Below are positions 1 through 64,000 of a stretch of 64,000 bases of DNA, piece after piece. Positions within the stretch are counted from its first letter, which is position 1, and every line of letters starts with the position of its first letter. The DNA comes from an uncultured Coriobacteriia bacterium. GTDB lineage: Bacteria; Actinomycetota; Coriobacteriia; Anaerosomatales; PHET01. A model generated the notes under the pieces. That model was not told the DNA's origin and ran no database searches. It saw only the letters and a list, made by a program, of their open reading frames with translations. Made by a program: the position numbers and the translations under genes. The stretch lies in NCBI GenBank assembly GCA_963751505.1, contig CAVVUM010000013.1, positions 4,053-68,052 on the forward strand. The letters are read 5' to 3'.

Positions 1-13
1 TCGCTCACGCCGG

Positions 14-851
14 TCACACGTCCTGCCCGACAGCGCACGAGGCGATCGCGTAGCGCTCGCCGACCTCGGCGAGGCCGCAGCGAGCGTACAGGGCGCGCGA
101 CGCCGCGTTGCCCTCCTGCGTGCAGAGGCTCACAACGAAGGCGCGCTCGATCGACCGCGGCAGCCGCGGCGTCAGCAAGGAGCGCGGATGCCGACGCCTT
201 GGCGGCGGGCCGCCGGGTCCACCGCGAGGCGCCCGATCGTGCACGTGCCCGCGAACACGTTGCTCGTCGCGTAGCCCACGACCGTGCCCGCGTCATCTGC
301 CGCCACTGTCACCCGGTCGTCGCGCAGGCGACTCGCGTCAGCTCCGCGCGGCCGTAGCGCCAGAAGTCATCGAAACACGCGGCGTCGACCGCGAGCAGGT
401 CTGTCCAGGTCCGAGCGCTCGGCGGGCCGAAGCCTCACGCCGCTCGCGCGAGCCGTCTGCGCCGGCCAATCGATCGACACTGCCCTGCAGCGCGACGACG
501 TACTCGACGACCGCCATCCCGGACTCCAGGTACGCGCCGAGCGCGCGCTCGGGAACGAGCGGAGAGAGCACGCGGGCGAAGCCGTGCGCGCGGTGCGGTC
601 TCGAGCGCCTCGACGAGCGCGCCCCCGAGCCGAGCCGGCGGCGCCCACACCGCCCGTATCGCGAGCGCGTCGGACTCGGCCCGCCAACGGCGTAGGAGCA
701 GCGCGTCGCCGGCGTCGGAGACCCTCAGCGCCCACGGGGCCCGCGACCACTCGGCCTGCAGCTGCTCGAACGTGCGGGCCGCCCGCAGGGCCCGAGCGGC
801 CGGCCACAGCCGCGCGACCTCTTCGGCGCGTGCGGGGCGCCAGCGGTTCAT
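14..851 (-). CDS. GNAT family N-acetyltransferase (RimI-like C-terminus), frameshifted
   Basis: Pieces across frames: MNRWRPARAEEV..., VRLRPAERSDLD..., SLCTQEGNAASRALYARCG (GNAT N-x-x-A/S-x-x-LY-x-x-x-G motif). The ATG overlaps the stop of the upstream gene (ATGA at 848-851). Confidence 0.6.
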
Positions 852-1652
852 GACCGCGCGAGCACGAGCTCGCTCGCAGCGAGCCAGAGCCCGGTCAGGG
901 CCAGCAGGGATGGCGAAGCCAAGCCGAAGAGCGCGGTCGCTCGCGCCAAGACCGATCCGCGAGCCCACGACGGCGCCGGGGATCGCGCCGATGGTGAGCC
1001 CTGCGGCGATCGCCCAGTCGACGTTGCCGATCACCGCGTGTGTGATCGCCCCGGGTACAGCGAGGATCGCGATCGCCACGAGCGAGGTGCCGATCGCGCG
1101 CTTCATGGGGTAGCGCAGCCAGCGAGTGAGCAGCGGCACCAGCACGAACCCGCCGCCGAGGCCGAGGAAGCCCGAGTAGAGCCCGGTGGCGGCGCCGGCG
1201 CCGACGAGCTGTCCGCGCTGCGGCTCCGGGGCGGGGCCGGACGCGTCCTCTGCCGCTGCATCCCCGACCTCGCGCGCGGGCTGGGGCGGGCGCAACACCT
1301 GCCGCGCCATGTCGGCGGCCATGACCAGGATGAGCACGGCTGTGGCAACCAGCACGAACGTTCCGCCGACGAGCCGCGTGAGCCAGGCCCCGACGACCGC
1401 CGTGAGCGCACCAGCGAGCCCGAGCGTCACGCCGCCACGCAGGTCGCAGACGCGAGCGCGAGCGTACGAGATCGCGCCGGTGACGACACTCGGGATGAGC
1501 GCGACGAGCGGCGTGCCGACGGCGACCAGCGCGGGGGCACCGAGCAGCAGTCGGATGGCCGGGGTCGTGATCACGCCGCCGCCGATGCCGAACATGCCGG
1601 AGAGCACCCCGGACGCGAAGCCGATCGCCACCGTCGCGAGGAACTCCGGCAC
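848..1652 (-). CDS. Sulfite exporter TauE/SafE (TSUP) family membrane protein
   Basis: Two GxxSGxxGxGGG repeats (GVLSGMFGIGGG, GLYSGFLGLGGG), AVGT/AIGTS motifs and multiple TM helices. Indel near the C-terminus. Confidence 0.85.
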
Positions 1653-1659
1653 GGCGAGC

Positions 1660-2914
1660 CTACTCGGGCGGGACGACCGGGAACCGCCCGGTGATGGCGG
1701 TCCTGTCGACGCGACGCTCGCCGGTGAAGAGCGTGCGCAGCGCGACGTCGTCGTAGAGCCGCTCCATCATCATGGGCCAGCGGCGCTGGAACTCGAAGTA
1801 GTTCTGGCAGCTCTCGCGCGCGTAGGCACCGGCATCTCGCGTCGCGTGGAGCGCCGAGTTGAAGTACCGGCTCCTCTCGGGCCCTGCGACCGCGCGCAAC
1901 AGCGCGGTCACGAACGCGCGCCAGCCGACCGACGAGTCGATGAAGTCGCCCGGGTAGGGGGCCATCGACTTGGGCGTGACCGGCCTGAGGTCGACCTGCG
2001 ACTTCGCGAACTCGATCTTGCGGTGCTCGTAGACGAAGCGGTAGACATCCTGCCGGAAACGCAGCGCCTCGCTCACCGGTTCGGGCGGAAGGTGCATCGA
2101 CCTTCCACTCATCGTCGATGAAGACGTCTCCGCCGTGCATGCGCACGTTGATGACGTAGTCGATGTCCTCACCGCGCGTGACCCACGGATCGAAGCTCAC
2201 CGCCGAGTACATGTCGCGATGCACCGCGAACAGCCCGCCGAACGCGATGCGTGCGCGCTGGATCCTCGGCGGCTTGAGCACGACATCAAGTGCCTTGTTG
2301 AAGGCGTCCTTCTGCCGCCAGAAGATGTTGGCCCAGTGGGGATCCTCGTGCCGCTGCCAGCGCCCCTGCTCGTCCACGTAGTAGCCCGACTTGGCGAGGA
2401 GCGGCGTGCCGTCCTGCAGCTGAGCGCCGAGCCCGTAGAGCGCGGTCTCGAGGAAGTCCTCGTCGAGCACGACCTCGTCGTCGTCGAGGAAGATGGCGGC
2501 GTCGTGCCCGAGCACCGCCGCGGCGATGAGGCCGACGTTGCGCACCGCGCCGTAGCCGGTGAGCGTGACGCCCTCGATCATGTCGGCGAACTCGAGCTGC
2601 TCGAGCCGGCGGTGCAGCGAGCCCATCTCGGCGGGCCCGAAGACGATCGCGTCGATGTCGGGGAAATCGTCGACGATCTCGCGCACGCGGTCCTCGGCCT
2701 GATGAGCGATGGACTCGTCGGTGACCGCGACGATCACGACGACCCGACCGAGCCCGCGCACCTGCCGCAGCGACTCAAGGCACTGCGCGAGCGAGCCGTC
2801 TTCGTTCAGCGGCGTCGGATGGTCGTAGATGGCGGCCATCTCGTCGATGGTCGAGCGGCCCCTGCTGCCTCGGCGGCGAGTCCAGAATGTCGGGATGACT
2901 ACGACTGGTTCCAC
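1660..2914 (-). CDS. GT-A fold (family 2-like) glycosyltransferase, frameshifted near 2100
   Basis: VVVIPT start, GYGAVRNVG, FLDDD (DxD), FGG and GEDID motifs. ORFs 1571..2914 and 1660..2172 join. Confidence 0.75.
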
Positions 2915-3021
2915 AGGCTACAAGCTCCCGGTGTACGTTGCTGTCCGCGGTCGGATGACCCGCTCGCGCCGGCCGGTCGGCCGACCCGCACCATGATACC
3001 CGAGCGCCAGCGAGCGCGGCG

Positions 3022-3697
3022 TCAGCGCTCGATGGCCGGCGGCGCACCCTCGATGCTCTCGGCGGTGACCAGGCACCGCTCGAGTGCCTCCTCCAGCACC
3101 CGATACGGCCGACTGCCGATGAGCAGCTCGTTGCAGACGAGCGCCGAGGGCGTCGCGCTGATCCCCATCGACAGCGCAAGGTGGTAGAACTGGTGGAGCC
3201 GCTCGTCGTAGCGGCCGTCGCGCAGTGCTTCTGCGACATCGTCGGTGTCGAAGCCCTGCTCGCCTGCGATCTGCAAGCAACACCGCGCGATCACCGATAT
3301 CGCGGCCGCCCGCATTGTAGGCAGCGAAGATGGCCTCGTGGACCGCCTCGTGCGCCTCGGGACCGGTGTCGCGCCCGTACTCGCCGAGCGCGAGCGCGAG
3401 ATGCGTGTTGGGCACGAGCTGCGGGAAGGTGAGACCGAGCCCGCCCTCGCGCGCCATGCGCTCCATGTGCTCGACGACATGCTCGGAGTGCGCGGCCCCC
3501 AGCTCGCTCACGTCGATGCCTTCCGGCGGGAGTGCGGGACGCAGCTCGTAGGGCACGAGGAAGAGCTCCGCGCCCTGCTCGGCGCGCAGGCGCTTGAAGC
3601 GCGGCCAGTCCAGATAGCAGAACTGGCACGCGTAGTCGAAGAAGACCAGCACCCGCGGGACCACCGGTGCCTTCGGGGCCTGCTCCGCTTCAGTCAC
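3022..3697 (-). CDS. DsbA/FrnE-like thioredoxin-fold oxidoreductase, frameshifted near 3280
   Basis: FFDYACQFCY (CxxC), ELRP, PNTHLA, GRDIGD, then GISATPS...IGSRPY in the second frame. Confidence 0.8.
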
Positions 3698-3724
3698 GGT
3701 CCCTCTCCCTCTCCTCGTGGACTG

Positions 3725-4763
3725 TCAGGACGGCTCGGCGGCCGGACCCGTGACGATCCCCAGATGCGCGCCACAGGCGCTGCACTCCCCGCCCGCACCG
3801 AGTCCGCGCGCCGTCACAGCGTACCCCGTCCGGGCGACCGCGACCGCCCCGCACGCCGGGCACACGGTGTCCTCGCCGCCGGGAACCGATACGTTGCCCA
3901 AGTAGACGTACTTCAACCCCTGCTCGCGCCCGATCTCACGCGCACGCTCGAGCGTCGCGACCGGCGTCGGCGACAGGTGGGCGAACTCGAGATACGGCAC
4001 GAACCGCGTTACGTGCCACGGCGTCTCGGGCCCAAGCGCGCCGCTGATCCAGCGCAGCGATCGCCGAGAGCTCCTCATCGGAGTCGTTGATCGTGGGGAC
4101 CACGTTGGTGACGCACTCGACGTGCATCCCGTGCACGCGCTTGGCCCGCTCGGCCTGCTCCCGCACGGCCTCGGCGTGGCGGACCTTGCACAGCGCACGA
4201 AACGCCTCTTCCGAGAAGCCCTTGATGTCGACGCGCCAGACGTCGATCACTTCTGCGAACAGGTCGAGCCCGGCCGCGGTCACGTAGCCGTTGGTCACCA
4301 TCACGGTATAGAGCCCCGCCGAGCGGGCCGCGCGGGCCGCATCGAGCACCCACTCGAGCCAGATCACCGGCTCGTTGTAGGTGAAGGCGACGCCGGCGCA
4401 GCCGGTCTCCTCGGCAAGCGCGACGACCGAATCGGGGTCGACGAACCGGAGCGGCACCGACCCGTCGTCGCCCTTCGGCCGCGAGATCTGCCAGTTCTGG
4501 CAGTGGCCGCAGCGCATGGAGCAGCCGACCGAGCCGAACGAGAGCACGCGGGTGCCGGGCCGGTAGTGAAAGACCGGCTTCTTCTCGATCGGATCGGCGG
4601 CAAGCGAGCTCACGAGCCCGTAGGTGAGCGCCTTGAGCGAGCCGTCCACGACGCCGCGGGCACCACACACGCCGTGCGCGCCCTCGGCGATGAGGCAGGC
4701 GTGGGGACACAGGCCGCAGCGGATGCGGTCGCCCTCGCGTGACTGCAGGAGTGCCTCGTGCAT
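3725..4763 (-). CDS. amrS: AmmeMemoRadiSam system radical SAM enzyme, frameshifted near 4050
   Basis: N-terminal CxxCPHxC...GxCG, DPIEKKP, GCSMRCGHCQNWQIS (CxxxCxxC), FTYNEP, VTNGY; C-terminal PWHVTRF...YVYLGNV...CPAC. Confidence 0.9.
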
Positions 4764-4811
4764 CTCGGTCGACCTCCGATCGGGCGAATCGCTCGCGCTC
4801 CCGAAGAGAGG

Positions 4812-6612
4812 TTACCCAGCCGAGAGCTCGACCCTGTTGCGTCCCGCACGTTTCGCGCGATAGAGCGCCTTGTCGGCGGTGTCCATGAGGTCCGCCGGGT
4901 GAAGGATCCGCTCGCTCACCGCGGCGATGCCCATCGACGAGCTCGTGCGCACGCAGGTCCCGTCCTCGGCATAGATGCCGAGCTGGGCGATGGAGGTGCG
5001 GATCTTCTCGGCGACCGCCCACGCATCGGTCTTGGGGGTGTTCGGCAGGATGAGGGCGAACTCGTCGCCGCCGAAGCGGACCGCGACGTCCGCGGTACGC
5101 AGCTCCGCGTTGAGCAGCACGCCGACCGCGCGCAGCAGCGCGTCGCCGGTGGCGTGCCCGTACTTGTCGTTGATGTCCTTGAACGAGTCGAGGTCCATCA
5201 TCACGAGCGAGAGCGGCGTGTCGTAGCGCCGGGCGCGCGCGACTTCCTCGGCAAGACGACGATCGAATCCGCGCCGGTTGGTGAGCCCGGTGAGCGTGTC
5301 GATGACGGCCGCCTCGACGAGCTGCTCGCGCTCGCGCTCGAGGCGGCGCTTCTGCAGCGGGAAGCACATCTCCCAGGTCGATGCGCCGGCGATGATCGGC
5401 CTCGGCGAGCTCGATGCAGGTGCGGTAGCCGCAGGCGCCGCAGTCGATGGTCTCGGCGCGGCTCTCGAACTCGCCTCGGGCGAGCTCTGCGTCGATCTGG
5501 GCATCGGTCGCCGTGTGGCGCGGCGCCGCGGCGGGCTCGAACGCCCGGTCGAGCGTCACGCCGGGGAGCGCATCGAGCAGCGTCTGGCTGTCGACGAGCG
5601 ACGGGGGCTGACGCCGCCGCTCGGCAGCGTCGATGCCGCGCTTCGCGAACACCGACAGGCAGCGGTTCACGCACGGGCCGTCGATGCAGCCCTCGCAGTT
5701 GAGCATGTCGACGACGGCCGGCGTCGTCTCGCCGCGACCGATCGCGACGAGCAGCCGGTCCAGCTCGGCCAGCCCCCGCGAGACGACGACGTCGCCGTTC
5801 GTGAGGTTACGATCCGTGAGCGCCTTGCGCGGGAAGCCGTCGGTGGCGGAGCGCTCCTTGGTCGCTTGAGGCCGCACCACCTCGCGCTCGGGTGGCGGGG
5901 GCTCCTCGGTCTCGGCAAGCAGCAGCTCGAGCTCGTCGAAGCCGATGGCGACGTCGACGTCACCGCCGGCCGCAGGCTCGAGCGCCTCGTCCTTGCGTGA
6001 CCAGCACGGCGAGACGTAGACGACCGCGGTGTCGTCGGGGTAGAGGGCGCGGATGAGCCGCGCCTGGGCGAGGTAGGGCGACACCACCGGGACGAGCGCG
6101 TCGGCAAGCCCCGGGTGGAAGAAGCGGACCCAGTCGACCGCAACGGGACAGGTGGAGCGCAGCCTCAGCTTGCCGACACCGTCCTCGGCGAGCAGCCGCT
6201 CGTACTCGGCCGCGACGAGCTCCTCGCCGAGCACGGTGGTCTCGACCGCCGAGAACCCCGCGGCGATCAGGCGCCGATCGACCTCCACGGGCGTCATCGG
6301 GTGCAGCGCTGCGACGTATTCGCTCGCAAGCAGCGCGACGACCGGGCGGCCCGAGGCGAGCAGCTGGCGGGCGCGCACAAGGTCGTCGCGGACGCGGATC
6401 GCGTCGTGCCGGCACTCGGTGACGCACAGACCGCACTTCACGCACCGCTCGTCGATGATCTCGCAGCGGCCCTCGATCACGCGGATCGCGTGCGCGGGGC
6501 AGTGACGGACGCACGCCCAGCAGTGGACGCAGGCGTCCTCGTCGATGGCGAGCAGCGGCCCGTGGGGCGCGACAACGCGCGAGAGCCGCAGCTCACGTTC
6601 GGCTTGCGCCAT
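4812..6612 (-). CDS. [FeFe]-hydrogenase-like (group C sensory type) Fe-S domain fused to GGDEF diguanylate cyclase, frameshifted near 5397
   Basis: 2x[4Fe-4S] ferredoxin motifs; H-domain motifs STCP, SPCWSRKDE and DMLNCEGCIDG; C-terminal Fe-S motif DCGACGYRTC...MCFP; then DTLTGLTNRR, FKDINDKYGH and RTADVAVRFGGDEF. Confidence 0.85.
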
Positions 6613-6626
6613 CTAGTCGCCTCCCC

Positions 6627-7193
6627 TCACGAGCGTCTCGCCAGCGCCTCGGCGAGCCCGAGCTTGCGCAGGGCGGCAAGCAGGCCCCAGCCGAGCGTGT
6701 ACATGACCACGGCCTCGCCGACCCCTACCGCGACCACACCCACAAGGTACATTGCCAGCCAGGAACCTTCTACGTCGAACCCAAGTAGAGGCACCTGGTA
6801 GAGGCCGAGCCCCGCAAGCAGGAACGGCAGGTAGGCCGGGACGATGAGTGCGTTGGCGATCACCGGCCCGGCGAGCCCGAGGGGCGTGTTCGCGCGGAAC
6901 CGCCAGGTCCACCAGGCGCCCAGTAGCGTTCCGAGCGAGCCGAAGACCACGTCGAGCAGGCCGAGGGCGTTCCCGGTCGCCGCCACGGTGTAGGCGTTCG
7001 CGATCACCGAGCCCAGCGCCAGCCCTGGGATGGCGGCCGGGGTGAAGAAGGCCACCACCGTGAGGGCCTCGCTGATCCGCAGCTGCAAGAGGCCCCAGGA
7101 GAACACGCCCAGGACCTGGGTGACGACGATCGTGACCGCAGCATAGACGGCGGCGATCATCCCGGCCTGGGTGATGTAGCGGACCCTGCTCAC
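6627..7193 (-). CDS. queT: QueT family queuosine-precursor transporter (ECF S-component)
   Basis: AGMIAAVYAAVT, LQLRISEAL, PAAIPGLALGSVIAN, DVVFGSLGTL and PVIANALIV motifs typical of QueT. Confidence 0.85.
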   Translation of the reverse strand: MSRVRYITQAGMIAAVYAAVTIVVTQVLGVFSWGLLQLRISEALTVVAFFTPAAIPGLALGSVIANAYTVAATGNALGLLDVVFGSLGTLLGAWWTWRFRANTPLGLAGPVIANALIVPAYLPFLLAGLGLYQVPLLGFDVEGSWLAMYLVGVVAVGVGEAVVMYTLGWGLLAALRKLGLAEALARRS

Positions 7194-7248
7194 GCCTCTC
7201 CCTGCTCCGCAGCCGGCCTGTGTGAGTCGGCCTCATCGGTAGCGGTCG

Positions 7249-7257
7249 ATTCTAGCA
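7249..7257 (-). promoter_or_regulatory. Extended -10 promoter (TGCTAGAAT) upstream of queT
   Basis: TGn-TAGAAT on the minus strand about 55 nt upstream of the queT start. Confidence 0.45.
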
Positions 7258-7275
7258 GGGGGGCTGAAGCAGCCG

Positions 7276-9350
7276 CTATGCGGGCAGCTCGGCGCGACCA
7301 CGCGTGTTCTCCCCCGCGAGCAGCCCCGTCATGCCCGCGAGCGCCATGCGCTCGAGCACCGAGAACAGCGCGACGACGGCCTGCGGATCGAAGCGAGTGC
7401 CGGAGTCCTTCGCGATGGCCCCACGCGCTTGCACGACCGAGAGCCTGCGCGAGCGCCCGCGTCCGGTCGTGAGTGCGTCGTACTCGTCGGCGACGGCAAG
7501 CACGCGTGCGGGTAGCGGGATCGCGGTCCCGGCGAGGCCCTGCGGCCAGCCGTGGCCGTCCCACTGCTCATGGTGGTGTAGCACGATCGGCGTAAGCGAC
7601 TTCAGGAAGTCGATCTGGTCGAGTACCGAGGAGCCCAGTTCGAGTCGCTGGTCCCCGGCGACGATCTCCTCGGCGGTCAGCGATCTGGGCCGCAGCGTGA
7701 TCTCCTCGACGAGCCCGGCACCACCCACATCGTGCAGCAGGCCCGCGAAGCGCAGCTGCTCGAGATCGTCAGCGGACAGCCCGAGTTCATCGCCGATAGC
7801 GAGCGCGAAGTCCATCACCTTGCCCGAGCGACTGTTCACCGACGGCGAGACGCGGTCGAGCGAAGCGGAAAGCGCGGCGATCGTGCCTGCGTAGTCGTCG
7901 CGGATGCGCGTGAACAGCGCCGCCCGCCCGAAGGCCGCTCCCGCGTGCATCGCGATCCCTTCAAGCAGCGCACGGTCCTGCGCGCAGTAGCGCTGCCCGT
8001 CGCTGCGCGCCACGAAGAGCGTGCCGACCGTCAGCTCGCCGTACGAGAACTCGCACGACGCGATCGCCCAGTCGTCGGCGCACTCGGTGGCGGCCGACGC
8101 GTCGCCGACGGTGTTGACCTCGTCGAACGGGTCGCGGGCCAGGTCGCGGCCGGACACGACCCCGAGCACGTGGTCGAGATCGGCCGCCGCGACGGTGCCT
8201 TCGACCATCACGTCGGCGCGGTCCTTGCCCCAGCCCGCGAGCACGGTGCCGGCGACCTCGAAGCCGAAGCCTTGCGAGAGCGCGCCGTTGACGACGCGAG
8301 CGACCTCGGCAGTGTCGGTCTGGCCGCCGAGCAGCGCGGCCAACTCGCTCAGCTGCGCGTAGCCCGCTCATCGCGCGGTCGGCCCGCGCGCGCTCGTCCT
8401 CGCGCTCGAGCGCGATGGCGACGAACTGGGTGAAGCGGCTGAGCCGACTGAGCTGTTCCTTGGGCACCGGCAGGGCCGAGGAGTCGAGCCGCACCTCAAG
8501 GACGCCGACGACCCTCTGGGCGACCAGGAGTGGCATCGCCAGCGTCGAGGTCGTCTTGCTGTTCGTCGGCGCGACGACCGCACGCCGGGTCTCGAATGCC
8601 CGCCCGGACGCGGTCGAGGCGCGCGGGACGATGGCGCCGAGCGGGCCGCGCCACCGCCTCGGTGCGTGCGACGACCTCGAGCTCGGCCCCGTGCGGCCGA
8701 AGCACCGCCCCGGCCTCGCCGCCGATGAGCGCGACCGCCTCCTCGGCGATCGCGCCGAGCGAACCGGAGTCCAGATGCTCGGCCGCGGCGACTTGCGCCC
8801 CGGTCGAGACGAAGAGTTTGAGCTCCTGGACGCGATCGGCAGACGCGATCCGCTCGGCGGTCGCGTCGATGACGGTGACGGCTGTCGAGACGGCAACCTG
8901 CAGGAAGGACTCGGCCTGGCGTCGCGAGACCACCGGCAGCCCCTTGATGGCGCGACGGGCGGCGTCTTCGCCGACACCGCGCACGAGGAGGCGCTCGTAG
9001 AGGCCGCGGCGCTCGCGGGTGGAGGTCACGAAGCCGCCGATGACCACGTGGCCGAGTACCCGTCCGTTGCGCTCGACCGGCGCGAAGAGCGCTGCAAGCC
9101 CCGCGCGACAGACCGCGCGACCCGCCTGCGGGTCGATCGCCTCGTCGAAGCACTGGGCGGGCCCGGGCTCCTCGACGTCGGTCGCGAGATGGCAGCCGGT
9201 GCAGCGCGTTCCCGCGCAGAGCGAACGGACGCCTTCGAAGTCCATGGCGTTGACGGTCACACCGGTCGCCTGGAACAAGGCGTCGGCGGCGCTTCGCCAC
9301 TCTGCAGTGGCGAACGCTCGACCTGCGATGTCGCGGTCGCTGGCTGGCAC
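7276..9350 (-). CDS. PocR-GAF-GAF-HD-GYP signalling protein (degenerate HD-GYP), frameshifted
   Basis: PocR signature (C...QCFD...CRAGLAALFAPV...GHVVIGG), GAF-like LAMPLLVAQRVVGVLEV, LLHDVG and HHHEQWDGHGWP. Joins ORFs 8496..9350, part of 7961..8977 and 7276..8343. Confidence 0.75.
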
Positions 9351-9389
9351 GCAGATACCCCTTTGCGCGATTCATTGCGTTCTCAGGAG

Positions 9390-9418
9390 TTATCGGCGTG
9401 CGCAAGGGCGCCCTTGAG
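9390..9418 (-). promoter_or_regulatory. Sigma28 (FliA/WhiG)-type promoter CTCAAG-N15-GCCGATAA
   Basis: Perfect GCCGATAA -10 element with TCAAG at canonical spacing, 40 nt upstream of the HD-GYP gene. Confidence 0.65.
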
Positions 9419-9442
9419 CAGGGGGAGGCGCGCGCAGCCCCG

Positions 9443-10927
9443 CTAGACGCGACCTCGCGGGACCTCGATGGTGAACATCGTCCCCTGGCCGACGATGCTC
9501 TCGACCGCGATGGTGCCGCCCATGCTGTCGACGATGGTCTTGGCGATGGCCAGACCGAGCCCGAACCCCGCCTCGCCTTCGGCTCGCGCCTTGTCGCTTC
9601 GGAAGAAGCGGTCGAAGACGCGCGGCACGTCCTGCTCGGCTATGCCCTCGCCGCTATCGCTCACCGTGATGATCACCGTGTCGCGGCGTCCGGTCGTCGT
9701 GACGACCACCTGCCCGTGCTCCGGCGTGTACTTACCCGCGTTGTCGAGCAGGATGGAGAGCACGTCTTCGACCCGGTCCGGGTCGCCGATCATGACCAGC
9801 GACTCCTCTTCGGGACCGACGAACTCGATGTCCTTGTCGAGGTAGCGGCTGGCGGTGGTCGCCAATCGCTCTCGGGCCACCACGTTCAGGTCGAACCGCT
9901 CGGCGGCAAGCACGAGCCCTTGATCGGCGTGAAGCAGGTTGAGCAGGTCGCTCGAAAGGCGCGCCATCCGTCGCGACTCGCGGTCGATCGCGTCGATCGC
10001 CTCCTCGCGTACCTTGACGTCCTCGCCGCCCCACGCGCGCAGGATCGAGGTGTAGCCGCGGATGCCCGCGACCGGCGTCGCAAGCTCGTGCGAAGCGTCT
10101 GCCACGAAACGGCTCTGCGCCTCGGCTCTGCGCTGGAGCCGACCGATGAGCCGGTTGATGGAGCGAGCGAGCTCGCCGACCTCGTTGCGGGCCTCGTCGG
10201 GCAGCCGCTCATCGAGCCGCCCCGCATCAATGGAGTCGGCGGCCTTGCGCAGGTCGTCGACGAGGTTCAGGACCCACGCCATCGAGGTCTGCATGAGCAC
10301 GACCATGATGAGCATCGCCGAGAACGCCAGAATCGCCATCGGCACGCGGATGGCGTCGATGACGTTCGTCTCGCTCTCCGGCACGTAGGTCACATCCAGC
10401 ACGCCAGTGCGTCCGCCGGGCAGGCTGAGCGGGTTGTGGACGACCGTGGCCCCGAGCTGGGCCTGCCTGAACAGGCCCGCAAGCAGACCGCCGTTCGACA
10501 GATTCGAGAAGGTCGGGGTGCCGGTCTGCGCGGCCTGGCTGCGCTTGATGAGCTGCGCCGGATGGATGGCCTCGGGGCTCGAACTCCAGAAGACCTCGGG
10601 GCCGTCCTCATAGATGGCGAACTCGGCATCCGTGAGCCCGGCCTCTTCGAGCAGCGCGCTCAGGCGCTTGCCGAGAATCTGGTCGGCCTCCGCGATCTTC
10701 CGGTCGCTTCCCAGGCCACGCGCCTCGGCACGGGCCTCGGCCTGAGCGGCAGCCTCCTCGATCGCGGCCACCGCGGCGGTCGCCTCGCGCTGGGCGGTGT
10801 CGAACGCCACGACGCGCATGCCGTCGGCGACGATGATGTAGGTGGTGAGCGCAACGCCGCCCACGACGAGCACCGCGAACAGCACCGAGACGATGAGCAG
10901 CCAGCCCCGTAGTGACAGCCTGCCCAT
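9443..10927 (-). CDS. HAMP-domain sensor histidine kinase
   Basis: Two TM helices, HAMP domain, FVADASHELATP H-box, LLDNAGKY N-box, DSGEGI and GFGLGLAI G-boxes. Confidence 0.95.
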   Translation of the reverse strand: MGRLSLRGWLLIVSVLFAVLVVGGVALTTYIIVADGMRVVAFDTAQREATAAVAAIEEAAAQAEARAEARGLGSDRKIAEADQILGKRLSALLEEAGLTDAEFAIYEDGPEVFWSSSPEAIHPAQLIKRSQAAQTGTPTFSNLSNGGLLAGLFRQAQLGATVVHNPLSLPGGRTGVLDVTYVPESETNVIDAIRVPMAILAFSAMLIMVVLMQTSMAWVLNLVDDLRKAADSIDAGRLDERLPDEARNEVGELARSINRLIGRLQRRAEAQSRFVADASHELATPVAGIRGYTSILRAWGGEDVKVREEAIDAIDRESRRMARLSSDLLNLLHADQGLVLAAERFDLNVVARERLATTASRYLDKDIEFVGPEEESLVMIGDPDRVEDVLSILLDNAGKYTPEHGQVVVTTTGRRDTVIITVSDSGEGIAEQDVPRVFDRFFRSDKARAEGEAGFGLGLAIAKTIVDSMGGTIAVESIVGQGTMFTIEVPRGRV

Positions 10928-11616
10928 CTACGTCCTCGAGAAGAAGTAGCCCACGCCTCTGATGGTCCGGATGATCTGGTTGTCGTTGTCGCCGATCTTG
11001 TTGCGCAGGTGGCACACGAACACCTCGATGACGTTGCTGTCCGAGGTGTGCTGCCCTGCCCCAGACCGACTCGAGGATCTCATCGCGGCTGATGACACGA
11101 CCAGCGTTGGCGACGAAGTACTCGAGCAAGTCGTACTCCTTGGCAGTGAAGTTGACCGGCTCGCCGGCGACGGTCACGCTCCGCGACGCCGGGTCGATCT
11201 CGATGTCGCCCACGCGGTACTGGGCGGTCGGCTTCTCGTGCTCGACGCGCTTGAGCAGCGCGCGCACGCGGGAGAGCAGCTCCGATATCTCGAACGGCTT
11301 GCGCAGGTAGTCATCGGCACCGGCGTCGAAGCCGGTGACCACGTCCTGGGTCTGCGAGCGCGCGGTGAGCATGAGGATCGGGACGTCCAAGCCCGCGAGC
11401 GCGACAGGCCCGCGCCACCTCGAGCCCGTCGATGCCGGGCAGCATCAGGTCGAGCAGCACCAGGTCGGGGCGGATGGCCTCGATGGACTCGAGTGCCGCT
11501 TCGCCGTCACCGAATCGCGAGACCTCGTAGCCAGCGTGCGCCAGCTCGAGCTCGACGAAGCGGCCTATGGTCGCGTCATCCTCGACGATCATGATCTTTG
11601 CGCTGCTCTCAGACAT
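10928..11616 (-). CDS. OmpR-family response regulator, frameshifted
   Basis: IMIVEDD, DLVLLDLMLPGIDG, PILMLTA, GADDYLRKPF, and winged helix SNVIEVFVCHLRNKI...IRTIRGVGY. Confidence 0.92.
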
Positions 11617-11669
11617 CGGTCCCTCCAAGCACAGATGCTTGCCCTGAGGCGGTCGGGCCGCCCCACCCC

Positions 11670-12703
11670 TTACGCCAGAAGAGCCTCGGCGATCTGGACC
11701 GCGTTGAGCGCGGCCCCCTTGCGCAGTTGATCGGCGACCACCCACATACTAAGCCCGTGCTTCACTGTCTCGTCCACCCGCAACCGCCCGACGTAGGTGT
11801 CGTCGGTGCCCTCGAGCATCGCTGGCATCGGGTACTGCTTCGAAGAGGGGTCGTCGAGCATCGTGATACCCGGCGCCGCGGTAAGCGCAGCCCGCGCGTC
11901 CTCGAGCGAGACCGGCCCGTCGAACTCCACGTTGACCGACTCCGAGTGGCAGCGCAGCACCGGCACGCGTACGCACGTCGCGGTCGACCTGCGATCTCGG
12001 GTGCGTGCATGATCTTCTTGGTCTCCACGACCATCTTCCACTCTTCTTTGGTGGACCCATCGTCGAGGAAGACGTCGATCTGAGGGATGCAGTTGAACGC
12101 GATGCGGTGAGCGAACTGCTCGACGGTGAGGTCCTCGCCCGACAGGAACTGGCGGCTCTGCTCGTACAGCTCGTCCATCGCCGCTTGACCGGCCCCGCTC
12201 GCGGCCTGGTAGGTCGCCACGACCACGCGCTTGATCCGCGAAAGATCGTGAAGTGGCTTCAGAGCCACGACCATCTGGATGGTCGAGCAGTTGGGGTTGG
12301 CGATAACACCGGAGTTCCACGCCACGTCCTCGGCGTTGACCTCCGGTACCACGAGCGGCACGTCGTCTTCCATGCGAAACGCCGAGGAGTTGTCGATCAT
12401 GACGCAGCCCGCGCCGGTCACCGCGTCGCGGAACCGCTTGCTCACGCCGGCCCCCGCCGAGAAGAGGGCGATATCGACGCCATCGAAGCTCGAATCGGTC
12501 ATCTCTTCGACGACGAGTTCTCCGCCGGCGAACGGCACGCGCTTGCCCGCCGAGCGCGCGCTTGCCAGCGCGCGGACCTCGGCGGCGGGGAAGCCGCGCT
12601 GCTCGAGAGTGAGCAGCATCTCGCGACCGACCGCGCCGGTGACCCCGGCTACCGCGACGACGGGGCGAGCCGGCATCTGCTTGCTCCAAGGCATGCGGCT
12701 CAC
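11670..12703 (-). CDS. asd: Aspartate-semialdehyde dehydrogenase, frameshifted near 11990
   Basis: GVTGAVG, DNSSAFRM, IANPNCSTIQ, TYQAASGAG, TCVRVPV and DQLRKGAALNAVQIAE. Confidence 0.95.
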
Positions 12704-13960
12704 GCCCCCTCTCCACAGCCAGGTGAGACCTCGGCGACCACCTCGGCGTCCGCGAGCCCGAATGCGGCGTGCAGCGCTTGGACGGCGTCGGCGACCTGCT
12801 CGGCGGAGATCACGCACGATATGCGGATCGGCGAGGTCGAGATCATGTCGAGGTTCACGCCGGCATCAGCGAGCGTGGCGAACATCTTGGCCGCGATGCC
12901 GGGGTGCGTCCTCATACCGGCGCCGACGAGCGAGACCTTCGCAACGGACTCGTCCACCTGCCACTCCCGCGCCCCCAACTCGACGACGACGACGTCGAGT
13001 GCAGAGCGCACCCGGGCGAGATCGTCCTTGGGCGTGGTGAAGGAGATGTCGGTCGTGCCGTCCTCCGAGACGTTCTGAATGATCATGTCGATGTTGGCGT
13101 TCGCGTCGGCGAGCGCGGTGAAGACGCGCGCCGCCACGCCGGGCGTGTCGGGCACGTCTCGTAGCGTGACTTTGGCCTCCGACGTGTCGTGCGTGACTCC
13201 GGAGATGATCGCCTGCTCCATGGTGGCGTCGGCCTCCTTGACGATGGTGCCCGGCCCGTCGTGAAACGACGAGCGGCAGTGGATGGTGACTCCGTGGTTG
13301 CGCGCGAACTCGACCGAGCGCATCTGCAGAACGCCCGCCCCGCTCGCGGCCATCTCGAGCATCTCCTCATAGCCGATGCGGTCGATCTTGCGCGCGTCGG
13401 GCACGATGCGCGGATCGGCGGTGAAGACGCCGTCGACGTCGGTGTAGATCTCGCAGACATCCGCGTCGATGCCCGCTGCCACCGCGACAGCGGTGGTGTC
13501 CGAGCCGCCACGGCCGAGCGTGGTGATCTGCCCGTCGGGCGTCGCGCCCTGGAAGCCGGCGACGATCACGATCTTGCCGGTCGCGAGCGCTTCCTTGACG
13601 CGGTCGGCACGGATCTCGGTGATCTTGGCCTTGCGAGTGCACGGCGTCGGTCACGATCCCCACCTGAGTCCCGGTGAACGACACGGCATCCAGGCCGCGC
13701 GCGTGGATCGCCATGGCGAGCAGCGAGATCGAGACCTGCTCGCCGGTGGAGAGCAGCATGTCCATCTCGCGTTCGGGCGGGTTGGCGCAGATGTCGCGAG
13801 CGAGAGCGACGAGCTCGTCGGTGACGTGCCCCATCGCCGAGACAACCGCGACCACGTCGTCGCCGGCCTGTTTGCGGGCGATCAGACGGTCGGCGACCGC
13901 GCGGATACGCTCGGTGCTACCCACCGACGTGCCGCCGAACTTGGTCACCACCAGCGCCAT
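12700..13960 (-). CDS. lysC: Aspartate kinase, frameshifted near 13635
   Basis: [43 protein letters not shown] and two ACT domains. Confidence 0.95.
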
Positions 13961-14059
13961 CTATGTGTCCCTCACGTGCGTGGTTCGCGCCGCGCCGCGA
14001 GCGTGGCGACGTGCACGTTAATCTTTCCGCCAGTGTAGCGCACCTCGCCTCGACAAGAC

Positions 14060-14090
14060 GGAGCCCCCGGCGATTCCCGCCGAGGGCTCC
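14060..14090 (-). terminator. Hairpin terminator after por operon
   Basis: GGAGCCCTCGGCG-GGAAT-CGCCGGGGGCTCC stem-loop about 20 nt after the porB stop; weak U tail. Confidence 0.6.
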
Positions 14091-14112
14091 TGCCGAGCGA
14101 TCTTGCCCGCGT

Positions 14113-15042
14113 CTACTCGGCGCAGCGCTTCTGGATGTAGGCCCAGTACCGGTCGACCTCGGCCTGGATGGTCTCGAGCAGTGCCTCGTTGCCGGGCGCG
14201 AACAGGTGCTTGAAGCGGCCCTGCGGCTTCAGGAACTCGACGACGGGCTTGCGATCGCGCACCTGCACGGTCTGACGCCACACGCCGTCCTCGACCTCGA
14301 ACAGTGGCCAGAAGCCGGTCTGAACACCGAGCTTCGCGATCTCGATCGACTTGCCGGGCACCGTGCGCCAGCCGCGCGGGCACGGCGAGAGCACGTTCAG
14401 GAACGCCGGGCCCTCGACCGCAAAGGCCTTCTCGGCCTTGGTGGTCAGGTCGCGCCAGTGGCTCACGCTCGCCTGCGCGGCGTAGGGCACGCCGTGGTCG
14501 GCGATTATCGAGGTGAGGTCCTTGCGCCGCTGGATCTTGCCCTGCTGCGCCTTGCCCACCTCCGACGTGGTGGCCCACGCGCCCATCGGCGTGGCCGACG
14601 AGCGCTGGATGCCGGTGTTCATGTAGGCGCCGTTGTCGTAGCAGACGTAGACCATGTCGTGGCCGCGCTCCATCGCGCCGGAGAGCGACTGCAGGCCGAT
14701 GTCGTAGGTGCCACCGTCGCCGCCGAACGCGACGAACTTCACGCGCTTGTCGGCGGGGATCTTGCCGGCGCGCTGCAGGCCCTTGAAGGCGGCTTCGACG
14801 CCGGAGATCGTGGCCGCCGAGTTCTCGAACGCGTTGTGGATGAACGGCGTCCGCCACGACGAGTACGGATAGATGGTCGTCGAGACCTCGAGGCACCCGG
14901 TCGCGCAGCCCGAGACGACGGCGCTGTCGCCGGCGGCGAGCATGATCTGGCGCACCGCGATCGAGGCGCCACAACCTGCGCAGAGGCGGTGTCCGCCGGA
15001 AAGGCGGTCGGGGTTCGCGGTCAGTTCTTTGAGTGATGGCAT
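14113..15042 (-). CDS. porB: Pyruvate:ferredoxin oxidoreductase beta subunit (TPP-binding)
   Basis: GHRLCAGCG, GGDGGTYDIG, YDNGAYMNTGIQRS and SPCPRGW. Confidence 0.95.
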   Translation of the reverse strand: MPSLKELTANPDRLSGGHRLCAGCGASIAVRQIMLAAGDSAVVSGCATGCLEVSTTIYPYSSWRTPFIHNAFENSAATISGVEAAFKGLQRAGKIPADKRVKFVAFGGDGGTYDIGLQSLSGAMERGHDMVYVCYDNGAYMNTGIQRSSATPMGAWATTSEVGKAQQGKIQRRKDLTSIIADHGVPYAAQASVSHWRDLTTKAEKAFAVEGPAFLNVLSPCPRGWRTVPGKSIEIAKLGVQTGFWPLFEVEDGVWRQTVQVRDRKPVVEFLKPQGRFKHLFAPGNEALLETIQAEVDRYWAYIQKRCAE

Positions 15043-15055
15043 CTTCGAACCCCTC

Positions 15056-16245
15056 CTATCGGGTGCCGAGGTAGGTGAGCCCGAACGGTGCGGTCGCGCC
15101 GGAGGCTATGTCGGCCAGGTCGGAGTACACGCGCTCGATGAGCTCGAGGCGCACGTCGCTACCGCCCAAGCCGTAGATGTAGTCGACGATCGGGATGCGG
15201 CAGCCGAGGTCGTAGAGCGCGCTCTTCACCTCGAGGTAGAGCGGGCCGCCCTCGGCGCCGAAGCTCTCGGAGCGGTCGAGCACCGCGACGGCCTTGACGT
15301 CCTTCAGTGCTGCGCGGACCTCAGCGGCCGGGAACGGACGGAAGACGCGGACCTTGAGCACGCCGGCCTTCACGCCGTTCTCGCGCAACTCGCGCGCGAC
15401 GTGACGCGCGTTGCCCGCGCTCGAGCCGATCACGACGATGGCGATCTCGGCGTCCTCCATGCCCCAGCCCTCGACGACGTCGAACGGCCGGCCCGAGAGC
15501 TTCGGAGTACTCGGCGCCTACGTCCTTGATGACCTTCATCGAGCCGTCCATCGCGATGCGCTGCTGGCGCTTGAACTCGAAGTAGGGCCCACCGAGACCG
15601 GAGAAGTTGCCGTGGCTGACCGGGTTCTCGAAGTCGAGCAGCGGGTAGGTCGGCTCGTAGTCGCCGACGAAGGCCTTGACCGTCTCGTCGTCGAGCACCT
15701 CGGCGCGATCGATCGAGTGCGTGGTGATGAAGCCGTCGAGGCAGGTCATGACCGGCAGGAGCACGTCGGGGTGCTCGGCGATGCGGACCGCCATGATCGT
15801 GTTGTCGTAGGCCTCCTGCGCGGTCTCGGCGAACAGGTTGATCCAGCCCGAATCGCGGGCGCCCATGATGTCGGAGTGGTCGCAGTGGATGTTGATCGGC
15901 GCGGAGAGGGCGCGGTTGGCGTTGGCCATGACGATCGGCAGCCGCATGCCGGCCGCGATGTAGAGCTCCTCCCACATGAGCGCGAGGCCCTGCGAGCAGG
16001 TCGCCGTCATGACGCGCGCACCCGCCGCCGAGGCGCCGACGCACGCGCTCATCGCCGAGTGCTCGGACTCGACGGTCACGTACTCGGTGTGCACGCGACC
16101 CTGGGCGACGAACTTCGCGAACTCCTCGACGATCGTGGTCTGCGGCGTGATCGGGATAGGCGCCCATCATGTCGGGAGCGCACTGGCGCATCGCTTCGGC
16201 GACGAGGAAGTTGCCGGTGGTGGCTACCGTCTTCTGCTCAGCCAT
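15056..16245 (-). CDS. porA: Pyruvate:ferredoxin oxidoreductase alpha subunit, frameshifted (about 16155 and 15500)
   Basis: AYP/ITPQT, VESEHSAMSA, TATCSQGLALM, NRALSAPINIHCDHSD and FRPFP. Confidence 0.93.
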
Positions 16246-16247
16246 CT

Positions 16248-16586
16248 CTACTTCACCCCCGGCAGTTCGCAGCCCTCGGGCACCATCTCGATGGCCTTGC
16301 GGCCGAACTTCGGGTTGGTCGGGCACTCGTTCGCGCAGATGCCGCAGCCCTTGCAGTGGTCGTAGTCGAACGCAACGACCTTGTCGCCCTCGACCACGAC
16401 TGACGTGTCGGGGCAGAAGATCCAGCAGAGCAGGCACTGGGTGCAGACGGCTTCGTCGCGGTACGGGCGCTCGCTGCGCCAGCCGCCGACGTTGTAGTCG
16501 TCACTGTTGCCGCTCTCGGGGATGACGGCTGCCCGGGGGAAGTCCGCGGCCTTCCATTCGTTGATGCGGGTCACATCCCACTTCAT
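16248..16586 (-). CDS. porD: Pyruvate:ferredoxin oxidoreductase delta subunit (2x[4Fe-4S])
   Basis: GGWRSERP, CTQCLLCWIFCP and DYDHCKGCGICANECP. The ATG overlaps the porC stop. Confidence 0.93.
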   Translation of the reverse strand: MKWDVTRINEWKAADFPRAAVIPESGNSDDYNVGGWRSERPYRDEAVCTQCLLCWIFCPDTSVVVEGDKVVAFDYDHCKGCGICANECPTNPKFGRKAIEMVPEGCELPGVK

Positions 16587-17159
16587 GCGACGGTCACCTC
16601 CTCGTAGGCACGGTCGACCGCCGTGTAGTTGGCGTCGATCATCTCCTGGCCGAACTTCTTGGACAGGTTCTTGGCAAGCAGCCCCTTGAACGTCTCCAGG
16701 TCGACTACGCCGGTCGCCTTGATGAGCGCGCCGACGATCGGGGTGTTGGGGATGTCGCGCTTGATCGTATCGAGCGCGATACCGCTCGCGTCCACGCACG
16801 CCACCTTGACGGTGTCGGCCACCCCTATGGCGGTCTTCACGGCTGCGGCGGGCGAGCACGTGTTGATGATGATCGTCGCCGTTGTCGGCGATGCCCTCGG
16901 TCACGTCGACGACGTCGATGAGGGACTCGTCGAGCACGATGACGACGTCCGGGTTCTCGATGTTGTTGTGGATCTCGATCGGCACATCGCTGATGCGCGT
17001 GAACGCCTTGATCGGCGCGCCCATGCGTTCGGGACCGTACTCGGGCATCGCCTGCATGTACTTGTCGGCGGACAGTGCCGTCTCGGCGACGACCTTCGCG
17101 GCCGTGACCGCGCCTTGCCCGGCGCGTGCGTGCCAACGGATCTCGGTCAACTGCGGCAT
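16583..17159 (-). CDS. porC: Pyruvate:ferredoxin oxidoreductase gamma subunit, frameshifted near 16860
   Basis: EIRWHARAGQGAVTAA, PEYGPERMGAP and IPNTPIVGAL. Confidence 0.93.
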
Positions 17160-17398
17160 AGCGCCCCCTTCCTTGTATGGGGCCAGGACGTACCCGGCGC
17201 CGCAGGGTCGGCGACAGGTCAGTACAGGATAGGTTCGCTCCTGACCGCTTACGGCGTACGGCACCTGCGAGACGGTGAGCGGCAGCTAGGAGTCGGTGAA
17301 TGGCGAAACCGCCTGCTTGCCTTCCCCGCGTGGGGCCTACCCACCGTGTGTACCCGAGACCCGCGTGCTGTGACGCGCGCTCGTGCCAGGTCCGCGCC

Positions 17399-17995
17399 CT
17401 ACATCTCGCGGCGGGCCTCCAGCGCGCGCCCGAGCGTGACCTCGTCGGCGAACTCAAGGTCGCCGCCGACCGGCAGGCCGCTCGCAATGCGCGTCACCTT
17501 GATGCCGAGCGGCTTGATGAGACGCGCGAGGTAGAGCGCGGTGCTCTCCCCCTCGACGTTCGGGTTCGTCGCGACGACCACCTCGCGGATCTCCTCGGTG
17601 CCGAGTCGCTCGATGAGCTCGCGCATGCGGAGTTGGTCCGGCCCGATCCCGTCGATCGGCGAGATGGCGCCGTGAAGCACGTGATACAACCACGAGAACT
17701 CGGCCGTCCGCTCGATGGCGGCAAGGTCACGCGGCTCCTCGACCACACAGATCGTGCTCTGGTCGCGCTCGGGATCGGCGCAGACCGCGCAGAGCTCTCC
17801 TTCCGAGAAGTTGTAGCAGCGGGAGCAGAACCGGATGGTGCGCTTGACCTCGACGATCGCATCGGCCAGCCGCTGCGCCTCCTCGGTCTCGCGCGTCAGC
17901 AGCCAGTACGCGATACGCTGCGCCGACTTCGGGCCGACGCCCGGGAGCCGCTCAAGTTCCTCGAGCAGGCGAGCGATGGGAGCCGCGTAGCGCAC
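17399..17995 (-). CDS. recR: Recombination mediator RecR
   Basis: LPGVGPKSAQR HhH, CxxC...CxxC zinc finger, YHVLHGAISP, ATNPNVEGE and GGDLEFADEVTL. Confidence 0.97.
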   Translation of the reverse strand: MRYAAPIARLLEELERLPGVGPKSAQRIAYWLLTRETEEAQRLADAIVEVKRTIRFCSRCYNFSEGELCAVCADPERDQSTICVVEEPRDLAAIERTAEFSWLYHVLHGAISPIDGIGPDQLRMRELIERLGTEEIREVVVATNPNVEGESTALYLARLIKPLGIKVTRIASGLPVGGDLEFADEVTLGRALEARREM

Positions 17996-18304
17996 CTACA
18001 TGAGTCCCGGGATGTTCATGCCGCCGGTGACCCCGGCCATCTTCGCGGCCGCGAGCTCCTGGGCCGCGCGGACCGCCTCGTTGACTGCGGCGGCGACCAT
18101 GTCGGAGAGAAGCTCGACGTCGTCGGGGTCGACCGCGGCCGGATCGATCTCGACCGAGCGCACCTGCATGTCGCCGGTCATCACGACCTTCACCATGCCG
18201 CCGCCGGCCGAAGCGTCGACCGTCTCGCCCTTGAGCTCCTCTTGGACCTCGGCCATCTTCGCCTGCATCTGCTGCGCCTGCTTCATCATCTTGCCGAAGT
18301 TCAT
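17996..18304 (-). CDS. ybaB: YbaB/EbfC nucleoid-associated protein
   Basis: MMKQAQQMQ, AGGGMVKV and DVELLSDMVAAAVNEA; sits between dnaX and recR. Confidence 0.95.
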   Translation of the reverse strand: MNFGKMMKQAQQMQAKMAEVQEELKGETVDASAGGGMVKVVMTGDMQVRSVEIDPAAVDPDDVELLSDMVAAAVNEAVRAAQELAAAKMAGVTGGMNIPGLM

Positions 18305-20214
18305 CGGTCGTCTCCCTCGTTCTTCTCGTCGTTGTCACGGTGGATGGTAGCGCCAAGCCCGTTCACGAGCAGGTCCTCGAGCGAAGACGTCGCTCCTCCG
18401 TGGAGGTCGGCGGTCGGCTCGGTCAGGCCTGTGGCCATCTCCAGGTGCTCCGTACGCGGCTCGCCATCGTGCTCCGGTGCAGTACCCTCCGGGTCGACGT
18501 CGACGTGCGGTTCGCGCCCAGGTGCCGCGGGTCTCGCCTCTGGCTCAGCTGGTCTCACGGCTCCCCTGCCGAGCTGGTAGCGGAAGGGCGGTGCGCTCCC
18601 GAACACCGCTCCCAGGGCGCGCTTGAGGATCTCGCGGTTCTCGCCGTCGTCGGCGAGCTGCATCGAGAACGCCTGGTCTGCGGGGAACTCGATCACGAGT
18701 CCTTGGCCGTCGATGTCGACGTCCACCTCCACGTTCGAGAACGTCTGCACGCGCGTCGGCTTGATCTTCTTGATCTCGACAAGAACCGCCTGCCAGTCGC
18801 GCTTGACCGCTGCGCGGTCGAGCTTGCCGGGCGGACGGACCGAGACGATCACGGGCTCGTCGGCTGGGGCCGGCTCGGCAACCGCCGGCGCGGACGGCCG
18901 CCCGGGCGCCGGTGCCGCGAAGTCGGACTCCGTCGTCGCTGCGGTGCCCCCGGTGGCCCCGACGGCCGCCTCGCGAAGGGCGTCGTCACTCTGTGCTTGA
19001 GTGGCGACTCCATGAGCGCCAGCGGCCAAAGGAGTCGCCGTGGGCGCCGGCGCGAAGGTGGTGGAGCCGCCGCGCTCGAGCGCTTCAAGCCGCTCAGCGA
19101 GGGCCTCGATCGTCATCTCCCCGTGGGGGCGCGCCATGCGCGTGAGCGCGACCTCGAGCGAGAGGCGCGCATCGCTCGACCAGCGCATCTCGGCGGCGAG
19201 TTCGCCGAGCAGGTCGAGCACGCGAGTGAGGCGGTCGGGACCGGCGAACTCAGCGGCCTGAGCTTCGAGCCGCGCGATGTCGTCGGCCTCGCGATCGACG
19301 ACGCCGGTGGCGTCCCCGACGGCGGCGATCACGTACAGGTCGCGCACGTGTGCGGTGAGCACGCGCACGAGGTCGGTGAGATCGGTGCCGGTCTCGACGG
19401 TCGCGGCCACCCAGCGGAACGAGCCTGCGATATCGCGCCGTGCGATGAGGTCCGCCAATTCGAACAGCTGTGCCGCGTCGACCTCGCCGAGCATGCCCTC
19501 CACATCGTCGGTGGTGATCTCGCCGCCCGTGAACGCGGCGAGCTGCTCGAGTGCGGTGATCGCGTCGCGCATCCCGCCCTCTGCATGGCGCGCAATGAGG
19601 GTGAACGCGCTGCGTTCGACATGCAGGCCCTCGGCCTCGGCGATGTAGCGAAGCCGATCGGCGATGTCTTCGACGGACAGAAGCCGGAAGTCGAAGCGCT
19701 GGCAGCGCGACTGGATCGTCTCGGGGACCTTGTTCGGATGCGTCGTGCAGAGCACGAAGACGACGTGTGACGGCGGCTCCTCGAGCGTCTTGAGCAGCGC
19801 GTTGAACGCCGCGGTCGACAGCATGTGGACCTCGTCGACGATGTAGACCTTGTAGCGCCCGCGCGTCGGCGCGAACGAGACGCGGCCGATGATCTCCTCG
19901 CGCACGTTGTCGACGCCCGTGCGCGATGCGGCGTCGAGTTCGTAGACGTCCGGGTGGCGGCTCTCGGCGATCTCGACGCACTGCTCGCAGCTGCCGTCGG
20001 GCTCGTCAGTCGGACCGCGCTCGCACAGCAGCGCCTTGGCGAGCAGGCGCGCGGTCGTCGTCTTGCCGGTGCCGCGCGGGCCGGTGAACAGGTAGGCGTG
20101 GGCGACGCTCCCGTCGGCGACGGCGTTGCGCAGGGTGCGCTCGATGTGCTGCTGGCCCACGACATCGTCGAAGGTAGCCGGCCGGTACTTGCGGTAGAGC
20201 GACGTGTGCGCCAT
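18301..20214 (-). CDS. dnaX: DNA polymerase III subunit gamma/tau
   Basis: LYRKYRP, GPRGTGKTT, ELDAAS, DEVHML, FNALLKTLEEPP and SRC motif. Confidence 0.97.
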   Translation of the reverse strand: MAHTSLYRKYRPATFDDVVGQQHIERTLRNAVADGSVAHAYLFTGPRGTGKTTTARLLAKALLCERGPTDEPDGSCEQCVEIAESRHPDVYELDAASRTGVDNVREEIIGRVSFAPTRGRYKVYIVDEVHMLSTAAFNALLKTLEEPPSHVVFVLCTTHPNKVPETIQSRCQRFDFRLLSVEDIADRLRYIAEAEGLHVERSAFTLIARHAEGGMRDAITALEQLAAFTGGEITTDDVEGMLGEVDAAQLFELADLIARRDIAGSFRWVAATVETGTDLTDLVRVLTAHVRDLYVIAAVGDATGVVDREADDIARLEAQAAEFAGPDRLTRVLDLLGELAAEMRWSSDARLSLEVALTRMARPHGEMTIEALAERLEALERGGSTTFAPAPTATPLAAGAHGVATQAQSDDALREAAVGATGGTAATTESDFAAPAPGRPSAPAVAEPAPADEPVIVSVRPPGKLDRAAVKRDWQAVLVEIKKIKPTRVQTFSNVEVDVDIDGQGLVIEFPADQAFSMQLADDGENREILKRALGAVFGSAPPFRYQLGRGAVRPAEPEARPAAPGREPHVDVDPEGTAPEHDGEPRTEHLEMATGLTEPTADLHGGATSSLEDLLVNGLGATIHRDNDEKNEGDDR

Positions 20215-20301
20215 GGGGCTGTCTCGGACCCTCCCCGATCGTGTGCTGAACCTCGCGAAAAGGAGTATACCGCCGGCCTGTGACGGCGCCCTGTACTACG
20301 C

Positions 20302-20412
20302 GAAGCGCCCCCGGCGGACCCGAGCGCTCGCCAGAGGCCGCTTATGGCTGCTTCCTTCCGGATCTGACCAGGTTCGCGACGTGGCGCCGCTCGAGCCCGC
20401 CCGAGGCGCTCG
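20302..20412 (-). ncRNA. ffs: Signal recognition particle RNA (small bacterial type, 4.5S)
   Basis: Helix-8 core GAACCUGGUCAGAUCCGGAAGGAAGCAGC enclosed by a long terminal stem (20302-20326 pairs with 20388-20411). TATACT -10 at 20423-20428. Usual position upstream of dnaX. Confidence 0.92.
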
Positions 20413-20490
20413 AGGAAGGCACAGTATATACCGCCGAGAACCCCGGTGGGGCCGCCCCGTCGCGGCCCCAGGCCTGAGCCGCCTGTGGCG

Positions 20491-21812
20491 CTACTCGCAG
20501 CCCTCCGGAACGGTAGCTTCGACGCCGAGGCGTGTCGCAACGAACTCGCGCACCGCCTGGGTATCAAAGGGATAGGTGTTCTTGAGCTCCTTCATCGGCA
20601 CGTCGAGCGCCTGCTCCGGCACGCCCAAAGTCGAGGTGAACTCCGACGGCGCGATACCGGTCGCGTCGGAGACTTCTCGCATCGTCATGTAGCCGCGGAT
20701 GAGCGAGACGTCGAACGGCTCGCCGGCGGCCGGCGTGGTGAGCTCGGCGCCCTGGCCGCTTCCTTGACCCTGACCGGAGCTGGCGTCCCGCGGCTGAGCC
20801 TGCGCGGCCCCAAGGCCCGGCCCCGCGCCCTGCGCGGATGCTGCGTCGCCCCGCCCGCCGTCCCGCTGACCTGCTGGGCAAGCGCGGGGTTCGTGAACTC
20901 CATGCGACCGGACGCCACCGAGACCGCGACGACGCCGATCATGATCGCGGCGCTGAACCCGACCATCACAAGCGGTTTCAGGACCGAGCCGCTGCGCGAC
21001 TCGAATCGCAGCGCGGACTCCGGGCGCGGGCACGCTACGACGCACTGGCCGCACGCGATGCACTCGGAGTCGGCTACCGCGGCCTCCACCGTTGAGACGG
21101 CGATGTTGGCCGGGCATGCCTGGTCGCACAGGCCGCACGATGTGCAGGCATCGTCGTGCCGCATGACGCGGACGAAGCTCAGCTTGTTGAAGAGGCCGAG
21201 CAGGGCGCCGGTCGGGCACAGGTACTTGCAGAAGAAGCGGTCGTAGAGAAACGAGCCGGCGAGCGACACGGCGAGAACGGCGAAGCCGATGCCGAACTCG
21301 GCGAACAGCTCGGCTGACGTGAGGTGGTGGTAGGCGACCCACGGGTCATACGGGCGGATCACCAGGGTCGCGGTGCGCCAGGTGAGCCAGGTGAAGATGC
21401 CGAGCACCGCGTACTTGAGGAAGCGCGCAGGCACGTCGACCGAGACCGGAATCTCGCGTCGCGCCATGCCGAGCTTGCTGCGCAGCGAACCGAAGAGCTC
21501 CTGCAGCGTGCCAAGGGGGCAGAACTGCCCGCAGAAGACGCGACCGAGTAGCAGGTTGGCGCCAACTGCGGCACCGAGCAGGGCGAAGCTACCGAAGGCG
21601 ATCCGCTTGAGGAAGGCGCCAGCCGACACCATCCGCCACAGGGACTCCACCCCGCCGAACGGGCAGAGTGCGTCCACCCCCACCAAGCGTAGCTCCGGCG
21701 CCTTCTGGTGCAGGAGTCCGATGGTGGTCGAGATCGCCAGCACACTCAGCAGCACGCCCCAGCGCGCCCACGCGAACCTGCGGGTGTCTTGGGCTCTCGT
21801 AGTCTGTGGCAC
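20491..21812 (-). CDS. Membrane polyferredoxin (NapH/YccM-like 4Fe-4S binding protein), frameshifted near 20800
   Basis: ALCPFGG, FCGQFCPLG, RFFCKYLCPTG, CTSCGLCDQACP and CIACGQCVVACP with TM helices. C-terminal tail lies in another frame. Confidence 0.85.
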
Positions 21813-21922
21813 GTGTCGTTCCTCTCGGCGTCGCCGCGCGGGCAACGCCCACACGTTCACCGGTGAACGATACGACGCTCGTGTGCGGCACACATGCACT
21901 CCGCGTGAAGAGCGTGTGAACG

Positions 21923-22594
21923 CTACGACTCGGGTTCAGTCGCCCGCCGCGCTTTGATACGGCCCGAGATAGAGTGCCAGACGCCGGGAGCGATGCTGAC
22001 AAGAATGATGCCGATAACGAGGTACTCCAGGTTCTCGGCGACGAAGGGGATGTTCCCGAAGAAGTAGCCCGCGCCCACGAACAGCACTACCCAGGCGGTC
22101 GCGCCCAGCACGTTGAAGTACGTGAACCGCAGCCGATCCATGTGACCGATGCCTGCGATGAAGGGCGCGAACGTGCGGATGAACGGGAAGAAGCGGGCGA
22201 AGGATATCGTCTTGCCGCCATGCTTGCCGAAGAAGGCCTCCGTGTCGGTGATGTGCTCCTCGGTGATGATCCGCGACAACCGCCCGGAATCGAGGATCCG
22301 CCGCCCCCAATGGCGGCCGATCGTGTAGTTCACCGTGTCGCCGAGCACCGCGGCGACCCAGACCACCGCGAGCAGCACCCAGACGTTCAGGCCGCCACCG
22401 CTGACAGCTGCGATGGCGCCGCCGGTGAACAGCAGCGAGTCTCCGGGGAGAAACGGGGTGACGACGACGCCGGTCTCCATGAAGATGATGAGGAACAGCA
22501 TCGCGTAGATCCACGGCCCGTAGGCCGTGGCCCACGACTGGAGCACCACGTCGAGGTTCAAGAAGAGGTCGACGAAGAACTTGAGGATCGCCAC
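21923..22594 (-). CDS. dedA: DedA family (VTT domain) membrane protein
   Basis: IIFMETG, FLPGDSLLF, GDTVNY and ARFFPFIRTFAPFIAG. Confidence 0.92.
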   Translation of the reverse strand: MAILKFFVDLFLNLDVVLQSWATAYGPWIYAMLFLIIFMETGVVVTPFLPGDSLLFTGGAIAAVSGGGLNVWVLLAVVWVAAVLGDTVNYTIGRHWGRRILDSGRLSRIITEEHITDTEAFFGKHGGKTISFARFFPFIRTFAPFIAGIGHMDRLRFTYFNVLGATAWVVLFVGAGYFFGNIPFVAENLEYLVIGIILVSIAPGVWHSISGRIKARRATEPES

Positions 22595-22677
22595 GGGCCT
22601 CCGATCGGCACGGGTCGCGCACGGCGTAGCGGACACCAGACTCTATCCTGAGAACGAGATACGACGCAAACGAGGAT

Positions 22678-23494
22678 ATGATGAACGTACTGGCTGAACG
22701 AAGCGGCCCGTGGCTCGCGGCCGTTGACACGAGGCACTCTCGTCGCACCTTTGACGGAACGCCGGCTTCCGCCGAGCAACTTTCGGCACTCGCAAGCGTC
22801 TGCGACCAGTTCCGGCCCTATCCTGACGCACGCGTCGAGTTCGTTCCGGCTCCGAAGACCGACGTGTTCCGCGGAGCGATCGGCTCGTACGGAAAGGTGG
22901 TCGGCGCACCTCACCTCTTCGTGGTCGTGGCCGGGCCCTCTGCCGCGGCTCAGCAGCACGCCGGCTATACGGGCGAGGCCTGCATCCTCGAGGCGACCGC
23001 GCTCGGGCTTCACACCTGCTGGGTCGGCGGGTTCTTCAGCCGCTCGGCACTCAGAGAGGTGGTCGCTTTGTCGCCCGATGAGCGGGCCGTCGCAGTCTCG
23101 CCGGTCGGTCACGCCACCGACGATCGCCCCTTGGCGGAGCGTCTCATGCATGCGACCGCGCGCTCAGTCCAGGCGAAAGCCGCTCGAAGAGATCGCGCCG
23201 GGCATCGACGGCTCTTGGCCGGCTTGGGCCCGCGCGGCGGTCGAGTGTGCGCGCCTGGCGCCGTCAGCCGTCAATCGGCAGCCGTGGCGCTTCCGCCTCG
23301 ATGGAGGGCGCGCTCGTCGTGAGCGCCTCGGGTCCCGAGATTCCGGCCGTCACCAAGGCGCTGGACTGCGGCATCGCCATGCTGCACGCAGAGCTCGGCG
23401 CGCGCGGCGCCGGGGTTCTCGGCACGTGGTCCGACGTTCCCGTCGGACCCGACATCGCTCGCTTCGCACCCGGGAAGAGGGGTCGTCAAGGTGA
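22678..23494 (+). CDS. Nitroreductase-family protein (two-domain), frameshifted
   Basis: RHSRRTF, GEACILEATALGLHTCWVGG, ARLAPSAVNRQPWRF and LDCGIAMLH. C-terminal end approximate. Confidence 0.8.
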
Positions 23495-24246
23495 ACCGCA
23501 CACTCAAGATCACCCTGATCGTCGCCGGCATCATCGTTGGGCTCGCCGTCGGGGGCGGGGCTTGTGTGGGCGCTCACGCCGCTCGGCCCCGGCCCCACGG
23601 CGCTCGAGACGCTCGGGGGCACGAACAAGGTCGCCGTCACGGAGGCCGACGACCGCTACGAATTCGCGCCTCGCGGCACGGAGCCGACCTCGGCGGTCAT
23701 CCTCTACCCCGGCGGCCGCGTTGACGCGCGGTCATACGCGCCGCTTGCTGCGCGTATCGCCGAGCGCGGTCACCTCGTCGTCATCCCGGTGATGCCGCTG
23801 TCGCTTGCGGTACTCGACGCGAACGCCGCCGATGAGGTCATCGCCGCGCATCCTGAAGTCGAGACGTGGGTGGTGGGCGGTCACTCCCTCGGCGGTGCGA
23901 TGGCTGCACAGTACGCTGCGAAGAACGCTCGACAAGCTCGATGGTGTCATCTTCTACGCCGCCTACGCTCCCGACGGCGCGGACCTGAGCAAGACCAAGC
24001 TCTCGGCGAGTGACGTGTTCGGCACCAACGACACCGTGCTCGACGCCAAGGCACATGCCGAAGGAGCGAAGCGACTGCCCGCGGACGTCGGTCGTCGACG
24101 AGATCGCCGGCGGGAACCACGCGCAGTTCGGCGACTACGGCGAGCAGCCGGGCGACTCGCCGGCAACCATGAGCGCGGAGCAGCAGTGGGACCGCGCGTC
24201 GAGCGCAGCCCAGGAGCTGGTCGATCGCATCGAGGCGCGCCGCTAG
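23491..24246 (+). CDS. Alpha/beta hydrolase (Abhydrolase_5-like), frameshifted
   Basis: N-terminal TM, ILYPGGRVD, GGHSLGG nucleophile elbow, GTND and GGNHAQFGDYG. Confidence 0.85.
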
Positions 24247-24251
24247 AGGGG

Positions 24252-25697
24252 CTACAGAAGCCGCGACGTGAGCCGAGCCAGCGCGTTGTTGAAGCGGCGC
24301 ACGCGACCGAAGCTTTGGTAGTACTCCTCGACAATGTCGTGGCACGACGCTACGTCGGCGTCGAAGATCGCGTCCTGCTCCGCTGCCACGCCCGCGTCGT
24401 AGAAGAACAAGCTGATCTCGTCGTGCAGCGCGAAGCTGCGCACGTCGAAGTTCGTCGTGCCGACGACCGCAAGTTCACCATCGACCGTCATGGCCTTGGC
24501 ATGGAAGAAGCCCGCGTCGTAGTGGAGCATCCGGCCACCAGACTCGACGAGTTCGTCGATGTAGGAGAAGGCCGCGTTCCACGCGATCTTCTTGTCGGGT
24601 ACGCCGGTCATCATGAACTGCACGTCAACACCGGCAAGTGCCTGGGTGCAGAGCGCCTCCAAGATCGCCTCGTCCGGCACGAAGTACGGCGACTGGACGC
24701 GCACCGTCGAGTCCGCCGAGAGGATCGTGAGCAGAAACGCATTGCGGATCGCCGGCCATCTCGTCTCGGGACCCGAGTACGCGATCTGGCTCCACACGAC
24801 GCGACCGCCATCGTCGATCCCGAGCTCGGGGAAGTAGCGCTCGGTGAAGAGCCGTTCTTGCGTACGACGGAACCACAGGCTACAGAAGACGCGCTGCAGG
24901 TCGGCGACGAGTGGGCCCGTGAAGCGCACGTGCGTATCGCGCCAGGACTCGTAGCGTGGCTTCCCGTCGATGTACTCCTGGCCCATGTTCATGCCGCCGG
25001 TGTAGGCGATCTTCCCGTCGATGACCGCCATCTTGATGTGGTTGCGATAGTTCAGCCTGCTGAGGTGGTGGACGTCCGCACGCACCTGTGCGCCCGAACG
25101 CTCGAGCAACTTCAGCTGTGACTTGCGGTAGGGCAGCGAGCCCACCCAGTCGTAGAGCACGCGCACCTCGACGCCCGCGCGCGCCTTCTCGGCGAGCAGG
25201 TCGCAGAATCGCCCCGTCAGCTCGTCGCTCTCCCAGATGAAGTACTCGAGGTGGACGGAGTCCGTCGCAGCCTCGATGTCGGCGAACAGCCGCGGGAACT
25301 TCTCGGCGCCCTTCGCGAAGATCTCGAGGCCGGTGCAGGGCAGCAATCGCGTGCCGTTCTGGCTCTCGATCGCCGAGGCGATCCGCCTGGCGAACCCGGG
25401 GCGCTGGGCAAGAACGGCCTCCGCCTCGTCAGCCCAGCGCGCGTATATCGGAGAGACTGCGTCGATACCGAGCTGAATCGCTTCGAGGCGCCGGGCGTCG
25501 CGCTTGCCGATCGCCCGCCAGTTGCGGCCGAACAGCAGGTAGAAGACGAGGCCAAGACCGGGCACGAGCAGGAGGAACAGCGCCCACGCAAGGGTCGTGG
25601 ACGGGTCGCGCTCCTCGTAGATGAGGAGCACGATCACGAACAGGGCATACACGGGAACGGCGACCGCAACGAGCGTTCCGATGAGTGTCTCAGCCAT
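24252..25697 (-). CDS. cls: Cardiolipin synthase
   Basis: N-terminal PLDc_N TM pair and two HKD motifs ([18 protein letters not shown]). Confidence 0.95.
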
Positions 25698-25784
25698 GCT
25701 CGCGGAGTCTACAGGAGTACCTCGACGCGCTCACGCGCGGCAGCCGATGACGCAGCCAGCGGGCACTCCCCCTATACTGCGCAC

Positions 25785-27000
25785 ATGACATTCTCCCAAC
25801 TCGGCCTGTCCGAGCAGATCCTCACGGCGGTCTCCGCCCTTGGCTACGAAGAGCCCACCCCGATCCAGGCGGAGGCGATTCCGCTGGTGCTGGCAGGTCG
25901 CGATGTCGTGGCGGCGGCCCAGACCGGCACCGGAAAGACCGCGGCGTTCGCGCTGCCGCTCATGCAACGAATCGGCCGTGGCACCGGCGCCCCCCTCGCA
26001 CTCGTCGTGACCCCGACCCGCGAGCTCGCCGCACAGATCGAGCGCGTCGCCTCTGCGGTCGCCGAGCACACCGACCAGCGCATCGCCGCGGTGGTGGGCG
26101 GCGTCGAAGTACGGGCCGCAGGTCGGCCGCGTCAAGGCCGGCGTCGAGGTGCTCGTCGCGACCCCGGGCCGCCTCATCGACCTCACGGAGCGGGGCGACG
26201 TGGACCTCAGCAAGATCGAGATCCTCGTGCTCGACGAGGCCGACCGGATGCTCGACATGGGCTTCTGGCCGAGCGTGCGCAAGATCCTCGGCTTCCTGCC
26301 CAAGGAGCGTCAGAACCTGCTGTTCTCGGCGACGCTCACCGAGGAGATCACGCAGATCGTCGGCCGCATGCTGCACGACCCGGCGTACGTGGAGATCGCA
26401 CGGAGGGGCACGACCGCAGACCTCGTCGAACAGGCGGTGCTGCCGGTCGAGCAGTCCCAGAAGCCCGACTTGCTCGCCGCGCTCATCCGGCAGCGTGGCG
26501 CCGACCGCGTCTTGGTCTTCACCAAGACCAAGAGCCGCGCCGACCTCGTCAAGACGATCCTCGAGAAGGACGGCTTCAACGTGGCGGTCATGCACGCCGA
26601 CCGCAGCCAGGAGCAGCGGGACAAGGCACTGAAGCGCTTCCGAGAGGGTAAGGTCGACGTGCTCGTGGCGACCGACATCATCGCCCGCGGCATCGACATC
26701 ACCGATATCGACCACGTCGTCAACTACGACGTGCCCGAGAATCCCGAGGACTACGTCCATCGCATCGGGCGCACCGCGCGCGCAGGCGCGAGCGGCTACG
26801 CCCTCACCCTACTCGGCCCCGACGAGATGTCGCAGTTCCGCGAGATCGAGTACCTGCTCGGCGAGCACGTGCCGACCCTCGACATAGAGGGGTTCGAGTA
26901 CCGGGAGGGCCGCATCGTCCCCTACGCCGGCCGACCGGTGAAGAAGAAGAGCCACAGCGTGTTCGGCGGTCGCGTGACGCGGCGCAGCCGGCGGCGCTAG
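25785..27000 (+). CDS. DEAD-box RNA helicase (RhlE-like), frameshifted near 26107
   Basis: Q motif [35 protein letters not shown] and HRIGRTAR. Confidence 0.95.
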
Positions 27001-27049
27001 GCACCCGGCTCTACAGGCCCGTGGCGAGCATGATCGGCGGAGCAGCGCG

Positions 27050-28139
27050 CTACTTGACGGTACGGTAGCGCGAGGCAACGGACCACGCTGACGTGTGCGT
27101 CGTGTCGCCGTCGATGTGGGCGCGGATGCGCCAGTAGCCCGCAGTACGGCAAGGTCACCCTCGCCTTGTACTTCGTGACCAGCGTGCCCTTTGAGGTGCG
27201 GTAGTCGGAGTTGCGCGCGATCACCGTCTTCTTCCACACGTACGAGCCGTCTGCTGGCGAAGGTAGCAGCGAACCTTCACGCTCCTGCCCCCCGGCGAAT
27301 GGTGCGGCTTCAGGTAGCCCGAGACAGAGAACGCAACGTTGCGGTGAAGCCCGTAGGGCACGGTGGGCGTGCCGAGCCACGCGCGCGGGATGACGCTGAT
27401 GGAGGCGGGGTCCCTCGGCAGAACATAGCTTGAGCTACCAAGGAACCGAGCAACGATAGCGTGTCTGCTTCTTCGGCTTGACCGCAAAGCGGTAGATCCC
27501 CCGTGCGTCGGTGCGCGCCTCGGCGAGTCTCGAGTACTGGCGGGCGCCGTACGGCCTGTGGAAGAGCACGACCCGAGCACCTCCCACGGGTGTCGAATCG
27601 GCGCGGCGCTTCATAGTGCCCGTCAGAGTCGCGGTCCCACCCCAAGCGACGGTCCTCGGGCCCGTCAGCCCCATCGAGACCTCGCTCGCGGGCTTGCCCC
27701 AGCGCAGAGAGTACTTGCCACTCCCGCCGAACGCGTAGACGTCCACGTAGACGGTCATGTCCGCGGGTGCCTTGAAGCGAACCCACTCGAAGCTGGTGTT
27801 CTCTCGCTCGGACTTCGCCAGCGCTGCAACCGGCCCGCTGACGCTCTTGGCGTCGGGCCCGAAGAGAAAGAGATCGAAGTCGGTCGCCGTATCCGGGGCC
27901 CCGTGCAACTCGGCCCAGAACCACTGTCCAGCCTTGAGCTCGACGGCATAGACGTCGTCGGCGTCGTTGGCGCCGACAGAGGCGACCGATCCGCCCACCG
28001 GCTGCGCGGTCGGCAGCGGACTGCCGGGGATGTCGTTGGCGACATCGGCCTCGAGGTCGCCCGCGTGGGCGACGCACGGGACGGCGACAAGCAGCGCGGC
28101 ACTCGCCAGCAACAGCACAGTCCGGGTCCTCAGACGCAT
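27050..28139 (-). CDS. Secreted protein with PPC-like and Ig-like beta domains, frameshifted
   Basis: Signal peptide ending AHA, DADDVYAVEL...DFDLFLFGP (PPC-like), and beta-rich C-terminal pieces in three frames. Confidence 0.6.
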
Positions 28140-28232
28140 GCGATCGATCCTTCTCTCTTGGTGGCTATGGGCAAGCATCGGCAGCTGAAGCCCTTCGCCA
28201 CAGTCACCAGTCTACGGCATCGGTGATGCGAG

Positions 28233-28731
28233 TCACTGCGTCTGCAGCACCGGCTCGCCAATGCCGAGTATGACAACGACACGCGTACCCCGGCCCTTGG
28301 GCGTCGCGCTCACACGCGATTCGGCGCCACCCTTCAGGAGCGTCATCTCGGCACCTCCGCCCTCGATCGGCCGCTCATCGGTGACCGCCCACGAACGGCC
28401 GGTGTAGGCCTGTCGGTACCATTCGATGACGCTCGATACCGGCGCGCTTACGATCAACTCGTAGTCCCAGGCGTCGGGCCCCTGCGCTCCACCGCGCACG
28501 ACCACGCCCGCCGGCACGGGGGTCTCGACCGGGAAGCCGGAGTCGATTTCGGAGCGAACCTGCTCGAGCCCCATGGTCGCGAGGCCGCTTGGCGAGCCTT
28601 GCGCCGCCTCGTCACTGGCCTGCGGGGCCGGGGACTGCGGCGCAGCGCTCGGCGTGGCGGCCGGCGTGCCGCACCCCACGAGCACAACACAGAGTGCGGC
28701 GGCGAGCACGATGTAAGGAGCGAGATCGCAT
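28233..28731 (-). CDS. Putative lipoprotein
   Basis: Lipobox LVGC after a hydrophobic stretch, Pro/Ala linker, GFPVETPVP and VIEWY. Start ATG is one indel out of frame. Confidence 0.6.
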
Positions 28732-28784
28732 GGAGCCTCCTCGTGAACGTGGCACCGTATGATACTCGGTACGAAGCGGGTGCG

Positions 28785-29759
28785 ATGAGACGAGAGGACG
28801 GCCGGTGATCAGGCGAGCTGGACTTCGCAGCAGCGGATCGCCGCGGTCGATTCGGCGGCGGGCGTCGCCGGCGCGGTCGAGACGCTCGTCATGAACATCG
28901 GCCGCCGCTGCGAGATCGCCTGCGGGCACTGCCATCACCGCTGTTCGCCTGACGCGGCCGAAGAGATGTCGGGCTCCACCATGGAGCGCTCGCTCTCGCT
29001 GGCCGAACGCTCGGAGTGGGACTCATCGACGTCACCGGCGGCTCTCCCGAACTCTGGCCGCACCTGCCCGATCTGCTCGGCCAGGCACGTGCGGCGGGCA
29101 TCGACGTGCGGCTTCGCAGCAACTTGGTCGAGCTCAGCGACGATCGATCTCATACGTTGGCTGAGCTCATGGCGACGAACGCGCACGGCGGTCCTCGCCT
29201 CGGTACCCGCGGCCGGGCTCGACGGTGACTCGAGATGGCGCCCCGACCAGTGCTCGAAGCCGCGACGGCGCTCAACGGCTCGTCGCCTTCGGCTACGGCA
29301 GTCGAGCACGGGCCGCAACTGGAGTTCGCCGTCAATCCCGAGTCGGGGCTTCCCGAAGCCGAGTCGACGATCGCCGACGGTCTCGGGAGTTCGATGGCGG
29401 CGCTAGGAATCACGCGCTTCCGCGTGCGCTCGATCGCGAACGCCCCGCTCGGCCGGTTCGCGGACCGGCTCGCCGCTCAGGGCGGCGGGCGGGCGTACCT
29501 GCGCACCCTCGCCGACGCGTTCAGCGCGACATCGGTGGCGAGCCTGCCGTGTCGCAGGGGCATCACGATCGCCTGGGACGGCAGGCTCTACGACTGCGAC
29601 TTCAATCTGGGCGCGGGACTGCCTCTTGCCGACGGCCCGTCCACCCTCGATCAGGCGCTCGCGCGACCGGATCAGCTGGCGGGTCGGCGCATCAGCTTCG
29701 GCACCCACTGCTTCGCATGCACGATCGGAGCGGGCTCAGGTTGAGACGGCGCGGCGTGA
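28785..29759 (+). CDS. arsS: ArsS-type radical SAM / DUF3641 protein, probable selenoprotein (UGA at 29742), frameshifted
   Basis: ETLVMNIGRRCEIACGHCH, IDVTGGSPEL, RSNL, LPCR, WDGRLYDCDFN and HCFACTIGAGSG-U-DGAA. Start approximate. Confidence 0.8.
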
Positions 29760-29773
29760 CCCGGTCGGGTCGC
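29756..29773 (+). promoter_or_regulatory. Bacterial SECIS-like hairpin
   Basis: GUGACCC-GGUC-GGGUCGC stem-loop beginning 11 nt after the in-frame UGA at 29742-29744. Confidence 0.65.
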
Positions 29774-31141
29774 AACGGATCGGCGCACGCCATCATGCTG
29801 GTGCGCCACCCCCGTCTCGGCGAGGTGAAGACGCGCATCGGCGCTTCGCTCGGCGATCAGGCGGCACTGGACCTTCACGTGCGACTCGCGCGCCACACGC
29901 TGAACGCCATGCTGGCGCTGCGTGCCTGTCGAGAGGCCACGGTCGAGGTGCGTACCGACGCGTCGTTCGTGCACGCCACCCGCGAGGTGTTCGGCCGCGG
30001 GCCCCACTACCGTTACCAAGGTGAGGGCGACCTCGGTGACCGGATCAGACTCGCCTTGGCCGAGGCGTTCCGGCGCGGGGAAGACCGTGTGATCGTGGTC
30101 GGCTCGGACTGCCCGCGCCTCGGCGCGGGTCACCTCCGCGCCGCCCTGGCCGGACTCGAGACCAGCGATGTCGTCATCGGGCCGGCCGCGGACGGCGGCT
30201 ACTACCTCATCGGTGCCCGGCGTCAGGCCGCGAACCGCGTCCTGGCCGCGCTGTTCGCGCAGATGCCTTGGGGTACGTCGGACGTCTTCACCGAGACCGT
30301 GCACCGCGCGCAGGCCGCGGGGCTTGGCATCGTCGAACTGGAGACCCTGCCCGACGTGGACCTCCCGGAGGACCTGAGCGACGCCGAGGCGGTCCTCGCC
30401 GCAGAGGAGACCGCCGACGCAGTAGTCTCGGTCGTGATCCCGACCTTGGACGAGGAGACCACCGTCGCCGAGGCTGTCCGTTGCGCGATCGCGGGCGGGG
30501 CGGGCGAGGTGATCGTCGCAGACGGGGGCTCGCACGACCGCACCGTCGAGATCGCCGAAGGCGCGGGCGCTCACGTCGTCGTCGCGAGGCCGGGCCGGGC
30601 ACGCCAGCTGAACGAAGGCGCTGCGCACGCCACCGGCGGCGTGCTGTGCTTCCTTCACGCCGATACGCGGCTGCCGGCGGGCTTCGCAGCCAGCGTTCGG
30701 GCGGCCCTCGCTCCCCCTCACGCGGTGGCATGCGCCTTCGACTTCGCGGTCGAGCACGGCGGTTGGCGGCACCGGCTGATCGGGGACCTGGGCCAGCTGC
30801 GCTGGCGCCTCGGCGGACTCCCGTACGGCGACCAGGCGTTGTGTGCGCCACGCTGGGTGTTCGACGCTCTCGGCGGGTACGCCGATCTGCCGACCATGGA
30901 GGACTACGACCTGGCGCAGCGGCTGCGGCGCTACGGACGTATCACTCGCACGCGGCAGCCGGCGATCACCTCGGCTCGGGTGTGGGACGAACACGGCCTG
31001 CTGCGCCCTACCCTCGTGAACGGTGCGGTCATCGTCGGCTTCCGGCTTGGAGCAGACCCGGCGAGGCTCGCGCGATGGCGCACCGCCATCGGTAGGCGGG
31101 CATCCGGCACGGCGCACGCTGGAGAGGGGCGGCCAACGTGA
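29756..31141 (+). CDS. Fused DUF2064 (TIGR04282-type) and GT2 (TIGR04283-type) glycosyltransferase, ArsS-associated
   Basis: N half: GEVKTR, QGEGDLGDR, GSDCP, GPAADGGYYLIG, DVD. C half: VSVVIPTLDE, DGGSHDRT, GRARQLNEGA, FLHADT, YGDQ, MED, TSAR. Confidence 0.88.
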   Translation: MTRSGRNGSAHAIMLVRHPRLGEVKTRIGASLGDQAALDLHVRLARHTLNAMLALRACREATVEVRTDASFVHATREVFGRGPHYRYQGEGDLGDRIRLALAEAFRRGEDRVIVVGSDCPRLGAGHLRAALAGLETSDVVIGPAADGGYYLIGARRQAANRVLAALFAQMPWGTSDVFTETVHRAQAAGLGIVELETLPDVDLPEDLSDAEAVLAAEETADAVVSVVIPTLDEETTVAEAVRCAIAGGAGEVIVADGGSHDRTVEIAEGAGAHVVVARPGRARQLNEGAAHATGGVLCFLHADTRLPAGFAASVRAALAPPHAVACAFDFAVEHGGWRHRLIGDLGQLRWRLGGLPYGDQALCAPRWVFDALGGYADLPTMEDYDLAQRLRRYGRITRTRQPAITSARVWDEHGLLRPTLVNGAVIVGFRLGADPARLARWRTAIGRRASGTAHAGEGRPT

Positions 31142-31899
31142 CAGCACACGCGCTGCCATCGACACCCGCACCGCTCGCCGCGGCGCTCCTGTCCGAGCTC
31201 GAGCAGCGCGCGGACCCTGACAACGTCGCGGGGATGGCGCGCTTCGGCATCAGCAGCGTGGGCACGCTCGGGGTCACGGTGGCCGCCGTCCGCGAGCTCG
31301 CGCGCGACGGGAAGCGCGCGCTCGGGCGTGACCCTTCGGCACATCACGAGCTGGCCGCGCTCCTGTGGGCGAGCGGCGTGCACGAGGCACGCATCATGGC
31401 TGCGGTCGTCGACGTCCCGGAGCTCGTCACCTATGAGCAGGCGGAGTCTTGGGCGCTCGACCTAGACTCCTGGGACACGTGCGATCAGCTGTGCGGCAAC
31501 CTGCTGTGGCGCGTTGGCTTCGCGTGGGATCTCCCGGGCGCGTGGGCCGCTCGCACCGAGACGTTCGTCAAACGTGCCGGTTTCGTGGTCGCCACTCAGC
31601 TCGCCGTGAAGGACAAGCGCGCCGAGGACGAGCGCTTCCTGCCGCTGCTCGAACTGGTCGAGCAGGAGGCGGCCGACGAGCGCAACGACGTGAAGAAGGG
31701 CGTGAACTGGGCGCTCCGCCAGATCGGCAAGCGCAGCTCCGGACTCAACGCGGCCGCAGTGGCGTGCGGTGAGCGGATCCTCGCGCAGGCGCCCCCGCGC
31801 GGGGGAACACCCGCAGAAGCCGCCGCCCGCTGGGTCGCGCGCGATGCGCTTCGCGAGTTGCGCAGCGATGCGGTTCGCAGGCGACTGGGGATCGACTGA
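31138..31899 (+). CDS. DNA alkylation repair protein (AlkD-like HEAT repeat)
   Basis: MARFGI, LWASGVHEARIMA, DSWDTCD, FVKRAG and DERNDVKKGVNWALRQIGKR. Confidence 0.88.
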   Translation: MTAHALPSTPAPLAAALLSELEQRADPDNVAGMARFGISSVGTLGVTVAAVRELARDGKRALGRDPSAHHELAALLWASGVHEARIMAAVVDVPELVTYEQAESWALDLDSWDTCDQLCGNLLWRVGFAWDLPGAWAARTETFVKRAGFVVATQLAVKDKRAEDERFLPLLELVEQEAADERNDVKKGVNWALRQIGKRSSGLNAAAVACGERILAQAPPRGGTPAEAAARWVARDALRELRSDAVRRRLGID

Positions 31900-31910
31900 G
31901 CGGTGTCGCG

Positions 31911-34426
31911 CTACTCGTAGTGCAGAGCAGCGACGATGTCGAGCCGCGCGGCCGAGCGCGAAGGGATGATCGCTGCGAGCAGCGCGAAGGTGAAGCCTGC
32001 GATCACCGCCGTGACGATGCCCGCCCAGGGGAAGAAGTACGGCATCACGAAACCGGTGGCGTTCATCGCGTACACGAGCGCGTAGCCGAGGGCGACACCC
32101 CCCGAGACACCGAAGAGGACGCCGACGGCCGCGAGCAACAGCGCCTCGGCAACGACCATGCCTCGGATCTGCCTGCGCGTCGCGCCCACCGCTCGCAGCA
32201 TGCCGATCTCCCGCGTGCGCGAGAGCACGCTGATGGCGAGCGTGTTGAGCAGCGCCAGGAGCGTCGGCAACGCGAGCATCGCGATGAAGGTGTAGAAGAT
32301 GCCGAGCGTCTGGGAGAACAGCACCGACTGGGTGTCTTTGAACGACTGCGAGTCGTAGAGGATGAACTGCGGGTAGTTGGCGAACAAGCGCTCGAGGCGC
32401 GCCTTCACCTGCGGAATCGACGCTCCAGGCTCGGCGTTGGCAAGCACCATCGCGTTCGCGGTCACGCCGAAGTCGGCCTCGAGGTTGTCCTGCGAGATGT
32501 AGCCGGTCGCAAGCTTCGCGTTCAGGTAGTCGGTGGCGATCCCGACCACCTTGTAGCTCTTCATGCCGTTGGGCGTCTCCATCGACAGCCTCTGACCGGG
32601 CTTCACGCCGTTCTGCGCGGCATAGATCCCATTGACCATCATCGTGCGGCCGGTACCCAGCTTGGCCAGATCCTCCTGGGCCGTGTCCCCCGAGTAGGTG
32701 AACGACGCCACCTTGGGATAGGTAGCCGGGTCGATGCCCACGAGCTGCAGTTGGCCGCCGTTCACGCTCCCCATGCCGAGGCGCATCGTCGCAACCGTGG
32801 AGATGCCCGGCGTGGAGGCGACCTCGTCGACGAGGTCCTGGCTCGCGCCGATATGACTGCCGCCCATGAGCAGGCCCTGCGGAATCGTGACGAAGTCACT
32901 GCCGAGCGACTTGTCGATGTAGTCGAAGAAGCCGGCGTAGATCGAGGCGATCAGACCCACCATCGAGACGACGACCGCAAGCGAGACAAGGATGGCCGAG
33001 GCGGTCGCAGCGGCGCGTCCGGGCTGGCGCGTGAGGTTCGAGTTGGCGAGATCGGCGGTAACCGGTGAGATCGGCTCGATGATCTTGGAGAGCAGCTTCG
33101 ACAGCGGCTCGATGAGCGCGGGGGCGATCAAGATGAGCCCCACGAGGAAGAAGACCGCGCCCAGACCCACCGTCGTTGACTGCCGCGTGAGCAGCAGCGG
33201 TATCGAGATGCCGAGCGTCACCCAGCCGACGATGACCGCCTTGCGGTGGCCGCGCTCCGCGACCTCGGCGACTTGCGGACGCAGCGCCTCGATCGGCGTG
33301 ATGCGAGCGGCCTGTCGTGCCGGGATGATCGCTCCGAGCACGGTAACGCCCACGCCGAGCACGAGCGCGGCGATCCACGTCCCGAGCGTGAACTGCGGCT
33401 GTACCGGCCCAAGATCCATGTTGAGTGTGTTTGTCCAGATCGGCGCCATCGCCGCGATCCCCGCCGCGGCAAGCAGGTAGCCGAAGAAGAGCCCCAAGGC
33501 CGTGCCAAGCACGCCCTGCATCACGCTCTGTGCGAGGAAGATACCGAGGATCGTGCGCCGGTCCGCGCCGATCGCCCTCAGCATGCCGATATCGTGACGG
33601 CGCTCCGAGACGAGCGTGCGGAAGGTGTTGAGGATGATGAAGCCGCCCATGATGAGGGCGAACACGCCGAACATCGTGAATGCAAAGCGGCTGATCTTCA
33701 GCGCCGCAAGAAGCTGGTTCTCGGTGGAGAGTCCGCCGACCGTGAAGTCGCTTCCCACGGTACGGCGCACGACCGCCTCGACGGTCGCGCGGTCCGAGCC
33801 CGGCGTCAGGCGGCCCTCGACCGCGTTGGCTTTGCCGGTCACGCCAAGCATGCGCCCCGCGGTCGGTAGCGTGACATAGACCTCGGGCGAGCCAGGCGTC
33901 GATCCGCTGCTGAGCAGCCCGACGATCGTGAGTCGCTGTGTTCCCGAGACCGTCGGCACCTCGAGATGCCCGCCGACGCCGGTTCTGAACTTGTCGGCAG
34001 TGTCCTGACCGATCACCGCGGAGTTGCCGTCCCCGGCGGCGAGCATGCGCCCTGCCGCGATCGGGAACTCCCTGACTCGCATCGCGGTGCGCGGCTGGAT
34101 GCCGACGAGCGTCACCACGCTTTCGGGGCTATCGGTGGGCATGCCCACCGGCCGGCGCAGCAGTGGCGTGGCTGCTGCGACTCCCTCGACCTTGGCGACC
34201 TCCTCGGCGACTGCAGGATCGAAAGAGCCGCCGCTCGCCCCTGTGACCGAGAGATCCACCTGCCCTGCGGCGCCGAGCAGCACCCGGTTGAATGCGTCAA
34301 TCATGCCCGGCAGCATGCCGTTAAGGCCGAAGATGATCGCGACGCCGAACACCACCGCGAGCGTCGTGAGCAGCGTCCGGAGCTTGCGGCCCCACAGGTA
34401 GCGCCAGCCAAGTGTGATCGAGACGT

Positions 34427-34430
<4 letters not shown>
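31911..34430 (-). CDS. ABC transporter permease, duplicated MacB-PCD/FtsX type
   Basis: RTLLTTLAVVFGV, ERRHDIGMLRAIGA, RTREIGMLRAVGA and AARLDIVAALHYE. GTG overlaps the stop of the ATPase gene. Confidence 0.92.
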
Positions 34431-35164
<734 letters not shown>

Positions 35165-35253
35165 ATCTCCCGTCGTATGCCGATCGTTCCTGCAAACACC
35201 CCGCCGACCCGCCTTGCGGACACGCGAGGTACCGCCCCTTCAGCTTCTCGCGG

Positions 35254-35644
35254 TCAGGCGTCGCTCTCCGCAACACACCGCGTGGCCGCCTCCTCTTGCT
35301 CGACGCGACGCTTGTTCCACGGCCAGACTCCCTCGAGCTCGACGTCGAGCGACCATGACAAGAAGCTTCGGATCAGCACGAGAAGGCCAAGGACGTACAG
35401 GTTATCCAGGGTCGGCTCGACAGCGATCGTCCGGATGAGGTCGGCCGCGACCAGCACCTCGAGTCCGAGCAGCAGGCTCTTGCCAAAGATGCGGCGCAAG
35501 GTCTCGTAGGCGCCGGCCCGATCGCGCGCCAGTCACCTTCCTGCCCGCCAAGACCACCGCGGCGACGAACCCGCCGATGATGACCGCGACGCCAGCGACC
35601 TCGAAGAGCACGGAGACCGATGACATCGCCTGCTTCAGATCCAC
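35254..35644 (-). CDS. DUF1622 family membrane protein, frameshifted near 35520
   Basis: LLLGLEVLVAADLIRT...LGLLVLIRSFLSWSL signature. Confidence 0.85.
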
Positions 35645-35699
35645 GGGTAACTCCCTCCCGCACCAGCCGAGCATCTCGACCTCACGACGTGACGCGGCA

Positions 35700-36491
35700 C
35701 TACCACATGCGATATTCCCCGCCTCGCTCGTCAAGCTCCAGCCGGACGCCGAACAGGCTGCTCAGCCCGTCCGAAGTCAGCACCTCGTTCGTGCGCCCGT
35801 CCGCTGCGACTCCCCCGTCGCGCATGAGGACGACGCGCTCGATGCCGCGCACGACGTCCTCGACGTGGTGCGTCACCAGTACCAGCGTACGCCTGCCGGT
35901 AGCGAGCTGCCGCATCGTGTCGCGCAGCTGCCACGCCGCGCGCGGGTCCAGGCCAGCGCATGGTTCGTCGAGCACGAGGATGGCGGGGTCATGCACGAGC
36001 GCTCGAGCGATCAGCGCACGGCGGGCCTCGCCGGTCGACAGGGTGCGCATGTCACGATCGGCGAGCTCTTCGATGCCGAGCTCGACGATCGCGGCGTCGG
36101 TCGCCTCCAGGTCCGCAGGCGTGACCGACGCGCGCAGATGCGGTGGCACGCCGAGCGAACCGTACCGACCACCGAGCACGACCTCGCGTACGGTGAGGTG
36201 TACGTCGACGATCTCCTGCCATGCGTCGCTCACCACGCCGAGCAGACGCCGGGTCTCAACAAGCTCCACCCGCTCTCGCCCGAGGAACCGTACGGGGGGC
36301 GGGTCGGCATAGAGCGGCAGGACGTCACGGGTGAGCAGGCCGACGAGCGTGGACTTACCCGCGCCGTTGGGACCGAGGATCGCGAGGTGCTCGCCCTCGC
36401 GGATGGTCAGCGTCTCGACGCCGAGGATCTCGCGGCCCTCGCGCATCACATGCGCGCCTTCGAGCTCGAGCAACACCCGTCCACCGCTCAC
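35700..36491 (-). CDS. ABC ATP-binding protein (ModF/iron-complex-like)
   Basis: GPNGAGKST, LSTGEARR, LDEPCAGLD and VTHH. Confidence 0.9.
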   Translation of the reverse strand: MSGGRVLLELEGAHVMREGREILGVETLTIREGEHLAILGPNGAGKSTLVGLLTRDVLPLYADPPPVRFLGRERVELVETRRLLGVVSDAWQEIVDVHLTVREVVLGGRYGSLGVPPHLRASVTPADLEATDAAIVELGIEELADRDMRTLSTGEARRALIARALVHDPAILVLDEPCAGLDPRAAWQLRDTMRQLATGRRTLVLVTHHVEDVVRGIERVVLMRDGGVAADGRTNEVLTSDGLSSLFGVRLELDERGGEYRMW

Positions 36492-36616
36492 CTGTGGCAC
36501 CCTCCGCCAGCCCTCATTGCGTCCGAACGAAGCGTAGCGCACCGACGCCCTGCCGCCGGGGCAGGGCGTCGACAATCGGGCACACGTCGGTCGTGCCCGT
36601 TCTCACCGTGCGCTTC

Positions 36617-37063
36617 TCAGTTCTGCGCGGGCATTCGCCGCACGAAGTCGGGCACCGTGTCCTTCCCTATGTCGCGCAAGACCTGCATGCGCGCCAGCGG
36701 GTCGAGCGCTTCCATCTGCTCGCGCACGCGGGCTTCAGCCTCGGCGATGTGCGCCGACCGGCGCTCCCACGCAGATGACCCGCCCAGGACCGCCGCGCCC
36801 AGCGCCACGAGTCCGATCGGCAGGATCAGATGGCGGAACTTGCGCTGCCCGCGCACGAAACTCGTCACGCCGAGCGCAAGGCCGGTACTGATGAGCGTCC
36901 AGCCCGCGAACCCCGTGATCTGCTCGCGCTGAACGTGCTCGGCGAACTGACCACGGATCTCCTCGGCCCTGCGGGCGAGTTCCTCTCGGCGTTCATCCAT
37001 GCGGCGCGCCATGTCATCGGCACGCTCGCCGAACTGCTCGGCGAACCGCTCTTTCATCTTCAT
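36617..37063 (-). CDS. Hypothetical membrane protein (charged N-terminus, two TM helices)
   Basis: GGAGG RBS, clean ORF and two hydrophobic segments. Confidence 0.6.
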   Translation of the reverse strand: MKMKERFAEQFGERADDMARRMDERREELARRAEEIRGQFAEHVQREQITGFAGWTLISTGLALGVTSFVRGQRKFRHLILPIGLVALGAAVLGGSSAWERRSAHIAEAEARVREQMEALDPLARMQVLRDIGKDTVPDFVRRMPAQN

Positions 37064-37130
37064 GTCACGTCACCTCCACTGGGTAGGTACCCGCTCTCAC
37101 ACACCCTTCGCCTACGCGACGATCACTCTC

Positions 37131-37161
37131 TTGACCCTCACGTAACGTAAGGGTTTACGCT
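37131..37161 (+). promoter_or_regulatory. MerR-type promoter/operator (tipA-like)
   Basis: -35 TTGACC, 19-bp spacer, -10 TACGCT, with dyad ACCCTCACGT-A-ACGTAAGGGT (37134-37154). Confidence 0.85.
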
Positions 37162-37182
37162 CTGCGCGGAAGGAGGTGCGAG

Positions 37183-38049
37183 ATGGCCTACACCGTGGGT
37201 GAAGTCGCCGCGCTCGCGCACGTGAGCGTGCGGACGCTCCATCACTACGACGCGACGGGACTGCTGGCGCCGTCGGCCCGCACCGAGGCCGGCTATCGCC
37301 TCTACACCGACGCCGATATCGAGCGGCTTCAGCAGATCCTCGTCTACCGGGACCTCGACTTGCCGCTCGAGGAGATCGGCCGGCTCATGAGCGACCCGGC
37401 AGTCGACCGGCTCGGCGCGCTCGTCGCACAGCGAGCGCTCGTCGCCGAGAAGGTCCGTCGCGACGAGGCCCTCCTCGCACTGCTCGACAAGACGATTCTG
37501 GCACTGGAAGGCGGCATCACTATGAGCAAGGACGAGATGTTCGAGGTCTTTGGCGACTTCGACCCCTCGGAGTACGAGGAAGAGGTCGCTGAGCGCTGGG
37601 GCGATACGGACGCATACAAGGAGTCGGCCCGCCGGACCAAGCGCTACCGCAAACAGGACTGGGAGCGCATGAAAGCCGAGCAGGATGTCGTCAACGGCCA
37701 CATGGTCGCGCTCTACGACGAGGGCGTCCCGGCAGACGATCCGCGTGCCGCAGGCGTCGCGGAGGAGGCCCGCCTGCTCATCGATCGCTGGTTCTACCCG
37801 TGCTCGCGCGAGATGCACGTCGGACTCGCCGAGATGTACATCGCAGACCCGCGCTTCACGGCCACCTACGAGAAGATGCGGGAGGGACTCGCGATGTGGT
37901 GGCACGACGCGATCCTCGCGAACGCCGCTCGCGAGCGAGTAAGGCACGCGGCTGCGGGAAGATACTTCGGCGAGGCAGCTTCGCCGACGGAAGGACCCGC
38001 GCCATGCCGCGCTCGATCTGGAAAGGCGTCATCTCCTTCGGCTTGGTGA
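37183..38049 (+). CDS. tipA: MerR-family regulator with TipAS antibiotic-binding domain
   Basis: YTVGEVA...VRTLHHYD...GYRLY HTH; FEVFGDFDP, ERWGDTDAY and LAEMYIADPRF. True end is probably near 37942, since the ORF overruns into ku. Confidence 0.88.
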   Translation: MAYTVGEVAALAHVSVRTLHHYDATGLLAPSARTEAGYRLYTDADIERLQQILVYRDLDLPLEEIGRLMSDPAVDRLGALVAQRALVAEKVRRDEALLALLDKTILALEGGITMSKDEMFEVFGDFDPSEYEEEVAERWGDTDAYKESARRTKRYRKQDWERMKAEQDVVNGHMVALYDEGVPADDPRAAGVAEEARLLIDRWFYPCSREMHVGLAEMYIADPRFTATYEKMREGLAMWWHDAILANAARERVRHAAAGRYFGEAASPTEGPAPCRARSGKASSPSAW

Positions 38050-38828
38050 CGATCCCGGTAGGGCTCGTCACCGCCGAGGACAAGGCCGCCGACATCGACT
38101 TTCACATGCTCGACAAGAAGACCATGTCGCGCGTAAAGCAGAAGCGCGTCGCCGAGGCGACCGGCGAAGAGGTGCCCTGGGACGACATCGTGAAGGGGTA
38201 CGAGTACGCGCGGGGCAGCTACGTCGTGCTCGAACCCGAGGAGATCGATGCCGCGAACCCCAAGGCCACCCACACGATCGATATAGTCGCGGTAGTCTGC
38301 CGCGACTGCATAGACCCGCCGTACTTCAACCGCCCGTACTACATCGTGCCCGAGCAGACGGGGCGCAAGCCCTATGCGCTCCTGCGGGAGGTGCTGAGCC
38401 GCAACGGCCAGATCGCGGTCGCCCGGGTCGTGATTCGCACGCGGCAGTATCTCGCCGCTCTCTTCCCCGAAGGTGACGCGCTCGTGCTCGACTTGCTGCG
38501 CTATGCCGACGAGCTCCGCTCGGGCGCCGATCTCGATCTGCCGAGCACCGACCTCGCGGAGGTCGGAGTAACCGACAAGGAGCTCGCGCTCGCCGAGCAA
38601 CTCGTCTCCGCACTGGTCGAGGAGTGGGACCCTTCGCAGTACTCCGACACCTACCGCAACGACCTGCTCGACCTCATCAAGCGCAAGATCGAGGAGGGTG
38701 GCAAGACGATCACCGAGATGCCGGGCAAGGAGCCCGCTCCAGGCGGCGAGGTCGTCGACATCATGGAGCTGCTCAAGCGCAGCGTGGAGGCCGCGCAAGC
38801 CGAAGACCCCCACAGCAAGCAGGCTTAG
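38004..38828 (+). CDS. ku: Non-homologous end joining protein Ku
   Basis: RSIWKGVISFGLVTIPV, IVKGYEY, PYYIVP, YALLRE and VVDIMELLKRS. Confidence 0.95.
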   Translation: MPRSIWKGVISFGLVTIPVGLVTAEDKAADIDFHMLDKKTMSRVKQKRVAEATGEEVPWDDIVKGYEYARGSYVVLEPEEIDAANPKATHTIDIVAVVCRDCIDPPYFNRPYYIVPEQTGRKPYALLREVLSRNGQIAVARVVIRTRQYLAALFPEGDALVLDLLRYADELRSGADLDLPSTDLAEVGVTDKELALAEQLVSALVEEWDPSQYSDTYRNDLLDLIKRKIEEGGKTITEMPGKEPAPGGEVVDIMELLKRSVEAAQAEDPHSKQA

Positions 38829-41458
38829 GTGGGGAAGCTCGAGGAGTATCGGCGGAAGCGCGACTTCGGCACGACCCCCGAGCCGGCGGGCGAGCCGACG
38901 CCGTCGGCGGGCGGAGGTCGGCTCTCCTACGTCATCCAGAAGCACGCAGCTTCGCGCTTGCACTACGACTTTCGCATCGAGCTCGACGGCGTACTGCTCT
39001 CCTGGGCGGTGCCGAAGGGCCCGTCGCTCGACACCGCCGACAAACGGCTCGCGATGCACGTCGAAGACCACCCGATCGAGTACGGCTCGTTCGAGGGCGT
39101 GATTCCCGCGGGCGAGTACGGCGGTGGCACGGTGATGCTCTGGGACCGCGGTTCGTGGGAGCCCGACCATGGCGACCCGCGCGAACACCTTGCGCAAGGC
39201 CATCTCAAGTTCTACCTCTACGGCGAGCGGCTGCGCGGGCGCTGGATGCTTGTGAAGACCAAGGGGTACGGCGGCAAGAGCGCTGACAGCTGGCTGCTGT
39301 TCAAGGAGCGTGATGACGAGGTCCGGGGCAAGGCGGAGTTCGACGCCGCTGCCGAGTGGACGACAAGCGTGGCGACCGGCCGCACGATGGACGAGATCGC
39401 CGCCGACATCGAGGCGGTCTGGCACTCTGACGCGAGCGTGGAAGACAACGTCACCGCAACGCACGGCCTCGTGGGCGCTTCCGCCGAGGAAGCGGACGGC
39501 GGGTACCCGTCAGCGATCGCCCCACGCGTCGCGGAACTCGCCGGCGCGATCGCCGCGCCGATGCCCCACGCGATCGACGTCGAGCTGGCGAGCTTGGTCG
39601 AGGGCGTGCCCGACGGCGACCGATGGCTGCACGAGATCAAGCTCGACGGCTACCGGATGATCGCCTTTCTCGACCACGGAGCGGTGCGGCTGGTAAGCCG
39701 TTCGGGGCACGACTGGACCGAGCGGTTCGGGACCATCGCGGCTGGTGCGGCGGCGCTTGGCGCAGAGCAGGCGATCCTCGACGGTGAGGTCGTGGTACTG
39801 CGCGACGACGGGACGAGCGACTTCCAGGCGCTGCAGAACCACGCGCGGCGCGGCCAGGAGGCCCGCCTCCATTTCGCTGTGTTCGATCTGCTGTACCTCA
39901 ACGGTCACGACCTGCGCGGGGTGGCACTCGAGGACCGCAAGCGGTTGCTCGCGACGCTCCTACCCCGTCACACCGACGTGCTGCGCTGCGTGGACCACGT
40001 CGTGGGCCACGGCGACACCTTCCTCTCGCACGCCTGCGCGCTCGAGCTGGAGGGCGCCGTCTCGAAGCGCCGCGACGCGCCATACCGCTCCGGCCGGGGG
40101 CGCGACTGGGTCAAGACCAAGTGCCTCAAGCGCCAGGAGTTCGTCGTCCTCGGCTACACCGAGCCCCAGGGCGCTCGCACGGACTTCGGCGCGCTGCTGC
40201 TCGGCGTGCACGACGAGGGCGGGCAGTTGCGCTACGCCGGGCGCGTCGGCACCGGCTTCACCGACACCACCCTGCGCGACCTCGGCACGTTGTTGCGCGA
40301 GGGCGAATCCGCCACGCCGCCGATTCACCCTGTGCCCGACGACGTGCGCGGTCTCGCCGTGCATTGGGTGGACCCGAAGCTCGTCGCCGAGGTGCGCTTC
40401 GCCGAGTGGACCGCCGAGGGTGCGCTACGCCACCCTTCCTTCCTCGGCCTGCGTGAGGACAAGCCCGCCGAAGACGTCGTGGCCGAGAAGGCCACCCCAG
40501 CGCCCGCGCCCGAGCCGGCGGCCCCCGCCACGGCGGCTGCCGGATCCGCGCCGGTCGTCGCCGGGGTGCGGCTCACCAACCCCGACCGCGTCTTCTGGCC
40601 GGAAGCCTCGTTCACCAAGCTCGACCTCGTCCGCTACCTCGAGGCCGTGGCCGAGCCGATGCTCGCGCAGGTCGCCGATCGCCCGCTTTCGCTCGTGCGC
40701 TGTCCCTCGGGGTATACCGGGGAGTGCTTCTACCAAAAACACGTCGAGAACTTCCCGGGCTCGGTCGGCACGGTCGATGTCCTCGAGCCGCGCGAAGGCA
40801 CGACCATGCCCTACGCGGTAGCGAAAGACCTCGCCGGCCTGGTCGGGCTCGCCCAGATGGGGGTGCTCGAGATCCACCCCTGGGGTTCGCGCGCCGATGA
40901 GCATCGAGCGACCCGATCGTATCGTCTTCGACCTGGATCCCGGACGAGGGGATCGCATTTCGAACGGTCTCGGGCACCGCGCTCCTGCTGCGCAGCGAGC
41001 TACGCCGCCTGGGCCTCGAGTCGTGGGTGAAGACGACCGGAGGCAAGGGACTTCACGTGGTCGCCCCCGTGACGCGCAGGCACACGTGGGCCGAGGTCCA
41101 CGACTTCTCGCGCGCCTTCGTCGATTCCATCGTCGCGCTCGAGCCCGGCCTGTTCACCGCGAGCATGAGCAAAGCGGCGCGCGGCGGCAAGATCTTCATC
41201 GACTACGTGCGCAACGCGCGCGGAGCGACCGCCGTCGCAGCCTACTCGACGCGGGCCCGGCCGGGCGTGCCGGTATCCGCGCCGCTGTCCTGGGACGAAC
41301 TGGGGTCCGCAGCCGAGATGCCGGTGTTCTCGGCGAGGACGATGCCCGCCCGGCTCGCTGAGCTCGGCCAAGACCCGTGGGCCGACCTGGCGGGGACGCG
41401 GCAGTCGATCACGGTCGCCATGCGCCGACGGCTCGGGCTTCAGTCGCCCAAGCAGTAG
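38829..41458 (+). CDS. ligD: DNA ligase D (phosphoesterase-ligase-polymerase), frameshifted near 40900-40960
   Basis: YRRKRDF, HYDFR, EIKLDGYR, EGAVSKR, WVKTK, LTNPDRV, FYQKH, VFDLDPG, KTTGGKGLHV and IFIDYVRN. Confidence 0.95.
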
Positions 41459-43202
41459 AGGTAGCCGTCGCGGCAGCCGATGAAGACGTGCCCGTTCCAG
41501 ACGAGCGGGGTCGACTCGAACGCCGCGTTGCCTTCGAAGGAGTCGATCGCTTGAACGATACGGTCCACCACCGCCCGTCGGGGCTCGGTAGGGCGCCGTA
41601 GTCGCCCTTCTCGGCGGGCTTGTACTTCAGCCGATACAGCACGACCTTGCGCGAGTAGCCGGCGGTGACGAGCGTGTCGTCGACGAGCACCGGCGTCGAG
41701 ATCGATGCAGCCGACGCGGTCAACGAACACCTCGACGGGGGCGGGGGCCTTCTTGGCCGCGCCCGGGTCCTTTCGCCCGCTTCTTCGTGGTGCGGTCGAG
41801 CGAGACGACGCGGACGGCACCGTCGACGCTGTTGAGCGCTGCGAGCCGAGGGCGAGACCCGTCATTGTCGCCGTCGTTCGTGGTGAGAGACCCACGGAGC
41901 CGCCGGCCCACTCGCTGAACCCGCGCGTCGGTGTGGGGTAGTACCAGACGACCGCGTCGGCGGGCGGCTTCGAGGGGTCGAGCAGGTAGGCGCCACCGCG
42001 CTCGTCGACGTACTGCTTCTCGAGCGTCACCAGCAGTTTGTTGTCACTGGTGACGACCGGCGTCCCGTCGATGTCGCTGCCGGTCTTGAAGTCCCACACG
42101 ACCTTGAGGGTCCGCCGATCGAGGCCGTAGACGTGTCCGGCGCCCGAGGTGATGTAGATGACGTCGCCTATCGCCGAGGGCGACGACTCGATCGCGAGGT
42201 TCGCCTCACCCAGATCGGGGTGTGCGGTGACGTCCTCGTCGTCGTACAAGCGCGGCGAGCGTGCCAGCACTCTGGGCTCCCGGTGTTTACCCACCTTCTC
42301 GGTGGTGAACGGGTCGAGCGCGTAGACATAGCCTGGCTCGACCGGCGCGTAGAGGACGCCCTTGTACCAAAGCGGCGAGCTATCGACGTCTTGGCTGTAG
42401 TTGTCGGTCTTGGGGATGGGCAGACGCCAGAGCTCCTTGCCTTTGGAGAAGGAGACCGCCCGCAGCGGAGCGATGCGCTTGTCGCCGACCGAAAGGTCGC
42501 TGCCTCGCCTCGAGCCCGAGACCACGATGATCCGGGTGGCATCCTCGGATGGTTCCGGGTTGGCGACGACGGTGTTCGTGCCCTTCATGACGTCGGGCCA
42601 CTCGGCCTGCCACTTCACCTTGCCGGTTGCCGCGTTGATGCGGTGCAGGTTGTGGTCGTAGCCGCCGATGAGCAGCCAGTTCTTGTCGCCGCTGCGCACC
42701 ACGGTCGACTGCCCCGTCCAGCCGGTACCCGACCAGATGACGAGCGCGTTGTCGGCCTTGCGCTGAGTCGGCCCCCCGCCGATGCGGGTCTTCCACGTGA
42801 GGTTGAGGTTGTCGGGCGCAGGGCCCCACCCTTCGAGTCGCCGAGAGGCCCCGCCCAGGTAGGACTGCACCTCGATCGACCGCTGAGCGGCCGCGACCTC
42901 CTCGGAGACCGACGGCGCGGCTGCTTCGCGCTTCGCGTGGGCTCCCCCTCTCCCGCCACACGTGGGTCTCGGGGGAGGCGTGCGTCGCGGGGAGAGCCAG
43001 CACGCGCTGGCCGCAAGCGCGACGCCGACCGCGATGGCGGCGATCGTCCACTCGGTCCTACGTGAGCGACGCCGCGAACGGGGCGGCCGATACGGCTGGA
43101 GCGCCGGAGGCGTTTGACGCCGCCGAGAATCCCAGCTCGCCGCGGCGCGCCGCGGCGCGAAGCCGCGCGCCCGCCGCGCGCTCTGCCAGTTCCCGCGCCC
43201 AT
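41440..43202 (-). CDS. PQQ-like beta-propeller repeat protein (probably secreted), frameshifted
   Basis: Repeated WxFxTGxxIxxTP/SSP blades, GGYDHNLH and IGCRDGYLYCLG. Start uncertain. Confidence 0.7.
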
Positions 43203-43243
43203 GCCGCTAATCGTAGCCGACTCGCGCGCGAGGGGGTGCGCTG

Positions 43244-43272
43244 CTCAAGCGCGCGTCGCGCAATGCCGACTA
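43244..43272 (+). promoter_or_regulatory. Sigma28 (FliA/WhiG)-type promoter CTCAAG-N15-GCCGACTA
   Basis: Same -35 element and spacing as the 9390-9418 element, 35 nt upstream of the GGDEF-EAL gene. Confidence 0.55.
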
Positions 43273-43307
43273 GGTAGTACGTGCGAGTACCTACGAGAAG
43301 AGACCAC

Positions 43308-46123
43308 ATGGGACTGAGCCGGCGAGTAAGCGTCTACGTCGCGGTCGTGATGGCCGTGCTGTCGGTCGTCCTCGTTGCTGCCGGAGCGCTTGCCCTGCTC
43401 TCCAACGCCGCGCGCACCGATCGGACCGGCGCGGTCGACGAGAGCGTGCGGGCTCAGCTCGCCATCAACGATCGCCTCGATTCGCTCACTGCCAACGCAG
43501 TGGACTGGTCGATGTGGGACGCCACCTACGACCTGATGGGCGGGGAGAATCCCGGGTACTTCGAGGCGAACGTCCCGGAGGAGTCCTTCGCCAACCTCGG
43601 CGTGAACGTGCTCGCATTCTACGATGGATCGGGCCAGCTCGAACACGTGAGGAGCCGGGCCCTGCCCTCAGGTGAGTCGACGACAGTCCCCGGGCTCGAG
43701 CGGCTGCTGCGCACCTACCCAGGACTCAACCTGGTGCGGACCGGCCAGCCCTCCGCCGCCGGAGTGCTGCGGCTTCCCCGGGGCAATCTGATGATGACCG
43801 CGGCCGGGCCGATCCTCCCGTCGGACCAGAGCGGGCCGATGCGCGGCACGCTGGTGATGGGACGCCTGCTGGACGCGGGCGAGATCGCCTCGATCTCGAA
43901 GCGCACGCAACTGCCGCTCTCGCTCTCGCCGATCTCGGCGAACTCCGATCCGACCGAACCCCGGGTGGAGACCACGCGCGACAGCATCATCGTGTCCCGA
44001 CCGCTCGTGGGAGTCTCGGGACGCTCGCTCGTGGACCTGAACGTCACCAAGCCACGGGCGGCGTGGACGAGCGCGAGCACGACGCTCTTCCATCTCGCCC
44101 TGGCGTTCGCCCTGCTCAGCTTCGTGACGACGTTCGTCATGCGCCGCGGCGTGAGCAAGCTCGTCATCGAACGAATCCTCGTGCTCAACGCGGCTGTCGG
44201 ACGTATCCGGGTGTCCGGGATCCGGGAGCCTCTTGCGCTCCGCGGCGACGATGAGCTGTCGTCGCTCGCCAGGAACGTCGACGATCTCGTGTCGGATCTC
44301 GACGCCGCCAAGGTCGAGGTCGAGACCGCGCGCGACGAGCTCGAGCTGCGAGTCGAGGAGCGCACGGCCGAGCTTGAGCGCGCCGTGGCAGATCTCAAGG
44401 CCCAGATCTCCCGCCGAGAAGTCGCAGAGGCGGCATGGGCGTCATCGGAGCAGCAGTACCAGACGCTCATCGAGAACCTATCGGACGTGGTGTTCACGAT
44501 GAGCCCCGACCTCACCCTGCGCTTCGTCAGCTCAGCGGTGCAGGCGATGTTCGGCACGACGGCCGACGGCGTGGTGGGCTGCCCGCTCACCGTCCTCGTC
44601 GGCGAGAAGGCCGGCAAGCTCGTGCGCCGGCGCATCCGCCGCGGAATCACCGCCGAGGGCGCGCACCTCGCTATCGACTCGTGCGTGTCGGCGGGTGGGG
44701 CCCTCGATCTCGAGCTCGTGCTGACCCCTCTGCGTGAGGGCAGGGGCTACCAGGGAATCCTTCGCGACATCACCGCGCGGCGCCGTCACGAGAACGAGCT
44801 GCTCCACATGGCAAGCCACGACTTCCTCACGGGGCTGTGGAACCGCCGGCGTTTCGAGGACGAGCTCTCCCGCGAGCTGGTCGACATCGGCCGCGGAGGA
44901 CGTCCGGGCGCGGTGCTCTGGCTCGACCTCGACCGGTTCAAGGACGTCAACGACACCCTCGGCCACAAGGCCGGAGACGAACTGCTCACCGCGATCGCGC
45001 GGCGTCTCAGCGAGTCGGTGCGCGCCGACAGTATCGTCGCTCGCTTGGGCGGCGACGAGTTCGCGGTGCTGCTACCCGGTGCCGATCGCGAGGCCGCCAC
45101 GAACGCTGCCGAGCGACTCGCACGCGAGGTCGGCTCGGTTCGCGTCGACATCGACGGCCAGGCCGTGCGGGCTTCGACGAGCCTCGGCGTGGTGCTCTAC
45201 CCCGACCACGGCACCGAGGTGGAGGAGCTGCTCGCGCGTGCGGACGTGGCGATGTACCGCGCCAAGGAGCTCGGCCGTTCCCGCTACGTGGTGTTCGACC
45301 CTTCCGTCGAGTGGAAGGACGACATCGAGAACCGCCGGGTATGGACCGAGATGGTCGAGCTGGCGCTCAGCGAAGGTGGACTCGTTGCGTACGCCCAGCC
45401 GATCCACGACGTCGTGTCAGCGGCCGCATCGTCTCCTACGAGCTGCTCGTGCGCATGCTCGACTTCGAGGGCTCGCCCATCCTGCCGGCCCACTTCCTCC
45501 CGGTCGCCGAGCGCACCGGGATGATCGTCGACATCGACCTGTGGATGCTCAAGCAGGCCGTCACGATGATCAAGGCTACCCCCGCCGAGGACTTCCGGCT
45601 GAACGTGAACGCGTCCGCCCGGACGCTGAACGACCGTCGCTTCCTCGAGACGCTGACAGAGCTCATCAGCGAGTCCGGCATCGACGCGGCCCGCCTCGCT
45701 ATCGAGATCACGGAGACGGCGATCATCGTCGACGTCGCTACGGTGAGTGACACGCTCCACCGCATCAAGGACATCGGCTGCCGCGTCGCGCTCGACGACT
45801 TCGGCTCCGGATTCACGTCGTTCCTCCACCTCAAGCAGCTTCCGGTCGACGACATCAAGATCGACGGGAGCTTCGTGCGCAACGTCGACGCCAGCTGCGA
45901 CGACCAGCACCTGGTGAAGGCGATGGTCGAGATGGCCAAGGGACTCAACATGCAGACCACCGCCGAGTTCGTGGAGTCCCAGGCAAGCCTCGAGATGCTG
46001 CGTGGCTTCGGCGTCGAGATGGTCCAGGGCTACGCGATCGGCAGGCCGGGCCCCGCGCGCGACGTCATCGGCGTCGCAGTCATCGAGGACCTCGACGTCA
46101 CCGGGATGAGCGCGATCGCCTGA
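43308..46123 (+). CDS. CHASE4-HAMP-PAS-GGDEF-EAL protein, frameshifted near 45420
   Basis: DWSMWDATY (CHASE4), GDDELSSLA (HAMP), PAS ending RDIT, HDFLTGLWNRR, GGDEF, YAQPI/YELLVR, IEITE, DDFGSG and IKID. Confidence 0.92.
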
Positions 46124-46141
46124 GACGACGACCTCGCGCGA

Positions 46142-47001
46142 TCAGCCCTCGCGCAGTCGGTAGTTCGCGACCGCCACAGAGACCGTGACGGCAAGCGGAT
46201 CTGGGAGCGCGCGTACTCTCACGTCGAGTTCCTCGACCGAGATGTGGCGCGAGCTCGGACCCATCGCCACCAGGTCGGCGAGCGCGGCCCGATCCAGCGA
46301 GGCCGCGTAGACGACCGGGCTCACCGACAAGCGTTCGAAGCGAGGGGACAGCGCGGCATCGAGGCGCGCGTCCTTGTCCGCATCCACCGAGATCAGCCCC
46401 AGAGCGTCGACCGCCTCGGCAAGGTGCTCCGGCGCAGGCGTGACCACGACGAGCTCGCCATCGGGCGCCAGCACGCGCGCGATCTCGTCGGCGTTGCGCG
46501 GCGCGAAGACATCGAGCACCACCGTGGCGGTGTCGCTTCGCACCGGAAGCCCGCCCCAGGTGTCGCAGACCGCCGAGAGGGCTCGAGGGTGGGCGCGAGC
46601 GGCACGACGGGCGGCGTGCTTCGAGAGATCCAGCGCCAGGCCGATCGCGCCGGGCGCCGCGTCGAGCAGCGCCGCCAGGTAGTAGCCGGTGCCGGCGCCT
46701 GCGTCCACCACGACCGGCTGCTCGCTCGAAGCGAGCGGCGGCGACGCGATCTCGGCGACCTTCTCGGCGATAGGAGCGAAGTGGCCGCCGCCGAGGAAAC
46801 GCGCGCGGGCCGCGACCATCTCCGCCGTGTCCGCGGTGCCGGTCTTGGCGTCGCCCGGGAGCAGGTTCACGTAGCCGTGACGCGCGACGTCGAAGCTGTG
46901 CCCCTGCTCGCAGATCAGCGCGGCGCCCATCTGGGCCAGCTCGCGGCCCGGCAGAACGGACACGCGAGCAACTCGACGGCCTCGGAGAGCACTCGCCTCA
47001 C
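46142..47001 (-). CDS. RlmA-like 23S rRNA m1G methyltransferase, frameshifted near the start
   Basis: CPFC...CEQGHSFDVARHGYVNLL zinc finger, ARARFL, DAGAGTGYY, VFAPRN and MGPS. Confidence 0.85.
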
Positions 47002-47183
47002 ACCACCTTTCGGCTCAGGCGCCGGAGCGCCGTCGCCGGCGCGCACCCGCAGCGTTCGGTCACGCAGCGCTGGACGCCATCCACCCCTGTCGTCGTATCA
47101 TGCGTGGCAGGGAGGCGGCGCTACGCGTCGAACAGGTAGGAAAGCGCCGCAGGAGGGCGCTCGGCGATCTACGAGGGGGCGTC

Positions 47184-48024
47184 ATGGGTTTCACAACCTT
47201 CAACGTATGGCTGGATGTCGCGTTCACGATGCTCTATGTCTTCGTCGTGCTGTTCCTTGGGTTCCACTTCTTCATGTTCATCGTGACGGGCAGGTTCCGT
47301 AAGTCGTTCATCGAGGGGAACTGGCCGGAGCACGACTCGCGTCCGCCGGCGACGCCCGAAGGTCCTGCACTTCATCCACATGACCTCGATGATAGGGCTG
47401 GCCATCACGGGGATGTATATCCGATTCCCGTTCTTCTACGGCGGCCGCGTTGCGATGCGAAACATCCACTACGTCCTGATGATCATCGTCACGGTCATCC
47501 TCGTTTGGCGAATCCTCTACGCCTTCATGTCCAAGAAGAACCCGAACGACTGGAAAGAGTTCGCGATCGGCGGCAAGGACATCGCCTCGGCGATCGGCGT
47601 GCTGAAGTACTACGGCTACATGAGCAACGACAAGCCGCACGTCGCCAAGTACAACGTCTTGCAGAAGATGTCCTACAACCTGTTCCTCTACATGATGTTC
47701 ATACAGGCGTTCACTGGATTCGCTCTCGTCACCACCCCGCTGCTCTTCGGCGCCAGCCCGCGCGACCTACTCGTAGGATGGTGGCTCGGGCCGCTCGCCG
47801 GAGGCACCGACCTCGCTGGCTGGGGAGTGCGCACGGTCCACTACATCTTCAACTGGCTGTTCATCATCATGTCCACGGTCCACCTCTACCTCGCGTTCTC
47901 CGTGGACATTCCATGCGCGCTCGACTTCTTCGGCCTCAAGAAGATGGAGGTCTATCCGAGCGCGCATGGCCACGGCGACGATCACGGCGCGCCGCAGGTG
48001 GTCGAGCCGGAGCCAGCCATCTAG
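47184..48024 (+). CDS. Di-heme cytochrome b (Ni/Fe-hydrogenase b-subunit-like), frameshifted near 47358
   Basis: LHFIH...AITG, RNIHY, KYNVLQK and RTVHY...TVHLY: conserved His ligands in TM helices. Confidence 0.8.
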
Positions 48025-48061
48025 CTACGCGCCGACGCTAGAGCGCGGGGAGCACCGCGGC

Positions 48062-49194
48062 TCAGCTGGCCAGGAACCGCTCCACGAAGCGCTCAGCCGC
48101 GTGCCCGTCATCTCTCGCGCTGTGCTTGGCGATGAAGGCGTCGTAGGCCGCCAGGTCGTACTCGGCCGCGCTCAAGGACCCGCGCGACGTCGTCGGTGCT
48201 CCAGGCAAGCTCACCCACCATCTGGGTACGCAAGATCGACGTAGAGACCAGGGTCGCGCTCGTACTCCTCGAGATCGGAGACGAGCAGGATCAGGGGCAT
48301 GCGCAGCAGCACCCACTCGAAGACGGACGAAGAGTAGTCGGTCACGAATACGTCGGCAACCGTGAAGAGGTCGTTGATCTCGACCTCGTCGCCGATGACG
48401 GCGTCGTAGCCTGCGTTGTCGACATCGGACGCGGCGAAGACCGGGTGCGTCTTGTGCACGAGCGCCCAGTCGGCCGGCAGCCGATGCGCGCAGTGCCCGC
48501 GCGTCCAGCTGCTCGCCGGGCGCCTTCGTCGGTGCCGTGACCCCGGAAGGTGGGTGCGTAGAGCACGACGGTGCGACCCCGCAGCTGCGGGTAGCGCGCC
48601 AGGACGCGTTCGCGAGTCGCCGCCATCGCCTGCGCGTCGAAGAAGAAGTCGGAGCGGGGCATGCCGAGCGGGCAGCACCCGATCGATGTCGGTGCGCAGC
48701 GCCGAGGCGAACGAGGCGCGCGCCGACTCGGAGCTCACCACGACGTAGTCGTAGTGCTTGTGCAGGAAGCGATTCTCGGTCTTGCGGTTCGGGCGGCGCG
48801 GTATCGAGCCCGAACTTCTTCAGCGCTCCACCTGCGTGCCAAACCTGCACGACCGTCGTACCTTTGCGGTGGGGTCCGAGATGCACTGGCAGGTATGCGT
48901 TGTCGATCACGAACAACCGCGCGGTCGCGAGGTGGTAGCACCCGCGCATGAGCCGCCAAAGGTAGCGCACCTTGCCGGCAAACGAGTAGGAGTAGCGGTC
49001 AAGCAGCAGGACGATCGTGGGCCTCGGGGCGGGTGCGCACCAGCTCGTCGCGGACGGCCAGCAGGTTCCCCTCAAGCCGTCCGGACCGCGCGGAAGCAAG
49101 CACGACCTTGTCGGCACGGATCGGCAGCAGCGTGCAGATCAGGTACCAGGTGCGGAGCACGAGAGCCGAGCAGAACGTACTCGATCCGGCTCAT
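48062..49194 (-). CDS. CDP-glycerol/ribitol glycerophosphotransferase (TagB/TagF family), frameshifted
   Basis: VQVWHAGGALKKFG, PRSD, LYAPTFRG, KTHP and VTDYSS. Confidence 0.88.
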
Positions 49195-49904
49195 CGCCGA
49201 TGCTGGGGCAGCTGCCTCACGATGATGTTCTGGCCATCCAGGCAGCTCTCCGAGTCGTCGATCAGCATCGCAATGACATCGGCGACGTCGCTCGGCTGCA
49301 TGATCGTCGAAGGGTCCTCCTCGGGCGCGAGCTTGCGCCGGAGTTCCGTGGCGCACCGCCCAGGCGATATCGCGTAGACCTTGATCTTGTACTCGGCGAG
49401 TTCGTCGGCGAGCGTCTGAGAGATCGCAACGACCGCCGCCTTGGACGACGCGTACGCGAGCCACCCAGGGCGTGGCGTGACACCGGCGGTCGAAGCGACG
49501 TTGACGATCTTGGACGGCCGGTTGCGCATGTACTTCACGCACTCACGCGTCATCACGATGAGCGAGAAGACGTTCACCATGTAGGTCGTCTTGACGTTGT
49601 CGTTCGTGGTGTCGAGCAGCGCGTTCGGCTCGGCGTAGCCAGCGATGTTGAGCAGCGCGTCGATGGCGCCGAACTCCTCGTGGACGTCCCTGACGAGCGC
49701 CTCGATCCCCTCAAGATCTGAGAGGTCGTAGGGAACCAGCTTCACGTTGGTCCCCTCGTGGTTCATAGCGGCCGCCGTCTGCTGAAGGCCGGCCTCGCTG
49801 CGCGCGACGAGCACGATGTTGCCGACGTCGGGTTCCTGGCTCAGCCGGATGGCGGCGGCCCGGCCGATACCCTGGCTGGCGCCCGTGATGATGCACGTCT
49901 TCAT
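49191..49904 (-). CDS. SDR oxidoreductase (putative ribulose-5-phosphate reductase)
   Basis: TGASQGIG, NIAG, VAS and YASSK; translationally coupled to the cytidylyltransferase gene. Confidence 0.85.
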   Translation of the reverse strand: MKTCIITGASQGIGRAAAIRLSQEPDVGNIVLVARSEAGLQQTAAAMNHEGTNVKLVPYDLSDLEGIEALVRDVHEEFGAIDALLNIAGYAEPNALLDTTNDNVKTTYMVNVFSLIVMTRECVKYMRNRPSKIVNVASTAGVTPRPGWLAYASSKAAVVAISQTLADELAEYKIKVYAISPGRCATELRRKLAPEEDPSTIMQPSDVADVIAMLIDDSESCLDGQNIIVRQLPQHRR

Positions 49905-50599
49905 TACTGCTGGGCCCTCCCAAGGATGAACTCGTAGTAGATCGCCTCGCCGACGATCAGGTCGACCGGATCGGTGATCTTGATGTTTCGCTCTGAGCCC
50001 TTGAGGATGTGCACCGGCTCGCCGAGGTAGTCGAAGAACATGCTCGCGTCCTCGGTGTAGTCGGTCTTGCCATCAGCAAGCGCTCGCTCGTGCGCTTCCA
50101 CGAGCTTCCGGTAGTCGAACTTCTGCGGGAGCTGAACGTTGACCAGCCGCGCGCGCTCGAACGTCTCCTCAACCACATCTCCGCCGGCCACCACGGTGAA
50201 CGGAATCGGCGCGCCGTAGAGCACGTTGTCGAACTCACAATCGATGAGGCCGCGGTACTCCTCGGCGGTCACGAACGGGCGCACGGCCTCATGAATGACC
50301 ACGCGGTCGAAACCATCGAGCGCCTTGAGGCCCTTGTAGACGGACTCTTGCCGGGTCTCGCCGCCTTCGATGCACGCGAAACGCGATCCGAGATTGCGGT
50401 GACGCAGGAGTCGCTCCATCTCGTCCACGTACTGCTTCGGGCAGGTGATGACGACCGACTCCAGGTCGTGTAGCTGCTCGGTCTTCTCGAGCACGTGAGC
50501 GATAATCGGCTTCCCCGCGAGCAGGATGAACTGCTTGGGAATCGGCTTGCCCATGCGGACACCGACGCCGCCGGCCAGAATGATCATTCCGGTACGCAT
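49904..50599 (-). CDS. tarI: IspD/TarI-family cytidylyltransferase
   Basis: LAGGVGVRM...PKQF, GGETRQES, IHEAVRPF, QLPQ, TEDA and NIKIT. The HEA variant and gene context favour TarI over IspD. Confidence 0.8.
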   Translation of the reverse strand: MRTGMIILAGGVGVRMGKPIPKQFILLAGKPIIAHVLEKTEQLHDLESVVITCPKQYVDEMERLLRHRNLGSRFACIEGGETRQESVYKGLKALDGFDRVVIHEAVRPFVTAEEYRGLIDCEFDNVLYGAPIPFTVVAGGDVVEETFERARLVNVQLPQKFDYRKLVEAHERALADGKTDYTEDASMFFDYLGEPVHILKGSERNIKITDPVDLIVGEAIYYEFILGRAQQ

Positions 50600-50822
50600 C
50601 AATCGCACCTCACAAAACGGTCGTCTCCTCGAGCCGATGGGCGAACCTCGTTCGGCCGAACCCAAGCGCTCCCTGTCACAGAATAGCCGATAGCGCGGGC
50701 GCGCTGAGAAACGAAGAGGCAACGACACGGCGGCGCGGTTTCACAACCTCGGGCCGTTGCGGGATGATGCTGGCGCGCGCGCAAGTGCGCTGCTTTGGTG
50801 TGCCACCGGTAAGGGAGAGCGT

Positions 50823-52437
50823 TTGTACCAGTTCGTCGTCGAGTCGCTTCAGTGGGAGCGCATCGAACTCATCGTCTGCGGACGTGTCGAGGACTTGGAC
50901 GCGCCGGAAGCACGGCGTCTCGGAACAGATCTACCTCGAAGACGACCGCACGCTCGATTCGGTGCCCGTCCCCGCGCCGGAGATCGAAGGCGACCGCTTC
51001 ACGCTGCGCTTCAAGATCATGCAGGCCGTCGACCTCTATCCGCTCGTCACGGGCGACTGGTACTTCGTCGTCAAGGACGCCGAGGGGGCGAGCGTGCCCT
51101 GCGCCCGTCTGGCCCCTGAACTTCTCCTGCGACATCGCCGACTGGGGCGGGTTCTTCACCACGCCGAACTGGCGCTATTGGGTCGCGCCCGCAGTCAGCG
51201 AGGAGACCGGGGGCTTCGGCCTATCCGTGACCTACGGGCGAGCCGCAGCACGTCAGGACCTGACGCGAGGTGAGCGTTTCGCGGTCAAGTCCCGCAGCCG
51301 CATGCGGCGGATGCGCGAAGTCGCTGTTCGTCGGGCTGTTCAACCTCGCGCGCGACCTGGTGCCGAAGAACGGCAAGCGCATGCTATTCACTTCGGACTC
51401 GCGCGAGGACCTGTCGGGCAATCTCGAGACGATCCACACCCGCATGCTCGAACGCGGCCTGGACCAGCAGTTCGACATATACATGTCCTTCAAGCCGAGT
51501 ATCCACGACCGTCGCGGGCTGCTCGACAAGTTCCGCTTCACCTACTACCTCGGCATAGCCGACGTCATCGTCGTCGATGATTTCCACCCGATGATCTACA
51601 AGGTGGGGTTCTCGCCCGGCGTGAAGATCGTGCAGGTCTGGCACGCGTCAGGCGCGTTCAAGACAGTCGGTTACAGCCGCATCGGCAAGCCGGGTGGCCC
51701 GAACCCGTTCTCGCGATCGCACAAGGCCTACACGCACGCGATAGTGAGCTCCGAGCACGATCGGCGCTTCTACTCCGAGGCGTTCGGCATCCGCGTGGAG
51801 AACGTGATCCCCACCGGCATCCCCCGTATGGACCTGTTCTTCGACAGCGGAGTACAAGGCGCGGGCTCGATGGAGCTCGTGCACGAGTCGATACCCGAAA
51901 CGATCGGCCGGAAGGTGATCTTGTTCGCGCCGACGTTTCGCGGCACCGGCCCAGCGAACGCCTACTACGACTACGACCTGCTGGACTATGCGCGCGCTTC
52001 ACCAGCTGTGCGAGGAACGGGACGCGGTCGTGCTCATCAAGATGCACCCCTTCGTCATCGAACCCCCGCAGATCCCCGAGGCCTACACCGACCGGCTCAT
52101 ATGCGCGACCGACCGGCGCGAGATCAACGAGTTGCTGCTCGTGAGCGACGTCGTCGTCACCGACTACTCTTCGCTCGTCTTCGAGTACTCGACTCTCGGC
52201 CGACCGATGGTCTTCTTCGCCTACGACCTCGAGGAGTACATCTCGACCCGGGACTTCTACGAGCCGTTCGAGAGTTCGTACCCGGCCGCATCGTGCGCAC
52301 CTTCGACGAGCTGCTCGGACGCGCTGCGCAACGAGGAGTACGAGATCGAGAAGGTGGCGCCTTTTGCCGAGCGCCATGTGAGCCATCTCGACGCCAGCTC
52401 GACCGACCGCGTGATCGACCTTCTCATCGGGGAATGA
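50823..52437 (+). CDS. TarL/TagF-like CDP-alditol phosphotransferase with N-terminal extension, frameshifted
   Basis: QWERIEL N-terminus, FTSDSR, QVWHASGAFKTVG, GIPRMD, FAPTFRG, KMHPF and TDYSS. TTG start with GGAG RBS. Confidence 0.85.
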
Positions 52438-52438
52438 G

Positions 52439-53629
52439 ATGAGCGCGGCGGTCATCAGGGTCGCGCATCTGGGTCCTTCGGGTGGCGTACGCCGTCTGCC
52501 GCCCGCTGCCGGTGCGCGACCGCGTGGTCTTCGCCTCCTCGAGCGCCGGCGCGCTGCGCGGGAACCTTGCGGCGCTGCACGCCGAGCTCGAGCGACGCGG
52601 CCTCAGCGACCGGACAGTGCTGCTGCTGCACGAGCCCCGGCGAGGACTCTGGGGCCGGCTCTCGATGCTGGCTTTCGCGGTTCGAGCCGAGTACTACCTC
52701 GCCACCTCGCGCGTGCTCGTGCTCGACGACTACTTCTTCCCCCTCTACGTCATCGCGCCGAAGCCGGAACTGACCGTCATCCAGACCTGGCACGCCTCGG
52801 GTGCGTTCAAGAAGATCGGCTACAGCGTGGTCGACAAGGAGTTCGGCGCCAGCCCAGAGCTCGTCAAGACTCGTCCGCATCCACTCGAACTACGACTACT
52901 GCCTCATGGGTTCCGCCGAGTCGGTCCCGTTCTACGCCGAAGCGTTCGGGACACCCGCCGAGCGGTTCGTGACGATCGGCATCCCGCGCACCGACATCTT
53001 CTCCGATGTCGACCGCGCCAGGCGAGCGCGCGACCAAGTCCGCGCCCGGTACGGCCTGCCTGATGACCGCCGAGTCGTGCTCTACGCGCCGACGTTCCGA
53101 GGCCGTCGGCGCAGCGAGGCCTCGGCTCCGACCGACCTCGACCTGCGACTCCTCAAGGAGCGCTGCGAAGATCGCTACGTCGTGCTGCTTGCGGCTGCAT
53201 CCCTTCGTCGCCGAATCCCGCCCGAGCGAGCCGGCGCTCGACGGATTCGTCTTCGATGCGTCGGCCCATCCGGACTTCAACGAGCTGCTGCTCGCAAGCG
53301 ACCTGCTCGTTACCGACTACTCGAGCGCCGTGTTCGAGTACTCTCTTCTCGGCAGACCGATGGTGTTCTTCGCGCCGGACTATGAGGCCTACCAGCAAGA
53401 GCGAGGGTTCTACCACGACTACCGCAGCTGGGTACCTGGGCCAGTGTTCACCCACACCGAGGAGGTGGCGGACCATCTGATCGCCGGAGCGTTCGACGCC
53501 GAGAAGGTTGCCGAGTTCCGCCGCCGCTCGTTCATGGCAAGTGACGGGCACGCGAGCGAGCGTGTCGTCGATCAGCTGATACTGCCGAACCTCGAGGCCG
53601 AGCCGCAGCCAGCGGCGCAGGCAAGCTAG
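52439..53629 (+). CDS. CDP-glycerol glycerophosphotransferase (TagB/TagF family), frameshifted
   Basis: QTWHASGAFKKIG, GIPRTD, YAPTFRG, RLHPF, TDYSS and DGHASERV. Confidence 0.88.
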
Positions 53630-53647
53630 CCCACGGATTGGACTGAG

Positions 53648-56328
53648 ATGGCACCCACGCGCGCATGGCGGAGCCTGACGATGGTGGCGGCGGTGTTCGC
53701 CGTTGTCGTGCTGCTGCCGCTCGTCGTCGTCTTCGCGAGCCGCGTCTGGACCGACCTCGAGTGGTACAAGAGCCTCGGTCAGCAGAGCGTCTTCTACGTC
53801 CGAATCATCTCGAAGGCACTCGTCTTCGCCGCGGCGTCGGCCCTCGCGTTCGCGGTGCTCGCCATCAACGTCCGCGTAGCCTCAGACATCGTCGAACTCG
53901 GCCGCATCACCCGGCGGATCGCGATGGGGGCGGCCGGCGTTCTCGCCGTGCTCAGCGGAGCTGTCGCTGTCGAGCCAGTGGATGACGTTCCGGCTCGCGA
54001 TCGTGCAGTCGCCGTTCGGCGCGACCGACCCGGTCTTCGGCCGGGACGTCGGATTCTGGGTCTTCTCGCTTCCAGCGCTCGAGCTCTTGAGCACGTGGTA
54101 CAACGGACTCGTCGCGCTATCGTTCATCGTCGTGATGGCCATCGTGCTGCTGCCGGCACGGCCGGGTGTGTCCTCTGGCGTCAAGGGCAACTGGTGGCGG
54201 CTGAAATCGGTGCTCTTCGTGCTTGCCGGTTTCATCTCACTCTCGGCGGCGTTCAACTACTGGATCTCGATCTGGCAGACCGAGCTCACATCGTCGGGGC
54301 TCTTCGTCGGGGCCTCCTACACGGACGTCCACGCGCTCATCCCCGCTACCTGGGTGCTTGTCGCGCTCAGCGCGATCGTCGCGATCACCTTCTTCGCGAC
54401 CGCCCGCTCCCAGCACTGGAAGCTGGCCTCGAGCATGCTGGCGGTATGGCTGCTCGCCTCCATCGCGCTCGGCAACGCGTGGCCGACGCTCCTTCAGAAC
54501 TACCGCGTGTCGCCGAACGAGACGACGCTCGAACTCCCCTACCTCGCGAGCAACATCGAGATGACCCGCGACGCGTTCGACCTCGCCGCGGTACGAGGCA
54601 GCACCTATGCGGCGGAGGAATCGATCACCGCCGAGGCGGTACCCGCTGCGGTTCAGGAACTCTCTGAGGCTCGCATCTGGACCCCGACGACCGTCAAACA
54701 GTCCTACGACCAGCTGCAGACCATCAGGCCGTACTACCGCCTGTCGAAGATCGACACGGACCGCTACGACGTGAGCGAAGAGAAGCAGCAGGTGCTCGTC
54801 TCGGCGCGCGAGATGGACAGCTCGCAGCTACCTGACCGGGCCAAGACGTGGGTCAACCAGCACCTCGTCTACACACACGGCTACGGTATGGTCATCAGCT
54901 CGGCAAGCGGCGCCACCCAGCTCGGCTTCCCGGAGTTCCTCGTGGGCAACGTACCGCCCCAGGTCAACCCGCGGGTCGCCGAGGACTCGCCCGACCTGGA
55001 GACCACCCAGCCGCGCATCTACTACGGGCCGGGCACGAGCGACTACGTCATCGTCGACACGAAGATCGACGAGTTCGACTACCCTGCGGGCGCGAAGAAC
55101 GCCACGTGCCGCTACGAAGCCGATGCGGGTATCCCGATCAACACGTGGCTCGATCGGCTCGCGTGGGCGATCCGGCTCGGTTCGACCGACATGGTGTTCT
55201 CGGACTACCTCACCCAAGACAGCAAGATGCTCTTCAGCCGAGACGTGATGGGCCGCGTGAACAAGATCGCCCCCTGGCTTGAGTACGACGAGGCGCCCTA
55301 TCCCGCGCTCGTCGAGGGCCGCATCACCTGGATTCTCGACGGCTACACGTCGAGCAGGTACTACCCGTACTCCCAGCGGCTCGACAACGGCAAGAACTAC
55401 CTGCGCGACTCGGTGAAGGTGACCATCGACGCCCTCACCGGCGACACGACGTTCTACGCGTACGGTGACGATCCCGTGCGCGACGCGTGGGCAAAGATCT
55501 TCCCGACGGTGATCACGCCCGCCGACAAGACGCCTTCCGCCCTCGCCGAGCACTTCCGCTATCCCGCAGAAGATGTTCAGCGCGCAGACAGACATCTACC
55601 GCAGCTACCACATGACCGACCCGATGGTCTTCTACAACAAGGAGGACCAGTGGCAGATCCCCGGCTCCAGCGGCGACAAGCCGGTCAAGCCGACCTATCT
55701 CATGGTGGACCTCCCCGACTCGACTCCCGGTCGCGGCTTCTACTTGATGCAGCCGTACGCCCCCGCCAACCGGGACAACCTCATCGGCTGGATGGCCGCC
55801 GGATGCGACCCGAGCGACTACGGCAAGCAGACCGTCTACCTGCTGCCAAAGGAGCGCGTCACCCTCGGCGTGAAGCAGGTCCGGGCGCGCATCGAACAGG
55901 ATCCGATCATCTCGCCCCAACTGTCGCTCTGGGACCAGCGCGGCAGTGAGGTCCTGCTCGGCGAGATGGTGGTGCTGCCGGTCAAGGACACGATCGTGTA
56001 CATACAGCCCGTGTTCCTGCGCGCCGCAGAAAGCGCCATCACCGAGCTCGTGAGCGTCGTTGCCGTTCACGGCGACCGGATCGAAATGGGCGACACACTT
56101 TCACAAGCGCTCGAGAAGGCGTTCCGGCAAGGTACGGTTGAGGGCTCAGCCGGCGTGACTGGTGCGGCCGTGTCGAGTCCGACCGACAGGGCCGCGCTGC
56201 GCGCACGGGTCGACGAACTGCTCGGCAAGGTGTCCGGGAGCGCGGAAGCGAGCTCTGCAACGGACGCAAAGGATCTTCAGGAGCTGCGGGACTCGATCGA
56301 CACCCTGCTCGGAGGGCAGAGCAGGTAG
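53648..56328 (+). CDS. UPF0182 family membrane protein, frameshifted (about 53975 and 55570)
   Basis: TDLEWYKSLG, DPVFGRDVGF, GASYTD, NIEMTRDAF, HLVYTHGYG, PRIYYG, NYLRDSVK and YHMTDP..FY. Confidence 0.92.
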
Positions 56329-56376
56329 GCTGCAGGGGGCGGAGGCGAGACGGGGCCTCAAGAGGAAGGGGCTGGC

Positions 56377-56556
56377 GTGCGTTCGATTGCGATATGGACC
56401 GCGGTAGTTGCAGGGCTGGTGCTCGGCGTCTGGCTGCTTCTCCACGTCTTCATCTCACCCGTGAACCCGGCGCAACAGCCGCCTGATGGCCACTACGCGG
56501 GCTCGTGCTGGGCCTGCCACTTCGTGAGCGATGCCGCAGAGGTACGCAGCCCATAG
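56377..56556 (+). CDS. 59-aa membrane-anchored putative monoheme c-type cytochrome (not in ORF track)
   Basis: MRSIAIWTAVVAGLVLGVWLLLHVFISPVNPAQQPPDGHYAGSCWACHFVSDAAEVRSP: TM helix plus CxxCH. Purine-rich RBS; fills the intergenic gap. Confidence 0.75.
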   Translation: MRSIAIWTAVVAGLVLGVWLLLHVFISPVNPAQQPPDGHYAGSCWACHFVSDAAEVRSP

Positions 56557-56570
56557 GAGAGGGGACGAGA

Positions 56571-57362
56571 GTGACAAGTCAGGAGTTCTGGAGCGGCTGG
56601 TGGTGGCCGGCGATGACCGCGCTGCTGGGGTTCGCCTTCACGTGGCTCGTGTTCCGTCAGTGGCTGCAGCGCCACAAGCCCCACCAGATGGCGTGGTCGG
56701 TCGGCTTGCTGATGTATGCGGTCGCGGCGCTCATGGAGGCGTACTCCGAGCTCAGCGGGTCGTGGAACCCGACCGTGTACCGGTTCTACATCGTGCTCGC
56801 AGCGTCCATGGTCGGCTACCTCGGGCTCGGCTCGTACTACCTGCTCGCTCGCACGAAGACCGGCCCCCACATCTACCTCGGCATGCTGCTCGGCTGGGAG
56901 GTCGTGTTTCTCTGGGGCGTGTTCAACACGCCGCTGATGCTCGACAAACTCGTTCCCGGCATCACCGTCGGAGGCCAGGCACTCGGCGCGGGCGCATCGT
57001 TCCCGCGGGTGATGTCGCTACCGTTCAACATCTCCGGCACGTTCTTCCTGCTCGGAGGTGCTCTCGTCTCTGTCTATCGCTTCTCCAAGAAGAAGGAGTA
57101 CGCGTACCGGATGTGGGCGAACGTGCTCATCGCTGTCGGTACGATCTGCATCGCTGCAGCCGGCAGCATGGCGCGTGCGGGTGCCACTGCCGGCCTCTAT
57201 CCGGCCGAGATGGTCGCCTCGGCCATCCTGCTCGCCGGCTTCCTGATGGCCGGCACGCTCGACAAGGGCGCCAAGGCCGCCATCAAGGCAGGTCAGGAGC
57301 GCAGAGCCGCCGAGTCAGCCCCTGCGAGCGAATCATCCGGAGCAGCAGCAGAAACGCTGTAG
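56571..57362 (+). CDS. Hypothetical polytopic (about 7 TM) membrane protein
   Basis: GTG start with purine-rich RBS, about seven hydrophobic helices and RHKPHQMAW loop. Confidence 0.75.
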   Translation: MTSQEFWSGWWWPAMTALLGFAFTWLVFRQWLQRHKPHQMAWSVGLLMYAVAALMEAYSELSGSWNPTVYRFYIVLAASMVGYLGLGSYYLLARTKTGPHIYLGMLLGWEVVFLWGVFNTPLMLDKLVPGITVGGQALGAGASFPRVMSLPFNISGTFFLLGGALVSVYRFSKKKEYAYRMWANVLIAVGTICIAAAGSMARAGATAGLYPAEMVASAILLAGFLMAGTLDKGAKAAIKAGQERRAAESAPASESSGAAAETL

Positions 57363-57420
57363 CCGGCTGGAGAACTTGCCGATTCATAGGGTGACGGTCC
57401 ACCTCGCTTCGGAGGCGACG

Positions 57421-59145
57421 GTGAGTCACCCGGTTAGAGACATCACGCGCACCCCGGTGCCGCCAGATGCCGAGTCGCCTGACGCGGTCCTGGATGACGA
57501 CGCCCGACGCGCGCTCGTAGACGAGCTGAACGCGCGGGCACGAGCGGTGCGCCACACCGACTTCGACCGGCTCAGGACGCTTGCCGACCGCGCATTCGAG
57601 GCGGCGTGTCAGGTCGCTCCGGACGGCAGCCAGTACTCGCTCGGCATGGGCACTGCGCTCGCTCTCCTCGCCCACCGCAGCAACACACTCGGCGAGCTGA
57701 GCGACGCGCTGTCCCAGGCAGGCCAGGCGATCGCGCTGCTCGAGCCGCTGGGACCGAGCACGGTGCTGGGCGAAGCGCTCGGTACGCTCGGCTGGACGCA
57801 CTTCTTCCTGGGCGACTACGTGGAGGCGCTCGAGGAGCTGATGGCAGCGCTCCACGTTTCCGAGACGATCGGCGACACGGGTCTGCAGGCCTACGCGCTC
57901 GAGAAGACCGGTAGCGTTCACGCGTCGTCAGGTCACTGCGACGTAGCACTCGACCTTCAGCAGCGCGCGCTCGCGCTCCATCGCGAACTGCGCGACCCGC
58001 TCGGCGAGGCGACCGTGCTCAACAACATGGCGTACACGCAGATGGACCTCGCGGACTACGACGGCGCGCTCGAGTCCGCACACGCTGCGCTCACGTGGGC
58101 ACGTGGTGGCGAACACCGCTACCTGCTTTGCGGTGTGCTCGACACCATCGCCGAGATCCACCTGCGGGTCGGTGAGCCCGACGAGGCCGAGGAGTACACG
58201 CGCCAGGCGCTCGAACTCGCGCTCGAACTCGGATCGCAATCAGACGAGGCCACGAACCGCATGACGCTCGGACGTATCCACTGCGCCCGCGAGGAGTGGG
58301 ATGAGGCGCTCGTGCAGACCGCCCAGGCACTCGCGATCGCGGAGCGCAAGCAGCTCGGGGTCGAAGCATACGAGTGCCACCGCCTCCTGTCCGATATCAA
58401 CGAGCGGTGCGGCGACTGCAAGAAGGCACTCGCCCACTACCGTCGCTTCCACGAGCTCAAGCAGACGCGCGTCAATGAGGAGACGCAGGCGCGGCTCGCC
58501 AACCTGCGCGTTGCGCATCAGATCGACGGGGCCAAGAAGGACGCCGAGATCCAGCGGCTACGCAGTCTCGCGCTCGAGCAGGAGGTGGAAGAGCGACGCG
58601 TTGCGCAGGCCCGTCTCGAGGCACAGGCCTCTCTCGACCCGCTCACCGGTCTGTTCAACCGCGGCCACCTCGCCATGCTCACCGACCAGATGCGCGCCGG
58701 CACGACGCCCCTTCCGGTCTCGCTCCTGATGCTCGACATCGACCGCTTCAAGATGATCAACGACACGCACGGCCACGTTGCGGGCGACCGCGTGCTCATC
58801 TCGATCACGCGCCAGATCAGCGCCAACTTCCGCCAGTCCGACGTCGCCTGCCGCTACGGCGGCGACGAGTTCCTCGTGCTGCTCACGGGCATGGACGCCG
58901 AGGGTGCTCGTACCGTCTCCGAGCGGCTCCGCGAGGTTGTCGCCGCCTCACCGGTCGCCTACGGGGCTGTACGGATCCCTGTGACCATCAGCGCGGGCGT
59001 GGCGACAGTCGACGGCGAGGGACCCGTCTCACTCGACACGCTCATCGAGCGAGCGGACCGCGCACTCTACGCCGCAAAGCAGTCCGGCCGCGACCGCGTG
59101 ATGGTCGACTCGGGAGCGCCACTTCCGAGGCACTCGGCCGAGTAG
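57421..59145 (+). CDS. TPR-repeat diguanylate cyclase (GGDEF)
   Basis: MalT-like TPR repeats, ALAHYRRF...E helix, DPLTGLFNR, FKMINDTHGH and RQSDVACRYGGDEF (with I-site). Confidence 0.92.
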   Translation: MSHPVRDITRTPVPPDAESPDAVLDDDARRALVDELNARARAVRHTDFDRLRTLADRAFEAACQVAPDGSQYSLGMGTALALLAHRSNTLGELSDALSQAGQAIALLEPLGPSTVLGEALGTLGWTHFFLGDYVEALEELMAALHVSETIGDTGLQAYALEKTGSVHASSGHCDVALDLQQRALALHRELRDPLGEATVLNNMAYTQMDLADYDGALESAHAALTWARGGEHRYLLCGVLDTIAEIHLRVGEPDEAEEYTRQALELALELGSQSDEATNRMTLGRIHCAREEWDEALVQTAQALAIAERKQLGVEAYECHRLLSDINERCGDCKKALAHYRRFHELKQTRVNEETQARLANLRVAHQIDGAKKDAEIQRLRSLALEQEVEERRVAQARLEAQASLDPLTGLFNRGHLAMLTDQMRAGTTPLPVSLLMLDIDRFKMINDTHGHVAGDRVLISITRQISANFRQSDVACRYGGDEFLVLLTGMDAEGARTVSERLREVVAASPVAYGAVRIPVTISAGVATVDGEGPVSLDTLIERADRALYAAKQSGRDRVMVDSGAPLPRHSAE

Positions 59146-59210
59146 GCGCTCTCGCCCTGCGGGTATAGTGGCCTGCGGCAGCAGTCCCACTTGACCGCCG
59201 GAGGCGTCCG

Positions 59211-59713
59211 ATGACCGCTCGTCGCGTGCTCGCAGCCCAGAATGTCAGCCGCATGTGCATGGTGTGCGGTGTCGAGAACAGCGCCGGACTTCACAGCCGC
59301 TTCTTGGAGCTCGACAACGGCGAGCTGCTCGGCGTCTTCACTCCCCGCACCGAACACCAGGGCTACCCGGGGCGCCTCCACGGCGGCATCGCATCCACCC
59401 TGCTCGACGAGACCATCGGGCGCGCGATCGGCATCAGCGAGCCCGAGGCCTGGGGCGTGACGGTCGAGCTCAACGTGCGGTTCAAGCAAGCCGGTCCCGC
59501 TCGACGCCGAAGTACGTGCGATCGGCCGCATGACCGAGAACTCGAGCCGCCTGTTCTCGGGCACCGGCGAGATCGTGCTCGCCGATGGGACCGTCGCTGT
59601 CGAGGCATCCGGCCGCTATCTCAAGATGTCGATCGAGCGCATCGCCGAGGGCGACTTCGGCTACCGAGTGGTTCGCCGACGATCGCGAGCTACCCGACAG
59701 CGTCGACGTGTAG
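59211..59713 (+). CDS. PaaI family thioesterase, frameshifted
   Basis: CMVCGVENSAGL, HQGYPGRLHGGIASTLLDE and TVELNVRF. Confidence 0.88.
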
Positions 59714-59834
59714 CCGGTCGCATCGCCTCAGCGGCGCGAGACCGGCGTGCATCTGCGCCCGCACAGGCCTCCCGTGGGTATCAACCTATCGCACCAGGTT
59801 CGGCTGGACCGAGCCGATCGCCGAGGGAGGACCC

Positions 59835-60642
59835 ATGAACGTGCTTGTCGCTGATCCTGTCGATCGTCGTGCTGTTCCTGCTTGCCCTTGGCGTCGCGTT
59901 TCTCACTGGGCTGCGTGTCGCCCGCGAGTACGAGCGCGCGGTCGTCTTCCGCCTCGGGCGACTGCGAGGCATCAAGGGTCCCGGCCTGTACTGGCTCATC
60001 CCCTTCGGCCTCGAGCAGCAGCGCAAGGTCGACCTGCGAACGCTGACCATCGACGTCGAGAGCCAGGAGTCGATCACGAAGGACTCGGTCACGGTCAAGG
60101 TCAACGCGGTCGTGTGGATGAGGATCGTCGATCCGGTCAAGTCGGTGGTCGCGGTCGCCAACTTCAACAACGCGGCCTACCAGGTGGCACTGACGAGCCT
60201 GCGCAACATCATCGGCCAGCACTACCTCGACGAAGTCCTCAAGGAGCGCGACAAGATCAACGCGGCGCTGCAAGAGATCGTGGACAAGGCGACCGAGCCG
60301 TGGGGCGTCAACGTCGAGATGGTCGAGATGAAGGACGTCGAAATACCGGTGCAGATGCAGCGAGCCATGGCTCAGGAGGCCCAGGCCCAGCGCGAGAAGC
60401 GCGCGCGCATCATCAAAGCCGAGGCGGAGCAGGAGGCCGCGGCCAAGCTCGCGGAGGCCTCGGTCGTCATCACCGCGAACCCGCTCGCGCTCGAGTTGCG
60501 CCGCATGCAGATGGTGACCGAGGTGGGCGCCGAGCAGAACACGACGACGATCATCATGATGCCGAGCGAGTTCGTGACGCTCGCCGAGAGCATGGCCAAG
60601 GCGTTCAGACAAGGGGCGGTCAAGCCATCCGAGGAGTCATAG
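59835..60642 (+). CDS. SPFH/stomatin (slipin) family protein
   Basis: EYERAVVFRLGR, KVDLRT, ITKDSV, TEPWG and AMAQEAQAQREKRARII. Confidence 0.93.
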
Positions 60643-60691
60643 CAGCTGAAGGCGGCCGCGGGGGCGAGCCGCAACCGGAGAGGGGGCTCTC

Positions 60692-61617
60692 ATGATCCTG
60701 GTAGTCGGAGCGACCGGGCAGCTTGGCAGCCGTGTCTGCAGTCAGCTGCTCGCCGATGGGTACGCGGTGCGCGCTGCCACGCGGGAGCGCAGTCGCGCGA
60801 GCGAGCTCGCCAGAGCGGGCGCCGAGGTGGTCATCGCGGACCTGCGGGACGCGTCCACTCTCGATGCAGCGGTCGAGAGCTGCGACACCGTCATCGACTG
60901 CGCGCACGGTCTCGCGGGCGATCACGCCACGCGCGACAACAACCCACGCAGCGTCGACGACGCTGGCAACGCCAACCTCATCGCCGCCGCCAAGCGCGCC
61001 GGTGTGGCGCGCTTCATCTTCGTGTCTCTGCTGGGCGCGTCGGCCGACAGCCCCACCGCATTCCTGCGCGCCAAGTACGCGTCGGAAGAGCGGGTCCGCA
61101 AGTCGGCCATCCCCTACACCATCATCCGCCCGGGTGCCTTCATGGAGACGTGGGCGGGCATGATCGGCTCGCCGGTCATCGAGGGCAAGAAGGCGACCGT
61201 GTTCGGCGACGGGACGAACCCTGTCTCGTTCGTCGCGGTCGAGACGTTGCCCGCCTCGTCGTCGCGGCGGCCGAGACCGACGCGCTGCGCGATCGCACAG
61301 TCGACGTGGGCGGGCCCGAGGCGTACACGCTTCCGGAGGTGGCCGAGCTCTTCGGCAGCGAGACCAACCAGCCCGCCCAGATCTCGAAGGTGCCGGTTCC
61401 GATGATGCGCGTGATGTCGGGGGTGCTCGGACCCTTCAACCCGCCCTTGAGTCGACTGATGGGTATGGGCGCGTGGATGGCGTCGACACCGCAGACGTGC
61501 GACACCGAGACGGACGTCTGCGAGCTCATCGGAGAGCGCACGCCGTTGGAGGACGTCGTCCAGTCGATCGTCGACAGGTCCGAAGCGGCGACCGTCTCCC
61601 AGGTCACGTCGGTCTGA
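60692..61617 (+). CDS. NmrA/atypical SDR NAD(P)-binding oxidoreductase, frameshifted near 61250
   Basis: ILVVGATGQLG, AGVARFIFVS, YTIIRPGAFM and VGGPE. Confidence 0.88.
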
Positions 61618-61659
61618 GGCGAGGCGCCCAGCGCTGCGGAGGTCACCGGAGTGTACTTG

Positions 61660-61678
61660 CACACTAACTGTTAGTGTG
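61660..61678. promoter_or_regulatory. Palindromic operator, probably for the downstream MarR
   Basis: Perfect inverted repeat CACACTAAC-T-GTTAGTGTG overlapping TTGCAC (-35-like) in an AT-rich patch. Confidence 0.7.
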
Positions 61679-61740
61679 TTAATAGTTATCTTGCTTATCG
61701 CCCCCGCAGGCACGTCCTGCCCAACCCGAGGTGCAAGCCC

Positions 61741-62269
61741 ATGCACGTCTCAGAATCCCCCCGCCACCGCGAGATACGCGAGTCTCAGCACGACGAACTC
61801 TCCTGGCGCGTGTTCGGCGCACTGCATCGCGTCATGCACGCGCAGCGGCGCGTCATGACCCAGATCATGGCCGACCGCGACATCCAGCCGGCCCAAGCGT
61901 TCTGCATGCGGGTGCTCGGCCATCACGACGGCGTGACGCAGCGCGACCTCGCCGAACTGCTCGAGGTGAGCCGACCGACCGTCACCGTGATGCTGCAGAA
62001 GATGGAGAAGGCGGGCCTCGTCGAGCGCCGCGTGGACACCGATGACCAGCGCTACACGCGCATCTACCTCACCGAGGACGGCTGGAAGGCGCACGAGGAG
62101 ATGCACGGCGGTCCTCGAAGCGTTCATCTCAACGGCCATCGGCTCGCTTGCCGAGGACGACCAGCGCGAGCTCGAGCGACTCCTCGGCCTGCTGAGCGAC
62201 AACCTCAGCGCCTCGAACGAGCGCTGCAGCGCGGCGACCGGTGAGACCGCGAAGGACGTGCCTGCGTGA
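61741..62269 (+). CDS. MarR family transcriptional regulator, frameshifted near 62110
   Basis: GVTQRDLAELL...PTVTVMLQKMEKAGLVER...DQR...IYLTEDG. Confidence 0.92.
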
Positions 62270-63998
62270 TCACGCTGCTCCGAACCTACCTGAAGCCCTA
62301 CCGGTGGCAGCTCGCGCTCGTCATAGCGCTGCTGGTCGTACAGGCGATCACGAACCTCTACCTCCCCAACCTCAACGCCAACATCATCAACAACGGCGTG
62401 GCAAAGGGCGATACCAGCCTACATCCTCCAGCAGGGTGCGATCATGCTGCTCGTGACGCTGCTGATGGGTGTAGCGGCGGTGGTCGCGGTCTACTTCGGC
62501 TCGAAGACGGCGATGGCGTTCGGGCGCGACGTGCGCGGCGCGATCTTCCGACGCGTCGAGAGCTTCTCGGCGACCGAGATCAACACCTTCGGCGCGCCTT
62601 CACTCATCACCCGAAACACCAACGACGTCCAGCAGGTGCAGATGGTCGTCATGATGATGCTCAACGTGATGATCCTTGCGCCGATCATGATGGTCGGCGG
62701 CATCTTCATGGCGCTCAGGCAAGACGTGCAGCTGTCGGCGATGATCGCGATCATCATCCCGCTCATGGCCGTGATCATCGGCCTGATGCTCCGCACCGCG
62801 ATGCCGCTGTTCAAGTCGATGCAGGTCAAGATCGACCGCGTGAACCAGGTCGTGCGCGAGAAGCTCACCGGCATCCGCGTCATCCGCGCGTTCGTGCGCA
62901 CCGACTACGAGGAGCGCCGATTCGACGAGGCGAACCGCGACCTCACCGACACGCAGCTCGCCGTCACGCGCCTGTTCGCGCTGATGATGCCGCTGCTCAT
63001 GGCAATCTTCAACTTCTCGACGGTCGCCATCATCTGGTTCGGCGCCTACCGTGTGGACAGCGGAGAGATGCTCGTCGGCGACCTGACCGCATTTCTCGCC
63101 TACATCATGCAGATTCTCATGTCGGTGATGATGGCGGTCCTCATGTTCGTGATGATCCCGCGCGCAGCGGCCTCTGCGGCTCGGCTGCAAGAGGTACTCG
63201 ACACCGAGCCGTCGGTGACCGACCCGGAGGAGTCCGCCACCGAGACCGGCCAGTGCGGCTTCATCGAGTTCCGCGATGTCGAGTTCCGCTATCCCGGCGC
63301 CGAGGACCCAGTGCTCTGCAGCGTGTCGTTCTCGGCGGCGCCCGGTGAGACCACGGCGATCGTGGGAAGCACCGGTTCGGGCAAGTCGACGCTCATCAAC
63401 CTCATCCCCCGCTTCTACGACGTGACCGGCGGCTCCGTTCTCGTCGACGGCGTGGACGTGCGCGATATCACCCGCGACCGGCTGTGGGCCAAGATCGGCT
63501 TCATCCCCCAGAAGTCGTTCCTCTTCACAGGCACCGTCGCGAGCAACCTGCAGTTCGGGAAGCAGGACGCATCGGAGGCCGAGATGTGGCATGCGCTCGC
63601 GGTCGCGCAGGGCAAGGAGTTCGTCGCCGAGATGCCCGAGGGTCTTGAGGCCGCCGATCTCGCAGGGCGGTGCGAACGTCTCCGGCGGGCAGCGCCAACG
63701 TCTCGCGATCGCTCGCGCGCTCGTGAAGCGGCCCGAGATCTACGTGTTCGACGACTCCTTCTCAGCGCTCGACTTCAAGACCGACTCGAAGCTGCGTGCG
63801 GCGCTCAAGAGAGAGACCGCCGAGGCGACGGTGATCATCGTGGCCCAGCGCGTCAGCACGATCATGGACGCCGACCGCATCGTCGTCATGGACGGCGGCC
63901 GCGTCGTGGGCATCGGCACGCACGCCGAGCTGATGGAGTCCTGCGAGACCTACACCGAGATCGTCTACTCGCAGCTCTCGGCCGAGGAAGTGGCATGA
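62266..63998 (+). CDS. Heterodimeric multidrug ABC exporter, first (degenerate-site) subunit, frameshifted
   Basis: TMD with SLITRNTNDV and REKLTGIRVIRAF; GSTGSGKST, VSGGQRQR, non-canonical Walker B FDDS and VAQR switch. The next gene starts at the window edge (ATGAGC). Confidence 0.9.
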
Positions 63999-64000
63999 GC

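Follow-up and report, generated by a model that had tools for sequence, protein, structure and literature searches.

An [FeFe]-hydrogenase-like iron–sulphur scaffold fused to a diguanylate cyclase in anaerobic Coriobacteriia, a candidate redox or oxygen sensor

On the minus strand of a 64,000-nucleotide stretch of DNA from an uncultured Coriobacteriia bacterium (the whole of which is referred to here as the window), positions 6612-4812 encode a protein in which two [4Fe-4S] motifs, the H-domain of [FeFe] hydrogenases and a Cx2Cx4Cx16C cluster are followed by a 20-residue helix and an intact GGDEF domain. We propose that this cytoplasmic, single-gene system is probably an Fe-S-only sensor of redox state or oxygen that controls the synthesis of c-di-GMP. 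Redox state or oxygen is more likely to be sensed than hydrogen, because the carriers of the gene are without the known machinery for making a hydrogen-splitting centre. The gene, its parts and its neighbours are laid out in the window as follows.

3725..4763, minus strand: AmmeMemoRadiSam-type radical SAM gene, 48 nt downstream, frame-broken near 4058 (TIGR04337)
4812..6612, minus strand: hydrogenase-like Fe-S diguanylate cyclase, whole gene, in two frames here (open reading frames, Pfam, homologues)
4833..5309, minus strand: GGDEF diguanylate cyclase domain with GGDEF motif and RxxD I-site (PF00990)
5310..5363, minus strand: linker helix, from the last cluster cysteine to the GGDEF domain (AlphaFold2 model of the relative P0024)
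5364..5442, minus strand: C-terminal Cx2Cx4Cx16C [4Fe-4S] motif of PF04060 type, split by the frame break (sequence, Pfam, homologue)
5397..5397, minus strand: one extra base, frame-shifting (sequence, contigs of relatives, codon-usage Viterbi)
5674..6345, minus strand: H-domain of [FeFe] hydrogenases (PF02906, Foldseek, HMMER residue mapping, conservation)
6388..6549, minus strand: N-terminal F-domain with two ferredoxin-type [4Fe-4S] motifs (Fer4 families, residues 22-75)
6627..7193, minus strand: QueT-family transporter gene, 14 nt upstream (PF06177), adjacent in 12/12 loci
7276..9350, minus strand: PocR-GAF-HD-GYP c-di-GMP phosphodiesterase gene, in pieces (Pfam), adjacent in 8/12 loci

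As it stands in the window the gene is read in two frames: frame A (6612..5398) carries the two Fer4 motifs, PF02906 and the start of the PF04060 FeS domain, and frame B (5396..4812) carries the remainder of the cysteine motif and PF00990. Read through, the product would be about 600 amino acids long, and full-length one-frame homologues have 588-625. The F-domain contributes cysteines 28, 31, 34 and 38 and cysteines 57, 60, 63 and 67, all eight invariant in the 83 rows of alignment A3, and the H-domain match (PF02906, Fe_hyd_lg_C, frame A, residues 90-313) scores 88.5 bits against a cut-off of 22.1 and encloses Cys155, Cys203, Cys306 and Cys309. In the AlphaFold2 model of P0024, a full-length relative, a helix at residues 415-434 begins directly after Cys414, with a mean pLDDT of 89-92 for the 10-residue blocks of residues 411-440. 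The GGDEF domain is matched in frame B over the entire profile (PF00990, 163.3 bits, profile positions 1-161 of 161), its I-site reads R-T-A-D and is separated by five residues from the GGDEF motif, and the GGDEF and RxxD columns are at least 90% conserved among homologues. Synthesis of c-di-GMP is accordingly a prediction from PF00990, the intact GGDEF motif and the RxxD site. Pfam returned no PAS domain at E ≤ 0.01 in either frame. A first-pass annotation, made from the letters of the DNA and their open reading frames, had given the same order of domains, including the short helix and the missing PAS, and had placed the protein in an actinobacterium; open reading frames, Pfam and the P0024 model agree with the former and the host's lineage with the latter, and the motifs it named (RSTCP, SPCWSRKDE, DMLNCEGC, ASE, and RxxD upstream of GGDEF) are all found in the sequence.

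The fold is that of a hydrogenase. An AlphaFold2 model of the 405-residue N-terminal part (pLDDT 89.8, pTM 0.90) has [FeFe] hydrogenases as its best PDB matches in Foldseek, with E from 1e-17 to 1e-13 and TM 0.60-0.68 (CbA5H, 8zqd, E 9.5e-18). The NCBIfam cut-offs for hydrogenases are not reached (TIGR04105, 120 vs 450 bits; TIGR02512, 52 vs 406; NF040763, 42 vs 765). Canonical signalling-type sequences are the nearest kin by sequence, and a branch with 100% support parts the clan of the present protein from 60 of them in an unrooted FastTree phylogeny made without labelled TmHydS or TamHydS. Among the nearest relatives outside the clan the outputs are HisKA/HATPase (25 of 71), PAS, sigma-54 (four) and MCP (three). 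The protein has the layout of the group C and D enzymes, with N-terminal 2x[4Fe-4S], H-domain and C-terminal Cx2Cx4Cx16C, and has neither the PAS domain that follows the C-terminal cluster in group C nor the bare end of group D, the GGDEF domain following a 20-residue helix instead. Group C and D enzymes are often encoded alongside one of group A, and this pairing too is absent, as the neighbours are the QueT, HD-GYP and radical SAM genes and PF02906 has a single match in each of the five genomes concerned, those of the window and of four relatives (G000, G077, G051, G003 and G143); with a single match per genome, there is therefore no catalytic [FeFe] hydrogenase to regulate.

Within the window's order of anaerobic Coriobacteriia the gene is near-universal and single-copy, the fusion being present in 103 of 112 genomes, and it also occurs in several other anaerobic families of Actinomycetota. 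One clan representative has a named taxon, which is Actinomycetota. A search for loci with P0140 returned 80, all matched in the GGDEF part only (query residues about 370-612).

The four H-cluster cysteines that the first reading of the sequence had taken to be retained (C155, C203, C306 and C309) are invariant in all 121 homologues, and among them is the cysteine that forms the bridge to [2Fe] in hydrogenases. All 16 cluster cysteines are invariant in 83 of 83 rows, among sequences that share no more than 32-39% identity with P0024, the reference row, and we therefore argue that all four clusters matter. Around the H-site the picture is different. HMMER alignments to solved hydrogenases put Glu98, Arg152, Thr154, Ser201, Arg206 and Leu304 at or near positions of the CpI diiron cavity (for this residue mapping the bare H-domain was aligned to PDB sequences with phmmer, reaching only E 0.029). 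The position of S232 (CpI numbering) is Glu98, and is Glu in 121/121 family rows, 10/11 clan representatives and 25/25 phylum loci, against Ser, Ala or Thr in 60/60 canonical signalling-type relatives. The position of K358 is Arg206, with Arg in 121/121 family rows and Arg, Ala or Gln across the clan, Lys being kept in two of 11 clan representatives and two of 25 phylum loci vs 55 of 60 canonical relatives; Arg stands there in three of the 60 canonical sequences. Of these two residues, K358 is in hydrogenases the one in contact with the distal CN, and S232 belongs, with A230 and P231, to the lining of the cavity (PMC10147833). The proton-relay cysteine is lost (Cys299 is Thr154) and both methionines are exchanged (M353 is Ser201, M497 is Leu304). 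The remodelled pocket proposed by the first-pass annotation thus stands in part: ASE and the change of Lys to Arg are specific to the clan and, judged by sequence, are the two changed cavity residues that mark it as separate, whereas the CxxC spacing of DMLNC-EGC, together with the lost first cysteine of TSCCP, is common to all 60 canonical signalling-type relatives. The CxxC spacing and a single cysteine in L1 are indeed described as traits of groups C and D (PMC8163306).

Three charged residues, Glu98, Arg152 and Arg206, are invariant and map to the cavity or close to it, and there is some chance, though we consider it doubtful, that the charged cavity they form is a working site rather than a plug, which might hold another cofactor such as [2Fe-2S] or a diiron centre made independently of HydEFG. 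If so, the protein would represent a novel type of sensor for a gas or small molecule, perhaps H2, with an easily measured c-di-GMP output.

None of the order's 113 genomes, 98 of them with a completeness of 90% or more, has HydG, HydF or HydE above the cut-off, and the genome of the window itself (59% complete), in which a search for hydEFG had been advised, has none of the three. HydG and HydF are likewise absent from 30 further actinobacterial carriers, which makes 143 genomes of carrier lineages without these two (the HydE search covered the 113 from the order), though HydG is readily found in sister orders, where 14 of the 301 genomes of the class, all from other orders, have it at 673-911 bits and serve as a positive control. 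A true H2 sensor, in which an H-cluster or a related diiron centre is assembled by some HydEFG-independent route and H2 controls c-di-GMP, is for this reason unlikely, and the cavity speaks in the same direction, as most of the clan no longer has the CN-contacting lysine of K358 and S232 is Glu, whilst canonical relatives keep both; moreover the clan representatives P0183 and P0213 have lost the H-site cysteines altogether. Missing HydEFG is nevertheless no proof of a missing diiron centre, because there are precedents: most archaea with [FeFe] hydrogenases are without maturases, the full set being present in 5/130, and an alternative maturation route has been proposed for them, whilst some maturase-less eukaryotes still produce H2 (PMC11216029). 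The invariant H-site cysteines and an architecture shared with groups C and D, to which the H-cluster-binding TmHydS and TamHydS belong, also favour hydrogen, and [NiFe(Se)] hydrogenases occur in all five relatives checked, so H2 matters to these organisms and is part of their metabolism.

Some details of the H-site sit awkwardly with an Fe-S-only protein. All four cysteines are kept, with the [2Fe]-bridging one among them, an arginine could still bond a CN ligand, and the Ser at M353 and Leu at M497 are exactly those of the H2-active TamHydS (PMC8163306).

Of the two alternatives left side by side by the first-pass annotation, an H2-controlled cyclase and a [4Fe-4S]-only sensor, we favour the second on account of the absent maturases (113 + 30 genomes) and the cavity changes. 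In such a sensor of redox state or oxygen, the sensing part would be built as in the 'sensory' [FeFe] hydrogenases of groups C and D, carrying four clusters (the two N-terminal [4Fe-4S], the [4Fe-4S] site of the H-domain and the C-terminal Cx2Cx4Cx16C) and presumably no diiron subcluster. The signal would be the redox state or the integrity of this four-cluster chain, which may be set by a low-potential donor such as ferredoxin or damaged by O2, NO or other oxidants. From the C-terminal cluster this signal would travel along the 20-residue helix into the GGDEF domain, where it would govern how fast c-di-GMP is made. Product inhibition would be added by the I-site, and the opposing activity may come from the PocR-GAF-HD-GYP phosphodiesterase two genes upstream, a gene that in the window switches frame at 8367 and 8648 and whose homologue in the relative's locus L023 is a single 694-aa open reading frame with PocR, GAF and HD_5. 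For the putative sensory [FeFe] hydrogenases of groups C and D, recent work on TamHydS casts doubt on the C-terminal-cluster route, which is the obvious one: the redox state of that cluster is unchanged by H2, and its authors doubt signalling by redox change (PMC13104023). The read-out step proposed here is therefore tentative even for the closest proteins that have been studied.

A scaffold role fits part of the same evidence. The clusters could serve folding, dimerisation, or the binding of a partner or ligand in the altered cavity, with the cyclase under the control of that partner, that ligand or the I-site alone; the three invariant charged residues suit a binding site as well as they suit a plug, and a [2Fe-2S] cluster has been proposed in the same cavity of Nar1 (PMC12621388). 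The radical SAM gene, adjacent in 12/12 loci of the order and in 6/23 loci of other classes with enough downstream sequence, is also in its favour. This gene is in two pieces in the window, matched by TIGR04337 at profile positions 5-231 and 229-329, and intact in L023 (339 aa, 312 bits vs a cut-off of 220). We regard a mere scaffold as quite unlikely all the same, as it leaves the 16 cysteines, invariant at such low identity, poorly accounted for, the radical SAM protein is a regular AmmeMemoRadiSam member with AMMECR1 genes elsewhere in the genomes, and the QueT gene is equally syntenic without any obvious link. The radical SAM protein was considered as a dedicated maturase too, and set aside on the same two grounds of its regular membership and the AMMECR1 genes elsewhere.

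The frame break itself is likely an assembly indel, and a one-base assembly error is the best explanation for the gene being read in two frames here. The sequence reads GAG GCC G up to the break and ATC ATC after it, splitting the Cx2Cx4Cx16C motif, and a codon-usage Viterbi path changes frame at 5396. The same stretch is in a single frame in P0001 (96% identical), and three metagenome contigs, two from run X2 and one from run X3, are without one base at 5397/5398. In all twelve loci of relatives the H-domain and GGDEF matches abut in a manner consistent with one frame (in L023, from a complete relative, as one 597-aa open reading frame at 8228-10021), and PF02906 and PF00990 lie within one protein in 119/120 homologues among the matches listed. 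The suspicion of an indel near 5397, and of a fusion across it, was thus well founded. A real frameshift, making the gene a pseudogene in this strain or leaving a truncated Fe-S protein without cyclase, has the extra base of the window sequence in its favour, and no public sequencing run was found with half or more of the window's words (best share 0.12), the source genome being 59% complete; runs X1 and X6 reach a depth of 7.7 at the site and show no deletion, though no listed X1 or X6 piece bridges it. It would, however, cut through a four-cysteine cluster motif that the closest relatives keep in frame. Same-strand frame switches that involve no stop number 45 in the 64 kb of the window vs 17 in 215 kb for the twelve loci of relatives, a density about 9x higher, and the radical SAM, DsbA-like and HD-GYP genes nearby are broken as well, which together argue for assembly error and not selective loss and make a real frameshift improbable. 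The two open reading frames listed in the window might suggest a genuine pair of genes, one for an H-domain Fe-S protein and the other for a free-standing cyclase; we reject this reading as scarcely credible, since the break lies inside the cysteine motif, the ATG of frame B stands 108 nt upstream of the break with its first ~36 residues an out-of-frame overlap with frame A, and the intact relatives are all fused.

The clan couples the scaffold of the sensory hydrogenases, via one helix, to an easily measured product, and would thereby give a direct read-out of what that scaffold senses. Known inputs to c-di-GMP signalling include haem, flavin and hemerythrin. If the protein carries no diiron centre, an Fe-S input would be added to these, and the clan would be a bacterial counterpart of Nar1 in which the H-domain has been turned to the Fe-S-based sensing of redox state or oxygen. 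If a diiron centre is present, the lineage would have a HydEFG-free maturation route, a question already raised for archaea (PMC11216029).

A literature search returned no paper on a hydrogenase-like or H-cluster protein with a GGDEF domain, none of the titles listed for Fe-S proteins and diguanylate cyclases pointed to one, and the supplementary tables of PMC11216029 and PMC5037454 may list such sequences. Among described proteins TamHydS of Thermoanaerobacter mathranii (a putative sensory enzyme of group D, M2e) is close in its H-site, with Cys299 lost, Ser at M353 and Leu at M497 (PMC8163306). It accepts [2Fe]adt and is active in H2 turnover, ends without a fused output domain and is encoded upstream of a group A hydrogenase. 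The present protein differs from it in the fused GGDEF domain, in the Glu at S232, the Arg at K358 and the new Arg152, and in belonging to a lineage without HydEFG and without a second PF02906 gene. TmHydS of Thermotoga maritima (putative sensory, group C, M2f) and the HydDB group C subtypes, C1-C3, resemble it in the order of their modules, in which the C-terminal cluster is immediately followed by a signalling domain, and differ in that the output here is a GGDEF domain without PAS. To our knowledge none of HydDB's three group C subtypes is a cyclase. The three are described as being transcribed with different regulatory elements (PMC5037454).

The likeness proposed to Nar1/CIAO3 is one of working mode. 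Nar1 is described as having an H-domain but no [2Fe]H, and its clusters break down quickly in O2 (PMC12621388). It would share with our protein a retained [4Fe-4S] site and the want of both [2Fe]H and maturases, but it acts in eukaryotic Fe-S assembly, as a CIA factor that binds the CIA targeting complex, lacks any signalling output and has another N-terminal cluster site. The [NiFe] group 2c hydrogenases, entered in HydDB as 'diguanylate cyclase-linked (putative)' in the one mention of such a cyclase there (PMC5037454), follow the logic proposed here of a hydrogenase-type sensor feeding c-di-GMP; they are an unrelated metalloprotein family, linked by gene rather than fused, and the link is putative. 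Closest in architecture are P0144 and P0147, which have the same order of 2x[4Fe-4S], H-domain, FeS and GGDEF but fall on the canonical side of the tree, with Ala-Pro-Ser and Lys still in place at the two positions of the cavity, and these two proteins appear from their residues to be better candidates than the clan for real H2-controlled cyclases.

The fusion gene lies on the minus strand and is read in two frames:

start ATG at 6612, (-): first frame of the fusion, with two ferredoxin-type [4Fe-4S] motifs, the H-domain and a partial cluster motif
residues 90-313, (-): H-domain of [FeFe] hydrogenase (PF02906, 88.5 bits)
first frame after the H-domain, (-): Cys one to three of a cluster motif of the PF04060 type (Pfam and ORF reading)
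5396 to stop at 4812, (-): second frame, with the rest of the cluster motif and its fourth Cys, then a full GGDEF domain

Past residue 405 the first frame is low-complexity Arg/Ala text. The GGDEF domain (PF00990, 163.3 bits) shows its GGDEF motif, with an RxxD site five residues before it; a Pfam search at E ≤ 0.01 found no PAS domain in either piece. The chain has four four-cysteine cluster sites. All 16 Cys are kept in each of 83 sequences, down to those 32-39% identical to the reference row. An AlphaFold2 model of the 405-residue N-terminal part, built on an alignment of 121 homologues (the family), reached pLDDT 89.8 and pTM 0.90, and its best PDB matches in Foldseek were all [FeFe] hydrogenases (CbA5H, DdH, CpI and HydABC; E 1e-17 to 1e-13, TM 0.60-0.68, identity 16-22%). 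In the predicted model of a full-length relative, P0024 (597 aa; pLDDT 90.3, pTM 0.76), a 20-residue helix (415-434) begins one residue past the last cluster Cys and runs into the GGDEF domain. The cyclase, with its I-site, is predicted from sequence and models to be catalytically complete and joined to the last cluster by one helix. ORFs, Pfam and model together reproduce the module order of the first-pass annotation (two [4Fe-4S] motifs, H-domain, Cys cluster, helix, intact GGDEF with RxxD), which had also noted the lack of a PAS domain.

The junction DNA reads GAG GCC G|ATC ATC, so one extra base at 5397 splits the Cx2Cx4Cx16C motif. P0001, the closest database protein (96% identical), reads the same stretch in a single frame, and PF02906 and PF00990 occur in one protein of ~540-640 aa in 119 of the 120 best homologues listed, the lone exception, P0076, being a 398-aa piece that ends within the Cys motif. 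The two matches abut in all 12 relatives' loci, consistent with one frame, and in one of these, L023, form a single ORF of 597 aa. None of the public runs searched holds the window's strain (best share of words 0.12); among contigs from four runs aligned to the window at ≥85% likeness, three bridge the site without one base at 5397/5398 (two from run X2, one from X3; depth 3-4.5 each, ~93-95% alike), while runs X1 and X6 show depth 7.7 at the site with no deletion and no listed piece bridging it. In the 64-kb window, our own codon-usage Viterbi scan, whose false-positive rate is known from the relatives' loci control alone, counted 45 frame switches that stay on the same strand and have no stop nearby (47 in its first version); the relatives' loci gave 17 in 215 kb, or about 0.7 per kb against 0.08 per kb in the 12 loci. 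Assemblies with many indel errors typically look like this. Switch sites include 5396, 4058 and 3273, the neighbouring radical SAM gene is split at a switch site (confirmed by Pfam and NCBIfam), and many genes of the window will appear split. The break is very probably an assembly indel in an organism that carries the intact gene; the fusion proposed across it is upheld by P0001, the listed homologues and the three in-frame contigs.

A HMMER pass of the 256-residue H-domain against 1.84 billion representatives gave 1267 matches at E ≤ 1e-3, and beyond the family identity falls to 26-45%, a few short fragments aside. We profiled 71 of the 130 listed non-family representatives, namely those of at least 400 aa among P0140-P0225. 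All 71 carry PF02906, 66 PF04060 and 25 HisKA with HATPase, and other outputs are PAS families (9-13), GGDEF (12), sigma-54 activator (4) and MCP signalling domain (3), which places the nearest kin of the fusion in the signalling-linked group C/D type. Residues were mapped through HMMER alignments to solved hydrogenases, in CpI numbering:

Thr154: C299 position
Cys155: C300 position
Ser201: M353 position
Cys203: C355 position
Arg206: K358 position
Leu304: M497 position
Cys306 and Cys309: C499 and C503 positions, with one residue fewer between
Ala96-Ser97-Glu98: Ala-Pro-Ala position of CbA5H, which we take to be CpI A230-P231-S232

Sixty signalling-type relatives with the usual cavity residues (canonical relatives) likewise have only one Cys in L1 and show CxGC spacing. 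In groups C and D, C299 is missing and both M353 and M497 are replaced, and TamHydS, a studied group D sensory hydrogenase, has the same Ser and Leu at the latter two positions as the fusion (PMC8163306); none of these changes is therefore a remodelling peculiar to the fusion. Three positions are peculiar to the family and to the clan, which adds more distant relatives with an altered cavity:

Residues at the three positions in the family, 11 clan representatives, 25 phylum loci from outside the class and 60 canonical relatives
98 (S232): family Glu 121/121; clan Glu 10/11; phylum Glu 25/25; canonical Ser 53, Ala 5, Thr 2
152: family Arg 121/121; clan Arg 11/11; phylum Arg 25/25; canonical Arg 0/60
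206 (K358): family Arg 121/121; clan Lys 2/11; phylum Lys 2/25; canonical Lys 55, Arg 3

Clan members without Lys at 206 have Ala, Gln, Met, His, Val, Trp, Gly or Glu. The distal CN ligand of the diiron site is in contact with K358, and A230, P231 and S232 line the cavity around the site (PMC10147833). By its residues, the pocket has lost the distal-cyanide-contacting side chain and changed one cavity-lining residue. Of the remodelled diiron pocket first noted, Glu98 (ASE) and the Lys-to-Arg change at 206 do set the family apart, whereas the CxGC spacing is shared with canonical relatives. In a quick, unrooted FastTree tree of 102 rows (31 of the 121 family rows, taken at every fourth, with 11 clan representatives and the 60 canonical relatives, without labelled reference enzymes), a branch with 100% local support separates the canonical relatives from family and clan. 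P0144 and P0147, GGDEF-linked with a canonical Ala-Pro-Ser and Lys pocket, fall inside the canonical side, so that the GGDEF fusion arose more than once, and these two may be real H2-responsive cyclases. Two clan representatives, P0183 and P0213, keep the Glu/Arg/Thr signature with the H-site Cys replaced by Ser, Gly, Tyr or Phe, Asp or Thr, which indicates that the [4Fe-4S] site is dispensable in some lineages.

Those homologues that have names stem from MAGs of Coriobacteriia, where the annotation says no more than diguanylate cyclase; the window's own MAG has 1.28 Mb in 13 contigs and is 59% complete. Among 301 sampled genomes of the class, the H-domain occurs in 103 of 112 from the window's order, nearly always as a single match, and in 1 of 188 from other orders, as a different protein (30% identical). 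Among 401 sampled genomes of the phylum, 30 outside the class have a match (families f33, f46, f52, f69, f81 and others). We examined 25 of these loci: all have signature residues of the Glu98/Arg152 type, 23 show the GGDEF motif by pattern match, and 24 have a GGDEF-domain match after the H-domain (tblastn), the exception lying on a cut contig.

Curated profiles for the diiron-centre maturases (HydG TIGR03955, HydF TIGR03918, HydE TIGR03956) gave no match over cut-off in 113 genomes of the order, 98 of them at least 90% complete. HydG-like scores peaked at 160-190 bits, with the cut-off at 312. The search for hydEFG likewise found none of the three in the window's incomplete genome, extending their reported absence from the window. 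HydG did exceed its cut-off in 14 of the 301 class genomes (673-911 bits, all other orders), so the search works on these genomes; HydG and HydF exceeded theirs in none of the 30 carriers outside the class. The window's genome and four relatives have one PF02906 match each, and hence no catalytic [FeFe] hydrogenase. The absence of maturases should not be over-read, since the three occur together in only 5 of 130 archaeal genomes that encode [FeFe] hydrogenases, a case in which the authors argue for an alternative pathway (PMC11216029), and since [NiFe(Se)] hydrogenases occur in 5 of 5 relatives checked, making H2 part of their life. The [NiFe] large-subunit genes (520-570 bits; G077:C1:18564-20045, with equivalents in G051, G175, G003 and G143) have one in-frame TGA each, as expected of selenocysteine [NiFeSe] enzymes. 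G064 belongs to a different order of the class and is 100% complete. Its two strong PF02906 genes (314 and 216 bits; G064:C14:41295-42155 and G064:C4:39224-39934) come with no match to HydG or HydE in the genome and a HydF score of 83 bits against a cut-off of 326; they are either hydrogenases without known maturases or further hydrogenase-like proteins.

The neighbouring genes run head to tail on the minus strand, with gaps of 6-62 nt in the intact L023:

L023 10662-12746: PocR-GAF-HD-GYP phosphodiesterase, 694 aa
L023: QueT, 187 aa
L023: fusion, 597 aa
L023: AmmeMemoRadiSam radical SAM enzyme, 339 aa (312 bits, cut-off 220)
L023: DsbA-like protein, 245 aa

In all 12 loci from the order, QueT, fusion and radical SAM gene are neighbours, and the HD-GYP gene is adjacent in 8, suggesting from gene order that phosphodiesterase and fusion form a cyclase/phosphodiesterase pair. 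The window's copy of the PocR-GAF-HD-GYP gene (7276-9350, minus strand) is split over two or more ORFs, its frame switching at 8367 and 8648. The AmmeMemoRadiSam gene (3725-4763, minus strand) is directly downstream of the fusion. Of 23 loci outside the class that extend far enough downstream, 6 have a radical SAM gene after the fusion (L125, L126, L134, L135, L141 and L144). A dedicated maturase in this position was considered and set aside, because AMMECR1, the usual partner of AmmeMemoRadiSam, is encoded elsewhere in the genomes. Two AMMECR1 matches (G077:C1:2251951-2252442 and G175:C12:56487-56978) lie in open frames with one in-frame TAG each.

We propose that the H-site would hold only its [4Fe-4S] cluster and that the signal would be the redox state or integrity of the cluster chain; a ferredoxin-type donor would set it, or O2 or NO would abolish it. 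Because electrons usually enter hydrogenases through such an N-terminal two-cluster domain (PMC8163306), we prefer a wired redox sensor to a switch that is simply O2-labile. The read-out is the weakest step of this mechanism; in TamHydS, H2 left the C-terminal cluster unchanged, and the authors question whether it signals by redox change (PMC13104023).

In HydDB (PMC5037454), [NiFe] group 2c is the only one listed as linked to a cyclase, and group C is divided into three subtypes. No description of an H-domain fused to GGDEF was found in the literature searched. To our knowledge none of the three group C subtypes is a cyclase, and 'diguanylate' is absent from the main text of a 2024 survey of groups A-G. 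On the scaffold of group C/D sensory hydrogenases, the fusion combines a new output, GGDEF, with an altered cavity, in a lineage without maturases; it probably works like Nar1, an H-domain protein without [2Fe]H.

Follow-up and report, generated by a model that had tools for sequence, protein, structure and literature searches.

The window, the whole stretch of 64,000 nucleotides that was analysed, carries an arsS gene on the forward strand at about 28867 to 29756, which lies in at least five frame pieces in the assembly. Downstream of arsS are a gene encoding a fused glycosyltransferase and a gene of the DNA_alkylation family. The features of the locus are as follows.

28867..29006, + strand: arsS piece 1, the N-terminal radical SAM part with the CxxxCxxC motif CEIACGHC (28909-28932); frame 1; TIGR04167 positions 6-51, E 1.7e-10.
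29007..29185, + strand: arsS piece 2, carrying ...LIDVTGGSPELWP...; frame 0; TIGR04167 positions 55-108; reached only via a frameshift at ~29006-29018.
29186..29303, + strand: arsS pieces 3 and 4, with approximate boundaries; frame 1, then frame 2; placed by aligning the ArsS proteins of four relatives with frameshifts allowed.
29304..29741, + strand: arsS piece 5, the DUF3641 or Cys-rich C-terminal domain, ending ...HCFACTIGAGSG; frame 0; Pfam PF12345; TIGR04167 positions 156-302.
29742..29744, + strand: UGA predicted to be read as selenocysteine (Sec), aligned with the invariant Cys/Sec column.
29745..29756, + strand: four tail codons after Sec, GAC GGC GCG GCG (D-G-A-A); relatives have U-x-G-x-L-L or similar, and Cys forms C-G-G-A-L-x and then a stop.
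29757..29759, + strand: TGA taken as the true arsS stop, within the 5' arm of the hairpin.
29756..29773, + strand: SECIS-type hairpin GUGACCC-GGUC-GGGUCGC with a 7-bp stem and a GGUC loop, conserved in TGA forms only.
29756..31141, + strand: fused TIGR04282 + TIGR04283 arsenosugar-type glycosyltransferase; its GTG start overlaps the arsS stop, and an alternative in-frame ATG lies at 29795-29797.
31138..31899, + strand: DNA_alkylation-family gene, following the glycosyltransferase ORF.

TIGR04167 (rSAM_SeCys) bears the NCBIfam name 'arsenosugar biosynthesis radical SAM (seleno)protein ArsS'. ArsS is described, in the available text of PMC13598754, as a radical SAM enzyme that adenosylates dimethylarsenite to DDMAA in arsenosugar synthesis. 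The window gene shares with this family the CxxxCxxC motif, the Cys-rich C-terminal domain, the tail HCxxCTxGxGSxU and a neighbourhood of TIGR04282/TIGR04283 glycosyltransferases. Its C-terminal piece matches PF12345 (DUF3641) with 102.3 bits (cut-off 24.9; E 2.8e-29) and has the invariant columns C83, D97-C98-D99, H135-C136, C139 and C/U147, and the TIGR04167 profile aligns through the TGA, up to position 302 of 303. Since the gene is split over frames, the TIGR04167 scores were obtained by piece (40.6, 34.5 and 106.2 bits), and, unlike an ArsS in one frame, the copy in the window cannot reach the whole-protein cut-off of 300 bits. TGA-type relatives with an intact arsS score 214-304 bits on the same profile, the stop being counted against them. 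We identify the window gene as ArsS and predict from its family that the product adenosylates dimethylarsenite. The first ATG, GTG or TTG in the arsS frame of the window is the ATG at 28891, and a start there would cut into the conserved N-terminus. We saw no arsM between 18 and 41 kb of the window, in a genome that is 59% complete.

At the 3' end of arsS, the letters CAC TGC TTC GCA TGC ACG ATC GGA GCG GGC TCA GGT (...HCFACTIGAGSG) precede a first TGA at 29742-29744. Four codons separate it from a second TGA at 29757-29759, also on the forward strand, which is overlapped by a GTG (29756-29758) to give GTGA. The distance from the UGA to the stem is exactly 11 nt (29745-29755), and the G and U of the loop are nt 23 and 24 when numbered from the U of the UGA. 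These TGA positions, the GTGA coupling and the 7-bp hairpin with its GGUC loop 11 nt downstream had been described in an earlier note on this DNA, and the description is exact in the window sequence. A short-read contig of a related strain (run X4, record 27) differs from window positions 29723-29873 at two letters (29815 and 29866) with no gaps and equals the window at every letter of 29723-29814, including both TGAs and the hairpin, indicating that the four-codon spacing is not an assembly error.

To learn about the position of the first TGA in homologues, we compared ArsS across relatives. A TIGR04167 profile search in 40 genomes related at the level of family or order gave an ArsS-grade match in 19, among which 16 contain exactly one in-frame TGA and three have Cys and no internal stop. 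Protein alignment demonstrated that the TGA falls on the invariant Cys column of HCxxC-T-x-G-x-G-S-[SG]-[C/U], and the pairing of Cys and TGA at the terminal Cys position of ArsS/DUF3641 proteins, as the earlier note had proposed, is thereby seen in the homologues. A wider set of 80 loci from many phyla has Cys in 74 and TGA in four, while the motif search missed two; all four TGA loci come from MAGs labelled Actinobacteria or Coriobacteriia and have the same hairpin. Together, the window, the 16 relatives and the four named MAGs form the TGA-type set of 21 loci; these relatives are kin, and the counts given for them are descriptive, with no statistical test attached.

The tail after the TGA runs for 4 or 5 codons to an in-frame stop, except in L034 and L036, where it has 15; four residues follow Sec in the window as against five in most relatives. 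The tail pattern x-G-x-L-L of the TGA forms resembles the C-G-G-A-L-x of the Cys forms. In these GC-rich genomes the true stop is also TGA in 21 of 21 TGA-type loci, and for this reason the constant use of TGA at the Sec column is weak evidence when taken alone. An arrangement in which close homologues end with TAA or TAG and the hairpin is not conserved was not encountered: the codon is TGA throughout the set and the hairpin is kept.

The genome (13 contigs, 1.28 Mb, 59% complete) encodes the machinery for selenocysteine. A tRNA-Sec was detected with 72.6 bits in Rfam and was called tRNA-SeC with anticodon tca by ARAGORN; selB, selA and selD each score over the curated cut-off, and the four genes lie within ~10 kb on contig C8 (C8:3643-14020; loci L001, L009, L017-L020). 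All of selA, selB, selC and selD, on whose presence the selenocysteine reading depended, are thus found together. The selD gene contains an in-frame TGA of its own (...SKAG-U-AAKW...) followed by a strong 9-bp hairpin with a GGA loop, and SelD is probably a selenoprotein in this genome too; the sequence of its hairpin differs from that of arsS. Among the relatives, selA was found in 38 of 40, including 16 of 16 TGA-type genomes, with a weak match in G035 (157 bits, two TGA inside). The one near-complete genome in which no selA was found is G025 (99% complete), and its ArsS is the Cys form, so that Sec may have been replaced by Cys together with loss of the Sec trait there. Cys-type ArsS occurs in three relatives of the same order, G025, G020 and G024 (loci L022-L024).

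Folding of the 18-mer alone gave -11 kcal/mol (z = -2.77; 1 of 200 shuffles as good). Within a 49-nt context of DNA with 68% G+C the fold is unexceptional (z = +0.44; 129 of 200 shuffles as good); fold energy is thus weak evidence and the case rests on comparison. The 1.28-Mb genome contains a single copy of the 14-nt core GACCCGGTCGGGTC. Three sites differ from it by one mismatch, none of them preceded by a nearby TGA, and no other selenoprotein gene with the same hairpin was found in the genome. A scan of 29650-29850 against Rfam, with E up to 10, returned no SECIS family and only two sRNA matches at chance level, and a promoter and terminator scan detected neither a terminator-like site nor a T-run terminator.

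Alignment of the 21 TGA-type loci (A2) showed that columns 27-44 are nearly invariant and the flanks variable. The 7-pair stem is paired in 91.0% of 144 cells, as compared to 30-42% when the 3' partners are slid. Changes on both sides were seen at two of the seven stem pairs, that is, compensatory changes in some copies; pair 28-43 is U-G in 11 rows and U-A in six, a switch more in keeping with a stem in the RNA than with a palindrome in the DNA, and six of the 21 rows have no pairing at 30-41. Because the hairpin sequence is highly conserved, covariation is thin, and the shuffle control was moderately exceeded (22 of 500 shuffles reach the percent paired and 72 of 500 the covariation score). 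Four loci (L025, L029, L034 and L036) are off-register in this gap-free comparison and fold at that place into hairpins of different stem sequence. No such hairpin is seen in the three Cys forms from the same order. Most relatives have 14 nt between UGA and stem, as against 11 nt in the window. L034 and L036 have the hairpin ~14 nt from the UGA, inside the longer ArsS tail, with the stop/start 15 codons after the UGA and 3' of the hairpin. This arrangement indicates that hairpin and gene junction are separable and that the place of the hairpin is tied to the UGA, not to the junction. The stem of these two hairpins is of the GCCCC/GGGGC type and the loop is shorter.

The ORF that follows arsS exceeds the cut-offs of both glycosyltransferase families, with 177.2 bits against 134 for TIGR04282 and 214 against 182 for TIGR04283; the E-values of the two matches are 1.9e-63 and 2.8e-52. 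TIGR04282 (DUF2064) and TIGR04283 (GT2) are fused here in a single ORF of 461 amino acids, unlike the family neighbourhood to which they belong. A second GTGA overlap (31138-31141) joins this ORF to the DNA_alkylation-family gene. This overlap suggests that arsS, the glycosyltransferase and the alkylation-repair-like gene constitute one tightly coupled operon.

That the second TGA is the true stop and overlaps the next start, as had been suggested from the window alone, agrees with the TGA-type set: a start codon overlaps the true stop in 20 of the 21 loci (GTG in 19, ATG in one), and in 19 of the 21 the frame of the overlapped start is open into the N-terminal motif of the glycosyltransferase. 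Of the 21 loci, 17 retain the arrangement in which the stem contains stop and start, a count that leaves out L034 and L036 from the 19 in-frame loci. A competing reading, which we regard as possible and yet the less probable, is that the glycosyltransferase starts at the conserved ATG at 29795-29797 and that the GTG in the hairpin is incidental to a conserved stem sequence. This reading gains from the ATG found exactly at the start of the motif [IV]-M-[LT]-T-R-[FY]-P in 15 of the 19 in-frame loci (in the window at 29795, 13 codons downstream) and from the TIGR04282 profile, whose match starts at residue 13 when the protein is counted from the GTG. It is opposed by the linkers between overlapped start and motif, which vary in length (9, 10, 11, 12, 13, 14, 16, 17 and 22 codons) and yet keep the frame and contain no stop in 19 of 21 loci, these loci being related and not 19 independent trials. 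Moreover, the overlapped start is the only ATG, GTG or TTG ahead of the motif in L031, L052 and L053, and in L038 the first G of the stem is changed to A, which breaks the pair yet keeps a start codon (ATGA). We favour the overlapping start; the conserved ATG at 29795 may be an alternative, an additional or the main start of the downstream gene.

The arsS frame is broken at least four times upstream of 29304 (~29006-29018, ~29175-29190, ~29215-29269 and ~29303-29309), the last three shifts each being +1. The earlier note did not mention these frameshifts. Frameshift-aware alignment to the ArsS of L038, L034 and L031 needs all four, and with L032 one shift runs through a poorly matched stretch. 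Frame changes are found in other genes as well: rpoB lies in three frames and rpoC in four (contig C5:76194-83438), corresponding to two and three frame changes; a DEAD-box helicase and LigD lie in two frames each (window 25251-27000 and 38829-41458); and selA, selB and selD are frame-split in this genome, with selA intact in relatives. We checked the shifts against contigs of related strains from four runs, which are distinct from the source reads and each share only 0.05-0.08 of words. An extra C was detected behind 29006 in X4 record 23, where a frame-restoring base is needed, and X1 record 1, by reading of a loose contig end, is likewise one letter longer at 29006. These contigs cover only the first of the four frameshift sites, with no usable cover at 29087-29293. 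In X1 and X4, three single bases of the window are also missing at 28795-28831, on the 5' side of the radical SAM motif (net 3 nt). From 29303 on, no net frame-changing indel is present in any covering contig, and one X3 contig has a self-cancelling pair of indels at 29318 and 29324.

The split rpoB and rpoC, together with the extra C at 29006 in a related strain, make assembly indel errors likelier than a pseudogene, and we consider local assembly error the most likely cause of the arsS frameshifts. An unlikely alternative is that arsS is a pseudogene in this organism, in which the Sec codon and the SECIS are kept as a relic and the indels at 28795-28831 and ~29006-29309 are real. The four frameshifts are packed in about 300 nt, three further single-base indels against related strains lie at 28795-28831, and the neighbouring ORFs are intact (29756-31140, 31138-31899 and 31911-34583, so that the next 4.8 kb after arsS hold long intact ORFs), all of which gives the breaks a locally dense appearance that would suit decay. 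The split of the essential genes rpoB and rpoC, and of selA, selB, selD, the DEAD-box helicase and LigD, indicates on the other hand that indel errors are general. Furthermore, the final 440 nt of arsS show no indel against the related contigs, with TGA, tail and hairpin letter-perfect, and neutral decay is not expected to spare the 3' half of the gene. The assembly is rich in single-base indel errors, and calls of a 'broken gene' in this genome are doubtful without read-level confirmation.

ArsS is already a catalogued selenoprotein family, and the copy in the window is a correct and fairly ordinary case. TIGR04167 appears in tables of selenoprotein families as 'Radical SAM domain protein' with the motif GxxU, in the parts available of PMC13188914 and PMC9312934, and the G-S-G-U of the window fits this motif. 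The same family stands under 'Predicted' in the table of one of these reviews (PMC9312934), and the available text of a 2007 paper counts 'Radical SAM domain protein' among the known selenoprotein families (PMC1976440). The claim that some ArsS proteins are selenoproteins therefore holds, by the NCBIfam name and the two review tables, while the description of this Sec as hidden does not, as it is already catalogued. What is mildly new is only the conserved overlap of SECIS, stop and start. At the level of titles and abstracts, searches returned no paper devoted to Sec-containing ArsS, and none of the matches listed names a SECIS that overlaps a downstream start codon.

The E. coli SECIS element works in an untranslated position, and to our knowledge a bulged U is not required in the SECIS elements of all bacteria. 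The upper stem-loop of E. coli fdhF, as presented in the available part of a review (PMC8659212), lies 11 nt from the UGA, and its key bases are U17, G23 and U24. The fdhF-like spacing of 11 nt, which the earlier note had pointed out together with a loop containing G and U, and the positions of these two bases match this description. Compared with fdhF as described there, the window element likewise has a stem-loop that starts 11 nt after the UGA, G23 and U24 in the apical loop and a length of ~17-18 nt. Unlike it, the window stem has seven uninterrupted pairs and no bulged U17, most arsS relatives are spaced 14 nt and not 11, and the window element lies outside the selenoprotein coding sequence, with the stop in the 5' arm and the remainder in the next gene. 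Another parallel is SaoC, which, according to the accessible text of the report (Haft, bioRxiv 10.1101/2022.07.06.499078), has a C-terminal Sec with a SECIS hairpin behind the stop codon. On that account the two share a Sec at or near the C-terminus, a 7-bp stem with a G-containing loop, a hairpin at or after the stop and a start of the next gene closely behind. The SaoC hairpin, in contrast, sits in the spacer before the next RBS, whereas in the window the stem itself contains the stop and the next start, and the protein families are unrelated.

Taken together, the TGA at 29742-29744 is very probably the Sec codon of ArsS, decoded by means of a hairpin that also holds stop and start, in a gene whose upstream frameshifts are most likely assembly indel errors. 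We infer SelB binding, Sec insertion and use of the GUG on the basis of the sequence, the genes for Sec machinery, the column shared by Cys and UGA, the conserved hairpin and overlap, and a frame that stays open into the next gene. While the UGA occupies the A site of the ribosome, the hairpin (29756-29773) would stand at the mRNA entrance, its start 11 nt downstream and its loop presenting G23 and U24, and would recruit SelB with Sec-tRNA(Sec). Sec would be inserted and the D-G-A-A codons read; the ribosome would then melt the hairpin and terminate at the UGA at 29757-29759 in the 5' arm, and the GUG of GUGA would start the fused glycosyltransferase gene. As the stop lies in the 5' arm and is overlapped by the GUG, the same stretch of 18 nt would act as SECIS, stop and start.

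We regard it as highly improbable that the TGA is a plain stop, with ArsS ending ...GAGSG at 29744 and the hairpin acting as a terminator, an attenuator, a regulator's DNA palindrome or a coupling element of the next gene: TGA is a common stop in these GC-rich genomes, the hairpin covers the start of the next gene and could act there alone, and its fold in context is unremarkable, but the TGA takes the place of an invariant Cys, the codons after it resemble the tails of the Cys forms and run without exception to an in-frame stop, the TIGR04167 profile runs on through it, the hairpin accompanies TGA forms and is absent from the same-order Cys forms, there is no T-run, the U-G pairs in 11 of 21 rows are unlike a DNA palindrome, and in L034 and L036 the hairpin stays near the UGA though the stop/start lies farther downstream. 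Within the Sec reading, the overlap might further constitute a selenium-dependent translational coupling, in which the start is locked in a stem held by SelB and is opened only by a Sec-inserting ribosome, with re-initiation at the GUG. We put this forward as a speculative extension, which we consider unlikely.

The consequences for annotation are direct: gene callers would end the ArsS of the window at ...GSG, losing Sec and four residues, and would also call arsS broken owing to the assembly indel errors. For the family, these results add a whole actinobacterial order in which ArsS is mostly of the predicted Sec form (16 of the 19 found). As ArsS handles trivalent arsenic, a selenol in its tail would be chemically suggestive. 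The near-invariant SECIS shared by these loci offers a clean RNA target for studying SelB recognition in Actinobacteria, and the stop and next start inside its stem make it a compact case of one RNA element with three jobs. If the coupling is true, synthesis of the glycosyltransferase would be tied to Sec insertion into ArsS, and thus to selenium supply, and it is only then that the overlap would be of real interest.
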